This document shows positions 1-64,000 of a stretch of 64,000 nucleotides of DNA, piece by piece (positions within the stretch are counted from its first letter, which is position 1; every line of letters begins with the position of its first letter). The translations under genes were made by a program, and so were the position numbers. This stretch comes from a virus: IMG/VR virus record IMGVR_UViG_3300028840_003271, positions 1 through 64,000 of that record; one strand, written 5' to 3'. Below the pieces are notes generated by a model, which ran no database searches, was not told the DNA's origin, and saw only the letters and a program-made list of their open reading frames with translations.

Positions 1-286
1 TTAATATTGAAAAGAGTGATGATATTTTTTCAATTTGTTGTGGTTTCATATGTTTATACATAAAATCTACAGCACCTTGAATATCAAATTTGTTAAATTC
101 TTCTCGTGCTAATCGTCTACTTTCTGGAGTATTTAATTCTTTAAACCATGATATGTCTGGAATAGGTATTCTTTGATGCCAAGGAATTTTAGCACATTCT
201 GAACAAAAATATAATCTAATATTACCAATAATGGCCGTATATATTGGTAGTTTGTTTTCACAACAAAAATCGCAATATATATCCAT
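1..286 (-). CDS. Partial hypothetical protein with CxxC...CxxC (Zn-finger-like) N-terminus; runs off the window edge
   Basis: Manual translation from ATG at 286: MDIYCDFCCENK...FCSECAKIPWHQ..., open to position 1; starts just downstream of the stop of ORF 289..699. Confidence 0.7.
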   Translation of the reverse strand, partial: MDIYCDFCCENKLPIYTAIIGNIRLYFCSECAKIPWHQRIPIPDISWFKELNTPESRRLAREEFNKFDIQGAVDFMYKHMKPQQIEKISSLFSIL

Positions 287-288
287 GG

Positions 289-699
289 TTATTCCATAAG
301 CGTTGGTGGTTCTTTAGTCATGTTTGTAATTTTTAAAGCGTCGCTTGGTCGAATAAGTGGGTCGTTTTTTTCACCATTTTCACATAACTGATGATATTTT
401 TCTAATATCGCTTTACAAAAATGGTTTCTTAATATATTATATTCACCCACCTTACCTAAAAATCTTATTAGTGTAAGTTCACCATCTACATGAAAAAACT
501 GATACATAAATTTAGCAAAAACGTCTATCATACCTTCACTAAATTCAGACCAATCCGATAACACTTGATAATTACCATTTTCAAAAAGTTGTGCTGAAAT
601 GACTGTAATTGGTTTTGGTAAAGTTTCTAGTATTGTATCTAGACTATCAGTGTCTATTTGTTCAGAATTATCGTTGTTTTTATTATGGTTATTTGACAA
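289..699 (-). CDS. Hypothetical protein
   Basis: 136-aa ORF, TTG start with AGGAG upstream. Confidence 0.6.
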   Translation of the reverse strand: MSNNHNKNNDNSEQIDTDSLDTILETLPKPITVISAQLFENGNYQVLSDWSEFSEGMIDVFAKFMYQFFHVDGELTLIRFLGKVGEYNILRNHFCKAILEKYHQLCENGEKNDPLIRPSDALKITNMTKEPPTLME

Positions 700-733
700 A
701 ATCTGTCTCCTAATTTAGTTATTAGATTTATTA

Positions 734-1540
734 TTATTTAGTAATAGTTGCTGATCCAGCATATTCAATAGTTGCTGATTCAGCATTTTCAATAGTTGCT
801 GATCCAGCATATATAATAGTTGCTGATTCAGCATTTTCAATAGTTGCTGATCTAGCATATTCAATAATTGCTGATCTAGCATATTCAATAGTTGCTGATC
901 CAGCATTTTTAATAGTTGCTGATCCAGCATTTTTAATAGTTGCTGATCCAGCATTTTCAATAGTTGCTGATCCGGCATGTTCAATAATTGCTGATCCGGC
1001 ATATTCAATAGTTGCTGATTCAGCATTTTTAATAGTTGCTGATCTAGCATATTCAATAGTTGCTGATCTAGCATATTCAATAGTTGCTGATCCAGCATTT
1101 TCAATAGTTGCTGATTCGGCATATTTAATAATTGCTGATTCAGCATTTTTAATATTTGCTGATCCAGCATTTATGATTCTCGAATTGGTGCAACGATTAA
1201 TAGTTACATTTCCAACTAAGATATAGCATCCATTAAAAAGAACTTTTCGATCTTGTGTAACTAGCATTTGAGAAACGCGAGAGCGTAATAACTGTTTTAC
1301 GTGATTCTGTTCGTATTCTGTAAACCATTCTGGACACGACTTTTGATCAATATGTAATTTATATAATTTTAAATCTGCATAGTTTCCATTTTTCGGAGTA
1401 TATTCTAATCTTACAAAATCGTTTTGTCCATTGTCACAAAGATTTGCATAATCAATCAAATCTTCGTGACTATCTGTAGATTCTGGATGAAAAATTAATT
1501 CACGATTTTGTGTGTAAATAGCAGAAAACGTTTGACACAT
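734..1540 (-). CDS. Protein with C-terminal 18 x 8-aa tandem repeat (predicted beta-solenoid)
   Basis: Unique ~120-aa N-terminus followed by [EKI][NYH]A[GRE]SA[TIN]I x18. Confidence 0.85.
   Translation of the reverse strand: MCQTFSAIYTQNRELIFHPESTDSHEDLIDYANLCDNGQNDFVRLEYTPKNGNYADLKLYKLHIDQKSCPEWFTEYEQNHVKQLLRSRVSQMLVTQDRKVLFNGCYILVGNVTINRCTNSRIINAGSANIKNAESAIIKYAESATIENAGSATIEYARSATIEYARSATIKNAESATIEYAGSAIIEHAGSATIENAGSATIKNAGSATIKNAGSATIEYARSAIIEYARSATIENAESATIIYAGSATIENAESATIEYAGSATITK
743..1174. repeat. 24-bp coding tandem repeat, 18 units
   Basis: Plus-strand unit approx. aatagttgctgatccagcattttc, repeated head-to-tail without spacers. Confidence 0.95.
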
Positions 1541-1557
1541 GTGATTGTTTTCCTTGT

Positions 1558-1914
1558 TTAATCAAAAATGCTAAAAAGAGAATTTGGTAATACATTAGCG
1601 TATAGTTCATATGGTATAAAGTAACTATTTCGTAAAGATGTATCAAGTGGAACCATTCCTACATAATAAACATTAAGTTGGTTTTTATTGTTTTCATCAA
1701 TTTTACAGTCAATACATGTTGGATGAATCCAATTTACATCTAAATTTACATATTCTTTACATAATAAATGAATTTGTGATAATGGATGTTTATCTTTTGA
1801 TAGAAATTCTTGTTGTGGTAAACACAGTTTATCTTTATCAATAGATAAGATGTATCTATTGTTGTTTGTTAAATCTATAGATACAATAACTAGATTAAGT
1901 GTAACATCAAACAT
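1558..1914 (-). CDS. Hypothetical protein, possibly a degenerate NUDIX-like fold
   Basis: Size and strand pattern resemble NUDIX, but no Nudix box. Confidence 0.35.
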   Translation of the reverse strand: MFDVTLNLVIVSIDLTNNNRYILSIDKDKLCLPQQEFLSKDKHPLSQIHLLCKEYVNLDVNWIHPTCIDCKIDENNKNQLNVYYVGMVPLDTSLRNSYFIPYELYANVLPNSLFSIFD

Positions 1915-2467
1915 CTATATTATCCTTAATAATTTTTAAAATTGTTTTAATTTTATGTTTAGCACCGGTTTTAGTTATATTTAAATCTTTAGCAATATCT
2001 GTTAATTTGACTTTGTTATTTAAATATGTTCTAATTAATGATACTTGTGTTGTTGTTAATATATTTTTATTTTGTAAATTTTCTAAAGAATCTAAAACTG
2101 AAAAAGTTAAATAATGTGAATTATCAAATTCTGTTTCTACTATCATATCACACTCATCATACAGTTCTACTGGTTCTGTTTTGTGTTTATGTTTAAATTT
2201 ATATGGTGAAAAATATTCTTTAAGTGTCCAACAAGCACAAATCTTACGATAAGCTTTTTTGGAAAATTTCTTATATGGATTCCACTGCCAATCTGCTATT
2301 ATGATAGCTGAGGTAATATTACACAAAAGTTCTTCATCATATGTTGATGTTTGTGCGTGTTTATTGATAAATTTTTGAGCAAGACGAGTGTATAGTGATA
2401 GTAATAAAAAAGTGTTGTTATTATATTTGGTTTTTTTCAAATTTTTTAGTAGTAATAATTGTTTCAT
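1907..2467 (-). CDS. Sigma-70-family-like phage sigma factor / region-4 HTH protein
   Basis: Region-2-like DEELLCNITSAIIIADWQWNP..FSKKAY and region-4-like LTTTQVSLIRTYL...LTDIAKDLNITKTGAKHKIKTILKIIKD; start set at MKQLL (2467), overlapping the upstream gene's stop. Confidence 0.6.
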   Translation of the reverse strand: MKQLLLLKNLKKTKYNNNTFLLLSLYTRLAQKFINKHAQTSTYDEELLCNITSAIIIADWQWNPYKKFSKKAYRKICACWTLKEYFSPYKFKHKHKTEPVELYDECDMIVETEFDNSHYLTFSVLDSLENLQNKNILTTTQVSLIRTYLNNKVKLTDIAKDLNITKTGAKHKIKTILKIIKDNIDV

Positions 2468-3537
2468 ATGTAGTCTATAATTTTTTGTGCTGTATTTTTC
2501 CACGTAAATTTTTTAGCTGTTTCTATACCATAAATATTAACAAGTTTTGACGATGTTTTACTTATATTATATATGTCTCTCATATGTGTAATAAATAAGT
2601 CAACATCGTTTTTTGTAAAAGAAGACCATCTACCTTGTTTATGAAACCATATTCCGTCTTGAGCCCATTCTATTTCTTTTGGTTTGACTAAAAACGAGTT
2701 TTGATCGTCACAAAATTCTGTTAAAGCTGAACAATATGTGGTGATTATTGGAATTCCACAAGCCATAGTTTCAAGAATAGGTAGACCAAATCCTTCTGCT
2801 CGTGTTGGAAAAATACCACAATGTGCTTGATTGATAATGTTTGCTACGTGTGTAGGAGTAGATACGGGTGGAATAAAGAAGATTTTATTTTCTTTACCCA
2901 TTGGAGAAGATAGATATTTCTGCTCCCATTTTTTTACATTTTCTTGAGATAAGAAAGGATTATTCCACATTAGATAAAGCTCGACATTGTCTTCTGGTGT
3001 AAATGCTTTATTAAATAAGCCACATAAAATATCGTGACCTTTTCTTTTTTCAATTTTACCAATATTTAGAAAACGAAAAACTTCATCTGTTTTATTTGAT
3101 TGTGGTTGAAAAACTTCTGTATCTACACCTAGTGGTATTACTTCTATTGGAACAGAAATATTATTATTTTCTAATACAGATTTAGCCCATTTTGATGCTA
3201 CAAAAACCTTGTCCATAAAATTCAAATTATCTCGTTGTCGTCCATCAAGCAAGTCTAACTCAAAGAAAGGATAACCAATACGGGGTCCTTTTCCAATACT
3301 CTGTTCGATAAGAGAATGTTCGTGCCAAATTGTCAAACTTGGTTCGTTTTGGGAGAGAAAATGGTTGGACGATATTAATTTTTTCAACCAATCGGCTTCT
3401 GACTGGTCATAAATATCAGTTGGTGAACCAATAGGAAAATAATGACATTCTGCTTGAGATGAGAGTTCTCGAAGAATATTTCGACACGCTATTCCATAAC
3501 CCAAATTATTATATGGACCCCGTATGGTTAAGTTCAT
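2464..3537 (-). CDS. Glycosyltransferase family 4 (GT-B)
   Basis: IGKIEKRKG and PTRAEGFGLPILETMACG (EX7E) motifs. Confidence 0.9.
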   Translation of the reverse strand: MNLTIRGPYNNLGYGIACRNILRELSSQAECHYFPIGSPTDIYDQSEADWLKKLISSNHFLSQNEPSLTIWHEHSLIEQSIGKGPRIGYPFFELDLLDGRQRDNLNFMDKVFVASKWAKSVLENNNISVPIEVIPLGVDTEVFQPQSNKTDEVFRFLNIGKIEKRKGHDILCGLFNKAFTPEDNVELYLMWNNPFLSQENVKKWEQKYLSSPMGKENKIFFIPPVSTPTHVANIINQAHCGIFPTRAEGFGLPILETMACGIPIITTYCSALTEFCDDQNSFLVKPKEIEWAQDGIWFHKQGRWSSFTKNDVDLFITHMRDIYNISKTSSKLVNIYGIETAKKFTWKNTAQKIIDYI

Positions 3538-3540
3538 TTT

Positions 3541-3681
3541 TTATCCTTGATCTTCAGTGGTTTTTGAATTTTCCAATTCTTCTTGAGCAAGTTCCATTAA
3601 TTTTGCAATAAAATCTGGATGAATCTTTGGTTTACGACCACGTTTTTTTGGTTGTACAACAACAGCTTCTTCACTTGACAT
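3541..3681 (-). CDS. 46-aa protein with AT-hook-like motif (not in ORF track)
   Basis: MSSEEAVVVQPKKRGRKPKIHPDF...; fills the gap exactly between neighbours, AGGAG upstream. Confidence 0.65.
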   Translation of the reverse strand: MSSEEAVVVQPKKRGRKPKIHPDFIAKLMELAQEELENSKTTEDQG

Positions 3682-3684
3682 AAA

Positions 3685-4191
3685 TTACTCCTTCTTTAGA
3701 GAGAGTTTAAAGGGGGAAACAATAATTTGTGGTTCAACATATACAGGATGAACCTCGCCGTCTGGTCCTTTTAACATAATCCATGTGGCTGACAAACCTT
3801 CTGGCATAAAAAGACCATTTGGATCTGCTTGGGGTAACGTTCCAAAAGAACCACCTTGGCGTTTACAACGGTGTACTGCTTTTTCTGGATTTGTATATTG
3901 AACAGAATATGGTAATCCAAATCCAATTGCTTCTCCAAGAAAAATTAAATCTCCATGCATATTAACAATATAAGCATAAGTTGTAATTTCTTTATCTCGT
4001 AACTCTAAAATATCACGAGCAAGTTTTCTTTCTGTCCAACGAGTAATGTCTGGCATTCCAATTTGACGATGTGCTTCACTTAAAGCTTTAGCAGTTTCCT
4101 CGGCCTGTCTATTGTCAGCACTATTTTTTGCAACGTTACTACACCCCATACATAATAAAAACACCACACAAATACTTAATCCTCTTAACAT
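3685..4191 (-). CDS. Putative lipoprotein
   Basis: Hydrophobic signal with lipobox-like CMG-C; LPQADPNGLF motif. Confidence 0.65.
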   Translation of the reverse strand: MLRGLSICVVFLLCMGCSNVAKNSADNRQAEETAKALSEAHRQIGMPDITRWTERKLARDILELRDKEITTYAYIVNMHGDLIFLGEAIGFGLPYSVQYTNPEKAVHRCKRQGGSFGTLPQADPNGLFMPEGLSATWIMLKGPDGEVHPVYVEPQIIVSPFKLSLKKE

Positions 4192-4192
4192 T

Positions 4193-4522
4193 TTAATCCT
4201 CCTCTAAATCATGTAAGAAAGTACGTAAATCTGACGGGAGACGATCCCAATCTAATTCATTAGCACGATGTAAAATTAAAGAACGAAGCGAGTCTTTATG
4301 TTCTTCTTCTGCTATTATATACTCCTTTTTTAGTTGTCTTAAATCACGAATAGTTCCTTCAACATAGGATTTGTTTTCTCGATAAACATCTGTTTTAGAA
4401 GATTCCCATCGAGTAGCAAAAGTTCTATAAAGAGTTAAGCTTAAAAAGCTTACACCAAAAATTGTTCCTATACCTAAAACAATGCATAAAATAGATATAC
4501 CAATAAATTTAAAAGTATTCAT
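4193..4522 (-). CDS. Membrane-anchored helical protein
   Basis: N-terminal TM segment, helical C-terminus; adjacent to the lipoprotein gene. Confidence 0.6.
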   Translation of the reverse strand: MNTFKFIGISILCIVLGIGTIFGVSFLSLTLYRTFATRWESSKTDVYRENKSYVEGTIRDLRQLKKEYIIAEEEHKDSLRSLILHRANELDWDRLPSDLRTFLHDLEED

Positions 4523-4535
4523 ATTATTCTCCTAT

Positions 4536-4937
4536 TTATGTTGTTGAGTCTTCCATATCGTCATCATATAAATATGGTGGTGGAATTGTAATTTCTAAAT
4601 CCAATTCGTTAATATGTTTTTCTACTTCCAGTAAATTCCATGGAAAATGTGAATGAAGTTTAAGATTTTCTTGTATAATAGTATATGTTCCATTTTCAAA
4701 CGCTACTTCGTAATACCACTTATCGTTTTGAGAATAAAAATTTACTACTATACCTAGTTTTTCTTGAGTGTTATTTTCTGATTCTAAATTATAAACTACT
4801 AAATCATATTTTACAAATTGTGGAGGTGGAAAAGTATTAGGTTCAGATACTATAAATTTCGGTATGTAGAAACAATTAAAAAATATGATAAGTGTAACAA
4901 TACACGTTAAAAGAATTAATTTTTCTCCAACAGACAT
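4536..4937 (-). CDS. Membrane-anchored hypothetical protein
   Basis: N-terminal TM, SH3-like GIVVNF..WYYEVAF. Confidence 0.5.
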   Translation of the reverse strand: MSVGEKLILLTCIVTLIIFFNCFYIPKFIVSEPNTFPPPQFVKYDLVVYNLESENNTQEKLGIVVNFYSQNDKWYYEVAFENGTYTIIQENLKLHSHFPWNLLEVEKHINELDLEITIPPPYLYDDDMEDSTT

Positions 4938-4949
4938 TATTTTTTTCTC

Positions 4950-5912
4950 CTATAAAATACAGTAATCGGTATGTCTACGATATTCTTCTAAACTTTTAGC
5001 GTTCATATATGACATTGATGAACGTAGTCCATTAATAAAACGATGAACAATTTTATGAAGTGGTCCAATATATTCTACAAGTTGTTCTTCTCCTTCAACA
5101 AATTCTGGTCTTTTTTCATATTGTTCCCATTGAGTAGAGTATGATGCCGAACCACGAAATACTTTATGGAGTTTACCATTTAATCTTAATGTTCTACCCG
5201 ATGCTTCTTCTGTTCCTGCTAATATTCCTCCAACCATTACAAGGTCTGCACCAAGAGCGAGACCTTTACACAAATCTCTTGGTTGTTTTATTCCACCATC
5301 AAGAACAATTTGTGTATCAACATTAGATTTAACACATTCTAACAAAGATGAAATTGGTGGATATTCTAATCCAGTTTCAATTTTAGTTGTACATGCTGAA
5401 CCCGTTCCAATACCACACCTTATTGCTTGAACATTATGTTGAGATAACCATGAAAAACATTCTGCTGATGCCACATTACCTACAAGAATATGAATATCGT
5501 GATGTGTAGAATGTAATTTTGTCAACACTTCACTAATTTTAGTATTAGCACCATTTGCTGTATCCAAACAAAAATAACGACATCCACGAGCATAAAGTTC
5601 TTCAAATCTTTCAAAATAATCTCCATTTATTCCAATTGCACATCCTACATCTTTTGGACACTGAATGTGTTCGTGAATTTGATCGGCAATACTTTGAAAA
5701 CGATGAATGTAACCAAATCCACCCAAATTTCTTATAGTAGTGACCAAGTTTGCATTACCAATATCTGGCATTGGACTAGCAATAAGAGGTATACTTAAAT
5801 GTATATCACCATACCATACTGATGTGTTTACATCTTTACGAGAAACAATAGAAGAAACGTGTCTACTAATTAGACCAATATTATTAAATCCTAACGACTT
5901 CAACTTGAACAT
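4950..5912 (-). CDS. guaC: GMP reductase / IMP dehydrogenase family (no CBS domains)
   Basis: LIASPM, LDTANG, GNVA, catalytic loop GIGTGSACTT, DGGI, FRGSAS..VEG, LRSSMSY; GSAS/SSxSY favour GuaC over GuaB. Confidence 0.8.
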   Translation of the reverse strand: MFKLKSLGFNNIGLISRHVSSIVSRKDVNTSVWYGDIHLSIPLIASPMPDIGNANLVTTIRNLGGFGYIHRFQSIADQIHEHIQCPKDVGCAIGINGDYFERFEELYARGCRYFCLDTANGANTKISEVLTKLHSTHHDIHILVGNVASAECFSWLSQHNVQAIRCGIGTGSACTTKIETGLEYPPISSLLECVKSNVDTQIVLDGGIKQPRDLCKGLALGADLVMVGGILAGTEEASGRTLRLNGKLHKVFRGSASYSTQWEQYEKRPEFVEGEEQLVEYIGPLHKIVHRFINGLRSSMSYMNAKSLEEYRRHTDYCIL

Positions 5913-6111
5913 TTGAAGGTAACCTTATACAAACTTTATTAGGGTTTTTGTTAATTCTATAAATATTTTGTCCCAATCGTGTAATAATTTGTCCAACATA
6001 AATTCCTCGTTCGGATAAATATGTAAAAACCTCAGACAATTCTAAAAATGAGTTTGTATCAATATTAATTTGAGTTATTTTGTGGGGTTGTCCCAAGGGA
6101 AGACTATCCAT
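5884..6111 (-). CDS. FeoA-like (SH3-barrel) small protein
   Basis: LPLGQPHKITQI...LSERGIYVGQII resembles the FeoA pattern. Confidence 0.5.
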   Translation of the reverse strand: MDSLPLGQPHKITQINIDTNSFLELSEVFTYLSERGIYVGQIITRLGQNIYRINKNPNKVCIRLPSNVQVEVVRI

Positions 6112-6536
6112 TCGGTCGGCTTTATTTGACTATAAAAGTGTGGTGCTGGTTTTATTTTTGGATTCCAAAAAAGAGTTGCTAATGCTGTATATGTTCCAAA
6201 ATATTGAACAAATGTTCGTGTTGTTTTTCCGGTATCTATAATATCATCAACTAATAAAATATGTTTTCCATTTTGTTCATAATCAATATTTTTTACAACG
6301 ATAGGTTTTTCTAATGGTGTTTTTTGTTCTCCATAAAATCCTATTTGAACACTTTCGTGTGGTAACATAAGTTTATTAGCAAGTTTTGTGCTTACATGTA
6401 AACCACTATTTCCAATACCAACAACTTTATCTAATACACCAAAGACAGCGTTATAAGTAATTTGTTGATATAAATCTTCTATATATTTTTCTATATTTTC
6501 TTTTGAACAGTAACGCTTGTCGAGTATTGTTTCCAT
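6075..6536 (-). CDS. Purine phosphoribosyltransferase (Gpt/Hpt-like)
   Basis: PRPP motif ILLVDDIIDTGKT; C-terminal WIVFPWD. Confidence 0.9.
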   Translation of the reverse strand: METILDKRYCSKENIEKYIEDLYQQITYNAVFGVLDKVVGIGNSGLHVSTKLANKLMLPHESVQIGFYGEQKTPLEKPIVVKNIDYEQNGKHILLVDDIIDTGKTTRTFVQYFGTYTALATLFWNPKIKPAPHFYSQIKPTEWIVFPWDNPTK

Positions 6537-7322
6537 TTAATCTCCTTTTTTTAGCCAAAAATGATGTGCGGTTCCATGTCCCCAACAATCTTCGTTGGGC
6601 GTACATCGTCCTTGTGAATGTTTTATTATAATCAACCCAACATCTCTAATAAGTTGTTCTAATTTTTCTGAACTAAATTGTAGAGGATGAAAGGGGTCGT
6701 TATTGTTAAAGTCATCACAATCTACAGAAATAAAAGCATGTTCTCCAGGTTTAAGATAAATATGAATGTTTCGTAAAACCTGTTCAGCATCGTAGCAATG
6801 GTCAAGAACATTAATACACATTACTTGGTCAACCTGTTCAATTAAATGTGTTTGTAAATGTTCTGCTGGAACGGTATAAACGGTAGAATATTTGTCAAAA
6901 TTAGCATATGGTAAATCTTTAAGTTGATTATAGAGTGGTTCAATAGCAATAAACTCTCCTCTTAACCAAACCAATCTATTAACAGGACCAGGACCAATAT
7001 CTAACAAAACTTTATTTTCAAACTGGTCTTGTTTAAATCCAAATCTTTTCATAGTCCATTCTGACAATTTGGGAACTTCACGACATTCCTTTTGTCCTCC
7101 ACGAATCCAAGCTCCTAATTCAGCAGATTGAGCGGTTTCCCATTTTTCTACCGACACATTATTAATACTAGTTTTTTGTGGAAAAAACTGGTAAGTCAAA
7201 TATATAAACCCTTGAGTAATACACGCAAATATAAATCCAACCAAAAGTATACATATAACATATCCTGCTAACCAACACAAGGGGGGGTCGCGTAGGCGAG
7301 ACAAGTCTTTTAATGTTTGCAT
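6537..7322 (-). CDS. Class I SAM-dependent methyltransferase with N-terminal TM segment
   Basis: LLDIGPGP motif I, NVLDH, LKPG. Confidence 0.8.
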   Translation of the reverse strand: MQTLKDLSRLRDPPLCWLAGYVICILLVGFIFACITQGFIYLTYQFFPQKTSINNVSVEKWETAQSAELGAWIRGGQKECREVPKLSEWTMKRFGFKQDQFENKVLLDIGPGPVNRLVWLRGEFIAIEPLYNQLKDLPYANFDKYSTVYTVPAEHLQTHLIEQVDQVMCINVLDHCYDAEQVLRNIHIYLKPGEHAFISVDCDDFNNNDPFHPLQFSSEKLEQLIRDVGLIIIKHSQGRCTPNEDCWGHGTAHHFWLKKGD

Positions 7323-7331
7323 TTTTTTCTC

Positions 7332-7862
7332 CTATAAATATGGTAATACATTTACAGCACGATGTAGTTTTTTCTGTAATTCATCAATATATTTTTGTTC
7401 TAAATTAGGTAGTGCTTTAAAACAAAGTTTATGTATTTGTTCACATTCTTCTGACTTGTAAATCGTTTCTAATTTGTAAACCTTTCGTTCACCTAAGGTT
7501 ATTGGAATATGATTATAAGTTGGATAATATTTATAAGCTTCTTTCCAAAGAATATTTTCAACCTCTTCATAATCTTTTAGCATATTACGATATTCACTAC
7601 ACAAGTCTCGAACTTCGTCATAAATTACTTTATTTTTATCGTTTACTTTAATTTTGGAAGCATGTTCGTGTTTCCAATCGATTGTTGTGGTCCAAGGGTC
7701 ATTTAACCATTTTTCCAGAGATTGAAAAATATGTTCAACAATAAAAGGTTCCCAATCAGGAATTTCCCAACGATTAAAGGAAATTTTCCAAGGTTTAGTT
7801 ATAAATCTACAGCGAAACGCATACCAATATCTCTTTAATTTTTCCAACATTACTAACTCCAA
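7332..7862 (-). CDS. Hypothetical protein
   Basis: 176-aa ORF in operon. Confidence 0.55.
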   Translation of the reverse strand: MELVMLEKLKRYWYAFRCRFITKPWKISFNRWEIPDWEPFIVEHIFQSLEKWLNDPWTTTIDWKHEHASKIKVNDKNKVIYDEVRDLCSEYRNMLKDYEEVENILWKEAYKYYPTYNHIPITLGERKVYKLETIYKSEECEQIHKLCFKALPNLEQKYIDELQKKLHRAVNVLPYL

Positions 7863-7872
7863 AACTTGAAAT

Positions 7873-8127
7873 CTATTTTAGTCCACGAGATAAAAGTAGA
7901 AATTGACGGGTGTCAGGATGTAGGTTAAGTCCTAATAGACTATTAAACTCTTTTTGAGTAGAAGATTTAGCAAAGTCTTCAAGTGCTTGAGACTGTTGTT
8001 GAGAACGTTTAATTGCTCGTCCTTGTTTTTTTGCTTGTTCTTTTGCGTTTGGTCCCGTGTAACATCTTCCAGATTGTCCAAATTTCCATCCAGATTTTCC
8101 ATCCTTTGTACATTTCATTAGAGGCAT
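7873..8127 (-). CDS. Small basic hypothetical protein
   Basis: GKSGWKFGQSGRCYTG..AKKQGRAI; GGAG upstream. Confidence 0.6.
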   Translation of the reverse strand: MPLMKCTKDGKSGWKFGQSGRCYTGPNAKEQAKKQGRAIKRSQQQSQALEDFAKSSTQKEFNSLLGLNLHPDTRQFLLLSRGLK

Positions 8128-8153
8128 CGTTGTCTCCTTTAGTTGAGTTAGTG

Positions 8154-8612
8154 TTAATCTAAAAATCTTACTAAAGCAGATATTGATATACCACCAACAT
8201 GTCTTTTTTCCTCTTCAAAATCTTTTCCAACTTCTTTTAATTCACTACCAACAATAAGAGTGGGTAAAGAAACAACCCTACGATCATGAGTAAATTTAGG
8301 ATATTGACTTGTGTCTACTTCATAATAACGATACTTTTTAAGAAGTTCTCGTATATATGGATTGTTTAAATTTCTTTTTACTTCTGGACAATACATACAA
8401 TTATTTGAAGTGAAGAAAATCAAAACAGGAACTCGTTTAGGTTCTGGTTCTTCTAATTCTTCTTTTTGCTGCTGTTGCTGTTGTTGTTGTTCTTGTGTTT
8501 GTCTGTCTAAAGCAATTAAAGCACCTTGAGTAGAAATGAGTGAACGAAATTCATAACCTAAAGCAGAATTACTGAGTAAAGAAAAGATTATAATATATAA
8601 TAGTTTGGACAT
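8154..8612 (-). CDS. Exported thioredoxin-like protein with poly-Gln linker
   Basis: Signal peptide, Q-rich linker, FFTSNNCMYC (CxxC), cis-Pro LPTL. Confidence 0.85.
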   Translation of the reverse strand: MSKLLYIIIFSLLSNSALGYEFRSLISTQGALIALDRQTQEQQQQQQQQKEELEEPEPKRVPVLIFFTSNNCMYCPEVKRNLNNPYIRELLKKYRYYEVDTSQYPKFTHDRRVVSLPTLIVGSELKEVGKDFEEEKRHVGGISISALVRFLD

Positions 8613-9565
8613 TATAAATATTCCCCAGTACCATAGTTGGGCAACGTTTGTTTTGGAAAACCTTTAATATTTGAGTAGAAGTAGATTGAGCGACCACCAA
8701 GAAAATACCTTTCCCAAACTTCGGCATCAACAACTAACATTGATTGTAATGGTCGTCCTAAAATTGGTGTTAATTCATCATACCATTTTTGCCATGGATT
8801 ATGAGCTTTTCCCCAACTATTCATTACAAAATATACTCTTACTTTCCAAATTTCTTTTGTGTCATCATAACCAACCGTTGACATATCGTGATTCCAACTT
8901 CCTGACTTTTCGTGAATTCCACGACTTGATGGTGTTGAATTAAAACCTACGTTTTGACCACTATGACAGGCATATCCATTATGAAATAAAGCCATAGCTT
9001 CATCTGCTGTACTCGGAGTAACATATTCACCAACAGAATGTTCAGAACATTTATCAAGCACGCATTTTGGTGGTCCAGAACGTCCCCAATTATTTCCAAT
9101 GCTCGATTTGTATTTACTTAAGTCTACACAGTTTTCATAATTTTTACGAACCATAAATCCATATTTAGTTACAAAATATGCTGCTCTAGCAGGGTCCATT
9201 CCTTGTCCACTATGACCACGATATCCATATGTAGGCTCGGTTGCTCCTCTTTTATAATATTCTTCTGCTTCACCCTTAATATCTATTTCTACTGAACGAG
9301 TTACGTCACGTGCGTTTCTGTCGCCGTGACTCGTACAGTCACCGGTTGTTTGAGATTCTTGTTCAAACGCACCTTCGTCGTATTTTTCACGACTTCTCCA
9401 TAAAGTAGCTCTTTTTCCATTACCTGGATTTTGTTGAACTAAATGTAAAATATGTGAAGAATCTTTGACTATATTATTATCAAGTAATTTATCACGATAT
9501 TGTGTATCAATAGGACATGCTTGTAAACCATCTTCATATAATTTTTGTGGATTTGACCAGTCCAT
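8612..9565 (-). CDS. Papain-like (C1) cysteine peptidase
   Basis: QTTGDCTSH (Gln/Cys), WNHDM (His), VMNSWG (Asn). Confidence 0.85.
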   Translation of the reverse strand: MDWSNPQKLYEDGLQACPIDTQYRDKLLDNNIVKDSSHILHLVQQNPGNGKRATLWRSREKYDEGAFEQESQTTGDCTSHGDRNARDVTRSVEIDIKGEAEEYYKRGATEPTYGYRGHSGQGMDPARAAYFVTKYGFMVRKNYENCVDLSKYKSSIGNNWGRSGPPKCVLDKCSEHSVGEYVTPSTADEAMALFHNGYACHSGQNVGFNSTPSSRGIHEKSGSWNHDMSTVGYDDTKEIWKVRVYFVMNSWGKAHNPWQKWYDELTPILGRPLQSMLVVDAEVWERYFLGGRSIYFYSNIKGFPKQTLPNYGTGEYL

Positions 9566-10366
9566 CTATTTCTCCTTTTTAGCAGCTTCTAATGTAGCCC
9601 ATCCTATGGCGTGGGCAATTTTTACAGCCTTCTGTCTTTTTTCATCATCCAAATCCACATTTTGTAATGTTAATGCTTTTTCAAATGCTTTATCAATAGC
9701 ATCGCTTAATCCAGCATATCTACCATCAATACCGGTTTTTTGAAACATCAATTTGCCGGCTTTGATATTTAGTTCTCTCAAATCATTAGTAGTTTTTAGA
9801 ATTGAAGAGTCTCTACCAACAACATCGGAAAAGTCAAGAAAAAACCGTGCTAAAGCATAACCATCATCTAAAGCATGCTCACCTTTAATAAGAGGAATAA
9901 TTGGAGTAACATAACTTTTATATGGTTCATCTGGTTCTGTAATAACTAAATCTGGAATTGGATTAGGATTTGGAGAAGGTTCCTCTCCATTTACTATTTT
10001 ATGAACAGCAATATCCAATTTATCATTTTCTACAGCACCAAAAATAAAATAATAAGTTCCTGGTTTCGTACTACTAAAATGTGCCCAATAATAGACAATT
10101 GGAAAATCATCAGCAGTTCCCATTTTTCCATCAGGTCCAGGGTCCATTCCTCCAAATATTGGTAATGGAGTAAAATAAGTATCAGCGTCAGGAGGAAGAA
10201 TTTTCCATACAAAAGATTTTCCCTTTGAACCTGTAGTTTTCAACCAAGCAGACTGGCCGGGTTCAATTTTTTCTGGTCCTAAAATTACTGCAACAGGATC
10301 TGCAAAAACAGAATTACAGAGGAAAAAAATAAGTATTAGCGTGGATAAAAGAGTTTTTTTCAACAT
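9566..10366 (-). CDS. Secreted protein with Ig/PKD-like N-terminal domain and PNPNP linker
   Basis: Signal peptide ending VFA-D; GPDGKMGTADD motif. Confidence 0.6.
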   Translation of the reverse strand: MLKKTLLSTLILIFFLCNSVFADPVAVILGPEKIEPGQSAWLKTTGSKGKSFVWKILPPDADTYFTPLPIFGGMDPGPDGKMGTADDFPIVYYWAHFSSTKPGTYYFIFGAVENDKLDIAVHKIVNGEEPSPNPNPIPDLVITEPDEPYKSYVTPIIPLIKGEHALDDGYALARFFLDFSDVVGRDSSILKTTNDLRELNIKAGKLMFQKTGIDGRYAGLSDAIDKAFEKALTLQNVDLDDEKRQKAVKIAHAIGWATLEAAKKEK

Positions 10367-10400
10367 GTTTTTTCTCTCTTTAAATTTTAATTTGGAAAGT

Positions 10401-10470
10401 AAAAAATGGGATGGAGTAACAGCTTGGTGTTGATTAACGCCATCCCATCGTTATCATAAATAACACCAAG
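10401..10470 (-). terminator. Intrinsic-terminator-like hairpin interleaved with a second 9-bp stem (pseudoknot or switch)
   Basis: ATGGGATGG/CCATCCCAT stem followed by a U-run on the minus strand; CTTGGTGTT/AACACCAAG second stem. Confidence 0.55.
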
Positions 10471-10476
10471 TCTTAA

Positions 10477-10827
10477 TTAAAAAGGTGTTTCTGTAAAAAT
10501 TAGTAATAATGCTTGAATAAATTCAAGAATAAGTGGCATTAATTCTCGTAGAAAATCTAATAGAGTGTCCCAATCTAATCCATATAGATTGTCGTTTTCG
10601 CCCATACATCCACGAGCAACAAGTTGACATCGAACTTCTTCGGAAACTTCATCTAAAAGATTAACTTCTGTTCCGTCTTGAGTTTTTCGAATAGGATTCC
10701 AAACTACACTTCTAACATCTCGCCACTCTGATAGTGTGATATTTCCACGTAAAAACTGCATGCGACCAACACGTCGTAATGCTACTCGCATTCGTCGAGA
10801 ATCAGCATTTAGTTCTGGTAAAGGCAT
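10477..10827 (-). CDS. Hypothetical protein with hydrophobic amphipathic C-terminus
   Basis: LDWDTLLDFLRELMPLILEFIQALLLIF; AGGAG upstream. Confidence 0.6.
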   Translation of the reverse strand: MPLPELNADSRRMRVALRRVGRMQFLRGNITLSEWRDVRSVVWNPIRKTQDGTEVNLLDEVSEEVRCQLVARGCMGENDNLYGLDWDTLLDFLRELMPLILEFIQALLLIFTETPF

Positions 10828-10862
10828 ATTTTTCTCCTAAAAAAGGTTAACTTTCTACAATA

Positions 10863-11804
10863 TTATACACCGCTCTTGATTAATTGACGGAAACAAGGTG
10901 GAATATCGGTTTGAATTGCTGGAGTTGGCTCTTTTTCAGCATCGTTTTTCTTATTTTTACTTAATTGTAATTTACTATTTTCAAGTGGAATTTTTTCCAA
11001 TTCTTTTTCTGTTGGTGGTTTAATTTTTGGATTGAGTAACCATTCTACTTTAATTTCTTTAGCCCACTCTCTCACTGAACGGATAGGTACAACCCAATTA
11101 AAACTATCGGTTTGTTCTAAACCTAAAGTGATCATTCCAACCCATTTACCATCTTTTCGTAAAGCAACTAATCCTCCAGAACTACCACCAATACTACTAC
11201 AGGTTGTTTGATCAAATACACCATGTTCAGAACCACCATATTTTGGAATTAAAACACCAATTCTTGAAACAATTCCATCAGTAAGAGAACAAGTTCCACC
11301 AATTTCTTTACCTCCAGGTGCTCCACAATGATATAATAATGTTCCAGGAGGAGGAATTTTATCTTCTAAATAAAACGTAACTCCCTTTTCAATTTTTCCA
11401 GTGACTCTCACTCTTAAAAGAGCAATATCTCGTTCTGGATCTACTGAAACTACTTTAGCATAATATCTATCACTACCTCCAACTCTACCATTTTCTACAA
11501 TTTCCTGAACCATTTCAACATCTTTGTAAGTTACACGTTTCTTTTCTGTTCCATCTACAATGACAGTTGTGACTTTTCGTGAATCTTCAACAACGTGATG
11601 TGCTGTTAAAATCCATGCTGTTTTTTTACCTTCAATTTCTCTTACAATTAATGTGCCAGAACCCTGTGCTCGTTCACTACCGTAATTGTCAGTACAAGTA
11701 ATGTTTACAGATACATTTTGTAAAAGTGTTCCAATATCCTCATCAGCAACAGACGACAGTGGCATACACGCCACAATTAACAAAGCCCCTAAAATTTTCC
11801 ACAT
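10863..11804 (-). CDS. Secreted trypsin-like serine protease
   Basis: Signal peptide; triad ILTAHH, RDIALL, GGSSGG. Confidence 0.9.
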   Translation of the reverse strand: MWKILGALLIVACMPLSSVADEDIGTLLQNVSVNITCTDNYGSERAQGSGTLIVREIEGKKTAWILTAHHVVEDSRKVTTVIVDGTEKKRVTYKDVEMVQEIVENGRVGGSDRYYAKVVSVDPERDIALLRVRVTGKIEKGVTFYLEDKIPPPGTLLYHCGAPGGKEIGGTCSLTDGIVSRIGVLIPKYGGSEHGVFDQTTCSSIGGSSGGLVALRKDGKWVGMITLGLEQTDSFNWVVPIRSVREWAKEIKVEWLLNPKIKPPTEKELEKIPLENSKLQLSKNKKNDAEKEPTPAIQTDIPPCFRQLIKSGV

Positions 11805-11840
11805 AATAAACTCCTTTTAAATTAAGTTTTTTGAGAAAAA

Positions 11841-11912
11841 TGGGGGTGGCAGGATTTGAACCTGCGATTCTAGCGTATGAAACTAGCGAGATGACCACTT
11901 CTCTACACCCCT
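11841..11912 (-). tRNA. tRNA with CAT anticodon (Met, initiator-like features; Ile2 not excluded); CCA not encoded
   Basis: AGGGGTG TA GAGA AGTGGTCA TCTC G CTAGT TTCATAC GCTAG AATC GCAGG TTCAAAT CCTGC CACCCCC A folds into a full cloverleaf. Confidence 0.9.
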
Positions 11913-11980
11913 TTTTGTATACAGGACTATTCATTTTTACAGTACTTATCAGTATGTAATTAAGGTATAAATAAAACCTT

Positions 11981-12118
11981 TTACTTTTGTTTAAAAATTC
12001 TTTTCCAATTTTTTTCTAATTCTTTTTGTGATACAAACACGGGTCTTCGACGAGATCCTTTTCCATTTTGTATTTTTTGTGATTTTTGTGATTTTTCTTT
12101 ATCAATACTTTTTTTCAT
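11981..12118 (-). CDS. 45-aa basic protein (not in ORF track)
   Basis: MKKSIDK...NGKGSRRRPVFVSQKELEKNWKRIF; GGAG upstream; GKGS-RP...NW-RIF pattern is familiar from small phage ORFs. Confidence 0.6.
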   Translation of the reverse strand: MKKSIDKEKSQKSQKIQNGKGSRRRPVFVSQKELEKNWKRIFKQK

Positions 12119-12147
12119 CTCTCCAAAAAAGATTTTACACTATTAGG

Positions 12148-12414
12148 TTATTTTGGTGGTAATTTTACCTTAATATTAAGTGGAATATTGAACAGGCTTG
12201 ATATGTGTGATAGTCGTGGACCTAAAAATTTGTTCAGATGTTCTTGTTGTTCTTGTGATAATATACGACCGATAATGACTTCAAGTTCAATAAAACCTTG
12301 TTTTTCGTATCGGTCAAGCAGACTATCAATTTGACGAGTTACGTGGGTAATCCACGCACTTGTATTACTTACATTGTTTGCTGCCGTTCTTACTGGTCGT
12401 CGAAATAATGCCAT
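12148..12414 (-). CDS. Hypothetical protein
   Basis: 88-aa ORF with TAATG coupling. Confidence 0.55.
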   Translation of the reverse strand: MALFRRPVRTAANNVSNTSAWITHVTRQIDSLLDRYEKQGFIELEVIIGRILSQEQQEHLNKFLGPRLSHISSLFNIPLNIKVKLPPK

Positions 12415-12761
12415 TATTTTTCCTTTTCTTGTGTTGGTAAATCTACTTTTTTCAAAAATTCGTCTAAAAGTTTTTCGTAAGAACCATTACCGTTGGTTGG
12501 TTCAGATTTTGGTTTTGGTTCTTGCTCTATTAGTGTTAATCGACGTTGTAATTCTTTCAATAACACTTTTTCTTGTTTTTCTAAAATGGTTTCAATATCA
12601 AGAGTGGATTGTTTTACAGTATTGATAACTTCTGTATTGTCTATTTTTTTCTCAAGAGTAAGAGAATATCCAAATAAAGCACAAATAGTGACAATAATGG
12701 TCCAGGCAACTTTTGCTTTTGCAATTTGGTTGAGTAACCATTTTCGTATGTTTTTATTCAT
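12414..12761 (-). CDS. Single-TM coiled-coil protein (holin/spanin-like topology)
   Basis: Basic N-terminus, TM VAWTIIVTICALFGY, coiled coil. Confidence 0.5.
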   Translation of the reverse strand: MNKNIRKWLLNQIAKAKVAWTIIVTICALFGYSLTLEKKIDNTEVINTVKQSTLDIETILEKQEKVLLKELQRRLTLIEQEPKPKSEPTNGNGSYEKLLDEFLKKVDLPTQEKEK

Positions 12762-13276
12762 TATTCATCTCCGATATCTTCACAGTTAATTGTATGAAAT
12801 GCTAGATGTAAATCAATAGGTTTACGATTATCAAAATCTATATTAGTTTTTATAAGTTTATTACGAATACTGTCTGCATATTTTCTACGACTTTTTTTTG
12901 GATTTCCAGCAACAAATTTGTAAAAAACATCATATATAAATTGAATTTCATCTTTTGTTAGAGATAACAAATATTCTTTTTCATTATGTGGGGTTGTTTT
13001 TTCTTTAAAATATCGACGAGCACGCAGGTCCATCATTTCAATTTCTGGAGTAATAAGGTCTATGTTTTTTGTGTGTTGAAGATTATGTAATCGCGTTTTT
13101 GCTGGTTTTCTCATATATCCTTTTTTAGCTCGTCCTATAGCAATTTCTAAACCCCTTTTTTTGTTCCACTTATCTTTTGGGCAACATTGTGACCATCCAA
13201 TTTGAGTTGAACTAAGTGCTACAACAACTCCAATCGGTTGATTAGTTTGTGGATGATAAATATATTTAGTTAACAT
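12761..13276 (-). CDS. Hypothetical protein
   Basis: IGWSQCCPKDKWNKKRGLEIAIGRA motif. Confidence 0.55.
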   Translation of the reverse strand: MLTKYIYHPQTNQPIGVVVALSSTQIGWSQCCPKDKWNKKRGLEIAIGRAKKGYMRKPAKTRLHNLQHTKNIDLITPEIEMMDLRARRYFKEKTTPHNEKEYLLSLTKDEIQFIYDVFYKFVAGNPKKSRRKYADSIRNKLIKTNIDFDNRKPIDLHLAFHTINCEDIGDE

Positions 13277-13286
13277 TTTCTTTCCT

Positions 13287-13478
13287 TTATATACAAAATA
13301 AAGTTATAATGATTACTATAAAACCAAAAACGAACAACAGTAAACACATAATAGTTTCTATTACAGAAGCAGAACCACTATAATCATTTATATCAAATCT
13401 AGGAATTTCTCTATTTCTTTGAATATTTTTTAAATGCCATTCTATAAATTCCTTTTCGGTTTTTTCATTATTATTCAT
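13287..13478 (-). CDS. Small membrane protein
   Basis: C-terminal TM segment. Confidence 0.5.
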   Translation of the reverse strand: MNNNEKTEKEFIEWHLKNIQRNREIPRFDINDYSGSASVIETIMCLLLFVFGFIVIIITLFCI

Positions 13479-13480
13479 GC

Positions 13481-14020
13481 TTATGTTCCCAATTTTGTAA
13501 GTTTTCTAAATAAAGAACCCGGACTTTCACGACCTTTATCTGAAGTGATGAAACCAGCTTCTTCATATACCAAAGATACAAATTCTGAACAATGAACTTT
13601 GTTTGGATTTTCTCGTAACCAATTACAAATCATATTATAAGGAGTTCCTAAAAGATTTTCTGCTTTTGCTCTCATAAGTTTAAGAGCTTGTTCGTCAAGT
13701 AGTCCATTTGGCGGTTCCCACCAAAATGTATTAAGTCCACCCAATCGACGTGTCCAAAACTTCTTCTCCCAAGACGGAAGAACTTCTTCAACATATTGAA
13801 TATATGACATTTTACGAACACGGGGTGGATATGCTTCATATATTTTAGGCTGATTTTCATAATAGAGAAAAATAGCAACATGAGATAGTGGAGAATTAGT
13901 AAATAGTTCGAGCAATCCATCTAATGGTCGAGGAACTGAATTTTCCATAAAAATAACAGAACCTTCTTTTGGATAACCACCAAATACTGGTAATAAGTCT
14001 GAAGCTTTAAGTGCTAACAT
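13481..14020 (-). CDS. Permuted papain-like NlpC/P60 amidase (YiiX/YebB type)
   Basis: SHVAI (His) precedes GTPYN...HCSEFV (Cys). Confidence 0.85.
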   Translation of the reverse strand: MLALKASDLLPVFGGYPKEGSVIFMENSVPRPLDGLLELFTNSPLSHVAIFLYYENQPKIYEAYPPRVRKMSYIQYVEEVLPSWEKKFWTRRLGGLNTFWWEPPNGLLDEQALKLMRAKAENLLGTPYNMICNWLRENPNKVHCSEFVSLVYEEAGFITSDKGRESPGSLFRKLTKLGT

Positions 14021-14023
14021 ATT

Positions 14024-14308
14024 TTAACCTGTAACAATGTTTCTTGGTGGTGTAACAATACCAGTTCCAAATTGTGAATTATAAGCATTTTTAATTTCAT
14101 TACTTGGTTCAGCAACACACAAAATATGTTCTGATTTTATTTCAAAACTTTTGTCATCAGATAAAAACATCCAAGGTGCCATGGCTAATTTTCCTTCGGG
14201 TGTAGCAATAATTTTGACAGGTTGTTCTATTTTATATGGACGTATATCTAGATTTTCAATTTTTGCAAGAATTTCTTCACCGTTTACAAGTTTAAAAACT
14301 TTAATCAT
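14024..14308 (-). CDS. Sm-like fold phage protein
   Basis: IKVFKLVNGEEILAKI...MAPWM...AYNSQFGTGIVTP; start reassigned to ATG at 14308 (AAGGA upstream). Confidence 0.65.
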   Translation of the reverse strand: MIKVFKLVNGEEILAKIENLDIRPYKIEQPVKIIATPEGKLAMAPWMFLSDDKSFEIKSEHILCVAEPSNEIKNAYNSQFGTGIVTPPRNIVTG

Positions 14309-14353
14309 AGTTATATTTATCCTTTCGTGGAACGGGTCGTGACGGACCATCGC

Positions 14354-14394
14354 CCTCTATAATCATAGTACCGAGTTTTGGTCGAAAGTGAAGT
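14354..14394 (-). promoter_or_regulatory. Putative phage promoter, copy A
   Basis: Minus strand ACTTCACT-N14-GGTACTATGATTATAGAGG; 33/41 identical to 61598..61638; overlaps a 12/13 inverted repeat (14375-14387 / 14408-14420). Confidence 0.65.
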
Positions 14395-14474
14395 GAGATT
14401 CTGGAAATTTTGACCAAAACCCCCCGTTAGGGTGACCAGACAATTTCTCGATTTTTTTTAACAAATTATACATT

Positions 14475-15434
14475 TCATTGTACTGTGTATTCCCAACAAT
14501 CTTCACATGCTGTTCCCGTCATATCTCCAGCCAACATGGCCTTTCTTAGGTTGATATATTTTTGACTGTGCCAACATTCCATAAAAGTCATATTATTTAG
14601 GTCTCCACAATCAAATTCATGAGTATGATTAAAGCAACATCCAGATAGTTTAGCATCGTAAGTGATTCTGGCCTCACTGAACAAGGCAAAGCACGCATTT
14701 ACTTGTTTGCTTTCATCTACTCCCCAACGACCAAAATTACCTTTAACTGGTTTACCACCCATTTTTTCCATTGTTTTTCCAGTTAGGTTGGCCTGACTAT
14801 AAAGAGGTAGCCAATAGTGCTCATCAACATATGGTTCTAGTTCTGCTAACAAGGGTTCCATTTTTTCAACTTGTTCATCATTATAACGAATACTTGATGT
14901 ATAAAGACCGCACTTATATCCGTTTTCTTTACGAATATTATAAGCATCTTTGATATGCTGAACTACCATAGCAAAAACTTTTGGAGGCATACGAGTAATT
15001 TCAGCAAATTGTTTTTCGTCTGCAAAATTTAAACTAAATTTCATACTATCTAAACCAGCCTGCATACACTCTTTCATTCTTTCTGGAGTTGTGTGTGGCC
15101 CACCATTAGTAGTAATAAATGAGTAAGGAAATCCACATTCTTTCTTTACCCACTCAATTGACCATGGAAGCCACTTACACAAAAAGCTTTCACCGAGAAA
15201 AAAATGTCCAATTTCTTCTACTCCGGCTTCTCTCATTTCCTTTGTAATTCTTTTGAAAAACTCTTTATCCATTTCTCCCTGTGGTCGTAATTTGTCAGCA
15301 GTAGCACAAAATTTACACTTAAAATTGCATTTAGCTGTAAGTTCCATTTTTACAGCCTTTGGACATGGGGGAGTCAAGCATAACCTGTTTTGTGGAACTA
15401 ATGTTATACCATCTACTTTTTCTGTAATTTTCAC
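14475..15434 (-). CDS. Radical SAM protein with SPASM/twitch domain
   Basis: CNFKCKFC; C-terminal C...GCC...GDL...W...CEDC. Confidence 0.9.
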   Translation of the reverse strand: MKITEKVDGITLVPQNRLCLTPPCPKAVKMELTAKCNFKCKFCATADKLRPQGEMDKEFFKRITKEMREAGVEEIGHFFLGESFLCKWLPWSIEWVKKECGFPYSFITTNGGPHTTPERMKECMQAGLDSMKFSLNFADEKQFAEITRMPPKVFAMVVQHIKDAYNIRKENGYKCGLYTSSIRYNDEQVEKMEPLLAELEPYVDEHYWLPLYSQANLTGKTMEKMGGKPVKGNFGRWGVDESKQVNACFALFSEARITYDAKLSGCCFNHTHEFDCGDLNNMTFMECWHSQKYINLRKAMLAGDMTGTACEDCWEYTVQ

Positions 15435-15447
15435 TCTTTTTTCCTCT

Positions 15448-15897
15448 CTAAATTATTTTACTTTTCATTTCTTCTCCTTTTTCAATGGGCCAATAATAGG
15501 GAAGGTTGTCGGTTATTTCTGTACCAAAAAATTTTGAATAATACTCTTTATTCTTACGAAGTAAATTACTTTGATGACTTTGATGTAGTTTTTTGTCACC
15601 TAACCAAGGTGGATCTCGATAGGTGTGTTCGGATATTGGTAATGTTTTAAGTTTTTCATGTATAGTGTCTTTATAACCACGCTTTTTCCATTCTACAATC
15701 ATTGCTAAAGTATAATCAAGTAAAGACTGCTCATAACCAGCCCACATTTTTACAGCAGGATGGTTTTTCCATCCGTTCGACAGACCACATAAAGTTCGAA
15801 GAATTTGATAACCCTCAACTCTTTGTTTGCCCAAACGACGAAAATCAAGACATTGTGCAGATTTTGTATAGCTTGAATATGGTAAAAACGTTTGCAT
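15448..15897 (-). CDS. Pyrimidine-dimer DNA glycosylase / MSMEG_6728-like protein
   Basis: MQTFLPY, LDFRRLGKQRVE, HPAVKMW, PPWLG, SHQSNL, LPYYWP. Confidence 0.85.
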   Translation of the reverse strand: MQTFLPYSSYTKSAQCLDFRRLGKQRVEGYQILRTLCGLSNGWKNHPAVKMWAGYEQSLLDYTLAMIVEWKKRGYKDTIHEKLKTLPISEHTYRDPPWLGDKKLHQSHQSNLLRKNKEYYSKFFGTEITDNLPYYWPIEKGEEMKSKII

Positions 15898-16457
15898 TAT
15901 AATAATTTAACCTTATCTTGTTTAATCAAGTTCTGAATATGTTTTTGCTCTACATCAAAATCATGATAGCAACTATCTTTTGGAGGTTTATTAAAATAAT
16001 GTCCTTCTTTTCCATCTGTCATTCCATCAAATCCATAAAGGGTTAGTGAGGAAAAAAATTGTAAAAAATACTCAATAGCAAGAATTCCAATCGACGGCCA
16101 TTTTTCCATAGGATTGTGTTGACCTAGTTTTACAGCCACGCTTCTACAAAAATCTTCACCCACGGTTGTATTTTTTTCTCCATAAAATTTTTCAATTTGT
16201 TGTTGAACCGGAGGCATCCACGGAGTCCATTTACAGTGTTGTATAAAAGTATAAATGTGAGAAAATTGACTTTTTGGATGCCATATTACGTCTTCACAAC
16301 AGCGACGAACTAAAAATGTAGATTTTGTTCCAACATCTTTTTCGTAACCGGCTAATTGAAAATTGTTAAAACGTACAACAATATTGAAATCGTCAATATG
16401 ACGACCTAAAGCGTTTCCTAATACTGACGAACCGTTACCAACTAATATTATATTCAT
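15897..16457 (-). CDS. GT29 (sialyltransferase-like) glycosyltransferase
   Basis: Sialylmotif-L-like ILVGNGSSVL..G..IDDFNIVVRFN; GTKS; PSIG; LYGFD; HY; H..E. Confidence 0.8.
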   Translation of the reverse strand: MNIILVGNGSSVLGNALGRHIDDFNIVVRFNNFQLAGYEKDVGTKSTFLVRRCCEDVIWHPKSQFSHIYTFIQHCKWTPWMPPVQQQIEKFYGEKNTTVGEDFCRSVAVKLGQHNPMEKWPSIGILAIEYFLQFFSSLTLYGFDGMTDGKEGHYFNKPPKDSCYHDFDVEQKHIQNLIKQDKVKLL

Positions 16458-16466
16458 TGTAATCCT

Positions 16467-16565
16467 TTATAGAGACAAAAAATTATGATAATCTTCAGCA
16501 GCATCAATGCTCGTTGCTTTTTCTGTTTTTATACTTCTAACAATGTAGTTTTCATAACGTGTTGT
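16467..16565 (-). pseudogene. Displaced duplicate 3' end of the kdsB-like gene
   Basis: Reads TTRYENYIVRSIKTEKATSIDAAEDYHNFLSL*, aligning without gaps to the KdsB C-terminus LELGYKIISFTTKSCISINTQQDYLTFIQS*. Confidence 0.7.
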
Positions 16566-17252
16566 TTAAATTAAATTATCAGCAATAAATTTTTGTTTTT
16601 TGTATAACACAGAACATAAATCGTTTTTATACATTAATTGAGCAACATGTTTGATATGTGTTTTTTGTTTAATTTCTAATTTATATAAGTTTTTTTTACG
16701 ACGATAGATGTGACCATAATTAAAACATATTTTAGTTTGAATTTGTTGTAAAATTTTGATACCACCAGAACAAAAACCTAAACATCTTATATGGGAATTG
16801 GAACGATCTTTTCTTTTAAAGATGGTAATAAAACCATCACCATCAAAAAATCCTCGTAACCAGTCAAAAATTACATCTTGTGGCATCTTGGGTAAAAATT
16901 CTAATTTTGATTTATTTTCAAAGATACTTCTTGATCTCAATAATTCAACATCTTCTGTAGACAAACCATATATTTGAAATACATATTTGTAATAATATTT
17001 TTGGTATAATTTATTATAGTTTTTATAATATTTAATGGGATGTGTTGAATGTAATACGTTTCTAATGTATTGTAATATTTTTAGGTTGTTTTTGCTATAT
17101 TTAAGATTAACACCTAAAATAAAACTATCGTTAGAAGTGGTACGGTTATTGGATTGTAAATACCCATCAGCACATAAAAATCCTAGAACATAAGTTGTGC
17201 TAGGTGTCCATGTAACAAGATTTTGAATGTTTGAAGTATATTGTTGTTTCAA
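16566..17252 (-). mobile_element. Free-standing two-motif LAGLIDADG homing endonuclease
   Basis: YVLGFLCADG and WLRGFFDGDG motifs; TTG start overlaps the kdsB stop. Confidence 0.9.
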
Positions 17253-17971
17253 GACTGTATAAAAGTTAAATAATCTTGTTGTGTATTAATAGATATACAC
17301 GATTTTGTTGTAAACGATATTATTTTGTATCCTAATTCTAACCAATATAGTTGTTCTAATTTTTCTGTAGTATTTTGAAATTTAAACTTGTTATTATAAA
17401 TTTGAGCAAGTGTATCGTATTTCATTGTATAAATACCAACATTAATATTTAACATGTTGGTTTTATATGGAATATTGTATCTTGAATAATATAATGCTTT
17501 ATTATATTCAAGTGTTTCATTGTCGTAACCAAAAACAACTTTTGTAATATCATAATTAGTTTTGTTAGTATTTTTAAGTTTGTAATGTAAACATATAATA
17601 TCACATAGTTGTTCATCTAGTTCTACTAATGGTCGTATTAATAAAGGTGTCATATCAGCAATTGGTAAATCACACTGTCTATTTATATATATACCTTTTT
17701 TATCACCAATTTCTAAACTTGCTAAATACATTCTTTCAGTTCCACAAGACGCTTTTCCAGTTTTTATTACTTTTGCTCCAAAATCTTCACACCGTTCTAC
17801 AAGTTCATCGTCTGGAGTAGCAATATAAACATTGTCAATATTATATTCTTTTGTTTGCTCGATTACATTTTCCCAAGTGTGTTGAATAATTGGTTTACAA
17901 TTTTTCTTTAAAAGTAATTTATTTGGTAGTCGTTTACTTGCTAATCTAGCCGGAATTATAATATATTTCAT
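17249..17971 (-). CDS. kdsB: CMP-Kdo synthetase-like cytidylyltransferase
   Basis: IIIPARLASKRLPNKLL, GTER, NRQCD (cf. NxQGD), ALYYSR, VGIY, EKLEQLYWLE. Confidence 0.85.
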   Translation of the reverse strand: MKYIIIPARLASKRLPNKLLLKKNCKPIIQHTWENVIEQTKEYNIDNVYIATPDDELVERCEDFGAKVIKTGKASCGTERMYLASLEIGDKKGIYINRQCDLPIADMTPLLIRPLVELDEQLCDIICLHYKLKNTNKTNYDITKVVFGYDNETLEYNKALYYSRYNIPYKTNMLNINVGIYTMKYDTLAQIYNNKFKFQNTTEKLEQLYWLELGYKIISFTTKSCISINTQQDYLTFIQS

Positions 17972-18342
17972 TTCAATAAATCAATTTGTCCTTTATCGAG
18001 AACTTTTTTAAGAGATGCTGATTTTTTTGTTCTGTGGTCTATAACTAAACCAGATTTATAGTTGTAAGTTCGAATCGTTTTTGTGTTATGAATTTTATAA
18101 TCTCGATAGTTCTTTTTTTTAATATTCTTTTCTTGCTCAAAAAATTCTTTTACTTTTTCTTTTAATGTTTGTAATGCTACTTTTTTATTTCTGTGTTGAT
18201 TTCTACCATCAATAGTAACATGAATACCGGTTGGTAGGTGTGTAGCTTTTACAGTCGAACTTGTTTTATTTTTATGCTGACCACCAGGACCCTTACCTTT
18301 AGTATATTCAATTTTAATATCTTTTTTGTTTATTAAACTCAT
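17968..18342 (-). CDS. Stand-alone RF-1 domain peptidyl-tRNA hydrolase (GGQ)
   Basis: GKGPGGQHKNKTSSTVKATHLPTG, RNQHRNK, IRTYN...DHR; lacks the codon-recognition domain. Confidence 0.85.
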   Translation of the reverse strand: MSLINKKDIKIEYTKGKGPGGQHKNKTSSTVKATHLPTGIHVTIDGRNQHRNKKVALQTLKEKVKEFFEQEKNIKKKNYRDYKIHNTKTIRTYNYKSGLVIDHRTKKSASLKKVLDKGQIDLLK

Positions 18343-18911
18343 TCTAAATCACTTGGTTTTATTGGTTCAGCACATTTACCACCACACTCTTGACATTTTG
18401 GTTCTAAATTAACTTTAGGAAGTTCTATATTTATGTATGGGTTTTTATCATATTTGTCATTAGATTGAATAACGGTTCCAGGACCAACATTAGGTATATA
18501 TATTTGATCACCCTCTTGAATAGTCCATGAATTTTTGTGTGTATAAACTCCGCCCTTATCGGTTTCATGTCGAACAATATCTTTTGGATCTAAAGGATCT
18601 ATCCAATAAATTTCTAAACAAATCGTATCTTCTATTGCTCGAAACTTATGTTCAATTTCTGGTGGAACATCAGTAAACATACCGTCTGTAACAGTAGTAA
18701 TATCATCGTCATTTTCCATATATAATACAACTTCAAGTTTACCACTGATTACATAAAATCGGTTCCATTTTGCTTTATGTTTATGTCTTGAGCACTCATA
18801 TCCAGCATTACTACGAATAATATGAACTTCAGATGTTGGTCCTTCAAATATACATTGTGTGGTTCCCCATCGTTTGGACTGAAATGCCCCTTGTAAAGTT
18901 TTATGTCCCAT
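18339..18911 (-). CDS. Cupin-domain protein (sugar isomerase-like) with C-terminal extension
   Basis: KRWG..SRHKH..KWNRFYVISG...PPEIEHKF. Confidence 0.8.
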   Translation of the reverse strand: MGHKTLQGAFQSKRWGTTQCIFEGPTSEVHIIRSNAGYECSRHKHKAKWNRFYVISGKLEVVLYMENDDDITTVTDGMFTDVPPEIEHKFRAIEDTICLEIYWIDPLDPKDIVRHETDKGGVYTHKNSWTIQEGDQIYIPNVGPGTVIQSNDKYDKNPYINIELPKVNLEPKCQECGGKCAEPIKPSDLE

Positions 18912-19048
18912 TATCTTACTCTCATATCTATTTCCAGTAAATCCTCGTTATTGTAGAACTTTGTACCAAGAAAAGCCCTAAATATATAATTACTCTTAAC
19001 AGACAATTTTCCACGAGTTTTTTAAGAAATTTTCTGTTTGTTGTTCTA

Positions 19049-19870
19049 TCATACCCAATCAAATTTAGGTCGGTGTTTTTGTAATTTTTTTAAAAGTCGT
19101 TTTTTATAATAAATAATTCTACGTAAAATTGGTTCTGAAATTTTAATATTGTTATTTGAAAAATATTCTCTCATCATATATCTAGGAATAATACGATTTA
19201 AACTTAAGCGTGGATGTTTGTCGATTGAGAGTAAAACATAATATAACATTCTAAAAAAGATATTACTATATATATCCATATCAGTAGATGTACCAACAGC
19301 AAACTGGTCAATATTTTGATAGAATCTTGGTATAACAATAGTTTTATTTTTGACTAAATCTAGTATAGATTGTGTAAGCGATTCTAAAAATAAGTTGTCA
19401 AACCGATTACGTATAACATATTTATATTTGAATGATAAACGCTCTTCGTGTGTAAGTTTAAGTTGATTTACTTTCCAAATATTATAAAACATTGCTAGAT
19501 GATTATGTATACTTGTTCCAGCACATTTATTACAAAAGAAACTTTTTGATTGACACCTACAACCGTTTTGAAAATTTTTGAATTTACTCAAAGTATACAA
19601 ATTATTTTTTGTTTCTTTTGTATATGGATAATAAGAACAAGATATTGGTTTATATAGAGATATTAGTTCGTTGATATTTACGTTTGGTTCTTTTATTTGT
19701 TTTGGTTTTTTTATGAGCGGTGGAATAACAAATTTCCAAGTAACAATAAAAATATCACAATCATAATTTAATTTTTTGAGAGGAAAAAGTATGTGTTGCT
19801 CAAATGACGGATAACACTTTGTATATTCTCGTGGAGAGCCAGATATGCAAATAGCAACCTTGTTATTCAT
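19049..19870 (-). CDS. Putative glycosyltransferase, 'AICISG-PR / IRxRFD' family, paralog 1
   Basis: KVAICISGSPR, MFYNIW, YVIRNRFDN, DQFAVG; paralogous to 28095 and 37165. Confidence 0.65.
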   Translation of the reverse strand: MNNKVAICISGSPREYTKCYPSFEQHILFPLKKLNYDCDIFIVTWKFVIPPLIKKPKQIKEPNVNINELISLYKPISCSYYPYTKETKNNLYTLSKFKNFQNGCRCQSKSFFCNKCAGTSIHNHLAMFYNIWKVNQLKLTHEERLSFKYKYVIRNRFDNLFLESLTQSILDLVKNKTIVIPRFYQNIDQFAVGTSTDMDIYSNIFFRMLYYVLLSIDKHPRLSLNRIIPRYMMREYFSNNNIKISEPILRRIIYYKKRLLKKLQKHRPKFDWV

Positions 19871-20709
19871 TATTGTATATAACTTACTAAATATGGTTTA
19901 GAATAACCTTCTTTATACCACACTGCTCCCAAATTTTTTAACCAAGATACATATAAACCAAGATTTTTATGATAGGAATTTGGTACAACAACAACACTTC
20001 TTGGATAGTTGTTTTGACTTATTATTAAAGCAAGTATAGCAAAATGACAACGATCAGTAACAATTGTTCTATATTTTGATGCTAAATTAGCATATTCTTC
20101 GAGAGTGTTACATTTTTGAACAGGGTCTCCAAGATTTTCTTTTCTATGAATAATGCCTTCGTGAGTTCTTGTTTTTAACCATATACCAACGTCTTCTGTT
20201 GGTTCTGAAACGGGTTTTTTCCATTCTAAACCCAATCCTAAATCTGGTGCTAATTCAGCACCTTTATAAAACTGTTGACTGAAATATTCACGAGCATACA
20301 CTTTATGGTAGGGTAAATCTTCTTTACCAAGAAAAGATTGTGGTAATATTGTAACTTTTTTACCCGTTTTAAGTGCTTTAATTCTTGCTTTAAGGTGGGT
20401 AGTTGTGTGTAATTTATGTGTGGGTGGATAAGTAATATCAATGGGTGGTGAATGAATTCCTTTACCCATAACTCCACCACCACTTACAGCATATTCATCT
20501 ACAGAATTAAATCTTTTTTCGTTCCAATTAAGTTCGTGTCCTTTAGGAATATCAAATTTTATATAATTAATATTAAATTTTTTCAATAATTGAAACATCC
20601 CTTGTTTATGAACTTCGTCACTAACAGAACCCCGATTGACTATAAGGCCAATTTTTTTATTTTGTAGAGGAGTAAAGATGGGTTCAAATTTTTCTAGTGG
20701 TAATAACAC
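19870..20709 (-). CDS. Polysaccharide pyruvyl transferase family
   Basis: SGGG, ILPQSF, YARE, APDLG, IVTDRCHFAI, NSYHKN. Confidence 0.8.
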   Translation of the reverse strand: MLLPLEKFEPIFTPLQNKKIGLIVNRGSVSDEVHKQGMFQLLKKFNINYIKFDIPKGHELNWNEKRFNSVDEYAVSGGGVMGKGIHSPPIDITYPPTHKLHTTTHLKARIKALKTGKKVTILPQSFLGKEDLPYHKVYAREYFSQQFYKGAELAPDLGLGLEWKKPVSEPTEDVGIWLKTRTHEGIIHRKENLGDPVQKCNTLEEYANLASKYRTIVTDRCHFAILALIISQNNYPRSVVVVPNSYHKNLGLYVSWLKNLGAVWYKEGYSKPYLVSYIQ

Positions 20710-20719
20710 TGTGTTTCCT

Positions 20720-21031
20720 TTAAATTTTTATTACAATATCGTAAAATTTGTCTGAATTATTATTAGCAAAATCTTCGTTTACTATATTAATATTTTGATT
20801 AGACCCGTCTGAAAATAATGTATGGTTGGTGTGCTTTTCAATTATTGGAAAATATGTTATGAGATTATATTCTTGAATATATTTTTCAAATAAGTTTACC
20901 GTTTCGTCTAATGGGTGATACAAACTACGACAAATCAACAAACCGTCTCCATCACCACAAGCACTAAATACATGCCGAGTTAAACAATCAAACGTTGAAA
21001 GTAATAAGTCGTTTTTTCTGTTGTGATCCAT
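20720..21031 (-). CDS. Hypothetical protein
   Basis: 103-aa ORF. Confidence 0.55.
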   Translation of the reverse strand: MDHNRKNDLLLSTFDCLTRHVFSACGDGDGLLICRSLYHPLDETVNLFEKYIQEYNLITYFPIIEKHTNHTLFSDGSNQNINIVNEDFANNNSDKFYDIVIKI

Positions 21032-21034
21032 CGT

Positions 21035-22063
21035 TTATTTTTTTCTCTTTAATATTTTAAGTATACACGGTTTAATATGTTGCCACGCTTCTCCAGATTT
21101 TAATTCATCTGGTGACCATTCAGCATATGCTGTGTCATAAGCCCATTGTTGTCTTAATTCGTCATTCGGAATATATGGATTATTTATTGTTGAAATGTCG
21201 TGACTAGTGATATTATAAACCATAGAACCTTTATCGTGTGTGATAACTGGAATACCAGCAAGTGTAGCGTCTACACCAACATTTGAATTAAATGTAACTA
21301 CACACCAACAGTTTTCTAAATCCTTTTCTAAACCATTAAGTTTATTGTTGTATGCCTGATAGTGTGGTAAATTTTTAATTTGTTCTGGATTTTCGTTTTG
21401 ACTAATAATAATGTCGTCGTAATGAAAAGCAATATAAGCTAGACATTCCCAGTGTTTTAAAATTTTGTCTGTAATTTTGTCATAAATGACAGCTTTCCAT
21501 TCTTTTGCTGGTAGTGGTAAACGAGCTATTGCTATATTTTTTGGATGTATTCGATAAATAATTGGTCGATTGGTATGTTGTCGTATATTCTTTATAGTTT
21601 TATAAACCCAATCTGTAAAATCAGTGTGACATACCGAACTATCAGTTATAACTTGTTCAACAACTAAAATATGTTCACCATCTTTTCTCCAAGACTTCAA
21701 TTCCATATTAAACTTTTTCCATCTATCCGATGGGCTGTTTTGATTACAAAAATTTGCTCGACCATTAAGACCATTAATTCCAACAGAAAAACACGACCCC
21801 TTTTTAAGATATCCACCTTCAATAATAATATGTGGTTTTTTAAAATCTCTATGATGTTTTTGTAATAATCGTTTTATGTTTTTTTTGGTATTACATAAAG
21901 GTTTATATGTTCCGTGTGTTACTAATATATTACAATTATAATATTTACTAGTTCTTACTTGACGTTCAAATAAATATACATTTTTGTCTAAAGATAGTCC
22001 TTGTAAAAAAGAATGAATTTCGTCTTGTATATTATTTGAAACATAAGCTCCGATTGTTAACAT
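21035..22063 (-). CDS. Capsule-synthesis (KpsS/KpsC-like) GT-B glycosyltransferase, paralog 1
   Basis: IEGGY, NGLNGRANF.N.NSPSDRW, Q..TDSS, YRIHP, VVTFNSNVGVDA..GIP, AYAEW. Confidence 0.65.
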   Translation of the reverse strand: MLTIGAYVSNNIQDEIHSFLQGLSLDKNVYLFERQVRTSKYYNCNILVTHGTYKPLCNTKKNIKRLLQKHHRDFKKPHIIIEGGYLKKGSCFSVGINGLNGRANFCNQNSPSDRWKKFNMELKSWRKDGEHILVVEQVITDSSVCHTDFTDWVYKTIKNIRQHTNRPIIYRIHPKNIAIARLPLPAKEWKAVIYDKITDKILKHWECLAYIAFHYDDIIISQNENPEQIKNLPHYQAYNNKLNGLEKDLENCWCVVTFNSNVGVDATLAGIPVITHDKGSMVYNITSHDISTINNPYIPNDELRQQWAYDTAYAEWSPDELKSGEAWQHIKPCILKILKRKK

Positions 22064-22713
22064 TTTTTAATAAGATAAAAATCTAGATGTTTTCGTTGAA
22101 CTAATTGTTTTCCGTGTTGTGTACAACCTTCAGGATAACCCTTTTTGTTATAATGCTGAGGATATCCCAATAATATCATTCCATACGGTTGATATGTTGA
22201 AGGTATTTGGTAATTTGATAATATGTTTTTCCATGGTTTTTTACCATGGTCGGTATTGTCCATTTCACTCCATAATGATATCCAGCACGAACCAATACCT
22301 TTAGCGGTTGCTAATAATAGTATGTTTTGAATTGATGCTGCTACATTTTGTATTGATAAATTTTTCCATAATTTTCCTTGTGCTCCTTTAGAAGTGTCAG
22401 CAAAAACAATAATGATTATTGAAGCATCTCCCATCCAATTATGTTTTATATTAGATAAACGATAACGATTTAATGTAAAATCTGAAATTTCTCTTTTATC
22501 ATTTAAAATTAAAAACCGCTGATTTTGACTGTTTGAACCAGAAGGGGCATAAATTCCTGCTTCAATCAAATCTCCTAAATCTTTTGGTGAAATTTTTTCA
22601 TTATTAAATTTACGAACAGAACGACGATTTAAAATAACTTCTTGAACTATTTTTGCTTTATCCGGTGGTTCTGGATATGACATATCGTACTTACCTTTAT
22701 TAAATATGCTCAC
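22057..22713 (-). CDS. Nitroreductase family protein
   Basis: RRSVRKF, APSGSNSQ, QNILLLATAKGIGSCW, LGYP. Confidence 0.9.
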   Translation of the reverse strand: MSIFNKGKYDMSYPEPPDKAKIVQEVILNRRSVRKFNNEKISPKDLGDLIEAGIYAPSGSNSQNQRFLILNDKREISDFTLNRYRLSNIKHNWMGDASIIIIVFADTSKGAQGKLWKNLSIQNVAASIQNILLLATAKGIGSCWISLWSEMDNTDHGKKPWKNILSNYQIPSTYQPYGMILLGYPQHYNKKGYPEGCTQHGKQLVQRKHLDFYLIKKC

Positions 22714-22715
22714 GA

Positions 22716-23303
22716 TTACAATCGTCCTCTTTTATTGATGAAGCCTTTATTTATAAAAAATAACCCATGTCGTTTTATCCAATTTTTATGAGTTCTAACA
22801 CACTTCTTTTTTATTTGTTCAATATCTTTTTCGAGAAAAGAAAATCCTATATTAGTTATTTTTTTTATCCAATATTCTGGATGTTGTTCGTTTACATGCC
22901 ATCCATTACTCTTGTTTTTTCTTGGTATTGGTGGTGGAGGATGTGCGGTTACCACTAAATATTTACAACAAGAAAAATCATTTAATACATTTAAAACATA
23001 TTGTTCTTCTAAATGTTCCAAAAATTCAATCGACCAACACAAATCAAAATAATTTTCATTACTTAAAAATGAACCAGTTCGATAATCATGAATTATAGTG
23101 TGTGGATTTTTAGTTATTGCTCTTTTATCTCCATCAACTCCAACCCAACTAACATTATATTTTTTAGCAAATTTTTCCACACCACCCTGCCCACATCCCA
23201 TATCAAACATGGATTTAATATTATATTTTTTAATTATATATTTAAATACTGGTTCGTCCATCCATGTTTTACCAGGTAGTTGTGATATTGGTTTTAATGC
23301 CAT
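22716..23303 (-). CDS. Class I SAM methyltransferase
   Basis: FDMGCGQG, FDLCWSIEFLEH, HVNEQ..YW. Confidence 0.85.
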   Translation of the reverse strand: MALKPISQLPGKTWMDEPVFKYIIKKYNIKSMFDMGCGQGGVEKFAKKYNVSWVGVDGDKRAITKNPHTIIHDYRTGSFLSNENYFDLCWSIEFLEHLEEQYVLNVLNDFSCCKYLVVTAHPPPPIPRKNKSNGWHVNEQHPEYWIKKITNIGFSFLEKDIEQIKKKCVRTHKNWIKRHGLFFINKGFINKRGRL

Positions 23304-23893
23304 TTTCTATTTCTTTCTATTTCTTTATATTTATCTATTACTTCCATTTCTCGATTCCAAACTATTCCTAAACCAGTAAATTCTTGTAATAATATATAAG
23401 GTTTTTTCCATGCAAACGCTCGAAAAATTGAACCGACTTCTGCCATATGAACCTGTCCAAATTGAGCACCATTGAGACGACCACAATCGTGAAAAATAAT
23501 AATTCCATTATGACGAACTAATGAAGTATAATTTTGAATGTCGTTGACTACACCCCAAATTGAATGGTCGCCATCAATAAGTAGAATGTCAATTTCTCGT
23601 TTATGAAGTAATTGTTTAACAGTATTAACGGTTTTAGGAGATTTTGAATCACCCAATACTAAATGTGCAGAATGTGTTTTTTGCAAATCTTGAACCGTTT
23701 TTTCCAACTGAAATATTTTTTTACGTCCAATATCTACACTAATTAATAGTCCACCTTTATCTATAATTGGACCAATAGTTCGTAATGAATCTCCTTCCGC
23801 ACCACCAATTTCAACATATGTTTTTTTCTTCTCTATTAATTGAAGAATATGAAGCAATGTTTGTGATTCCCATGGAGTTGTTGCTAGTATCAT
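23294..23893 (-). CDS. Methyltransf_24-type methyltransferase
   Basis: VEIG, GDS, IDILLIDGDH, IIFHD; close paralog of 30654. Confidence 0.85.
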   Translation of the reverse strand: MILATTPWESQTLLHILQLIEKKKTYVEIGGAEGDSLRTIGPIIDKGGLLISVDIGRKKIFQLEKTVQDLQKTHSAHLVLGDSKSPKTVNTVKQLLHKREIDILLIDGDHSIWGVVNDIQNYTSLVRHNGIIIFHDCGRLNGAQFGQVHMAEVGSIFRAFAWKKPYILLQEFTGLGIVWNREMEVIDKYKEIERNRKWH

Positions 23894-23903
23894 TTTTTAC
23901 CTA

Positions 23904-24509
23904 TTAGAATGTATATTTAAAATAATCAATATCTTCTTCAAAATATTTTGCAACCATTTCACGAGTATGGTTATTATAATATTTTCGGTAATGAGGTCTG
24001 GGTTTTTTTATTTTTTTAACAAGTGGATAAAATTTATCTACATGTAATCTTGATAAGATAATTTTCCATATTTTATCCATACCTTCTTCAAATCTAAAAA
24101 CTTCATTAATTATGCATAAACCATTTTTGTTTCTGATATATTCTATTTGTTTTATACGAAAAAAGTGTATATCTTTAACACGACAATTGTTAATTATACA
24201 TTTAATATAATCGTTGAAATTATGAAAAATATTATTTGGATTACATTGTAATATAAAGTTTTGATGATAATGAAATGCTGAAACCATTCTATCCCAAGGA
24301 TTACGTACTATTGTAAATGAATAATAATTGTCTAACGAATCTTGAATTTTGTGTGCTAAGGATATTAGTTTAGGATGTTTTGGTTTAATAGGTGAATATT
24401 GTTTAATAGATTTAATTTCTTTTCTAAACATATATGTTATACTTGTTCCAGCAGTTTTTGGAATATGTATAAATATAAATTTAATATTCTTGTATTGTCC
24501 TATGAACAT
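23904..24509 (-). CDS. Sulfotransferase (Sulfotransfer_2 type)
   Basis: FIHIPKTAGTS (5'-PSB), VRNPWDRMVS (3'-PB), HYRKYY...EDIDYF. Confidence 0.9.
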   Translation of the reverse strand: MFIGQYKNIKFIFIHIPKTAGTSITYMFRKEIKSIKQYSPIKPKHPKLISLAHKIQDSLDNYYSFTIVRNPWDRMVSAFHYHQNFILQCNPNNIFHNFNDYIKCIINNCRVKDIHFFRIKQIEYIRNKNGLCIINEVFRFEEGMDKIWKIILSRLHVDKFYPLVKKIKKPRPHYRKYYNNHTREMVAKYFEEDIDYFKYTF

Positions 24510-25603
24510 TGAAGATTATTAATTGTTAAAGGTTTTAAATGTTGCCAGGGTAAACCCTGTTTCATTTCATCGATTGTCCATTGAGTATAAGCAATGTCAC
24601 ACATTTGTTGAACACGGTCATACATTAGTGGATTTTCAATTTGTGATAAATCATGTCCAGTAATATCATAAACCATTGAACCTTGGTCTAAAGTAATAAC
24701 AGGTATACCAGCAATCAATGCTTCTACAGCACTATTAGAATTATATGTTACTACACACCAACAATTTTCTAAATCTTTATAAAGTTTATAACGATTTTTT
24801 TGTTTACTAATTATAACATTTGGATAACGTTTTTTATATTTATTAAAATTAATAGGATGGTAACATTGTGGATGAGGACGATATATAATTTTTCGAGAAG
24901 TGTGTTGAATAATCTGGTTAATAATATTTCTTATTAGTTTTCTGTAAACATATTTTCTGTTTAAAGATTGTGGTTTCCAATGAGAAAGAGAAGCGTCTTT
25001 ATCACACTGCCCACATACTAAAATGTGTTTTCCATCTTTTCTCCAAGATTGTAGTTTTACTTCTAATTTTTTCCATCTATCCGATGGACTATTTTGATTA
25101 TTAAATTCTGCTCGACCATTTAATCCATTTATACCAACCATATAATATTGACTACGAGCAATATATCCACGCTCAATAACTAATATTGGTCCAGCATGAT
25201 AATTATATAGTTTGTTTTTTTTATTATAATAACCATGAAAAGCATATGTTAATAATACATGACAAGGTTTATATGGTTCTCGTGAATTATATATTTCGTA
25301 TTTTACGTTTTTATCTTTTTTAAAACCTGATACAATTGATAAAATAGATTTATAACTACTAGTCATAAATTTTTTCTTAACTTTTGTTTTATTTTTTATA
25401 GTTTTTTCGTGTTTAGTATAAATATTAATTATAATACATGAATTTATATATGGTAATGGTTTTGGAATAAATTTTGGACGACCACATTTTTGTAAATTAT
25501 TAGATTTGTTTTGTATAATTCTATTTTTAAGTTTTAATTTTTTTATTTCAGTTAATGGTTTTCCACGTTCTCGTATGATACGCATTAATATATATAATTC
25601 CAA
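24500..25603 (-). CDS. KpsS/KpsC-like glycosyltransferase, paralog 2
   Basis: IERGY, NGLNGRAEF, YRPHP, VVTYNSNSAVEA..GIP, AYTQW. Confidence 0.65.
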   Translation of the reverse strand: MELYILMRIIRERGKPLTEIKKLKLKNRIIQNKSNNLQKCGRPKFIPKPLPYINSCIIINIYTKHEKTIKNKTKVKKKFMTSSYKSILSIVSGFKKDKNVKYEIYNSREPYKPCHVLLTYAFHGYYNKKNKLYNYHAGPILVIERGYIARSQYYMVGINGLNGRAEFNNQNSPSDRWKKLEVKLQSWRKDGKHILVCGQCDKDASLSHWKPQSLNRKYVYRKLIRNIINQIIQHTSRKIIYRPHPQCYHPINFNKYKKRYPNVIISKQKNRYKLYKDLENCWCVVTYNSNSAVEALIAGIPVITLDQGSMVYDITGHDLSQIENPLMYDRVQQMCDIAYTQWTIDEMKQGLPWQHLKPLTINNLQCS

Positions 25604-26277
25604 TATTCTAAATCATCTTGAAAATAATTTTCTATAATTTTTTTTGTAAACGATGTAAAATATTCTCGATAATGTTGATTGGTTGTTTTCTTATCAATCC
25701 AAGGTAATGATATATTTTTTAGTCCTAATATTTTACACAATCTGGAAAAATCGTTTTGTAGATTTTCAAATTTTCCAACGAAATCTATGTTTAGAATATC
25801 TGGATATGGTAGATAATTTTCGCTTAAATACTTATAAGCACCCATAAACCCTGTTGGTAAACATTCTACAACTCTTTTCGTTGAATCAAAACAATTGTTC
25901 TCTTTTTGAGGTTGTTTTTTTATCCAATCTATTAACCAAAATTCAAAATTTTTAATACTTTGTTTTTTTCTTATCATTCTTCGTTTATAATTTTCATATA
26001 AACTTACTATTCTATCAAATGGATTACGGACAAAGGAAAATACAAAATATTTTTTAATATCATCGTTATATTGATAATTTAAAATTTGTTTATAATGGTA
26101 ATATGGAATATGATGACCAATATCAAACGACTTATTGTTATAAACATACTTTCCAAATAGTGCTTTGTAAGAAAAGTTGCTGTAATTTTTAAGAGCATAA
26201 TTTATAGAAGCTGATGCCGTTTTAGCAAGACGAATTTGAATAAATGGTGTATGATTATTGTTAATTTTGGATATCAT
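25585..26277 (-). CDS. Sulfotransferase
   Basis: RLAKTASAS, VRNPFDRIVS, FVGKFENL, HYREYF. Confidence 0.85.
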   Translation of the reverse strand: MISKINNNHTPFIQIRLAKTASASINYALKNYSNFSYKALFGKYVYNNKSFDIGHHIPYYHYKQILNYQYNDDIKKYFVFSFVRNPFDRIVSLYENYKRRMIRKKQSIKNFEFWLIDWIKKQPQKENNCFDSTKRVVECLPTGFMGAYKYLSENYLPYPDILNIDFVGKFENLQNDFSRLCKILGLKNISLPWIDKKTTNQHYREYFTSFTKKIIENYFQDDLEYWNYIY

Positions 26278-26363
26278 TAGTATATAAATTGAAAAGTATC
26301 AATGTCTTCTCTATAAAGATGATAAACAATATTTATCAATTTTGGAGTATATTGGAATATACA
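26277..26363 (-). pseudogene. Orphan sulfotransferase C-terminal remnant
   Basis: Reads CIFQYTPKLINIVYHLYREDIDTFQFIY*, matching neighbouring sulfotransferase C-termini; its TAA overlaps the next ATG. Confidence 0.6.
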
Positions 26364-26368
26364 TTTTT

Positions 26369-28093
26369 TTATATATATATTAAATGTTGCCTTGTCCATA
26401 GTTGAAAACTATAAGCAAACATTTTTTGTTTTGGATGATTAAAATCAAAAGATTGAAGGAGAGAAAAAATACCATCATAATATTGTGGAGTTAAAACTTT
26501 TTTCACTCTTTTGTCTACTTGATTAGACCACAACCATTCTTTTTTTGGTATTCCCCATCCACTTTTCTTTTTCTCTAAAATAGATTTTGGTAATTTATTC
26601 TGATATGCTTTTCGTGGAATTTGTTTGGTATCTACCAACTTACCTTTAAAATTACCTTTATGAGAACTTGGAATATTCAATACATATTCTTTATAAAGCT
26701 TTGTTGTAAATGGAAAACGTCCTTCCATGGAAAACCTCATTCCATATCTATCCATTCTTGTAAGTAAGTCATCGGGTATTTTTGTTAAATGTTCTACCAA
26801 TAACTCGTTATTTAATCTGTCTGGACCAAACAACGATGTTGGAAACCATTCTAACAAATATTCTGTAATATTGTTTTTAATTTTTTGTGAAATGTGGTTA
26901 AACGACCATAATTTTACCCAAGTTGATAAAATGTCTTTAAGAGTTTTATCTGGTGGTAAATTTAAATGACAAGCATATCCTGATAAACTTTCGTCTCCAC
27001 CATCTCCAGATAAAGTTACTACTATATCATTTTGTGAAACTATTTTATTGAGTAAATAATATGATGGACAATGAAAATTTCCATGTGGTTCTTCTATTGT
27101 TAAATATGCTTCTTCAAGAAAATTAAGATAATTTTCAAATGACATATACCATTCACGATGGTCAAGATTGAATTTTTGTTTTAATTTTTGAACTTCGTTA
27201 GCATCGCTATTATGATGTTGATTATATTTTGGAATATGTGATTCAAATCTACAAGTAAATGTTTTTACTAAATTTTGTAACTGATATAGTTCATACAATA
27301 TTGTGGTTGAATCTAAACCACCACTTAAAAATAAACCAATTGGTCTACGACCCATTAAACATTGATTTACCGACTGGTTGACTATTGAACAATATTCTTC
27401 TAAATCAAATCGTGTGTTGTTAGAAAGTGGTGAAATTTGTATATACGTATCTAAAAATAAGGCTGGTTTATCGTTTATATGAAAACCTAAAACTTGTCCA
27501 GGATAAAGTTTTTTAATTGATGATACAAAAGTTTCTGGTCCTGGCATAAAACCTAAAGCAGAAAAACATTCAACTGCTCGTGGATTTATTTTTTTATTTA
27601 TATTACAACATTCTAATAAAGTTTGTATACTTGATGACCAAACTAAATTATTATCAACAAAAGTGTAATAAAGAGGTTTTACTCCACTACTATCTCGTGC
27701 TAAAACTAGTTTTTTTTCTTGCTTATCATACCAACAAAAAGTATACATTCCATCAACTTGGTCTAAAATTTTCCATCCATATTCTTGAAGTGCTAAAGCT
27801 AAAATTTCTGTGTCAGACGATGTTTTTGTGTGTATATTTTTTTCTCTCAATAAATTTTGGATGTTTTTATAATTATAAATTTCTCCATTATAAGATAATA
27901 TATACCTATTGTTTACTATCCAAGGTTGTTTTGATTTTTTAGCATCTTCTGTTATTGCTAGTAAATTATGTCCTATTGTAATATTGTTGTCAATATAAAT
28001 TCCACTACCATCTGGTCCACGATGATTAGTAGTATCTATCATTTGTTGAACAAGCAACTTGTTATTTGTTGTTATTCCGTGTATTCCACACAT
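26369..28093 (-). CDS. asnB: Asparagine synthetase-like glutamine amidotransferase, copy 1
   Basis: N-terminal MCGI, HRGPD, NGEIYN, SDTE, LSGGLDS, SGDGGDE, EGRFPF, KKSGW. Confidence 0.9.
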   Translation of the reverse strand: MCGIHGITTNNKLLVQQMIDTTNHRGPDGSGIYIDNNITIGHNLLAITEDAKKSKQPWIVNNRYILSYNGEIYNYKNIQNLLREKNIHTKTSSDTEILALALQEYGWKILDQVDGMYTFCWYDKQEKKLVLARDSSGVKPLYYTFVDNNLVWSSSIQTLLECCNINKKINPRAVECFSALGFMPGPETFVSSIKKLYPGQVLGFHINDKPALFLDTYIQISPLSNNTRFDLEEYCSIVNQSVNQCLMGRRPIGLFLSGGLDSTTILYELYQLQNLVKTFTCRFESHIPKYNQHHNSDANEVQKLKQKFNLDHREWYMSFENYLNFLEEAYLTIEEPHGNFHCPSYYLLNKIVSQNDIVVTLSGDGGDESLSGYACHLNLPPDKTLKDILSTWVKLWSFNHISQKIKNNITEYLLEWFPTSLFGPDRLNNELLVEHLTKIPDDLLTRMDRYGMRFSMEGRFPFTTKLYKEYVLNIPSSHKGNFKGKLVDTKQIPRKAYQNKLPKSILEKKKSGWGIPKKEWLWSNQVDKRVKKVLTPQYYDGIFSLLQSFDFNHPKQKMFAYSFQLWTRQHLIYI

Positions 28094-28094
28094 T

Positions 28095-28826
28095 TTATTG
28101 AATATGAATAAACTTTTTATTTCTTCCTTTTGTATATTGTTTAGAAGGAAATGGTTTATTTCTAATTAGTGTAAAATTTGCTTTGTTGATTGTATAAAAT
28201 AATATTTTGTGTAAATTTAAGTATTTAAATAAAAGTGCTTCTACTACTATATTTTGGTTTTTGTTAAAATTTGGTGTAATTTGTGAGCAAATCCAATTGT
28301 AAAAATCTCCATATATTTTCATATTTTTTGAATTAGACGCTATAAGATAATCACTAATAGATTTTTTTCTACAATCTGTACAAATTAAACTATTTTTATT
28401 GTTTATAATTTCTTGTAAAGGGAAAATGGTGTCTAAACGAATATCAAATCGAGTACGAATAACGATGTCGTAATTACTTTGTAAAATTGTAGAAATACCT
28501 TTATAAACCTTATAATATTGAGCAACTAATGAATAAAATGTTACATAGTCTTGAGGAAATTTCTTTTTATTTTTATTTTCCCACTTCTCATAGTTTTCAA
28601 TATTTAAATATTTTGGTGTATATATTTTTTTAATTTCTTGTTTGTTAATTTTTTCCGTACTTAATCCACCAACTGTGTGACGCACGGTTTCATTTTTAAT
28701 ATTTCCTAATATGTTCCAAGTTTCAATAAATATGTCTACTTTATCTGGTGGAAAAGATTTTAATAAGGATTGATAAGTTTTTTTATATGTTCTCATTAAT
28801 CCTGTAAGTAGTAATGCTATTTTCAT
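28095..28826 (-). CDS. Putative glycosyltransferase, 'IRxRFD' family, paralog 2
   Basis: KIALLLTGLMR, DIFIETW, YDIVIRTRFD, ISD. Confidence 0.65.
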   Translation of the reverse strand: MKIALLLTGLMRTYKKTYQSLLKSFPPDKVDIFIETWNILGNIKNETVRHTVGGLSTEKINKQEIKKIYTPKYLNIENYEKWENKNKKKFPQDYVTFYSLVAQYYKVYKGISTILQSNYDIVIRTRFDIRLDTIFPLQEIINNKNSLICTDCRKKSISDYLIASNSKNMKIYGDFYNWICSQITPNFNKNQNIVVEALLFKYLNLHKILFYTINKANFTLIRNKPFPSKQYTKGRNKKFIHIQ

Positions 28827-29347
28827 GGTATAAATAATTTAGTTTCAATATAAATAGATGGATATTTTAGTTGTAAATATTGGATATGTTTAAGTATTTG
28901 TTCACTATCATCTATTATCCAAACTTTTTTTATTTTATATTTTTGGATTTGTTCTTCTATCCATTTTGCTTTAGCGTTCGATGGTGTAACACAGTTTGGA
29001 TGTCCTAATGTAACTATTTCAATATTATTGTTTATACTCATATATTGAAACAATTTTTTGATTGGTATATCGTTCCATCTTGATGTTAAAACAATAATTC
29101 TAGCATAATGACTTTTTTCTTGAACACATTTATGTAATTTGTCTAAATTTTCTACAATAGCATATTTGGTAATATATTTATCAAATTCACTAAAATCAAA
29201 CTGATCACCATGTTCTGGAATATAGTGTGTAAATTGTTGATTTGATAATCTTAGTTGTTGACCACTTGGTTTGTTAATAATAACATAAGTATCAATTATA
29301 AAAAGAGTATTATCAAAATCAAAAATAATTAATTCTGAGATTGACAT
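28823..29347 (-). CDS. HAD-superfamily hydrolase
   Basis: FDFDNTL, LTSR, K, IIDDS. Confidence 0.8.
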   Translation of the reverse strand: MSISELIIFDFDNTLFIIDTYVIINKPSGQQLRLSNQQFTHYIPEHGDQFDFSEFDKYITKYAIVENLDKLHKCVQEKSHYARIIVLTSRWNDIPIKKLFQYMSINNNIEIVTLGHPNCVTPSNAKAKWIEEQIQKYKIKKVWIIDDSEQILKHIQYLQLKYPSIYIETKLFIP

Positions 29348-29778
29348 GAGTGTTGTTGTATAATTCTTTCTTTAATATTACTACTTGATATTCCTACTGT
29401 ATATGGAGCATATATAATTTCAATATTGTTTTTTTGTAAAAATTCTTCTGTAATTCCTAATTGTTGTACTAATGATTCACCAACCCAATCATTACCATGT
29501 AAAATATATTTTGGTTGAAAAATTTCGATATACGTTTGTTGTAAACAATGTTCTTCCATTATAAAAGCAATATCAACATATTTACACGCTTGAACTACTT
29601 GTAAACGTTCTAACTCATTACAAATAGGATTTTTACCATAAAATTTAGCAAATTCGTCTCCATTGATAGATGCTACTACATAATTTGCTTTTGTTTTAGC
29701 AAACTTAAATATATTAACATGTCCGTAATGAAACAAATCAAACGTACCACCAACATATATAACTGTTTTAGATTTCAT
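29329..29778 (-). CDS. Cytidylyltransferase (TagD/RfaE-like, HxGH)
   Basis: GGTFDLFHYGH, ER, CKYVD, HGNDW, YTVGISSS. Confidence 0.9.
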   Translation of the reverse strand: MKSKTVIYVGGTFDLFHYGHVNIFKFAKTKANYVVASINGDEFAKFYGKNPICNELERLQVVQACKYVDIAFIMEEHCLQQTYIEIFQPKYILHGNDWVGESLVQQLGITEEFLQKNNIEIIYAPYTVGISSSNIKERIIQQHSCQSQN

Positions 29779-30653
29779 GACTTAAAATGACACCCTTTAT
29801 CATGGATAATATTTTCTTTTAATAATCCATATTGTACAACATTTGAATTTTCTATTGTTAATTTAGCACAAAAATCTAGATCTTTTATTCTACATTGATT
29901 TTTCCATTTATTTAGCAAAACGTACATAATAAAACTATCGTCCCAACGATTATATTTTTTAAAATTGCTATTATCGTATATATTGACAAATTCTTGTAAA
30001 AAAGTAAAACCTATAGGGCGTGTAAAAACAATAAAACCTGTTTCTATACCCATAGAATGTTTTTTTCTATGTTCTCCTAAATGATAACAGATGTCATAAT
30101 CACTACACAATGTATGTATTTTAGATGACATTTCTTTTTGAAACGTTACATCAGAATCTACAAAAATTAAGTATTTATATTGTTGATGATTTTTTACAAA
30201 TTCCAAAGCATAATTCATACTTAAAACTTTTTTAAACCATAAAAATAGTTTTTGATTGAAAAATCTAGCATTACTTGTTTTAAAAAATTTAAAATTGCAA
30301 TTAGGTTCGTGTAATAAAATTTTTTGCCAAGATGGTATTTCGTTATGTATAAAATATCTAATTACTTCTTTACACTTACAAAGTTCTGCTTCACCACCAT
30401 AAATTTTTGGAATAATTTTTTTGTGTTGTTGTAGAAAAGAATTAAACCAAGGTAGTTCCTCAAGTCTTTGGAGAAAAAATTTACGATTACCAAGATTGAC
30501 TAATGTTAATTGTAATCGCTTCAATAAATCGTCTTCATAAACAACGAATAAATCATCTTCTGCTTGTGTGCAAAGATAGGATTCAAGTAAGGTTTGACCA
30601 GTAAGATTAAATAATTTTTTATTAAAAGTGGTTACATATAAAATATTATTCAT
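29775..30653 (-). CDS. GT-A-like glycosyltransferase, paralog 1
   Basis: YVTTFN, WFKK, FVDSDV (DxD), IETGF, RWDDS, HDKG; paralogous to 40962 and 41991. Confidence 0.65.
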   Translation of the reverse strand: MNNILYVTTFNKKLFNLTGQTLLESYLCTQAEDDLFVVYEDDLLKRLQLTLVNLGNRKFFLQRLEELPWFNSFLQQHKKIIPKIYGGEAELCKCKEVIRYFIHNEIPSWQKILLHEPNCNFKFFKTSNARFFNQKLFLWFKKVLSMNYALEFVKNHQQYKYLIFVDSDVTFQKEMSSKIHTLCSDYDICYHLGEHRKKHSMGIETGFIVFTRPIGFTFLQEFVNIYDNSNFKKYNRWDDSFIMYVLLNKWKNQCRIKDLDFCAKLTIENSNVVQYGLLKENIIHDKGCHFKS

Positions 30654-31232
30654 TTATCTACTATTTATCCATTTTGCTTTTCGGTTCCACACAATTCCAA
30701 TACCAGCATGTTCTTGAATTAAAACATAAGGTTTGTCATAAACAAACATATAAAAAGCAGGATGAACATTTGCTCGTACACCACGACCTCTATGTGCTCC
30801 GTGTGGAAAACCACAATCATGAAAAATTATTAATCCATCTTGTCTTACCAAAGGTGTGTAATTTTGAATATCGTTTTCAACACCCCACAAAGTGTGGTCT
30901 CCATCAATAAATAATATATCTACTTTTTGACCATTTAATATTTTAACTACTTCGTTTTTAATTTTTGGTAGTTTAGAATCGCCTTTGATAAAATGAATAT
31001 TACGATTTTGAGACTTGAGTTTTTGAACTACATTTTTCAAATCTTGTTTATAAAATAAATCAACACCTATTAATATACCACGTTTATCAATAATTGAACT
31101 TATTGTATTAAGCGATTTACCATTAGCACTGCCAATTTCTAAATATATTTTCTTTTTTTCAACAGAATCTAAATATGGTTTTAATGTTGACCATTCCCAC
31201 GAAGTCATTGCTGATATATGTTTACATGTCAT
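30654..31232 (-). CDS. Methyltransf_24-type methyltransferase
   Basis: LEIGS, GDS, VDILFIDGDH, IIFHD. Confidence 0.85.
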   Translation of the reverse strand: MTCKHISAMTSWEWSTLKPYLDSVEKKKIYLEIGSANGKSLNTISSIIDKRGILIGVDLFYKQDLKNVVQKLKSQNRNIHFIKGDSKLPKIKNEVVKILNGQKVDILFIDGDHTLWGVENDIQNYTPLVRQDGLIIFHDCGFPHGAHRGRGVRANVHPAFYMFVYDKPYVLIQEHAGIGIVWNRKAKWINSR

Positions 31233-31983
31233 TTAATTCTTCCCATGCTTGACCATTTTTAATTTCATCATATGTCCATTGATAATATGCTAAATTTTTT
31301 ATCCATGACCTATCGTATATTGGTGATTCAATATTTTTGATACTACCAATTTTACGAGCAGAATTTGTTGTTATTATTGGTATACCTTCAATTAAAGCAG
31401 TAAGTTGAGCGTTTGAGTGGTCTGTTATAAATATCCAAGCATTTTTAAGCATTTTGTGTAAATTATTGAGTCTTTTTTCAGATACTAAAATTGGTCTATC
31501 TGTATATTTTTTTATCTCATTGATAGTGTTTTTTAACCAATTTTCAATTCCAAGAAATTTTCCCATAGGACACCACAATTTTTTGTTGTCCTTTTGCCAT
31601 ATTGTATTTGGTGGAGCAACTACAATATCACGACCATTTTTTTTCCAAGGTTTAAGTTTCAAATGAAATTTATTAAATCTATTGTTTGGAAAATTTTGTT
31701 TTCGTCCGTCATGGAGAATGTTGTTATGAACAATACGATAATATCCGTCAAACTTATTTACATTTTTACTTTTTCCAAAATATCCATGGTCAATATACCA
31801 ATATTCTTTTGATTGTTTAATACACTCTCCGCTTCCACGAAGAATACCATATGTTGCAATATTTTTTCCAGTAACATTACAACATTTTGATATTTTACCA
31901 CCGCAACCCTGAGCAAACGCTTTACCCAATTCAATACTACGATGATTATCAGTAATAATAGTTAATGGTATTAAATGTTTCAT
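31222..31983 (-). CDS. KpsS/KpsC-like glycosyltransferase, paralog 3 (divergent)
   Basis: YIDHGYF, LKPWKKNG, TDRPI, ITDHSN..ALIEGIP, LAYYQW..EI..G.AW. Confidence 0.6.
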   Translation of the reverse strand: MKHLIPLTIITDNHRSIELGKAFAQGCGGKISKCCNVTGKNIATYGILRGSGECIKQSKEYWYIDHGYFGKSKNVNKFDGYYRIVHNNILHDGRKQNFPNNRFNKFHLKLKPWKKNGRDIVVAPPNTIWQKDNKKLWCPMGKFLGIENWLKNTINEIKKYTDRPILVSEKRLNNLHKMLKNAWIFITDHSNAQLTALIEGIPIITTNSARKIGSIKNIESPIYDRSWIKNLAYYQWTYDEIKNGQAWEELNDM

Positions 31984-31994
31984 TTTAGTTTATA

Positions 31995-32522
31995 TTAAGA
32001 AATTCTTTGTAAAATAAATTGACCACATTTTTTACATCGTAAAATAGATTTAACTTTTTTAGTTTTAACTATTTCATCAACAGCACGAATTACTCCATAA
32101 TTTTTTGTTTTTTGCCAATAATCGTCTTCCGCTAAATATCCTCCAATTTTTACTTTTGGTAAATATGCTTCAAGTTCTGAATGAATTAATTCATAATTAT
32201 GAAATGTATCTAAATATACAAAATCAAAAAATTCATTTACAAATAAAGACGACACTTGAACAGAATCCTTTCTTAATATTGTAACATTATTAAGTGGTAT
32301 ATATTGTTGATATGTTTTTTCATAAATATCGTTAGCAGTAAGGTTTTGTTTTTCGTGTGGTTGAATCCATAAATCTATTAAGTATAAATGTTTTGGATTT
32401 TTGTCTAAAATTAAAGACGCATTTTCTCCTAAAAAAACACCAACCTCAGCACATATTGATCGAGTGTTAATATATTGAGTATATATTTGTTTTCTTTTTT
32501 TTCTTTTAAGAACTTCGTTCAT
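31995..32522 (-). CDS. Methyltransf_24-type methyltransferase
   Basis: AEVGV, IDLW, FDFVYLD..H, PKVKIGG..DDY. Confidence 0.85.
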   Translation of the reverse strand: MNEVLKRKKRKQIYTQYINTRSICAEVGVFLGENASLILDKNPKHLYLIDLWIQPHEKQNLTANDIYEKTYQQYIPLNNVTILRKDSVQVSSLFVNEFFDFVYLDTFHNYELIHSELEAYLPKVKIGGYLAEDDYWQKTKNYGVIRAVDEIVKTKKVKSILRCKKCGQFILQRIS

Positions 32523-33565
32523 TATAACATAGAATTTCTTGGTATATTTATTGCTTCACAACTTGGATAAGGATTTGATGGAGCAAAATCGTTGATAATT
32601 GTTCGACGAGGACATGTTTGAAACAATATCCTATCAGCTTTAATACCACATCTTTCTATTTGTTCTAATGTTTCTTTTTCAAATTCTCTAGTACGACTTG
32701 TTGTAATTATGATTTGATTACCTTGGTCATAAAGAGCATTAATATAGTCAATATTTGCTTGAATACCTTTTGTGGTTCCCCAATACGGTTCAAGATATTC
32801 TCCTGAATTTTCTACAAGAATTCCATCTAGGTCCACAAAAATAGTTTGAAACTGTTTTTTATATTGTAACCAGTCATCAAGAGTTCCCCAATCTTTGTAG
32901 TTTTGTACTTCAATAGTGTTGACGATATAGCCTCCATACAACATATAATGAAGAATAGTGGATAAATAAATATTAGAATGTTCTTTTGGATTTGTATTAG
33001 ATAATATTCTATAATAATCTTTACAAAACCTTTTAGCATTATCTATTGAATATAATCCACAACAAAACTTATCACTAATTACTCGTTTTTCAATGATATT
33101 TACAACCTGACCAACATCATTTACTTGAACATAACTTTTATTGGAAGGGTTGACGCTTAATAAATCATTTAAACTTACAACAGTAACATTGTTACCGTTT
33201 TGTGGCATACATTCAAAGTAATTATCACAATCCTTAATGTGTATTTGGTCCTGAATATTTTCTTGCTCAATAATTTTGACCACTGTTTCTGGTTGTGATA
33301 ACGTTGGTTTATCCAAAATAGAATATTTAACTTTAATAGTATCCAATTTTTTTTCTAATTGTCTCATTAATCGAGAACCAAACTTATACTTATCATAGTG
33401 TTCTCGAAGAACACCAATGTATATTTGGTCAATATTTTTTAAATCAATACCTCTTAAACTTTGTGTGACCATAGCATTACCATTTGGGTGAGTTAGTAAA
33501 TACTTTGGTCTCATATTGGGATATCTTGATGATTGTCCAGCACAAGGAACTATTAGTGTAGACAT
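32522..33565 (-). CDS. Nucleotidyltransferase-HAD phosphatase fusion
   Basis: PCAGQSSRY..PK, KDCD, EKRVIS, DWGT; C-terminal FVDLDG, TTSR, IIND. Confidence 0.8.
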   Translation of the reverse strand: MSTLIVPCAGQSSRYPNMRPKYLLTHPNGNAMVTQSLRGIDLKNIDQIYIGVLREHYDKYKFGSRLMRQLEKKLDTIKVKYSILDKPTLSQPETVVKIIEQENIQDQIHIKDCDNYFECMPQNGNNVTVVSLNDLLSVNPSNKSYVQVNDVGQVVNIIEKRVISDKFCCGLYSIDNAKRFCKDYYRILSNTNPKEHSNIYLSTILHYMLYGGYIVNTIEVQNYKDWGTLDDWLQYKKQFQTIFVDLDGILVENSGEYLEPYWGTTKGIQANIDYINALYDQGNQIIITTSRTREFEKETLEQIERCGIKADRILFQTCPRRTIINDFAPSNPYPSCEAINIPRNSML

Positions 33566-34341
33566 TTAATTTGCTCCAGTAAATAGTCGTCTGTTTCTGA
33601 ATTTGTAGAATATGGAATAATACGACAAAAATTGATAAATTGAAATAGTTTGTAATACTTATTATACCACTCAAACTGTTCGAAAAATTGAACAAGTTTT
33701 TCATCCATATAGTTTAACATTGTCTTTATTCTTGTTTGGTCATAGTCATCTGAACTCAAAAAACATTCCCAATGGTGTTTTGTGCTTTGACGAAGTTTTA
33801 CTATGTCAATTAATGGTGTTTCAATAAAACTATCGAGAAAATCAATAAGAACAATTTGATTTTTCAGTGTGTCAATTAAAATATTACTCAACGTACAATC
33901 CCCATGACATACTCCAATCGGTAATGTTAAAAATCCTGGCACACCAGTTGTTAAAATAGGTATTATATTGTTACATTTTTTTTCAATCGATTCGTATTTA
34001 TCCAGTATAATGTTACCATCAATGGTTTGTATTGAACTGTTCTGAATTTCATAATCAATAAACCGACAAAGTGTGGTGACTAATTCATCAACTTGTGATT
34101 TAGTAGCATAAATTAGAAATTGAAGAATGTTCACATGGTTGACATATTCCATTTCAATAGAATGAATTTCTTGAGAAATTGTTGGTACACAAAGACGAGA
34201 TGGTAAATCAAAATTAGAAAACTGTCGCTGTTTTTTTGCTTGAGCAATAAGACGATTAATGTCGTAGTTATTCGACGATGCTGATTTTATTACTTTACCA
34301 TCTTTAATCTCGATAGTGCAACCGGATTTTCCTTGAATCAC
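33553..34341 (-). CDS. APH/choline-kinase-like phosphotransferase
   Basis: GKSG, MEY, CHGDCTLSN, LIDF. Confidence 0.8.
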   Translation of the reverse strand: MIQGKSGCTIEIKDGKVIKSASSNNYDINRLIAQAKKQRQFSNFDLPSRLCVPTISQEIHSIEMEYVNHVNILQFLIYATKSQVDELVTTLCRFIDYEIQNSSIQTIDGNIILDKYESIEKKCNNIIPILTTGVPGFLTLPIGVCHGDCTLSNILIDTLKNQIVLIDFLDSFIETPLIDIVKLRQSTKHHWECFLSSDDYDQTRIKTMLNYMDEKLVQFFEQFEWYNKYYKLFQFINFCRIIPYSTNSETDDYLLEQIKCLH

Positions 34342-34919
34342 TTTCTAACTACTATATCATTATATAATTCTATATCCTTTTTACAATATTCTTTCACTTT
34401 ATTATAACTAGGTGCTAACAACCTTGAAATAATTTCATAATAAGGTGGATGAATTGTTGCTTTATCATGTATAAGAGGAATGTCTACTCCAAGTTTATCA
34501 CATATTATTTTCCAATTTCTGTCAATATTTTCTAATGTTCCAAAATGTATTCTTTCATCTAATTTACCATCAATAGTTATTTGAGGATACATTTGAGGAC
34601 ATTCAAGATATCCATTCTTATTTATCCACCTATCAAAAGTTACATCTGATGATAGATTATTGGGTGGTTTTCTAACCTGTTGTAAATAATAATAAAATGA
34701 TACAATACGAGCATATGGATGACGAACTATTGAAAACACAAAATAATTCCTCCATTGTTCGTATGTAAGATTTTTAGAGAAAAGAAATTTATGTTGTAGT
34801 GGACGATACTTTTCTCGTGAAACTCCAAGATGTTTAGCAATACTTTTAGTTATTGATGATCCACCACATTTTGCTAAGTGAATATAAATAACTTTGAGGT
34901 CTGGATGATTAACTATCAT
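34338..34919 (-). CDS. Sulfotransferase
   Basis: YIHLAKCGGSS, VRHPYARIVS, KDIELY. Confidence 0.85.
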   Translation of the reverse strand: MIVNHPDLKVIYIHLAKCGGSSITKSIAKHLGVSREKYRPLQHKFLFSKNLTYEQWRNYFVFSIVRHPYARIVSFYYYLQQVRKPPNNLSSDVTFDRWINKNGYLECPQMYPQITIDGKLDERIHFGTLENIDRNWKIICDKLGVDIPLIHDKATIHPPYYEIISRLLAPSYNKVKEYCKKDIELYNDIVVRK

Positions 34920-35457
34920 TTAATAAACCATATAAGTATTGTTTGTGTTTTTGTACATAAATATATTGTGATAATTGTTCTATCCACCATTTTTCTGGTT
35001 GAACTGTAAGGTGTAAATTTCGTTTATCTGTTAAATAATCATTGTGGTTGGTGTTTGCTAATCTATAACAAATTGAAAACACTAATCCTTTTGATACTAT
35101 TCTAACAAATTCTTTTAATACATCGTGTATTTCGTTTGGTAGTAAATGTTCCATAACATCAAAAGCTACTATCCACTCAAAACTTTTATTCTTAAATGGT
35201 AAATTATGTGCAAAAGCAATTTGGTCTGCTTGTGGAGAAGCAAAATCTACACCAACACATTTAACACTTTTTACTTTCATAAGTTTACAAAAACCGTTAT
35301 CACCACATCCAACATCTAAAACTTTTTTAGGATTAAACTTTGATATGAAAAAATCAATAAAATCTTTTCCATGAATATATTGTCCATAATGCGAACACAT
35401 TCCATAAAGCTGACGATATCTTTTTTGTTCTTGTAGTTGTTGCTGATGTAAATTCAT
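34909..35457 (-). CDS. Class I SAM methyltransferase
   Basis: VLDVGCG, LPF, FDVMEH, HLTV...WW. Confidence 0.85.
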   Translation of the reverse strand: MNLHQQQLQEQKRYRQLYGMCSHYGQYIHGKDFIDFFISKFNPKKVLDVGCGDNGFCKLMKVKSVKCVGVDFASPQADQIAFAHNLPFKNKSFEWIVAFDVMEHLLPNEIHDVLKEFVRIVSKGLVFSICYRLANTNHNDYLTDKRNLHLTVQPEKWWIEQLSQYIYVQKHKQYLYGLLNDS

Positions 35458-37160
35458 TATGTATGAATATTAAATTCAGACGCCCATAATCTTAAATAAA
35501 ATAAGGATACTCGTTTTTTCATATGATTATCAAACAAATGTAATATGTCGTTTGTATTTTTATGAAAACCTTTAGAGTTTATTTCTCGAATTTTTCTGCT
35601 TATAAACGGATGATATGACCAAGATTTTTTTGGAATTGACCAACCGGTTTTTTTCTTATTTAAAACAAAGTTTGGTAATTTGTTTTTATAAGTTTGCTTA
35701 CTTAAAATTTTAACATTTTGTGACCATTGATTTTTTTTCTCAAAAGGTTTATTTGTAATTTTGTGTATATAAGGAATATTTAAAACATATTGACGAACCA
35801 AATTTGTTGTTAATGGAAATCTGGCTTCCATAGAAAACTTCATTCCAAGTTTATCATTACGAATTAAATAATCTTCACAAAGTTGAGTATAACATTCAAT
35901 TAAAAGTTCGTTATTACGAATGTCTGGACCAAATAAATCTGAAGGATACCAAGACTGCATATATTCATTAATTCTTTTTGCAAGATGTAAATCACCCTGC
36001 ATTACACCATTATGATACCAATGTTTATATTGTGATTTACAATTCGTAGGTAATTTTGTGTGTTTGATATAACCTGTAAAAATTTCATCACCACCATCAC
36101 CAGATAATGTAACAATAATTCCTTGTTCAGACATATATTTATACATTAAGTAATATGCTGGTGTGTTAATATTAGCATGTGGTAATTCTAATGCTTGAAT
36201 TGTTGGAAGAATAGCGTCTACAAAATCTTGTATATTAATAACTAATTCTGTATGGTTACTTTTATAGTGTTTACTTAATTTTAACGCTACATCAGCATCA
36301 TCATTAAATACTGTCTCGTTTGTATCAAATCTTGTTGAAAAAGTATCCATTTGGGTAAATTGACTACCTTCATGTAAAATGGCAGACGAATCTAATCCAC
36401 CACTTAATAATAATGCTATACGACGCTTACCCATCAAACATCTTTTTACAGATGTGGAAATAATATTAGATAATTTATCAGGTTCAAAAGTTGAAGAATT
36501 ATCCAATTTAAATTTTACACTATTTTTTTTCTCTGTAATTTCTTGTTTTTGACAATCATATATTAAAATCTGTCCAGGATAAAGTTGATAGATATTTTCA
36601 ATAAGAGTTAATGGTCCTGGAACGTATCCTAAATCTTGATATAATTTAAGAGCAAAAATATCTAATTTACGACTAATATGTGGTACTGAAAGAATAGATT
36701 TCAAACTTGATGAAAACACTAATTTGTTATTTATTGTTGAATAATATAATGGTTTTGTTCCACCATTATCTCTAGCAAGAATAAGTTGTTTAGTTTGTTT
36801 ATTATACCAAGATATAGCATACATACCATCAACATTATTTAAACCATCAATTCCATTTTTAAAAAGATGATACGCTAATACTTCTGTATCAGTTTCGGTA
36901 ACAAATTTACAATCTGTTAAATTATTTTTTAAATCTAAATAATTATAAATTTCACCATTAAAACATAAAACATATGAACTAATGCTCCAAGGTTGTTTTG
37001 AAACCAAACTACTATCAGTAATTGATAAAAGATTATGTCCTAATGTTACATATTCATCATGATATATGTCCTGATTGTTTGGTCCTCGATGAATTGACAG
37101 GTCAATCATTTTTTGAACTTGTTCAATATCTTTGACTGTTATACCATAAATTCCACACAT
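35457..37160 (-). CDS. asnB: Asparagine synthetase-like glutamine amidotransferase, copy 2
   Basis: MCGI, HRGP, NGEIYN, TDTE, LSGGLDS, SGDGGDE, EARFP, KKTGW. Confidence 0.9.
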   Translation of the reverse strand: MCGIYGITVKDIEQVQKMIDLSIHRGPNNQDIYHDEYVTLGHNLLSITDSSLVSKQPWSISSYVLCFNGEIYNYLDLKNNLTDCKFVTETDTEVLAYHLFKNGIDGLNNVDGMYAISWYNKQTKQLILARDNGGTKPLYYSTINNKLVFSSSLKSILSVPHISRKLDIFALKLYQDLGYVPGPLTLIENIYQLYPGQILIYDCQKQEITEKKNSVKFKLDNSSTFEPDKLSNIISTSVKRCLMGKRRIALLLSGGLDSSAILHEGSQFTQMDTFSTRFDTNETVFNDDADVALKLSKHYKSNHTELVINIQDFVDAILPTIQALELPHANINTPAYYLMYKYMSEQGIIVTLSGDGGDEIFTGYIKHTKLPTNCKSQYKHWYHNGVMQGDLHLAKRINEYMQSWYPSDLFGPDIRNNELLIECYTQLCEDYLIRNDKLGMKFSMEARFPLTTNLVRQYVLNIPYIHKITNKPFEKKNQWSQNVKILSKQTYKNKLPNFVLNKKKTGWSIPKKSWSYHPFISRKIREINSKGFHKNTNDILHLFDNHMKKRVSLFYLRLWASEFNIHT

Positions 37161-37164
37161 AATA

Positions 37165-38004
37165 TTATTTCAAACGAGGTAATAATTTTGTTTCAGGATA
37201 AAATTTATGTCTTTTTTTACATAAACATCTTTTCCACGGTAATCTGACAATTTCTATATCATTTTTATCCAATTGTCTTTGAATAGCACGATGAGGTAAA
37301 CCCCACCCACCACATTCTTTATAATTGAAAAAAATTAGTCTATCAATATCTGAATATACTGATGTATATACACACATTGTATCCGATGTACCAATAGCTG
37401 TTTGGTCGTCTGGTCCAGAACCATATTGACACTTATTATCTGTTCCTTCAGGAATAAAAAGTTGTCCTTTTTGAGGTAAAAACTCTTTTTTTATTGGTTC
37501 AAGAAACAAGTTATCAAAACGATTTCTAATAACATAGTTATAATTAAACCCATGTTCTTCTTCATAAATCTGACGTAATTGATCAGATTTCCATATGTTA
37601 TAAAGCATTCCAAGCTGATTGTGTGCAATTTGACTACCACATATTTTACATTTGAGTGACTTTTGCTTACACTCACACTTCGTCATTTGTTGAAATTCAT
37701 AAAGTTTACATTGTTGTGCTAATTCTTCTTTTCTCAATAAAGTATAGTCTTCGTGGTTATATTGAAGTGGTTTATATAAATCTAATACTTCGTCAAAAGT
37801 TCCCTCGTCATTTGAAACATGTTTGTTTTGAGGTATAACATGGTTCCAACAACTTATAAAAGTGTCGATTTCATATTGCCACGACGACAGCACATCAAGA
37901 ATGTTTTGCTTATAATGTGGATAACAAGATTTGAACTCACGAGGAGCACCACTAAAACAAATTGCTATTTTTTTATTGGACATATCTTTGTAAATATTTT
38001 TCAA
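37165..38004 (-). CDS. Putative glycosyltransferase, 'IRxRFD' family, paralog 3
   Basis: KIAICFSGAPR, MLYNIW, YVIRNRFDN, DQTAIG. Confidence 0.65.
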   Translation of the reverse strand: MKNIYKDMSNKKIAICFSGAPREFKSCYPHYKQNILDVLSSWQYEIDTFISCWNHVIPQNKHVSNDEGTFDEVLDLYKPLQYNHEDYTLLRKEELAQQCKLYEFQQMTKCECKQKSLKCKICGSQIAHNQLGMLYNIWKSDQLRQIYEEEHGFNYNYVIRNRFDNLFLEPIKKEFLPQKGQLFIPEGTDNKCQYGSGPDDQTAIGTSDTMCVYTSVYSDIDRLIFFNYKECGGWGLPHRAIQRQLDKNDIEIVRLPWKRCLCKKRHKFYPETKLLPRLK

Positions 38005-38653
38005 ATAGTTTAGGATACTTACATTCTACATAATCACACAACCATTCTCGCTCAGCATTATCATATTTAGCAATGTGGTATTTGTGTTTTTGTTTCATAT
38101 TATATGTTCTACGACTACAAAATTCAGCATCTTGAATTTGTTGTTTAGTTATATTTTCATAGTTTTCCAGATTTAAAAACTTAAAAAGCGGATAAAGCTG
38201 TTCAAATCGACCAATAAAATCTTCATAATATAACAAAAGTTTACAATTTGGATAATTATCATATGCTCGGAGATTAACAAAGTAACTTTCAAGTGCTGTA
38301 GCATTTAATCTTGCTTTGAGTGGTTCATTTTTTCCGTAAGTTAATTTCTTATTTGTTCGTATATATCCATCATAAAAATCTCTCAAGAGAAGAATTATTT
38401 TATTATAACGATAGCTTCCGTCAATATTAAATAATGGTTCAATTGTTGGACGACCTATTTTATCTGTTCCTCTTACATCGTGAGTTCTTCTAATCCAAAA
38501 ATCTTCTTCTTTTTCTACATCATCGTATGCTTTATTTGTAACCAATTTGAGCATTTGACATACATAATTTGTGCCAGAACGAGGATATGCTACTATAATA
38601 GGTTTATTAAAATGTTGAATTGGAATTGTCGTTGTCACTGTTTCGATTTTCAA
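37973..38653 (-). CDS. Sulfotransferase-like protein
   Basis: VAYPRSGTN (5'-PSB), RTH, LLRD, LYYEDF. Confidence 0.7.
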   Translation of the reverse strand: MKIETVTTTIPIQHFNKPIIVAYPRSGTNYVCQMLKLVTNKAYDDVEKEEDFWIRRTHDVRGTDKIGRPTIEPLFNIDGSYRYNKIILLLRDFYDGYIRTNKKLTYGKNEPLKARLNATALESYFVNLRAYDNYPNCKLLLYYEDFIGRFEQLYPLFKFLNLENYENITKQQIQDAEFCSRRTYNMKQKHKYHIAKYDNAEREWLCDYVECKYPKLFEKYLQRYVQ

Positions 38654-38810
38654 TATCCTTTTTTGCTAGTTTTCTTGCCCTTTTATTTATTGCTCTTTTG
38701 ACTTTTTTACCTAGACCCGTATGATTATTAAACACACATAAAAATTTCCTCCAACGAGTTGTCCAATCCTGTTCATCACCATTAATAGTTGGTATTCTAT
38801 CTTTTCTCAT
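38607..38810 (-). CDS. Small basic hypothetical protein
   Basis: GDEQDW..WRK....KKVKRAINKRAR. Confidence 0.55.
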   Translation of the reverse strand: MRKDRIPTINGDEQDWTTRWRKFLCVFNNHTGLGKKVKRAINKRARKLAKKDIENRNSDNDNSNSTF

Positions 38811-38820
38811 GATATAATAA

Positions 38821-39756
38821 TTATTTTTCTAAAATTTTTAGAGAAAAAAGATAATCTAAATAGTCTCCGTTTGATAATTCTTTGAGTGACCAATGACAGT
38901 ATGCCATATCACACAACCATTGATAACGATCATAATAATATGGTGGATTTATAACATTTTTTACACAAGAATAAGATACGTTATATGTTGGACAGTTTTG
39001 GTTTAAAGTAAAAATTGGAACTCCATGTAGAAATGCTTCAATTGTCGTTTTTGAACTAACGGTTATTAAGCATTTAGCATTATATAAGTCTTCAAACAAT
39101 GTTCTTGTTGGTAAAATTTCTACACTTGGAGGAATATCTAAAAACATATCTTCTCCAAGACTTTTCCATCTTGGACGGCCTGGATGTGTTCTAATACTTA
39201 CTGGTATAGAATTATCAATTTTACGAATTTGGTTATAGGTATTCCATATCCATCGTGTCCATTGTTTTCTAGTTTTAAAATTGTGTCCTATCCCTTCCGG
39301 TCTAAATTGCTCGCAAATTAAAATATATCCTTCTGTATGCCATCTGGGTGAATCATCTACCAACCAAGAAAAATAATTGTTTTGTGATAGTCTTTCATGG
39401 TCGTGTCCTTTTTTATACCAACATCGAGCATAATCTTTATCTAATAGTTCAGTATAAACATAAATTTGATCAGATGGTAAAAATGGGTTACACCATTCTT
39501 CTTTTTCTTTAAAACCAACCACTCCTTTTGGATGTAATACGGGTGATTTTATTGTGAGAAACTTTCCTCCATGTTTCTTTTGTTTCTCAATAATTTTTTG
39601 TGCTTTATTATTAAAAGTGAAAGACACGATTAAATCATATATTTCGTCTGGATTATATAGTGAATATTTCAATTCGTGTTTATGTAATCCATCTACAAAA
39701 TGATTAGCAAAGTTTTTTAGAATTGGTTTATCTTTTAGAAATAGTCCAATTTTCAT
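38821..39756 (-). CDS. KpsS/KpsC-like glycosyltransferase, paralog 4 (divergent)
   Basis: ILICEQ, IRTHP, ITVSS...EAFLHGVP, RYQWLCDMAYCHW..EL..G. Confidence 0.6.
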   Translation of the reverse strand: MKIGLFLKDKPILKNFANHFVDGLHKHELKYSLYNPDEIYDLIVSFTFNNKAQKIIEKQKKHGGKFLTIKSPVLHPKGVVGFKEKEEWCNPFLPSDQIYVYTELLDKDYARCWYKKGHDHERLSQNNYFSWLVDDSPRWHTEGYILICEQFRPEGIGHNFKTRKQWTRWIWNTYNQIRKIDNSIPVSIRTHPGRPRWKSLGEDMFLDIPPSVEILPTRTLFEDLYNAKCLITVSSKTTIEAFLHGVPIFTLNQNCPTYNVSYSCVKNVINPPYYYDRYQWLCDMAYCHWSLKELSNGDYLDYLFSLKILEK

Positions 39757-39779
39757 TATGTTTTCCAGTCTATTTGAAC

Positions 39780-39992
39780 TTATATGGAAGATAAGTCTTT
39801 AGTAATATCAAATAATAATGTTTTTAGTCTTTTAATTTCGTGTTCGTATGCCCATTCAATTATGGAAGAATGTGTTGGAATAGTTTGTAATTCTTCACAT
39901 TTTTTTAATGCCCAATTTGGCACTTTTGAATTTTTCCAATATCCATGTTTTTTTAGAAATTGAACGTCTTGATATGGAGTTGAATTTGTCAT
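39780..39992 (-). CDS. Hypothetical protein
   Basis: 70-aa ORF with ATGA overlap. Confidence 0.45.
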   Translation of the reverse strand: MTNSTPYQDVQFLKKHGYWKNSKVPNWALKKCEELQTIPTHSSIIEWAYEHEIKRLKTLLFDITKDLSSI

Positions 39993-40846
39993 CTTAGTCC
40001 TCTACAAATATGTTTCCACGCTTCTCCAGTTTGAAGTTCGATTAAATTCCATTGGGTATATGCTAAATCACAAACCCATTGAAGTCGTGATATTTTAATT
40101 GGTTTGTTGATAGTTAATAAATCTTTATTACATACATTCCATATCATCGAACCTTTATCACAAGCATAAGCAGGTACTCCTGCAATTAAAGAGTCTACTC
40201 CACAATTTGAGTTAAAAGTAACGGTAGCCCAAGCGTTTTGTAAATCGTCGTCAATGTTTGAGTGGTTAGAATAGATAGCATTCTTTATTGTTATTTGACC
40301 CTTTTGTCCGTGTGGACGAAAAACAATATCTCGTCTTGTATGTTCTTGAAGTATTTTATAGGTATGTCTACACCATTCTATGTGGTTACTATGTTGAACA
40401 GACGAATCCCACGGAATTTGACCACATAATAAAATGTATTTTTGTAGTAATTCTTTATTGTCATCTCTCCAAGGACTCAATTTAATGTTTAATTTATTCC
40501 ATCTATCTGGTGGACTGTTTTCGTTACAAAAGTTAGCTCGTCCATTAAGTCCGCTCCATCCTACAGAATAATACTTATCTCGATGTATATAACCTCTTTC
40601 TATTACTAACCAAGGTTTTCCATTATGAGACTTAACTAATTGAGGTATTAAGTGTCCTCTAACATTACCATTTGAACGACCAATTTTAGATATACCAAAC
40701 GTTACCAATATATCACATTGTTGATAACCTTGATACATATCATAAATTTCTACATTTTCACGACAATTTTTAAATCCATCGTATAAACAATTCAAAACTT
40801 TAACATGTTTTTCTTTTTCTGGTTGACGAAAAATTCCAATTTTCAT
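39989..40846 (-). CDS. KpsS/KpsC-like glycosyltransferase, paralog 5
   Basis: IERGY, GLNGRANF, GQ..WDSS, FRPH, VTFNSNCGVDS..GVP, AYTQW; start taken at MKIGIF. Confidence 0.65.
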   Translation of the reverse strand: MKIGIFRQPEKEKHVKVLNCLYDGFKNCRENVEIYDMYQGYQQCDILVTFGISKIGRSNGNVRGHLIPQLVKSHNGKPWLVIERGYIHRDKYYSVGWSGLNGRANFCNENSPPDRWNKLNIKLSPWRDDNKELLQKYILLCGQIPWDSSVQHSNHIEWCRHTYKILQEHTRRDIVFRPHGQKGQITIKNAIYSNHSNIDDDLQNAWATVTFNSNCGVDSLIAGVPAYACDKGSMIWNVCNKDLLTINKPIKISRLQWVCDLAYTQWNLIELQTGEAWKHICRGLR

Positions 40847-40961
40847 AAAAATCTTCCTTATATATGAAATATAATACCCATACAAAGTTTTTCAATTAGA
40901 AAAATTGTTGAGATAAAAAAGTTAGAATAATATATACGATATAATTTATGTAATATGGAAT

Positions 40962-41792
40962 TCATTGTATATATTTATCCAAAATTTTGTATTTAAATTT
41001 GCCTTTATTATGACGAATGTATGAAGAAAATAGTCCGTGTTGAATTGCTTCTTTTGGTCCTTTCTGATTTTTCACCAAATCTCGCGTAGGATATTGTGGA
41101 TTTTCTTCAATTACTTTTTTAATTACATAACCATCATCAAATCTTTCATATTTACGAAATCGACCATCCAAAAAATAATCAATCATAAGTTGTAATAATT
41201 CAAAACCTTGATGTTTTTCTCTCCAACCAATAAAGCCAGCTTCAATACCTAAGTCTACTTTCCTTCTTTTTTCACCTAAATGATAAAACATTCCAGTATC
41301 ACCAAATGCTTCTAATAAAAGTGGTTTTGGTATTTGTTGTAGAAAAGTTACGTCGGCATCAACAAAAACAATCATTTTAAATTCAGATAAAGTTAAAGCA
41401 TACTTTAATGCTATGATTTTACGAAACCATTGAGATGCTCGAAAATTGTAATAGGTTCTTAAACATCCTTTTTTATGGTCACACGTTTTCCAAATATCTT
41501 TACCAAGTTTACAGTTACAAGGTCCAACCAAACCACCAAGTTCTTTTGGAATAATATCTTTATTGTCGTCTAACCATTTTGAAAGAATTTTGTCATTATC
41601 CAAATTATAAAGCATTATAGGAGATGGGTCTGAATAACTATTTGCTGTTTTTATGACTACGTTAGATAAATTGTTTTCATAAGTTACTAAAAGATTACCA
41701 TTTACTTTAACACTTAAAAAAGATTCAACCAATGCTGAACCACAAATATTCCACAGTTGTTTATTTACACTCGTGACATAAAGTACTTTCAT
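40962..41792 (-). CDS. GT-A-like glycosyltransferase, paralog 2
   Basis: YVTS, WFRK, FVDADV, IEAGF, RFDDG, HNKG. Confidence 0.65.
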   Translation of the reverse strand: MKVLYVTSVNKQLWNICGSALVESFLSVKVNGNLLVTYENNLSNVVIKTANSYSDPSPIMLYNLDNDKILSKWLDDNKDIIPKELGGLVGPCNCKLGKDIWKTCDHKKGCLRTYYNFRASQWFRKIIALKYALTLSEFKMIVFVDADVTFLQQIPKPLLLEAFGDTGMFYHLGEKRRKVDLGIEAGFIGWREKHQGFELLQLMIDYFLDGRFRKYERFDDGYVIKKVIEENPQYPTRDLVKNQKGPKEAIQHGLFSSYIRHNKGKFKYKILDKYIQ

Positions 41793-41990
41793 TTTTTCTA
41801 TTCTTTCTTTTTATTACAAAATGCTAAAAATCCACTACCGACTAATAATGCTGTATGTATATTGGTCCACTCTTTAGTATGACTTAATAAATTTAAAGAT
41901 AACAACAGTATTGTAATAAACATTATATAAAAAACAATATGCCAAGCACGGTCAAACAAATAAAATAATAAGTTTTTTATTATAATTTTC

Positions 41991-42821
41991 CTAATTCTTG
42001 ACTACTAATCCACTACGAGAATGTATACCTTTTAAATGTTGAACATAATCTCTAAACGGTCCATGGCAAATTACATGACCACCAACTTGTTCAATATGTG
42101 GTTGTACAACATCAATAACTTTAATATTAGGATTTTCTTCTAAAATCTTTTTGTAAACATAACCATCATCCCAGCGTATAAATCTTTTAAAATCTCCAGA
42201 CATATAGCAATCAATGACTAGTCGTGGAAACATGGAATTTTGTTTAAAAACAAGAAACCCTGCTTCAACACCCATATCACGACGAATTTTATGTTCACCT
42301 AAATGAATTAGAACTTCATTATTTCCCAAAGCAGATAGAATTATTGAATATGGAAGATGTTGTGTAAATATTGTATCACAATCTAATAAAACAGTTAGTT
42401 CATGTTGAGGTACTTCTTTACCTGTAGCATATATTATAGTGATAATTTTACGAAACCATCGAGCAGTTTGACGATTAAAATTGGTTCCATATTTATTTTT
42501 TATCAAGTTGCCAAAAGTTTCACACCGTCCACCATATTCAGATGGTATTATATCAGCATTATCTTCAGTCCATTTTCGTAATGTTGGATCGTGAGTAATA
42601 TCAAATAAGTAAAAGTTTTGACCAGTAGATAATTTAACTACACCAGCTTCCTGACCTAATTGTTTCTTTAATTCTCGTCGTAAACCTGTTTCATTATCTT
42701 CATAGCATATCAACATATTTCCTTCGGTCATTGTGTTGACAAAGGAGTTTATCATATTTTTACCAGTAGCATCATAGAGTTTACGATTAAATGTGGTAAT
42801 GTAGAGTGGTTTGTTATTCAT
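41991..42821 (-). CDS. GT-A-like glycosyltransferase, paralog 3
   Basis: YITTFN, WFRK, LLDCDT, VEAGF, RWDDG, HLKG. Confidence 0.65.
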   Translation of the reverse strand: MNNKPLYITTFNRKLYDATGKNMINSFVNTMTEGNMLICYEDNETGLRRELKKQLGQEAGVVKLSTGQNFYLFDITHDPTLRKWTEDNADIIPSEYGGRCETFGNLIKNKYGTNFNRQTARWFRKIITIIYATGKEVPQHELTVLLDCDTIFTQHLPYSIILSALGNNEVLIHLGEHKIRRDMGVEAGFLVFKQNSMFPRLVIDCYMSGDFKRFIRWDDGYVYKKILEENPNIKVIDVVQPHIEQVGGHVICHGPFRDYVQHLKGIHSRSGLVVKN

Positions 42822-43042
42822 TTGGAATTTTCTAATTGTTTAATTAAATGAGCATGTTTTTCACCATCTTCCAATGCTTGTCGTCTCACACCCCAAGCAC
42901 CACGAGCACCATTATATAAACTATAATAACGATATTGGTCACCATGAAAAGTGGATATACGCTCTAAATTATAAAACATACCAAAATGAGGATATTTTTC
43001 TTTTTCTTCCAATTTATCTATTGTTGACATTTTTCTTTCCAT
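42818..43042 (-). CDS. Hypothetical protein
   Basis: 74-aa ORF in operon. Confidence 0.45.
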   Translation of the reverse strand: MERKMSTIDKLEEKEKYPHFGMFYNLERISTFHGDQYRYYSLYNGARGAWGVRRQALEDGEKHAHLIKQLENSK

Positions 43043-43926
43043 AAATTTTTTCTAAAATGTTGCCAAGGTAATCCTTCTCGAATTTCTGCTACATTCCATT
43101 GAGCATATGCTAAATTGTAACACCATTGTTCACGACCTATAGATAAATATGGTTTAGCAACACTATAAATAAGTGTTCCAGATATGTTATAAGTTATGTT
43201 TTTAGGACTACAACAAACTACAGGTATTCCATTTAAAATAGCGTCTACAGCACCGTTAGTAGTATAAGCAACAACACACCAACAATTTTCCAAATCTTCA
43301 ACAATGGTTGTATTTTTTTTAGGATTACTTATTGTATAATTACCTTGTGGTAAAATGGTTTGATTAGGATGTAATCTTAATTTGACAGGACGACTTGTTA
43401 ATTTATTGAGAGAAAAAATAGTGTCGGTCATCCACTTTACAATATCAACATCTTGAACGCTGACACCTTTTTCGTGTTGACCTAAAACTAAAATATGGTC
43501 TCCGTTTTTTCTCCAGGGTTTTAATTCAATATTTAGTTTTTCCCATCTATCAGGAGGACTATTTTCATTATAATAATTAGCATCTCTTTTTATTCCATCC
43601 TCACCAACAGCGACATAGCGACTATCGGTTAGTGCAAATTTATTTTCTCGTTCATTCAAAGAAGTAATAAATCCAGTATCCATTACTAATCGTGGAACAC
43701 ACCAAGTTTGACAATAATCTCTAATATACCATCTTAAATCTTTTCCATTATGTTTTGTATAATCACAAACTTGAACAATACAATCAAAATTAGCACCTAA
43801 AAGGTCGGTTGGATGTCGAATTGAGACTGGATTATCTCCAGATTTTATTATACCTTCAATAAAAGCATGACACAAACCAATACCTATTGTATCGTCTTTT
43901 GTAAAGGCAACACCAACATTTAACAT
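43018..43926 (-). CDS. KpsS/KpsC-like glycosyltransferase, paralog 6
   Basis: MDTGF, NENSPPDRW, LGQ, LRLHP, VVAYTTN.AVDA..GIP, LAYAQW. Confidence 0.65.
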   Translation of the reverse strand: MLNVGVAFTKDDTIGIGLCHAFIEGIIKSGDNPVSIRHPTDLLGANFDCIVQVCDYTKHNGKDLRWYIRDYCQTWCVPRLVMDTGFITSLNERENKFALTDSRYVAVGEDGIKRDANYYNENSPPDRWEKLNIELKPWRKNGDHILVLGQHEKGVSVQDVDIVKWMTDTIFSLNKLTSRPVKLRLHPNQTILPQGNYTISNPKKNTTIVEDLENCWCVVAYTTNGAVDAILNGIPVVCCSPKNITYNISGTLIYSVAKPYLSIGREQWCYNLAYAQWNVAEIREGLPWQHFRKNLWKEKCQQ

Positions 43927-44198
43927 GGTATTTTTTGTTCCTTGTTAATTTTGTCTGCTAATTGAGTAGCTTTTTCAATAGCAGAACCGAGCATGCTTTG
44001 AGTTGTTGCTTGACGATTATAATATCCTTCACCACAATGTATAAGTTTAATTCCTCGTTTTTGAGCAACTTTTTTATTTAGAACTTTTAATTTTTCAATG
44101 TTTGGAGAAACCACTTGAACCATTACATAAGTATCTGGTCCTTGTTTCGGCCATGTTCCTACTGGAGATTGTGAACGAATTTCAACAAATGCCTTCAT
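43920..44198 (-). CDS. Hypothetical protein
   Basis: 92-aa ORF. Confidence 0.5.
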   Translation of the reverse strand: MKAFVEIRSQSPVGTWPKQGPDTYVMVQVVSPNIEKLKVLNKKVAQKRGIKLIHCGEGYYNRQATTQSMLGSAIEKATQLADKINKEQKIPC

Positions 44199-44569
44199 TA
44201 TTTTTCCTCGTATGAAATTTGAAGATAAATGTTTTTACCATAAAACGGTTCTAATATTTTGTCTAATCTATAATCCTCATAATATTCTCTAATTTTACGT
44301 CCGTCACGAGAACGTCTATAAACTATTTCTGGATAATTTCCGTCATTATTTAGATTTCTTCTTTTTCTTACGTATAATGATAGTCTGTTTTTATCAGGAG
44401 TATCGTGTAAACTTATATATAACTTAGCATCAATCGGAATATGAAATTGATTTAAAATATGTTCCATTGCTTCCAAACAAATACTATGATATGTATCTGG
44501 TCCATTAAAATATCCAAAAGAATATATTTCTGCTTCAATAATTTTCATGAAATTTCTCCTAAATATCAA
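44198..44569 (-). CDS. Hypothetical protein, paralog of 61703..62062
   Basis: Shared QF.IP, ISLH, YP, EYY, L.P..GK..YLQI.Y.E. Confidence 0.65.
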   Translation of the reverse strand: MIFRRNFMKIIEAEIYSFGYFNGPDTYHSICLEAMEHILNQFHIPIDAKLYISLHDTPDKNRLSLYVRKRRNLNNDGNYPEIVYRRSRDGRKIREYYEDYRLDKILEPFYGKNIYLQISYEEK

Positions 44570-45107
44570 AAAGTAACCAACGATTAAAAGTATTTACCAT
44601 ATTAGAATTAGAGCAACTTACAAACAGAAGATAATCTTTAACTTCCTGCCACGACGAAAACATAAGTTCGTGATTTATCGTACCAAACAACCAGTCGTTT
44701 ACATTCTGTTTACCTTGCTCACACATAAGTAATATTGGTTTTTTCATACGGTTACACCAGAAAAGTTCTTCTAATGTTCCACAACTTTTTATGTCTTTAT
44801 TCCAATAAACTATACAAAAATCACAAATATCACATAGTCTCAAGTCAAAAGTTCGTATGCTTCTAACCAATCTTGACAATTCATCGTATCTTTTTTCCTC
44901 TTTTAATTTTGCTCGTAATTTATGAAATTCCTTTCCCTCTGTAATAGAATGTCCTAAAAGACATTTTGGTTTATTTGTTGGATCAAGTACGACTATTTCC
45001 AATGATTGTAAAAATAGAGTTAGTTCTTGTCTCCAACCTTGTCCTAAATCAGAAGCGTGGTCAATTGGACCACATAAATAACAACGAGAACCTTTAAGAC
45101 GATTCAT
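44559..45107 (-). CDS. Nucleoside 2-deoxyribosyltransferase-like protein
   Basis: YLCGPID, WR, LDP, DLRLCDICD, GTLEE, KPI. Confidence 0.75.
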   Translation of the reverse strand: MNRLKGSRCYLCGPIDHASDLGQGWRQELTLFLQSLEIVVLDPTNKPKCLLGHSITEGKEFHKLRAKLKEEKRYDELSRLVRSIRTFDLRLCDICDFCIVYWNKDIKSCGTLEELFWCNRMKKPILLMCEQGKQNVNDWLFGTINHELMFSSWQEVKDYLLFVSCSNSNMVNTFNRWLLFDI

Positions 45108-45122
45108 AAATATACCTCATTA

Positions 45123-45512
45123 TTAGTCGTTCTGATGAATAATTTTGTGAATTTCATCAATATCATCATATGATAGACGTATATTATTGTTGATAAAAAC
45201 ATTATTTACTATATCATTTTCTATAAATCGGACAGTATGACTGCCACACTTAAGTAGTGGTTTTTGTTTTTTTGGTGGTTTTGACAAAATTTGTATCGCT
45301 TCTTCGATTGAAATAAGAGGATTAGCATTTTCATATTTTTCACTATTCCAATCTACTATACCACGATTTTTATAAATAACTAAAAACGGACGTTCTTTGT
45401 CTGGATTTTGTAATATTTCATGCCATACTTCCCATCCATTATTTCTTGCTAAATCAACCAAAACTTGTGTAATATCATTGGTAATTGTTCTAACTTGTAC
45501 TTTACTCATCAT
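45123..45512 (-). CDS. Hypothetical protein
   Basis: 129-aa ORF. Confidence 0.5.
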   Translation of the reverse strand: MMSKVQVRTITNDITQVLVDLARNNGWEVWHEILQNPDKERPFLVIYKNRGIVDWNSEKYENANPLISIEEAIQILSKPPKKQKPLLKCGSHTVRFIENDIVNNVFINNNIRLSYDDIDEIHKIIHQND

Positions 45513-45518
45513 TATCTC

Positions 45519-46025
45519 CTAATTTATTTTAGTATAAAGGTAGCGAGAAAATTTCTCACACGAAAACAATAACCGTTTTTTCCATAATTTTACGTCTAAA
45601 TATGGAAAATGTCTATCACATTTATAGGAGGAAGAAATCTGTGTAACATAAATCGCGTTTACCCAATTATTTGTTAGTGCTGTACGATATATCGATTCTC
45701 CACCAATAAAGAATAGGTGACGAGGCTTAAAACGTGACGATAATAATTCAAGAAACTTTGTGTGTAACGATTTATTCATAAACCATACGTTTTTTTGTTT
45801 ATGACAGAGACCATATCCACTATACATACTAGTCATAACAATATTATGTCTATTAGGTAGTGGTTGTTTTGGTAAACTATCCCAAGTTTTTCTACCCATA
45901 ATAATTACATGACCATCTGTAATATATTTAAACCATTCTAAATCTTCTTTGAGATTCCAAGGAATTTTACCTTTAAAACCAATTCCATGATTTTGGTCAT
46001 ATGCTACAATAATTTTTCCGTTCAT
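45519..46025 (-). CDS. folA: Dihydrofolate reductase
   Basis: IVA..GIG..IPW..EDL..F..T, MGRKTWDSLP..PLPNR, IGGESIY, DRHFP. Confidence 0.95.
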   Translation of the reverse strand: MNGKIIVAYDQNHGIGFKGKIPWNLKEDLEWFKYITDGHVIIMGRKTWDSLPKQPLPNRHNIVMTSMYSGYGLCHKQKNVWFMNKSLHTKFLELLSSRFKPRHLFFIGGESIYRTALTNNWVNAIYVTQISSSYKCDRHFPYLDVKLWKKRLLFSCEKFSRYLYTKIN

Positions 46026-46027
46026 TT

Positions 46028-47113
46028 TTACCTCGATAAATATTCAACACTAATGGATTTAAAAATAATCCGACCTAATGTTGGATGTTCTCTTTCTTTG
46101 AGTGGAGTAATAACTATTCCTTCACGACCTTTAAATTTACCAGTTAGAGGTAGTATGCTTTCACCATCTGTATATTTATCAAGTAAATCGTTTGACCAAG
46201 GACCAACATATATAATAGGAACCATGGGAATTTTAAAATTGCTACATAGTTGCTGTAATTCTTCGTATCCGAGATATTTTCCATCTATAGAAACGTCAAA
46301 AACTCTAAAATCCTTTTTACCATTTTCCATACCATACGATAAATTCTGAACTCCACTACCGTAAATTTCTCCAAACACAATAGCAGATGAACATTTATAT
46401 ACTGAATGTAGATGTTTTAATAAATCTTGAATGTCTGGATACCAATCTAACGGTTGCCAATATAAACAAGTTCTTTTTTCTTTATCTTGATATTTACGAC
46501 GAGTGTTATGAGAACCACACATAAAAGTTGGTTTACCACAGTCGTTAACTAAACCTATTCTCGTGTTTGTGCCATGGATTTTCAGCGTTATTCTTACGAA
46601 TTCACTCCCTTGTAAAATATTTGGATGGTTTCGTATGTTTTCAATTTTGGTATATTTATGAAAAAGAGGATGGTCTTTATGAACATCTCCTTGAGTAGAT
46701 TTTAGTGGTGGATTCCATTTTGTAATTTCTAAATCTTCAGTAATATTTAATCCGTTTGGTAAATATTTATATAACTTATTATAAATTCCTGACATATATT
46801 TTGTAAACGATGAAATCGTCATAATTGTTCCATACGATGCTATTCCACGAATTTTTGCTGCTTTTACTCGTCGTGACTTTGTATTTTGATTTTTTGGTAG
46901 TTCAGCACAATATTTTGTAATACCTAAAAATGTATGTAGACTTTCTGGAAGAATACAGTCGGGTGGAATAAAGACTATATTTTCTCCTACTTTCAACAAA
47001 TCTTTTTGAACCACAACTTGCCAACCCTTGATGACAGCAATTTCTAAACGATCAGCATTAGGATGTGCTTTTATTTCTAATATTGGAGTAATTTCAGCAA
47101 GCGATTCAGACAT
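46028..47113 (-). CDS. RNA ligase, DRB0094-like
   Basis: N-terminal OB (HPNADRLE, GWQVVV), motif I KIHGTN, FGEIYG, FDV, REGIVI, FKSIS. Confidence 0.85.
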   Translation of the reverse strand: MSESLAEITPILEIKAHPNADRLEIAVIKGWQVVVQKDLLKVGENIVFIPPDCILPESLHTFLGITKYCAELPKNQNTKSRRVKAAKIRGIASYGTIMTISSFTKYMSGIYNKLYKYLPNGLNITEDLEITKWNPPLKSTQGDVHKDHPLFHKYTKIENIRNHPNILQGSEFVRITLKIHGTNTRIGLVNDCGKPTFMCGSHNTRRKYQDKEKRTCLYWQPLDWYPDIQDLLKHLHSVYKCSSAIVFGEIYGSGVQNLSYGMENGKKDFRVFDVSIDGKYLGYEELQQLCSNFKIPMVPIIYVGPWSNDLLDKYTDGESILPLTGKFKGREGIVITPLKEREHPTLGRIIFKSISVEYLSR

Positions 47114-47748
47114 TATTTTTTCTCCGTTAAATAACGATATTTACCAACACCCTTTTCTACTTTAACTAAAATGTGTGGGGTTTGTATCCAGTTTCCATGT
47201 TTTGATTTTTGTTTCGGTCCCATATATAAAAAACAATATCCTGCTTCTGACTTATTACAAGACCGAGTAAGTATTCCGTCTTTTTCCACTCTTAATACAC
47301 GATAAACTCCACGATATCCCAAGTGATACATTTCAGGAATACCGTCGTTGTGTTCAATTATTTGATAGGGACCACCATTTATAGCACGAATTAAATCCCC
47401 TTTTTGTAGAGTTGTCCAATCTTCAATGAGACTACTTTTTTCTCTCAATAATTTTGCTTTAGATGATGCATGTTTAATAACAAATATATGAGAACATGAT
47501 GGACAAACCTTCGTTCTTACTCCACATATTAATTTACATTTTGGACAAGATTTAGTTCCAGGTTTTAAACCATTACGACTTTTTTTCTTTATCTTTTTTT
47601 GAATTTTTGGTTTGGATTTTAATTTTTTCTTTTGCTGCTGTTTTGGTTTAGTAGAATTAAATATAAACTTATGACCACACGAACACTGTTTTGTTCGTGG
47701 TCCAACTTCTTTTTTACACGATGGACAAGTTTTTTTACCTTTAGGCAT
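47113..47748 (-). CDS. Basic protein with two Zn-ribbon repeats
   Basis: KTCPSC...R..C.CGHKF and KSCPKC...R..CPSCSHIF. Confidence 0.65.
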   Translation of the reverse strand: MPKGKKTCPSCKKEVGPRTKQCSCGHKFIFNSTKPKQQQKKKLKSKPKIQKKIKKKSRNGLKPGTKSCPKCKLICGVRTKVCPSCSHIFVIKHASSKAKLLREKSSLIEDWTTLQKGDLIRAINGGPYQIIEHNDGIPEMYHLGYRGVYRVLRVEKDGILTRSCNKSEAGYCFLYMGPKQKSKHGNWIQTPHILVKVEKGVGKYRYLTEKK

Positions 47749-47908
47749 CGCTATTTTCTTTTTTATTTTTTTCTTGAGTTAGTCGTAATTTTTTCCAACA
47801 TTCATCACACAACATTCTATCAACATGTCGTTGAAGAGTTGGCCAGAACCAAGTGGAACAGTTTGAGCAAGGTATAAGATTAAAAATTAAAACCTGTTTT
47901 GATTTCAT
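47741..47908 (-). CDS. 55-aa CxxC...CxxC protein (not in ORF track)
   Basis: MKSKQVLIFNLIPCSNCSTW...MLCDECWKK; TAATG coupling. Confidence 0.55.
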   Translation of the reverse strand: MKSKQVLIFNLIPCSNCSTWFWPTLQRHVDRMLCDECWKKLRLTQEKNKKENSDA

Positions 47909-48258
47909 TAAAATCCTAAATTAATAACACCACCAGTTAACGTTTGTGAAAGATTTGTAGGAGAAATAGATGATGGAAAGTTTTGATTATGATTATTGGA
48001 CTTATTAGATTCATCTTGTTGTGTTTTTGGTTTAGATTTGTGTAATTCATTCCACTTTATATAAGCACATTTACCATGATTATATATTATATAGTGTGGA
48101 TATTTATTGTATAACCATAATCTTAATTGATTCATAGTTTTACCAATAAATCCTAATTCAGAAAAAATTGAATCTATTCTCAATATGTTGTCTAAATAAT
48201 TCACTTCAATATAAGCAGGAGAAAAATTTAAACCTTTTATTTCATAAATATTTACCAT
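47908..48258 (-). CDS. Hypothetical protein
   Basis: 116-aa ORF. Confidence 0.5.
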   Translation of the reverse strand: MVNIYEIKGLNFSPAYIEVNYLDNILRIDSIFSELGFIGKTMNQLRLWLYNKYPHYIIYNHGKCAYIKWNELHKSKPKTQQDESNKSNNHNQNFPSSISPTNLSQTLTGGVINLGF

Positions 48259-48352
48259 TATCTTAACCTGTGTTTTATTTTAATTTTCTACAATGTCTTT
48301 TTAGAAAGTTTTTTTTACTTTATCATCGATACATAAATATGCTTTTAGTTCC

Positions 48353-48727
48353 TCAATTAAGTAATTCAAATTTTCCACTACGATTAGTATAATATACTTT
48401 TTGTATTCCAAAATCTTTTAAAAGTTTCTGACAAATTTTACACGGTTTTGACATTCCAATACTACCATCGGCCATAATTCTTATATTTATCATAATATGT
48501 TGAGATAGTTTTGATGGTGGATAAGGAAACAGTTTGATACAAGCAACTTCACTATGCACACAACTAAAACGATAACCATATTTATTAGCAAGCGGATCGG
48601 TTTTCCGTTTATTATTTATTCCAAAACAAATTATTTGATTACACTTTTTATTTTTTACGAGAAAAGAAATGTGTTGGGAATTTGTATACAACAAAACATT
48701 ACGAGCGAGACTAATCAATTTGTTCAT
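48353..48727 (-). CDS. Cytidine/dCMP deaminase-like Zn protein
   Basis: HSE ... SKPCKIC, VYYT. Confidence 0.8.
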   Translation of the reverse strand: MNKLISLARNVLLYTNSQHISFLVKNKKCNQIICFGINNKRKTDPLANKYGYRFSCVHSEVACIKLFPYPPSKLSQHIMINIRIMADGSIGMSKPCKICQKLLKDFGIQKVYYTNRSGKFELLN

Positions 48728-49130
48728 TTTGTAATTTGTGCCACAATTTTAATATTTCGTTAGTGGGTAAATTATGTTCTTCGTCTATTTTGTTTTTCTC
48801 AATAATATAATCTGACCACATTTTTGTAATATCTTCACTACTCATATGGTCAACCAATTCATATTCTTTTGGTTGTAGACGATATTCTGTTTTTTCAGAA
48901 ATTTCTTGTATTGCCAAATATATTCCTTTTGATTCATAACTGATTAAAATTACTGTTTCAAAATAATGTTCTGGTTTTCCAAACCAATTCCACTCTTCAA
49001 CATAAGTTTCAAACACCCATAAATTTGGAGGATTTGCTTCAAGTATATATTGTGGAGTTGTGTCTACTTCAAAAAAACCATATAATATAGACAACCATAC
49101 GGTTAAAACTATTTTACAAATAATCATCAC
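48711..49130 (-). CDS. Hypothetical protein with N-terminal hydrophobic segment
   Basis: 139-aa ORF. Confidence 0.5.
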   Translation of the reverse strand: MMIICKIVLTVWLSILYGFFEVDTTPQYILEANPPNLWVFETYVEEWNWFGKPEHYFETVILISYESKGIYLAIQEISEKTEYRLQPKEYELVDHMSSEDITKMWSDYIIEKNKIDEEHNLPTNEILKLWHKLQNEQID

Positions 49131-49217
49131 TTAAATCCTGTTTGTGTGTATTTCCAAATAATTTAGATGTAAAAATACACAATAATCCTAATGTTACACC
49201 TACACAAACACCAAATG

Positions 49218-50114
49218 CTATGTCGAACATATTATTCTCCCTTTTAGAGTTTTAACAATCAAACCTTGTCGTAACAAAAATGGTTCAATTTGGTTTTCAA
49301 TTGTGTCTTTGGACAAATTAGTGAGCGAACAAAGAGTATGAATACCAAGTGGAAATTTTGCGTTTTTTAACACTTGTAAATATTTTCTATCATTCAGTGT
49401 AAAACCCTTGTTATCAATTTGTAACATTTGCAAAGCAGACATAGCCACTGGTACATTAATAAAAGTGTGTCCTTTTGAAAAACAATAATCTCCTATCCAA
49501 CTTAACAAATGATTAGCAATTCGTGGAGTTCCCTTACTACATTTAGCAATAAAAGCGGCTGCTTCATAGTGTAGTTTTAATCCTAGTTTTGGACTGTTAT
49601 GAACTAATAAATCGGCTAATTCGTTAATTGAATATGTTGTTAAGCTCAATTTTACACCAAATCTGTCAAGTAAAGGTTTTGATAATGAACCACTATCTGT
49701 AGTAGCACCAATAAGAGTAAATTTTCCTAAATCTAAATTAAACGACGACTTTTCCCAAGTTAGAGTAATTTGAAAATCTTCCATGACTGGATATAATATT
49801 TCTTCAACTGCTGGAGCAATACGATGTATTTCGTCAATGAATAGTATAGAAAATGGTGTTATTTTACTCAAAACTGGTAATAAATGTTTGAGACTACGAA
49901 AATTTCCACCGTTTGTGATTTGAATATCTACACCAAATTCTTTTGCTATAATATACGCTAAAGTAGTTTTACCAGTTCCAGCAGGACCATTAAATAGTAT
50001 ATGAGGTAGAGACTTTTCCTGTTTTTTTGCTGAATTGATTAAAATTTGAAGACATTCTTTGGTTGTTTTTTGACCTATTACTTCTTGTAATTTAGACGGA
50101 CGAAAAGTATTCAT
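49218..50114 (-). CDS. ruvB: Holliday junction branch migration ATPase RuvB
   Basis: RP..L.E.IGQ, GPAGTGKT, FIDEIHR, EEILYPVMEDF, IGATT, DRFG, GTPRIA, EPFL...GR. Confidence 0.95.
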   Translation of the reverse strand: MNTFRPSKLQEVIGQKTTKECLQILINSAKKQEKSLPHILFNGPAGTGKTTLAYIIAKEFGVDIQITNGGNFRSLKHLLPVLSKITPFSILFIDEIHRIAPAVEEILYPVMEDFQITLTWEKSSFNLDLGKFTLIGATTDSGSLSKPLLDRFGVKLSLTTYSINELADLLVHNSPKLGLKLHYEAAAFIAKCSKGTPRIANHLLSWIGDYCFSKGHTFINVPVAMSALQMLQIDNKGFTLNDRKYLQVLKNAKFPLGIHTLCSLTNLSKDTIENQIEPFLLRQGLIVKTLKGRIICST

Positions 50115-50455
50115 ACATTATTTTCCATCCTCTTTAAAAGTTTTTTTACATCAGCACCATTTCGTAAATCAAACACCTCGTCTTCATCTATGTTTTTACG
50201 AATGTCTGATGCTGAGTATCCCTGTTGAAGAAGAAACGTTTTAACATCACAAAACCGAGACAGCACATCAAGTATGTTAAGATTATTAACACTAACATCT
50301 ATTTGTAATGGTTTGAGTTCTATAGCAATTTTACATATTGGACATAAAAATTCTCCCCCTTGTTTTGTTTCTTCTTGTTCAAGTTCAAATATACACGAAC
50401 AATGAGGACATTTATATTCAAAATATAAACAATAATCAATAGGTAACAAACTCAT
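50111..50455 (-). CDS. Zn-ribbon protein with RuvA domain III-like C-terminus
   Basis: CPHC...CPIC then DVKTFLLQQGYSASDIRKNI...DVKKLLKR; stop overlaps ruvB start (ATGA). Confidence 0.6.
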   Translation of the reverse strand: MSLLPIDYCLYFEYKCPHCSCIFELEQEETKQGGEFLCPICKIAIELKPLQIDVSVNNLNILDVLSRFCDVKTFLLQQGYSASDIRKNIDEDEVFDLRNGADVKKLLKRMENNV

Positions 50456-50691
50456 TCGTCTTCTCCAGAGGTTCGATAAACATCTGAATTTTTAATTTTA
50501 AATTTTGCTCTGCGTAGATTACGAAACCCCCTTTCGTCTACGCAGAAATAATAGTCTAATGTTTCTCCGTGTGCTAACTTTAATGCTTTTTCACACGCAT
50601 GAATTGGACTAGTTGCCATAACCAATCTTTGTAATTGTCCTGATTTTACATAGTATTTTGTATATTCAGGTTTTGTTGGTTTGTTTGTCAT
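50452..50691 (-). CDS. Hypothetical protein
   Basis: KYYVKSG.L...A...A, VDERGF. Confidence 0.55.
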   Translation of the reverse strand: MTNKPTKPEYTKYYVKSGQLQRLVMATSPIHACEKALKLAHGETLDYYFCVDERGFRNLRRAKFKIKNSDVYRTSGEDE

Positions 50692-50694
50692 AAA

Positions 50695-51654
50695 TCACTT
50701 ACAAAACCTCCCAAATTGGTCTCTCTTGTTCCAGTATTTACTATAACCATGATAACCATAGTTGTTATTTATTGTCATATCAAGTTTATCTTGTTCATCC
50801 CAATTTTCTTCATCAACATCTTCCTTGTCATAATCATTCCATTCATATTCATCATCTATATCATAGTCATTTCCTTGAACTTCCACCTTAGGAGCAACGT
50901 AAGCGGTGCTTCCAAGACTATCATATAAAGTATGAGTAAGTGCTCCTTCACAAACCTTTAAAACTTCATAAGAACAGGTTCTCAATTTTTGACATGAACA
51001 ATCAGTAGGAACAGAAACTACATCTTTAGGATTAATTTTAACTACCATCATTTTACAACTACAACCACCATAATTTCTAGCATATTCTAAAGTTCCAGCA
51101 TGAAAACCATAAGAACATCCTCGATTTCTATCATCATCAACACTACCTCTTGACATTGAAACAACTTGACCAACTGAATTATCTATTTTCTTTGAATAAA
51201 TATCCTTATTATCTTGAGTTACTGCTTTATAAGCAAGAAAACATCCGTCATCAGTAATAGGTAGGTTGTGATGACTAAGAAAATCAAACAACTCTTTTTG
51301 TGATTGATAAGAAGGATTAGAGTTTAAATTACGGAGAAAAGAAAGCAAATGTTCAAACGGAAGTCTATCTCGAACATATTCCTTTACTCGATTGGTAAGT
51401 TCATTATGAATAACTTTTCTATTGAGATACACTTCTCCATTTCGATATTCGACTGTTCCTTGTCCATGAGTGTTTACATAGTCTGATAAATATTGATCTG
51501 CTTGGTTTAATAGTTTTTGAAGTTCTACTACATCATTATTAGACAATGCTTCTTTTACTCGACTAAAAACCCAATGGTCTGAATTAACAGTATAAGTATT
51601 ACCATCCAGAAAAATACTAATTGACGAATCGGTTGAAATAAACGGAACTGACAT
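50695..51654 (-). CDS. rIIB: rIIB-like protein
   Basis: NPS...ELFDFL..LPITDDGCFLAYKAV, DNSVG..V.M.R..VDDD...CS.G.H, VKINPKDVVSVP.D..KLRTC.YEV; directly follows rIIA. Confidence 0.85.
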   Translation of the reverse strand: MSVPFISTDSSISIFLDGNTYTVNSDHWVFSRVKEALSNNDVVELQKLLNQADQYLSDYVNTHGQGTVEYRNGEVYLNRKVIHNELTNRVKEYVRDRLPFEHLLSFLRNLNSNPSYQSQKELFDFLSHHNLPITDDGCFLAYKAVTQDNKDIYSKKIDNSVGQVVSMSRGSVDDDRNRGCSYGFHAGTLEYARNYGGCSCKMMVVKINPKDVVSVPTDCSCQKLRTCSYEVLKVCEGALTHTLYDSLGSTAYVAPKVEVQGNDYDIDDEYEWNDYDKEDVDEENWDEQDKLDMTINNNYGYHGYSKYWNKRDQFGRFCK

Positions 51655-51697
51655 TTGTAACTCCTTTGTTTTTTTAGAACTAGTTAAGACTTAAGAC

Positions 51698-53779
51698 TTA
51701 AGACTGATTTTTATCTACAAGATTAATATAATCTATCCAATCTGATGAAGATGGAGAATTATATAAAACACATGCTAATAGGGGATATTTTTCAAGTAAG
51801 ATTTGTTCATTTAATCCAAAATCTCGTGCTTGAATATCTTGGTCAAAAATTATACAACGTAATTTACTAAGTGACTGTAATTCGGATTGTAATTTACTAT
51901 ATTGTTTTTCGTATTTTCTACTTTTCTCCATAAGTTGTTTAAATAAACCACTAGACAATAATAAACTGTTTTTATCATCGAGAATTTTGCTAAAAATATC
52001 TCTTAAATTTTTGAAATTGTGTCTATAGACATAATACTCCAATAGTTCTTGTAAATTGTGTTTTTTCAAATAATCATTATATTGTTTTTCTAACCACTTC
52101 CAAAAACTTTCACAGACATGTGTATTAGATACATTCTTAACAAACTTATCTGCATAAGCATTTTTTACTCCTATAATTGGTGGTATGGAAATTTTTAGAT
52201 TTTTCAAATTATTTATAATATCTGTAATTCGATTTGGTAATATTGTTGGTGTTTTTAGTGGTGGTTTAATTACTTTATAGTTTGCAATTGGTATGTAAAG
52301 AAAATCTTTAACATCAGATAAATTAACATCTTTCCAACAAGGTTTTATACAACGACGATAAAACGAACGATTAGCATCAAATATATAATATTTATCTCTA
52401 TTTACCATTATTGTATTGTTTGTATTTTTCTTACGAGATGGTTTTGGTAAAGTGCTACTAAATATTAATTGAGAAAAAGGAATACCTACTGTTAGACAAA
52501 AATCTTTAAGGGATTTGTCGTCATATTCACTAATAACGTAAATATGGTCATATTTTCCAGAATTTAATAATTCTTTTGAGCGAACAAACGGACCAGCACT
52601 ATCGTTGACTACAAATCCTACTTTAGACCAAGCAACAATTTGACTTGGTTTATGTGTCAATTGGTGAGTCTTGTTTAAATGTTTAACTTTTACTGGTAAA
52701 TTTCGACACTTAATAAAGTGATTTGCATTTTGACCTTGCCATTGAGCATCGTTTAATAATGTTCGAATAAATCCAGAATTTGCATTATTATATTTTGAGC
52801 GTACAAATTGTCTCGCTTCCCATAAAGTTTTACATTTTAATATACCGTTCGTAACTTGTGATGAAATTTCAGACTTTACTTTATCCAATTTCGATTTAAT
52901 ATTATCTACTGTGTGTGAATTATATTGTAGTCCTTCACGAGAAACATTAACATCAAGTTTTCCAAGATTAAAATACAAATCAAGATTAGTATTTAGTATT
53001 GAATAATAACCTGAGTGATAATTACCAAATTTATCGTTATGTTTTTCTATTGGATAAGCGACATTACCCATAATAGCATTAACAGTTTGTGGATATGTAT
53101 TTTCATACATTTTCCAATCTTTATCTTTACCTTCAAACACTACCGATTTATTTTCTATAGGTATTGTTGGATGGGTTTTTGGAATTGGAGAAAATCTTTC
53201 TACAACTTGCTTTGCCTTTTTTTGAAATAAAGACACATCACTACTTTTAACTCCAAAAGAAATTTCCACACCATTACCATCTCCGTTAGCTGACGCTTCT
53301 CCTAGTTTATGTAGTGTTGGTAATCCACGACTATCTTTAGCAACCACATATGTTGTAGAAATTCCATTATATCTTGAAATTATTGTAAAACTATCAGTAT
53401 AAGCAAGTGGTGATTTACTACCCAATCCCATACATCCAATTAACTCGTTTGTATGAGTTTTATCTGATAATCCATATACTGTGTATATATTATGAATATC
53501 TTCTGAAGATAAACCAGTTCCAAAATCTTTTACTTTGAAAACTGGATCATTACATGTTGGTAAAGTAATTTCAAACGGAATTTCTTTTTTACCTGCTGTT
53601 ATATGACTATCATAAGCATTTGTTGCTAGTTCACGAATTGGTGCTAGAATTTTGTCAGAATAAAGACTGTCACTTAAAAGTTGCATAAGATGTGGAGTAT
53701 TGGCAACACGAAAATTGATACTTTCTTCGTGATTAATACCAGATGTTTTTATTCCACTTGATGGTGTAGAAATTTTCAC
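51698..53779 (-). CDS. rIIA: rIIA-like protein with GHKL (HSP90-like) ATPase N-terminus
   Basis: LYSDKILAPIRELATNAYD, KDFGTG, GCMGLGSKSP, MGNVAYPI, SREGLQY. Confidence 0.85.
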   Translation of the reverse strand: MKISTPSSGIKTSGINHEESINFRVANTPHLMQLLSDSLYSDKILAPIRELATNAYDSHITAGKKEIPFEITLPTCNDPVFKVKDFGTGLSSEDIHNIYTVYGLSDKTHTNELIGCMGLGSKSPLAYTDSFTIISRYNGISTTYVVAKDSRGLPTLHKLGEASANGDGNGVEISFGVKSSDVSLFQKKAKQVVERFSPIPKTHPTIPIENKSVVFEGKDKDWKMYENTYPQTVNAIMGNVAYPIEKHNDKFGNYHSGYYSILNTNLDLYFNLGKLDVNVSREGLQYNSHTVDNIKSKLDKVKSEISSQVTNGILKCKTLWEARQFVRSKYNNANSGFIRTLLNDAQWQGQNANHFIKCRNLPVKVKHLNKTHQLTHKPSQIVAWSKVGFVVNDSAGPFVRSKELLNSGKYDHIYVISEYDDKSLKDFCLTVGIPFSQLIFSSTLPKPSRKKNTNNTIMVNRDKYYIFDANRSFYRRCIKPCWKDVNLSDVKDFLYIPIANYKVIKPPLKTPTILPNRITDIINNLKNLKISIPPIIGVKNAYADKFVKNVSNTHVCESFWKWLEKQYNDYLKKHNLQELLEYYVYRHNFKNLRDIFSKILDDKNSLLLSSGLFKQLMEKSRKYEKQYSKLQSELQSLSKLRCIIFDQDIQARDFGLNEQILLEKYPLLACVLYNSPSSSDWIDYINLVDKNQS

Positions 53780-53831
53780 TACACTTCTCCAACTAAAGAA
53801 AAATTATTGAGAATAAAAATAATATACACAA

Positions 53832-54341
53832 TTAAAAAGGTATTTCTGCGTCGTTCAGTCTGTCTTTAAGTTTGTTAAAATCGTTTTCAGTTAAATAGTG
53901 TATAGTAAAACTGCTTTCGCTATTAATACCATTTAAATTACAATCTTCAGAACGAACATTTTCTAAAACTATATCTGGAAATCCGTTTCTTGAAATAGTA
54001 ATTGTTAATTCTGTTTCTAGTTGTGGAGAAATGGCATAAATTGTATCACCAACAATATAAACGTTATATCCATCGTATTGATAATCGGTTTTTATTTTTC
54101 CTGAATAATTAAACGGAAGCGAAGATATTGATACAGATTTCCAATCTTGGATTTCTTTTAAATTGCAAATTTTATGGACATAAAAATTACGATAACCATT
54201 GGAAAGAAAATCCCATACTCGAACAAGTTTAGTATTAGGAGTATCATCATAAGATTCTGTTATAGAAAATACAATAAATAATCTTTTTTTTGATCTATAG
54301 ATTCCAGAATAGATTCTATTTTTTTCAATTTGAACTGACAT
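53832..54341 (-). CDS. Hypothetical protein with WYL-like N-terminus
   Basis: Y....R....V.VWD....YRNFYVHKI. Confidence 0.45.
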   Translation of the reverse strand: MSVQIEKNRIYSGIYRSKKRLFIVFSITESYDDTPNTKLVRVWDFLSNGYRNFYVHKICNLKEIQDWKSVSISSLPFNYSGKIKTDYQYDGYNVYIVGDTIYAISPQLETELTITISRNGFPDIVLENVRSEDCNLNGINSESSFTIHYLTENDFNKLKDRLNDAEIPF

Positions 54342-54363
54342 TTTTTTCTCCTTTAATTTTTAT

Positions 54364-55374
54364 TTAAGATGCCAATGACAAAGCAGTTTTTAAAGCCTTA
54401 TCATTAAGTTTAAGACCAGTACCAAACCACAAATTGTTAAGACGATTATTATTTCGTCCAAGTTCATAATTTAAATACTCATTTACACCAGAATATGCAC
54501 TCCAATAAGTATTACGAATTACTGGATTAGTATTACCTCGTCCAGTTTCACAGAGTTCAATAATACGATTAATTTTGTTCTTAGTTCTTGTTTTAATTTT
54601 TTCGTCAGGAATTTCATCTACATCCAAGACGAGTTTGACATACTTTCTTAAATCTTTAGTGTTAATTTGTTTAGTAGCCAAGTAAGCATACTTTTCTGCC
54701 GTAGCTTCAAATTCAGCATCTACAGTATTCATAATATCTCGAATATCATTTAGGTTGTTGTGTAATTGACTAGTATGTCTTACTCTCAATAATTTAGAAG
54801 AATTATTACTATGAGCAAACCCCAAAGTGTTCGAGCACACAACGCGTATTGGTGTATATCCTACTCTAACAGCAGAACTTCCATCATGTGAGTTTGACAG
54901 AAGAATAAATTTACACACTTCATCATTTTTAGCAACAATTGATGGTTTCTTATTGAGTTGTGCCAAAACCCAAACCTTTGAACCACCACAAAGACTGCCG
55001 GCAGTATGTAAACTACACAATTTAGCATCCAAAAATGGTTGAAACCATTCAAAAGCCTCCTTGTTTTGTAATGGATTATAAGAAGGTCCAACTACTCCCA
55101 ATACTTTATTATCTGTTGAACGAACTACTGCTTGAGAACGAACATTTGGTTTTACTTCAGGAGTATCACAAAATTGGTCAAGTTTATGAGCATAGTTAAC
55201 CGCTGATTGTGCTTGTGGAAGTGTAACCAAATTTTGAAGCTTTACTTCCCAATCCATTCCTGATTTTTCCAATCCCTTTTTAATCGAAAGATTTTCTCCT
55301 TCAGGAATATAGGTTCCTTCACCATGCCACGGAGTTTTTCCAACAAACATCATACTTTCAACTTCTGCTGACAT
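54364..55374 (-). CDS. DUF932-family phage/plasmid protein
   Basis: PWHG.G, LGVVG..Y.PLQN, TAGSL.GG..VW, NSHDGS, TPIRVVC.NT, VRHT. Confidence 0.9.
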   Translation of the reverse strand: MSAEVESMMFVGKTPWHGEGTYIPEGENLSIKKGLEKSGMDWEVKLQNLVTLPQAQSAVNYAHKLDQFCDTPEVKPNVRSQAVVRSTDNKVLGVVGPSYNPLQNKEAFEWFQPFLDAKLCSLHTAGSLCGGSKVWVLAQLNKKPSIVAKNDEVCKFILLSNSHDGSSAVRVGYTPIRVVCSNTLGFAHSNNSSKLLRVRHTSQLHNNLNDIRDIMNTVDAEFEATAEKYAYLATKQINTKDLRKYVKLVLDVDEIPDEKIKTRTKNKINRIIELCETGRGNTNPVIRNTYWSAYSGVNEYLNYELGRNNNRLNNLWFGTGLKLNDKALKTALSLAS

Positions 55375-55439
55375 CTTACTTTCTCCTATATTTAAGAGAA
55401 TAAAAAATTAAAACATCAATGGATAACGAATACACACAA

Positions 55440-56036
55440 TTATTTTTCTTTCATTAATTTAACAGGACTAAGGGATGGATGAAAACTAAACTCGACTCCA
55501 TCTTTATGCTTTTCATTTATTGAACAATAATAACTTCCCCAATTTGTTCTTCCTTGATGAGAATCCAATTCTATTGATCGTTTTCTATCAAATACTTCTT
55601 TGATTAAACAACATCCACACATTTCGGCACATTTTTCAAGTAAAGGTAAAGAAAAAGCATATCCACCATAATAACTTTTTCCAACTATTAGTGTTACTTC
55701 ACTACAAGGTCCAAATTCTTGTTGGTTTACACAACTTGCTCGACTAGACCACGGACCTTTCAATATCTTATCAGTTCCATTTTTCATTTTAATGTTAAAG
55801 TGACACCCTCCAAATCCATTTCCAGGTCGTTTATAATAGAAAAATTTATAAATTCCTTCATATTCTGCTACGTATAATCCATTTTTTTCTTCAAAAATAA
55901 AATTATCCGGTTCTGGTATCTTATCTACCAAAACCTCAAATGTAGGTGAGTTAGCGTAATCTTTATACCAACGAACTCTACAATTTATAATTTTCATGCT
56001 TCCGATCTTTACATGAGAGAATAGACATATGTACAC
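55440..56036 (-). CDS. Hypothetical phage protein (probably starts at MKIINC)
   Basis: GFGG..F...M..G....LKGPWSSR. Confidence 0.6.
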   Translation of the reverse strand: MYICLFSHVKIGSMKIINCRVRWYKDYANSPTFEVLVDKIPEPDNFIFEEKNGLYVAEYEGIYKFFYYKRPGNGFGGCHFNIKMKNGTDKILKGPWSSRASCVNQQEFGPCSEVTLIVGKSYYGGYAFSLPLLEKCAEMCGCCLIKEVFDRKRSIELDSHQGRTNWGSYYCSINEKHKDGVEFSFHPSLSPVKLMKEK

Positions 56037-56460
56037 TCAAATCCCTTATGAGAATATCTTCATATTTATTATGGTAACAATTGGAACATATATACCGTTC
56101 TTGTTCTTCTTTGTAATTATAGTCACTAATCATATTAGTTTCGTAAAAGATTTTAAAACAAATTGGACAAGTTCTTAAACTGTTTATGTCTATGTCTATA
56201 TTCATTTGAATTCGTTTTTCAAACTCGTTCTTAGTTTCATTGTCCTTCATATTACAATATTCTTGACCTAAATAAACTGAACTAGGATAATTATTTGGAT
56301 CACCATAAAAGAAACAAACACCCAATTCTTTAAGAATTAAACCCTTTTCTTGTGCTAACTCTTCTACTCTTTCGTCAAATTCAGATTCTTTTGAACTAAT
56401 ACCAAAAATAGTAAAACTGGTTGAATTGGAATTAGATACAAAACCCTGTCTAATTTTCAT
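55978..56460 (-). CDS. MKIRxGFVSNSSSSSF-family protein 5 (C-terminal CxxC..CxxC)
   Basis: N-terminus MKIRQGFVSNSNSTSF. Confidence 0.8.
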   Translation of the reverse strand: MKIRQGFVSNSNSTSFTIFGISSKESEFDERVEELAQEKGLILKELGVCFFYGDPNNYPSSVYLGQEYCNMKDNETKNEFEKRIQMNIDIDINSLRTCPICFKIFYETNMISDYNYKEEQERYICSNCYHNKYEDILIRDLSVHMSILSCKDRKHENYKL

Positions 56461-56473
56461 AATTTTTTCCTTC

Positions 56474-56565
56474 TTATTGTGTTAGAAAATCAACTACTTC
56501 GTGTGAAAAATTTAACTTTTGTGCTACATATAAAAATAATGAGTGTCTGCTGTAAAATATATCAC
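56474..56565 (-). pseudogene. Remnant of a calcineurin-like metallophosphoesterase
   Basis: GTG overlapping the upstream TGA gives (M)IYFTADTH, the DxH motif-1 N-terminus, then a stop at codon 14. Confidence 0.5.
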
Positions 56566-56855
56566 ATACTCTCTCCTTCCACATGTTCTAAATTTACTCC
56601 AATACTTTGAAGATATTCGTTTACTTTATTTATATCGTGTTGTTCCATTACTCCATGAAAATAATATTTTCCATTTACAATAAAAGTTTCTGTACTTAAT
56701 CTTTTTGTCCAGTCTACATTTTTATCGTTTGCTAAATCTTTTTGATATTTTAACCACTTATCAAACAAAACTATTTGTTTTTCTGTTATAAAGTTTTTAC
56801 CAAGCACAAAACTCGACGACGACGAATTACTTACAAATCCACTTCTAATCTTCAT
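56562..56855 (-). CDS. MKIRxGFVSNSSSSSF-family protein 4
   Basis: N-terminus MKIRSGFVSNSSSSSFV. Confidence 0.85.
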   Translation of the reverse strand: MKIRSGFVSNSSSSSFVLGKNFITEKQIVLFDKWLKYQKDLANDKNVDWTKRLSTETFIVNGKYYFHGVMEQHDINKVNEYLQSIGVNLEHVEGESM

Positions 56856-57321
56856 TTAAGAAATCCTCAATAGGTATTTTGTGATAACCCACTTTAATTG
56901 CTTCTGTATTCAAATCATTATAAGCACCATATGTTTCCATATATGTTCCATAATTATATGCTTTAATAACGTAATCATCTTTATTACAATAAAAAATATG
57001 TTCATGACCATAATGACAACAAGCACTAAATGAAATTTTATTCTCGATAAGAAACTTAATTATATCATCTTGATTACAAACTACACTATATATTAATGAA
57101 TTAGCATCGTTTGGTAAAACTTTATTTTTATCGTATAAAAATCCGTGTTCAAGATGAGAAGGATGTAAACAACTAGAAAACACAAAACCATAATCTAATA
57201 ATTTTTGTGTTTGTAATGGTGTTAAATTGTTTAATAAATTATCTGTATGAAAAAAACCTTTAATCTTTACTACAAATGATGAAGACGAACTATTTGATAC
57301 AAATCCTTGTCTAATTTTCAT
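56845..57321 (-). CDS. MKIRxGFVSNSSSSSF-family protein 3
   Basis: N-terminus MKIRQGFVSNSSSSSFV. Confidence 0.85.
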   Translation of the reverse strand: MKIRQGFVSNSSSSSFVVKIKGFFHTDNLLNNLTPLQTQKLLDYGFVFSSCLHPSHLEHGFLYDKNKVLPNDANSLIYSVVCNQDDIIKFLIENKISFSACCHYGHEHIFYCNKDDYVIKAYNYGTYMETYGAYNDLNTEAIKVGYHKIPIEDFLNED

Positions 57322-57330
57322 TCTTAACTC

Positions 57331-57831
57331 CTAATAATTATCATTGTCTGTTTGAATATAACTATCTTCAGAAAAAAGAAACTTTTCAAGAATTTCGTCA
57401 CTATCAAAGATTTCCATATTTTGATTTTCAGAAGCATTAGATTCGTGGTCAATATATCCATGTTGTTCAGAATTCCAATCATTCCAGCTAGATGGCCAAA
57501 TGAACGCTTTAATTGATGGAATATTTTTTACTAATACTTTTTCTAACATTGACAAATATTGATTACTATATATACTGTTTTCATTATAATTTCTTTTTGG
57601 TTCAGCATATTGACTTTGATAAAAAGCCCATAGAACTTTTGAACCCAAATCATAATACTTTTCAGGGTCCCACCCAAATTCTTTAGTACCAAATATTTTG
57701 TGAACATCAAGAACACCCATTGTATCAACATATTCATCAAACTTTTTAATAAAATTAGTGCTAATTTTACGTCCAACACATACAAAACTTGACGATGATG
57801 AATTACTAACAAAACCATTACGAATTTTCAT
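57331..57831 (-). CDS. MKIRxGFVSNSSSSSF-family protein 2
   Basis: N-terminus MKIRNGFVSNSSSSSFV. Confidence 0.85.
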   Translation of the reverse strand: MKIRNGFVSNSSSSSFVCVGRKISTNFIKKFDEYVDTMGVLDVHKIFGTKEFGWDPEKYYDLGSKVLWAFYQSQYAEPKRNYNENSIYSNQYLSMLEKVLVKNIPSIKAFIWPSSWNDWNSEQHGYIDHESNASENQNMEIFDSDEILEKFLFSEDSYIQTDNDNY

Positions 57832-57849
57832 TTTATTTCTCCCTAATTT

Positions 57850-58893
57850 TTACTCCAAGTTATAAACAAAACAGCTTCGACCATTATTTAAAAGACGACG
57901 ACGCCATTTAATCAGACGTGGATTGGTCCACACATCTTTATGAAAGTCGTTACAGTTTAAAATATCAATGCCTTGCTCCCATTCTGACTCACCTTCAACA
58001 AACGAACACGGAAATCCAAAACCGTTACAATTAATGTAAAATGAAAATAGTGAACTTTCACAAGGTTCCACATATTCGCTCAGTTTGTCATAGTTTGGTC
58101 TGTCTTTAATTGCTGACAAATATATTCCAGCAGAACAGGAATCGAAACCATAAGCAACTCCTAATTGTTCACATAATTGAATAAGTTCACGATATTTATT
58201 AACATCTCGAAGGCTATGATAACCGGACTGTTTACCTTTACCTTTTGGTTTAAATTGTAAAAATACAATAGCATTTAATTTTGACAGACGAGAATCGGTA
58301 GAAATATCTTGTACAACCTGTTTTGCTTTTTCAAAAGTTTCTTCTGCTAATACAAAGTGGATATTAACTTGTTTCATTCCAACATCGGTAAACTTTTGTA
58401 TAGCATTATAGCTTGATTCCTTGTTAACAATACTTACTGCTACAGCACCCAATAATTGAGATGCTTTTTGAGCAACTTCATCAGTTACACCTAATCCATT
58501 ACAAGTAAGATTTGGAATTACTCCTTTTTCTTCTCTTAAAAATTGACAAATTTGCCAAAGTTTAGGATGGCTATCAATATCACAAATACCCAAGGCAACT
58601 TGACACACCGTGTTTGGAATTTTACTCCACAACTTTCTAAAAGTTTTCAAACTCATATATCGTCGTAACTCATTACTACCATTAGACTTATAACACCACC
58701 GACAATTTCCTGAACAGTACCCCTCACTAATTTCAATGTCTAAAAGTTCAACCGATGGAGCATATTGTGGATCATCTTCTTTTGTTTCTCCCCAACGAGC
58801 AAAAAAACCATTCTTTTTTGAGAAGAAAAAATTATAGTCGGGTGAAATGCAAATCTTACATTGTGGATAATCAAGAATTTGCACATTATTCAT
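57850..58893 (-). CDS. Radical SAM enzyme with twitch/SPASM-like C-terminus, embedded in the MKIR array
   Basis: CSGNCRWC; GFDSC, PCES..S.YIN..G...PCSF, C-terminal RSC; start set at MNNVQ, 1 nt after the upstream stop. Confidence 0.9.
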   Translation of the reverse strand: MNNVQILDYPQCKICISPDYNFFFSKKNGFFARWGETKEDDPQYAPSVELLDIEISEGYCSGNCRWCYKSNGSNELRRYMSLKTFRKLWSKIPNTVCQVALGICDIDSHPKLWQICQFLREEKGVIPNLTCNGLGVTDEVAQKASQLLGAVAVSIVNKESSYNAIQKFTDVGMKQVNIHFVLAEETFEKAKQVVQDISTDSRLSKLNAIVFLQFKPKGKGKQSGYHSLRDVNKYRELIQLCEQLGVAYGFDSCSAGIYLSAIKDRPNYDKLSEYVEPCESSLFSFYINCNGFGFPCSFVEGESEWEQGIDILNCNDFHKDVWTNPRLIKWRRRLLNNGRSCFVYNLE

Positions 58894-58894
58894 T

Positions 58895-59266
58895 TTAGTC
58901 ATCCAAATTAATAAGAACAATTGAACCAGAATCAGCAAGTTGCTGTAACTTAGTATTTAGATATTCATCATAGTAACTAATATCTGCTTGAATAAAATAA
59001 TAATCTGGATATTGACTTACTGTTTGAACAATTTCATCACCTTTGATGTAAAAATCAATCATACCATCTTTAATTTTATGTCTAAAAATGTCATTATCAT
59101 ATTCAATACTTGTTTTATTATAACGATAACTATGTGTTTCAATTAAGTCTTTAATATCTACAGATGTAGATTGACCACAAGTTGGACAAGCTTTACTTTC
59201 TTGTGGATAACCAATAACGAATGAGGATGAACTACTGTTACTTACAAATCCTGATCTAATTTTCAT
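58895..59266 (-). CDS. MKIRxGFVSNSSSSSF-family protein 1 (CPTCG knuckle)
   Basis: N-terminus MKIRSGFVSNSSSSSFV. Confidence 0.85.
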   Translation of the reverse strand: MKIRSGFVSNSSSSSFVIGYPQESKACPTCGQSTSVDIKDLIETHSYRYNKTSIEYDNDIFRHKIKDGMIDFYIKGDEIVQTVSQYPDYYFIQADISYYDEYLNTKLQQLADSGSIVLINLDD

Positions 59267-59283
59267 TTTATTTCTTCTTTTTT

Positions 59284-59787
59284 TTAATTAACAACTAAAA
59301 TTTGAATATTACTATATTGATGAATATTATCTATTTCTGTAATAGGAACGTTTTTGACTAATTCGGTTTCATCATAAACAGCTTTAATAGAATTGTGACT
59401 ATATTTGGACACACATAATATGTTATCATTAATTTTATATATATGATAATTTTGTTTAAAATTAGGAATTTGGACAGAACTTGTTATTGAATGAATATGT
59501 ACTAAATCATTTTTAATTTCTTGATTTACCATAATAGAATAACCATGTCTAATGGATCCATGTTTTGTTTTTAATTTCGGATATATTTCAAAATATCTTG
59601 TTGTATAAGGACAAATATTTAATTTTGCTATATGAAAATTATTTTCGTCTAAAATTAGAAGAAATAGATTTAAACTATCTGTATGAGCAACATAACTAAA
59701 CTGTTGTTCAGAACTAAATTCCATATGAAAAAGTGATACTGGACGATATCCACATTCACTCGGCAACACATGTTCTAATAGTTTCAT
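59284..59787 (-). CDS. Hypothetical protein
   Basis: 167-aa ORF, AAGGA upstream. Confidence 0.55.
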   Translation of the reverse strand: MKLLEHVLPSECGYRPVSLFHMEFSSEQQFSYVAHTDSLNLFLLILDENNFHIAKLNICPYTTRYFEIYPKLKTKHGSIRHGYSIMVNQEIKNDLVHIHSITSSVQIPNFKQNYHIYKINDNILCVSKYSHNSIKAVYDETELVKNVPITEIDNIHQYSNIQILVVN

Positions 59788-60013
59788 TACATGTTTCCTT
59801 TTTGTTTCTAGTTACATAACAAGTGTTTTTGGTTTCAGGAAATTTAGTGGTTGCGTTTGTAATACTCAAAGTTTTTATTTTAGTAGAATTTGTAATTTTT
59901 TCTTTTTTTGAAGAAACGGTTTTATTATTTGTTAAAAATTTTAATATATCACTATTTGTAATGTTAAATACTGGTGTACTACTATTACTAATAAAATTAA
60001 CACGAACTTTTAT
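59756..60013 (-). pseudogene. Degenerate sixth MKIR-family ORF with ATA start (85 aa; not in ORF track)
   Basis: GGAG-N7-ATA AAA GTT CGT GTT AAT TTT ATT AGT AAT AGT AGT ACA CCA GTA TTT = (I)KVRVNFISNSSTPVF; open to TGA at 59756. Confidence 0.6.
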
Positions 60014-60300
60014 TTTTGTTCTCCGTTAATTGGTAGTCCAGTTTCAGACAGTGGTAATGAACATCCATAAAGCATTTTCCAATCTGGAAATTTATTTTTA
60101 GCATGACTAATAGCAGACTCTATTACCATAGGCATTGGTAGATCATATGTTAAAAAAGACATAGTATTTCGTCTTCCTAATCTAATCCAAAGCAACTTTT
60201 CTTCTTTTTCATTTTTATTTTTGTTTTTGTTTGATTTTTTTCCAAACACTGTTAACACCTTTTGGTTGAGTGCCGTGTAACAATAAAGCAAAATTTCCAC
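60010..60300 (-). CDS. Hypothetical protein (true start uncertain)
   Basis: Overlaps the GP88-like gene; only the C-terminal part fills a gap. Confidence 0.4.
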   Translation of the reverse strand: MEILLYCYTALNQKVLTVFGKKSNKNKNKNEKEEKLLWIRLGRRNTMSFLTYDLPMPMVIESAISHAKNKFPDWKMLYGCSLPLSETGLPINGEQK

Positions 60301-60916
60301 GATTTGTTAAAGCGTGTAATTCAGTAGAACTAACGGGTAAAGATAAAGACCGTGCTGATTTTTTTGTAAATAAAACACGACTATTTTTAAGACGGTATTT
60401 TTCAATTAAAAAGTCGTGAGTTCCTCCATATGATGCTGTTAAAATAAAATTCGGAGGAACTTCACGACGACATTCTATCCAAAACGGCAATGCTTTAGTA
60501 TAAGCATAAAATTTTATATCTGGATGTTTTTCTGCTAGTTTACACGCTGCTTGAAAATATTCCTTTTTGAAAAAATCACCAGCAGTATGAAATCGTATAA
60601 TTGAAGCATCAATAGGAAGTGTGCGGTCCATCAAGTTAGTTAGGTTATTCACACCACGAGTACTTTTTATACACTCAAAATTAGATTTATGGAGAGAAAA
60701 AGTATGTGGATATAACGCTTCCAATGATACAGCATAACATCTAAATTTACACGACGGACTATCTTTTACTTTACGTTGTCCATCTATTATTACTACTTTT
60801 GATTTACAATCTTTAGCAAAAGGACAAGAATATCCCGCTAATAAATCAAGCGAGTAAACCTTTCCTGTAAAAGGAATTTTTTTAAGTTTGGTGTTTGCTG
60901 GACTATATTTTAACAT
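60215..60916 (-). CDS. GP88-like phage protein
   Basis: NTKL, LLAGYSCP..C...CYA, IRFHTAGDF, FYAYTK, PPNF.L.AS. Confidence 0.75.
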   Translation of the reverse strand: MLKYSPANTKLKKIPFTGKVYSLDLLAGYSCPFAKDCKSKVVIIDGQRKVKDSPSCKFRCYAVSLEALYPHTFSLHKSNFECIKSTRGVNNLTNLMDRTLPIDASIIRFHTAGDFFKKEYFQAACKLAEKHPDIKFYAYTKALPFWIECRREVPPNFILTASYGGTHDFLIEKYRLKNSRVLFTKKSARSLSLPVSSTELHALTNRGNFALLLHGTQPKGVNSVWKKIKQKQK

Positions 60917-60918
60917 TT

Positions 60919-61332
60919 TTATTTTATTTTATTCACCTGTAAGTAAAGATTAGTTACAAAAGTGTCTTGTGGACGATTAAAAATTAGATTATGATTCACT
61001 CTTAACCAATCAGACACACAATATAAAAATCCTCCACAACATTTTCTTTTATTATCTACAATTCTAGGAGTGTATCTATATGCTTTTGCCCAAAGGTGTG
61101 AAGGTTGATATGAACACAAAGAAATTGGAATTAAATACTTGTTATTAACACCTGAAGGTTTGCCTTTCCAAAGAGTTAATTTAATTTTTTGTGGCTTACA
61201 TCCTAGCTTTTTAATAAATAGTCTTGGACACAATGTAGTTGTGCCTGAAGAAAAATTCAATCTATATTTTCGGTGTTGCAAATTCGCTACTCGACTAAAC
61301 AATATTTGAGACATTCTATTTCTCCTATACAA
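60919..61332 (-). CDS. Hypothetical protein (probably starts at MSQILF after AGGAG)
   Basis: 137-aa ORF. Confidence 0.55.
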   Translation of the reverse strand: MYRRNRMSQILFSRVANLQHRKYRLNFSSGTTTLCPRLFIKKLGCKPQKIKLTLWKGKPSGVNNKYLIPISLCSYQPSHLWAKAYRYTPRIVDNKRKCCGGFLYCVSDWLRVNHNLIFNRPQDTFVTNLYLQVNKIK

Positions 61333-61597
61333 TTAGAAATTAATAGATACAATAGATACTAATAGTAACAACTTGTTTGTTTTTGATACAATAGTATTAT
61401 TGAGGGAAAAAAGTATAATGTAAAGATTACCTTACTAATACTATAACTATTTTCTTTCCTCTATAAATACTTTTTATTAGCAGGTTAGAAGTTTTTACTG
61501 GATGATTTATTTTTAGTGGAAGTATAACTTTTTATTGTAACTTTTTTATGATGTTTTTGACAATTTGATACTATATAGATACATATAGAGCGAACAT

Positions 61598-61638
61598 CCT
61601 CTATTATTACAGTACCAACTTTTTGCCAAAAGTGAAGT
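61598..61638 (-). promoter_or_regulatory. Putative phage promoter, copy B
   Basis: Minus strand ACTTCACT-N14-GGTACTGTAATAATAGAGG in the largest intergenic gap; 33/41 identical to copy A. Confidence 0.65.
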
Positions 61639-61702
61639 AGAAAAATGCTAATTTTGTCCAACTTTTACATAAGTTTTACATTTTACCTCTGACGAGGGGG
61701 TG

Positions 61703-62062
61703 TTATTCGTCATATTCAATCTGTAAATAGACAGTTTTACCAATATATGGAGTAAGTTTTTTACCCACCTTTTCGTTATCATAATATTCTTGATGACTTA
61801 GTCCATTATTACGAAAGCGAATACTAACCACGGGGTATTCAGATTGGTGATAATACTCGTAAGTGTTTTTAACAATTCTTACTGGTTTTCTGTCCGGTGA
61901 TTTTTGATTGTGTAAACTAATTATAACGTTTTTAACGTTACTAGGAATTTTAAATTGACGAAGTAAATTATCAAAACCCCCACCACAAAACACTTCGCCA
62001 TTATTGTCATGCCATTGATTATAATATTCTTCATGTGTAAAGGGAACTTCACAAATTCTCAT
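61703..62062 (-). CDS. Hypothetical protein, paralog of 44198..44569
   Basis: Shared motifs listed under 44198. Confidence 0.65.
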   Translation of the reverse strand: MRICEVPFTHEEYYNQWHDNNGEVFCGGGFDNLLRQFKIPSNVKNVIISLHNQKSPDRKPVRIVKNTYEYYHQSEYPVVSIRFRNNGLSHQEYYDNEKVGKKLTPYIGKTVYLQIEYDE

Positions 62063-62074
62063 TTTCTTTTCTCC

Positions 62075-62572
62075 TTAAATTACTTTATAAGTTTCTTTGT
62101 CAATAGTAATTTCACGAATTCTATCAAGACGATAATCTTTTAAAACAATTGGATTTTCTATACCCTGATTGGTTGGTGATTTGTCCGTTTGTAACATATC
62201 TGAAAAGTCTGATGGATTTATTCTTCTTTTAATAAAACCAGTTTTGTGAAAATATTGTGTTTTATATACATGTTGAAGTTTAAGTTCAAGATACTGATTT
62301 CCATTATGTTCAACGAATGGAGTTTTTGGAATACGAAATCCCCATCGTCTCATATGACTTGAAAAATTAGCCGGTTTACCCTCTTTTGTTCTTTGTTTAT
62401 TTACAGCATTGCTATAAATCCAGTTAATAACTCCATTTACTTTTGACTTTTTAATAAAGCGACCTTTATACTTTTTCTTACCTGGATCTGTTTCAACAAC
62501 AAGAGTGACTATTTTTGTTCCACTCAAATTTTGTAGCATTTTTACTAAATCGTGACGCTTAATGGTTTTCAT
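62075..62572 (-). CDS. Hypothetical phage protein
   Basis: Y.NAVN.QR..EG, WG.RI..TPFVEH.G..YLE. Confidence 0.6.
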   Translation of the reverse strand: MKTIKRHDLVKMLQNLSGTKIVTLVVETDPGKKKYKGRFIKKSKVNGVINWIYSNAVNKQRTKEGKPANFSSHMRRWGFRIPKTPFVEHNGNQYLELKLQHVYKTQYFHKTGFIKRRINPSDFSDMLQTDKSPTNQGIENPIVLKDYRLDRIREITIDKETYKVI

Positions 62573-63018
62573 TATATTTTCCTTACTGTACGAGTGTGAA
62601 TTTCTACATCTTCTAAACTAGAAAAATAACCTTCCCACGGAACATAATTATATTCACCTCCTTTATAGGTTTTATTATATATTGCTTCTGACACATTATA
62701 TGCTTCATCATATGTTGCATAAACCCCTTCAATATAAAAATTTCCATGACTTGTTCCAAAAGTATCTCCATCTTTATAACGGACAACCACAATATGAACT
62801 TCGCTTCCTTCTTTAGCATGAAAGAAAACTTTTTCTCGATGTTTTTCCCATCCAACCGTTTTACTTTTATTTATTTTTTCTTCTTCTCCAATATATACTT
62901 GTTTCAATACAAAATCTATATAAGTTGGATTTTGGCTTGGCGGCCACTCTTCATTTTCTTCACCTGCTCGAATACCACCACCAGTAGTCATTTCTGAATA
63001 ACTAATGTAAACATACAC
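62572..63018 (-). CDS. Hypothetical phage protein
   Basis: VVRY.DGDTFG, PW.GYF. Confidence 0.6.
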   Translation of the reverse strand: MYVYISYSEMTTGGGIRAGEENEEWPPSQNPTYIDFVLKQVYIGEEEKINKSKTVGWEKHREKVFFHAKEGSEVHIVVVRYKDGDTFGTSHGNFYIEGVYATYDEAYNVSEAIYNKTYKGGEYNYVPWEGYFSSLEDVEIHTRTVRKI

Positions 63019-63049
63019 TATTCATTCCTCCATAAAGAGAGTTTAGTTG

Positions 63050-63751
63050 CTAACTATATGTATAAGAGAGACATTTATTTTGCTCTGTTTTTGGAAATTG
63101 AAAAGTAAATTTTAATTCTTCAAGTTTTCGTGGTGAAATATCTTTGTAACATCGACTGTCTTGATATGCTTCAATATCATTTAGTTCTTGACAAATTTCC
63201 CAGTAGTCATGAATATGAATGTTACCAACTGTTGGTGATTCTAAACAATCACAAGGTTTAATGTCTCCATTAGGTTTAATCATAACGTCACACCCAAAAC
63301 ATTCTTCACTACCTTCTAAACATCTTCCACTTTTTATAAGATTTTCGGAAGTATTTCTTATTGCTTTAAATCCACTAGTATTATAACGACAGGTTCCTAA
63401 CGCTTGAAAAACCCTAACTACTTCTTTATCTATTGGTTCATGAAATTTATCTTGAGACAGTTCAGCATGTATAACATTTTTTTGAGTTAGTTTTGCTAGT
63501 AACAATGCTCGTTCTTTTAGTTTACCATTAGTGATAATACTAACGTAGTTTACAGACGCTATTGCTAGACATAATATTTTTTCAAATTCAGGATGTATTG
63601 TTGGTTCACCACCACCTAGACAGATAAATTCATCAGTAAACTCTAGACATTTTTTAAACGTGAATAAACTCATATCTTCACCATTTGAAGTACAAGCAAA
63701 TCCACAATGACTACAATGCATATTACATTTTGAAGTTATTTGAACGTACAT
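63050..63751 (-). CDS. Short radical SAM protein
   Basis: CNMHCSHC, GGGEPT.HP, TNG, C...D..I.P.G.I.PC. Confidence 0.9.
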   Translation of the reverse strand: MYVQITSKCNMHCSHCGFACTSNGEDMSLFTFKKCLEFTDEFICLGGGEPTIHPEFEKILCLAIASVNYVSIITNGKLKERALLLAKLTQKNVIHAELSQDKFHEPIDKEVVRVFQALGTCRYNTSGFKAIRNTSENLIKSGRCLEGSEECFGCDVMIKPNGDIKPCDCLESPTVGNIHIHDYWEICQELNDIEAYQDSRCYKDISPRKLEELKFTFQFPKTEQNKCLSYTYS

Positions 63752-63763
63752 ATGTCTATTCTC

Positions 63764-64000
63764 TCATGTAAAAATTGGTCCACTCCAATGAACATCTTCA
63801 ATAGAAGTTGCTCCAAAAAATTCAACTGCTGCTAATTTAATATCTTTTCCTGATGTGTCTGGTGGAAAATGTTCTAAAATATCTTCATCAACTAACAAAA
63901 TTTTTCTACTATCATATCTACACAGTGCTAACGACAGTAATTTTCCTCCACCTTTAGGGTGAACTGGACGAATGTACAAACGATAAGGTTTAGTAGACAT
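63764..64000 (-). CDS. Hypothetical protein
   Basis: 78-aa ORF at the window edge. Confidence 0.5.
   Translation of the reverse strand: MSTKPYRLYIRPVHPKGGGKLLSLALCRYDSRKILLVDEDILEHFPPDTSGKDIKLAAVEFFGATSIEDVHWSGPIFT

Follow-up and report, generated by a model that had tools for sequence, protein, structure and literature searches.

The closest described systems are the radical-SAM (rSAM) maturases of RiPPs of the SPASM and twitch types, such as SkfB, MftC, StrB/SuiB KxxxW, WgkB, PapB/CteB and FxsB, which carry a C-terminal auxiliary Fe-S domain and adjoin one or several genes sharing a short conserved sequence. The SPASM domain has a seven-cysteine motif that includes CX2CX5CX3C and binds two auxiliary clusters; the twitch domain, of the BtrN and SkfB type, is a shortened SPASM in which three to four cysteines hold one auxiliary cluster. 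The reactions are diverse: FxsB is a three-residue cyclophane enzyme, anSME oxidises the CH2OH group of a serine on a full-length protein and BtrN oxidises a secondary alcohol. Glycyl-radical enzymes carry the fingerprint RVxG[FWY] in a C-terminal domain and their activase has no SPASM or twitch domain. Also, the capsid-targeting sequence of T4, carried by proteins that end up in virions, terminates in a (L/I)xE prohead-protease site, and pyruvoyl enzymes arise by self-cleavage at X-Ser bonds.

We have analysed a viral locus in which an rSAM gene lies among genes for small proteins that begin with MKIRxGFVSNSSSSSF, hereafter the tag. No published description of the tag or of a tag-rSAM system was found in the literature, in agreement with the original prediction, which knew of no function for the motif. 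The results point to the tag-rSAM pairing as a widespread protein-modification system.

The tagged protein array and its rSAM enzyme

The window, that is the whole stretch of 64 kb analysed, was thought to hold five ORFs with a common N-terminal tag arranged around an rSAM gene, and this is indeed what is found: five minus-strand ORFs start with MKIRxGFVSNSxSxSF, all intact and at the coordinates first assigned to them (Table 1). The rSAM gene is positioned among the tagged genes and its ATG falls one base past the stop codon of copy 1, also as anticipated, while copies 3 and 4 overlap by 11 nt. A six-frame motif scan of the full genome (170,004 bp) returned exactly five matches, each at the beginning of an ORF and all on the same strand within a span of 3.3 kb, and the rSAM is the only member of its family in this genome. 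Thirteen of the first 16 residues are invariant among the five ORFs and conservation ends at about residue 18. The near-invariance claimed for the tag is thus correct, but the run NSSSSSF does not occur in every copy, as copy 5 has NSNSTSF. At the DNA level, the tags of the five copies share just 28–39 of 48 nt, the protein sequence being near-identical, and the serine positions alternate between AGY and TCN codons from copy to copy. The codon strings originally quoted are exact, and this switching argues for selection at the protein level, so that the tag is conserved as protein and not as DNA, as had been proposed.

Table 1. Positions of the tagged proteins and of the rSAM enzyme in the window.
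Feature	Position	Strand	Characteristics
Tagged protein copy 1	58895..59266	-	123 aa; N-terminus MKIRSGFVSNSSSSSF; CPTCG motif in body; few relatives
rSAM enzyme	57850..58893	-	347 aa from ATG at 58893; phrog_7293; CSGNCRWC and four conserved C-terminal Cys
Tagged protein copy 2	57331..57831	-	166 aa; full-length family with conserved GxxEFGW, YIDHQS and DSYIQTDNDN motifs
Tagged protein copy 3	56845..57321	-	158 aa; body family with CNxDE...HYGH motif
Tagged protein copy 4	56562..56855	-	97 aa; commonest small body family, LTxxQ...W.I...G.T.MDNFDM..FL..IGV
Tagged protein copy 5	55978..56460	-	160 aa; tag variant MKIRQGFVSNSNSTSF; CPIC...CSNC zinc-ribbon-like motifs in body

The cysteine motif of the enzyme and its four conserved C-terminal cysteines (C253, C278, C296 and C341) indicate an rSAM of a twitch-like kind. 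Across 31 homologues the first and third cysteines of CX3CX2C (C-S-G-N-C-R-W-C in the window) are invariant and the second nearly so, and many phage homologues have an insertion of 9–23 aa after the first cysteine. The enzyme also has a conserved N-terminal segment, YNFxF...G.FARWG. For the window protein, Pfam Radical_SAM (PF04055) gives 19 bits, below the cut-off of 29.5, and its family assignment thus comes from the motif, the PHROG and transitive homology, a bacterial full-length homologue reaching 57.3 bits. Full-length bacterial homologues match the phage rSAM profile with E values of 1e-65 to 1e-73 and lie above the cut-offs of Pfam Radical_SAM, SPASM and TIGR04085; their nearest NCBIfam maturase models are MftC, WgkB, GeoRSP, KxxxW and PapB, and the bacterial branch reaches no NCBIfam equivalog cut-off. 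Compared with solved enzymes, the phage profile is nearest to SkfB (E 3.5e-4), with a weak match to BtrN (E 0.03). The complete CX2CX5CX3C motif is present in the bacterial branch, whereas the phage branch lacks the second half of SPASM and with it the seven-cysteine motif (PF13186 / TIGR04085), its members, the window protein included, stopping after the first cysteine of CX2CX5CX3C and retaining only four conserved cysteines. Judged from its sequence, the phage enzyme is related to the bacterial rSAM/SPASM maturases but shortened to a twitch-like form, and belongs among the twitch enzymes. The SkfB and BtrN matches, the bacterial homologues and the four auxiliary cysteines all agree with the twitch/SPASM kind to which it had been attributed.

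Linkage of the tag to the rSAM and to unrelated proteins

The association of tag and enzyme was analysed in 120 viral loci retrieved solely by the DNA pattern of the tag, an rSAM being counted in a locus when homologue coverage exceeded half its length. A homologue is present in 40 of the 120, always on the same strand and mostly a few hundred bases away, with arrays of 1–9 tagged genes. Elsewhere in the record, an rSAM occurs in 40 of 68 other source records, including all 17 with a completeness of 90% or more; the records that lack it are all fragments with a completeness of 45% or less. All seven cultured phages with the rSAM, which represent only about three lineages and include KP15, RB43 and Lw1, carry 2–5 exact tags. 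These results support a link in both directions between the tag and this rSAM subfamily, which is the co-occurrence that the original prediction had proposed to test, and the opposite outcome, tagged genes being common without the rSAM, does not hold in complete genomes. The adjacency is not universal, as about 20 kb separate tagged genes and rSAM in T4-like phages. When the genes lying up to 4 kb from 42 viral rSAMs were compared, untagged families were shared by three loci at most, and the module thus comprises only the rSAM and the tagged proteins.

A search with the tag profile matched 9,398 protein clusters (50% identity), the match beginning at residue 1 in nearly all cases, and what look like internal tags come from read-through gene calls and retain their own start codon. 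The bodies following the tag are diverse: 249 unique tagged proteins form 91 body clusters by BLAST, between which HHalign gave almost no links, the body of copy 5 having a distant relationship to the largest cluster (HHalign 81%). The tagged proteins are 80–300 aa long. The lack of clear similarity between bodies noticed in the five copies is thus general, and the data support the tag as a portable module on unrelated bodies. Among 97 representative bodies there were no Pfam domains save one weak DUF match, for which reason the label of phage effectors is an assumption. Separately, many bodies resemble binding modules (zinc ribbons, small α/β domains), several families have conserved Asp/Asn/His motifs of catalytic appearance (copy 2, for example, has YIDHQS and TDNDN), and for one of the tagged representatives the PHROG match was a head-tail adaptor.

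In bacterial chromosomes the tag is found in a single-copy cassette, X-tagged protein (T)-rSAM/SPASM, adjoining Avs and SIR2-HerA genes. Comparison with PADLOC-DB v2 gave matches to Avs, LmuA and SIR2-HerA for genes neighbouring the cassette, none for the bacterial X, T and Y proteins, and generic pVip similarity only for the rSAM (E 4e-14 with the bacterial enzyme and 0.006 with that of the window). The single-copy bacterial cassettes in defence islands, together with the arrays of several copies in phages, hint at a function in the conflict between phage and host. They also bear on whether the tag could be a packaging or injection address of the T4 internal-protein type, or some other localisation or degradation signal, with the rSAM as a mere neighbour. 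Such an address would fit an N-terminal, portable tag on diverse small proteins that is present in T4-like phages, and the head-tail adaptor match points the same way. However, it leaves unexplained both the rSAM in 17 of 17 near-complete genomes and the cassettes beside chromosomal defence genes, and the tag has no Glu in residues 1–16 with which to form a T4-type (L/I)xE site, all of which makes it very improbable.

Possible roles of the tag

Of the five bodies whose structures were to be predicted, two families were modelled with AF2. In copy 2 the body is confident and tag residues 1–10 are of low confidence, with no fold match in the PDB; copy 4 has a ferredoxin-like β-α-β-β-α-β fold in which strand 1 is formed by residues 14–18 and residues 1–11 are of low confidence. 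In both models, whose folds differ, the pLDDT is below 50 for residues 1–10/11, strand 1 spans residues ∼14–18 and residues 1–11 do not pack against the body, although missing covariation, and not true flexibility, may be what lowers the pLDDT of so invariant a segment. The tag is not an integral strand of one shared domain.

The two models agree in assigning residues ∼14–18 to the first strand of the body, and several families have catalytic-looking motifs, which would be in line with the tag being intrinsic to the function of the proteins that carry it. It might be a serine-rich anion, metal or cofactor loop between strands, or might contribute to an active site along with the acidic C-terminal DNDN, MDNFDM or SDNDG, the rSAM working in the same pathway (for example in ligand synthesis) and not on the tag. 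A common active site is hardly expected in differing folds without detectable homology, residues 1–11 are unpacked and no cofactor-binding family was matched, so that we regard an intrinsic element as quite improbable. The Ser-Ser run close to the N-terminus could also undergo serinolysis independently of the rSAM, yielding an N-terminal pyruvoyl group or the loss of the first residues. Yet pyruvoyl formation requires a specific fold at the scissile bond, whereas the folds here differ, and the obligatory rSAM would be left unexplained; self-processing is thus scarcely credible.

In the tag, threonine substitutes at positions 9, 13 and 14 and never at 11, 12 and 15, where the search pattern permitted it. 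Tag variants also follow the rSAM clade, T9/T14 going with the bacterial and S9/S14 with the phage clade, a covariation that could alternatively come from common ancestry. The co-occurrence is equally compatible with docking without modification, whereby the peptide would anchor the tagged proteins in the rSAM, for instance by adding a strand to the conserved N-terminal segment, and the bodies would be exchangeable adaptors or regulators through which host proteins, defence proteins, nucleic acids or metabolites reach one radical enzyme. Docking shares with modification the evidence of adjacency and portability, the tag is exposed in both models and many bodies look like binding modules. However, docking motifs rarely require 13 invariant residues out of 16, the distribution of threonine looks like a chemical and not a binding constraint, and the closest relatives of the enzyme act directly on bound peptide; overall, we consider docking alone unlikely.

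The reading that we favour, and hold to be somewhat probable, is that the rSAM recognises the exposed N-terminal tag of unrelated small proteins and modifies it oxidatively; both the role of the tag as substrate and the oxidative nature of the reaction are inferred. The system would be a two-component post-translational modification module, made up of a dedicated SPASM/twitch-type rSAM and a changing set of tagged proteins. Recognition would rely on MKIRxGFVSNSSSSSF being exposed at the protein N-terminus, its first half (residues 1 to ∼12) being a flexible peptide able to enter the enzyme and its second half (residues ∼13–18, SSF and two hydrophobic residues) presumably forming the first β-strand of whichever body follows. 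A radical change within the tag, probably a two-electron oxidation, would ensue; candidates are the conversion of serine to formylglycine at S11, S12 or S15, none of which is ever substituted by threonine, and a C-C cross-link, for instance from Phe7 to Ser9. More tentatively, and with considerable doubt, the reactive or cross-linked group so installed (for example a formylglycine aldehyde or a strained cyclophane) on a universal handle of 16 residues, joined by phages to thousands of unrelated small binding domains, might arm modular phage effectors for conflict with the host, the single-copy bacterial X-T-rSAM/SPASM cassette being a defence system not yet described.

Should modification of the tag by the rSAM prove correct, radical-SAM maturases would have a new use, in which one enzyme serves a portable handle instead of one peptide family, and the handle would span thousands of unrelated folded proteins, as indicated by the number of matched clusters. 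It would give a first clue to function for a large set of phage 'dark matter' genes, among them those of the long-studied coliphages RB43 and Lw1, the latter growing on E. coli BL21(DE3), and of KP15-group Klebsiella phages, which are therapy candidates. With Avs and SIR2-HerA as its neighbours, the bacterial cassette hints at a connection to anti-phage defence and, in addition, a short transferable tag that guides site-specific radical modification could serve protein engineering.

Comparison with known systems

The locus resembles the RiPP maturase systems in that an rSAM with a C-terminal auxiliary domain adjoins several genes with a common short conserved sequence, and the tag contains an F-x-S triplet that we take to resemble the Fxs cyclophane motif. 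Unlike RiPP precursors, the partners here are proteins of 80–300 aa whose bodies come from no fewer than 91 unrelated families, with folded domains predicted for the two that were modelled, which is not the short leader-core peptide and small product of a classic precursor system. No recurrent protease, transporter/exporter or RRE gene, such as RiPP systems often include, was found within 4 kb of the 42 viral rSAMs, nor was a PqqD/RRE match seen in the Pfam search of window and bacterial proteins. In contrast to a RiPP leader, the tag occupies the very start of the protein, and what varies is an entire domain and not a core peptide. Also, its sixteen near-invariant residues are far more conserved than is typical of RiPP leaders, which makes the analogy imperfect.

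With anSME/AtsB and BtrN the enzyme would share the auxiliary clusters of an rSAM, and the tag is serine-rich with three serines that are never threonine. An anSME system proper is not what is found, as the tag lacks (C/S)-x-(P/A)-x-R, also given as (C/S)xPxR, the bodies have no sulfatase domain and no anSME model is among the NCBIfam matches listed; unlike in anSME systems, a single enzyme serves many unrelated proteins. A glycyl-radical enzyme with its activase does not correspond either: in the R-x-G-F of the tag the arginine lies two and not three residues before the glycine, the tag is N-terminal on unrelated small folds and the enzyme has a twitch/SPASM domain. As in the T4 internal proteins with their capsid-targeting sequence, a short common N-terminus is borne by diversified small phage proteins; in contrast to that sequence, the tag has a different sequence, devoid of Glu, is tied to an rSAM and is present also in bacterial chromosomal cassettes.

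The tagged array of the window

The record IMGVR_UViG_3300028840_003271 comprises 170,004 bp with direct terminal repeats; its first 64 kb form the window, which has a GC content of about 30%. The original prediction described five intact reading frames that share a serine-rich N-terminal tag and enclose a radical-SAM gene (rSAM), and this arrangement is borne out by the coordinates of the reading frames, by the CSGNCRWC motif of the enzyme and by its start, one base past the stop of copy 1. Thirteen of the 16 tag residues are invariant among the five copies and conservation ends around residue 18, and scanning the full genome in six frames evidences exactly these five tags, each at the start of a reading frame. 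The serine codon strings originally read from the sequence are exact and alternate between AGY and TCN which, together with a DNA identity of 28-39 out of 48 nucleotides between tags, indicates that selection acts on the peptide and that the copies do not result from recent duplication. A promoter and terminator scan of positions 55000-61500 returned 45 sites against 39 expected, which corresponds to background.

Features of the window in and around the tagged array
Feature	Position	Strand	Description
Second rSAM	63050-63751	minus	233 aa; Pfam Radical_SAM 38 bits; weak SPASM match
GP88-family protein	60215-60916	minus	PF17338, E 1.6e-31
Tagged copy 1	58895-59266	minus	intact ORF, 123 aa, begins MKIRxGFVSNSxSxSF
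rSAM	ATG 58893, stop 57850	minus	carries CSGNCRWC
Tagged copy 2	57331-57831	minus	intact ORF, 166 aa, begins MKIRxGFVSNSxSxSF
Tagged copy 3	56845-57321	minus	intact ORF, 158 aa, begins MKIRxGFVSNSxSxSF
Tagged copy 4	56562-56855	minus	intact ORF, 97 aa, begins MKIRxGFVSNSxSxSF
Tagged copy 5	55978-56460	minus	intact ORF, 160 aa, begins MKIRxGFVSNSxSxSF
DUF932 protein	54364-55374	minus	E 1.8e-47
HATPase_c_3 protein	51698-53779	minus	693 aa; 24.4 bits vs Pfam cut-off 25, E 3e-5

Association of the tag with the radical-SAM enzyme

IMG/VR was scanned with a degenerate DNA pattern of the tag only, and this yielded at least 120 loci, many of them holding 2-9 tagged genes, on short pieces averaging about 8 kb. 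An rSAM homologue covered over more than half its length is present in 40 of these loci, always on the strand of the tag and usually no more than a few hundred bases away, being the tagged genes mostly downstream of it. For the remaining loci, the entire source records were searched with a profile built from an alignment of 31 rSAMs, and the enzyme was found elsewhere in 40 of 68 records, including all 17 with a completeness of 90% or above; the records devoid of rSAM are all fragments of at most 45% completeness. Among cultured phages, homologues with about 35% identity occur in 172 records, and the seven rSAM-bearing phages checked (KP15, Vibrio phage D479, Cronobacter JC03, Citrobacter Citrof4, phT4A, RB43 and Lw1, from about three lineages) all carry exact tags, 2-5 each; controls run with the reversed pattern matched 0-1 times per genome. 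The tag thus co-occurs with this rSAM subfamily in 17/17 near-complete records and 7/7 cultured phages. That the tag docks onto the rSAM without being modified is another reading of this pairing, and a rather improbable one.

In T4-like phages two tagged genes (KP15_97 and KP15_102) are located about 20 kb away from the rSAM (KP15_135). Between the two tagged genes of KP15-like and RB43-like T4-type phages lies a gene for a 738-aa vWA/MIDAS protein, KP15_100 (NC_014036.1 64500-73000; locus L133). The untagged families encoded within 4 kb of the 42 viral rSAMs surveyed are each shared by three loci at most, which indicates a module formed by the rSAM and the tagged proteins alone. In respect to the other genes of the window, the 120 tag loci compared contain no homologue of the reading frames at 59284-59787 and 55440-56036, of the GP88 gene or of the second rSAM; these were thus left out of the module, and none of the GP88, DUF932 and HATPase_c_3 neighbours recurs beside it elsewhere. 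The second rSAM resembles W-cofactor maturase and viperin models and is distant from the module rSAM profile (E 7e-4).

The tag pattern is also present at 69 loci of bacterial and archaeal assemblies, 36 of which have the rSAM within the same 8-kb piece, and some of these cellular loci probably represent phage contigs that were binned into MAGs. Large contigs of chromosomal origin from Acetatifactor muris, Veillonella parvula, Lachnobacterium bovis, Sulfuricurvum, Acidobacteriota and Verrucomicrobiota harbour a separate clade, whose rSAMs score ~220-245 bits and which there constitutes a conserved cassette X-T-rSAM(-Y), T being the tagged partner (loci L134 in A. muris, L154/L147/L180 in V. 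parvula, L174 in L. bovis, L168/L173 in Sulfuricurvum, and L179 and L202). X (~140 aa) occurs in 17 cellular and 0 viral loci; T (137 aa) begins with MKIRxGFVTNSSSTSF and has a conserved end, FFCC...IYFNG....W, whose final Trp is invariant; Y (~300-330 aa) is found in seven cellular loci, of which those of Acetatifactor, Veillonella and Lachnobacterium were examined, and its C-terminus matches PF21648, an integron cassette protein. X and Y have a counterpart neither in the viral loci nor in the genome of the window, and the phage counterpart of T is body cluster 4 (HHalign 97%). Neither X nor T has a match in Pfam, NCBIfam or PADLOC, and Atlas look-ups of both return hypothetical proteins alone. 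The cassette itself matches no PADLOC model, and its neighbours are, in Acetatifactor, Avs-like protease-NACHT and MBL genes and, in Sulfuricurvum, SIR2-HerA.

A search of the full-text literature, including defence-island rSAM/SPASM enzymes and viral RiPPs, retrieved no published description of a tag-rSAM system, and the KP15/KP27 genome paper mentions neither the rSAM nor the tagged genes. A role in DNA modification was considered and dropped, as the 'unknown DNA modification' of that paper differs between two module-bearing phages.

Bodies of the tagged proteins and predicted conformation of the tag

Upon removal of the tag, the 249 unique tagged proteins from the loci fall into 91 BLAST clusters, and comparing profiles among the 14 largest body families, bacterial T and the three window copies that lack a family evidences only three links above 80% probability, in agreement with the lack of clear similarity noticed originally between bodies. 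No Pfam domain was found in 97 cluster representatives, bar one weak DUF match, and the five window proteins have no match in Pfam, NCBIfam or PADLOC; the PHROGs match of the tagged proteins, phrog_7397, covers the tag alone. Copy 2 is a member of a full-length family in which the motifs GxxEFGW, YIDHQS and DSYIQTDNDN are conserved, copy 3 constitutes a family of its own, copy 4 is in the commonest ~90-aa family, copy 5 is a distant relative of the largest cluster and relatives of copy 1 are few. When 1.84 billion clusters at 50% identity were searched with a profile of the five window proteins, 9,398 were matched, and in nearly all of the best 150 of these the match starts at residue 1; the few tags that appear 'internal' stem from read-through gene calls, where the inner tag retains its own start-codon M, V or L. 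One of the 97 representatives matches phrog_132, a head-tail adaptor (E 3.3e-10), and a rescan of the ten longest representatives did not return this match; that the tag is a packaging address appears very improbable.

AlphaFold2 models of two window copies were compared. In that of copy 2 (mean pLDDT 86) residues 1-4 and 6-10 are below 50 and a strand is formed at 16-18; the model has no fold match in the PDB (Foldseek E >1; VIA-align Z ≤2.6) and its sole matches in the Atlas are viral hypothetical proteins. In that of copy 4 (mean pLDDT 69) residues 1-11 are below 50 and the first strand spans 14-18, within a generic ferredoxin-like beta-alpha-beta-beta-alpha-beta fold (Z ≤7) whose matches begin at residue 10-14. 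The predicted picture of the tag is common to both models, on different folds, and suggests a two-part tag: residues 1 to ~12 would probably be an exposed peptide, and residues ~13-18 (SSF plus two hydrophobic residues) would act as an anchor, providing the first strand of whichever body follows. The low confidence over an invariant segment is suggestive of flexibility and is no proof of it. An intrinsic functional loop, the tag serving the protein that carries it, is an unlikely alternative.

Enzyme family and candidate chemistry

The window rSAM belongs to phrog_7293 (E 3e-73) and scores 19 bits against Pfam Radical_SAM, below the cut-off of 29.5. Two twitch-domain enzymes are matched by the profile of the phage enzymes, SkfB at E 3.5e-4 along most of its length and BtrN at E 0.03; PPR proteins rank higher in the PDB and were rejected as repeat artefacts over 30 residues. 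From the alignment, the bacterial branch has a full CX2CX5CX3C...C tail and the phage branch ends past the first Cys of CX2CX5CX3C, retaining four conserved Cys, which points to a twitch-like truncation. These matches and the four C-terminal Cys sustain the twitch/SPASM assignment originally made. The bacterial rSAMs exceed the cut-offs of Pfam Radical_SAM, Pfam SPASM and TIGR04085, and their nearest models are the peptide maturases MftC, WgkB, GeoRSP, KxxxW, PapB, StsB and SkfB, the equivalog cut-off being reached for none of these.

Many members of the phage clade (L033:1397-2458, L021, L082 and others in the alignment) have an insertion of 9-23 residues separating the first two Cys of CX3CX2C, a spacing which is non-canonical for the SAM cluster. 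The gene is split or annotated as two CDS in several phages (G033:43219-44962, G041:64487-65650, RB43 AY967407 92778-93807, Cronobacter phage leB and L171:3198-5013) and directly adjoins a homing endonuclease gene in Vibrio phage D479 (L002:5076-5804), which suggests that mobile elements or introns have invaded it repeatedly. Two rSAM matches, G011:49122-49643 and G031:87446-88465, contain in-frame stops (3 TGA and 1 TAA in one, 1 TAG in the other) and could be pseudogenes or reflect stop-codon recoding in those phages.

The search pattern permitted Thr at every Ser position of the tag. Thr is seen at positions 9, 13 and 14 (also Ala or Cys at 14) and never at 11, 12 or 15, and K2, R4, G6, F7, V8 and N10 are fixed. 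Self-processing at the tag is a further alternative, the least probable of those weighed. The tag variant follows the enzyme clade, with T9/T14 in bacteria and S9/S14 in phages, a match that shared ancestry could explain. On balance we somewhat favour the reading in which many unrelated proteins are substrates of the rSAM, recognised and modified by it at their exposed N-terminal tag. The auxiliary clusters of SPASM/twitch enzymes go together with two-electron oxidations, such as alcohol dehydrogenation by anSME and BtrN and the formation of thioether or C-C cross-links by RiPP maturases. This chemistry counts against glycyl-radical formation at RxGF, a reading also discarded on motif spacing, position and enzyme type, and favours two candidate reactions: conversion of Ser to formylglycine, which might take place at one strict Ser position, or a cross-link within the tag, which might for example join Phe7 and Ser9, whose F-x-S triplet resembles that of the Fxs cyclophanes.
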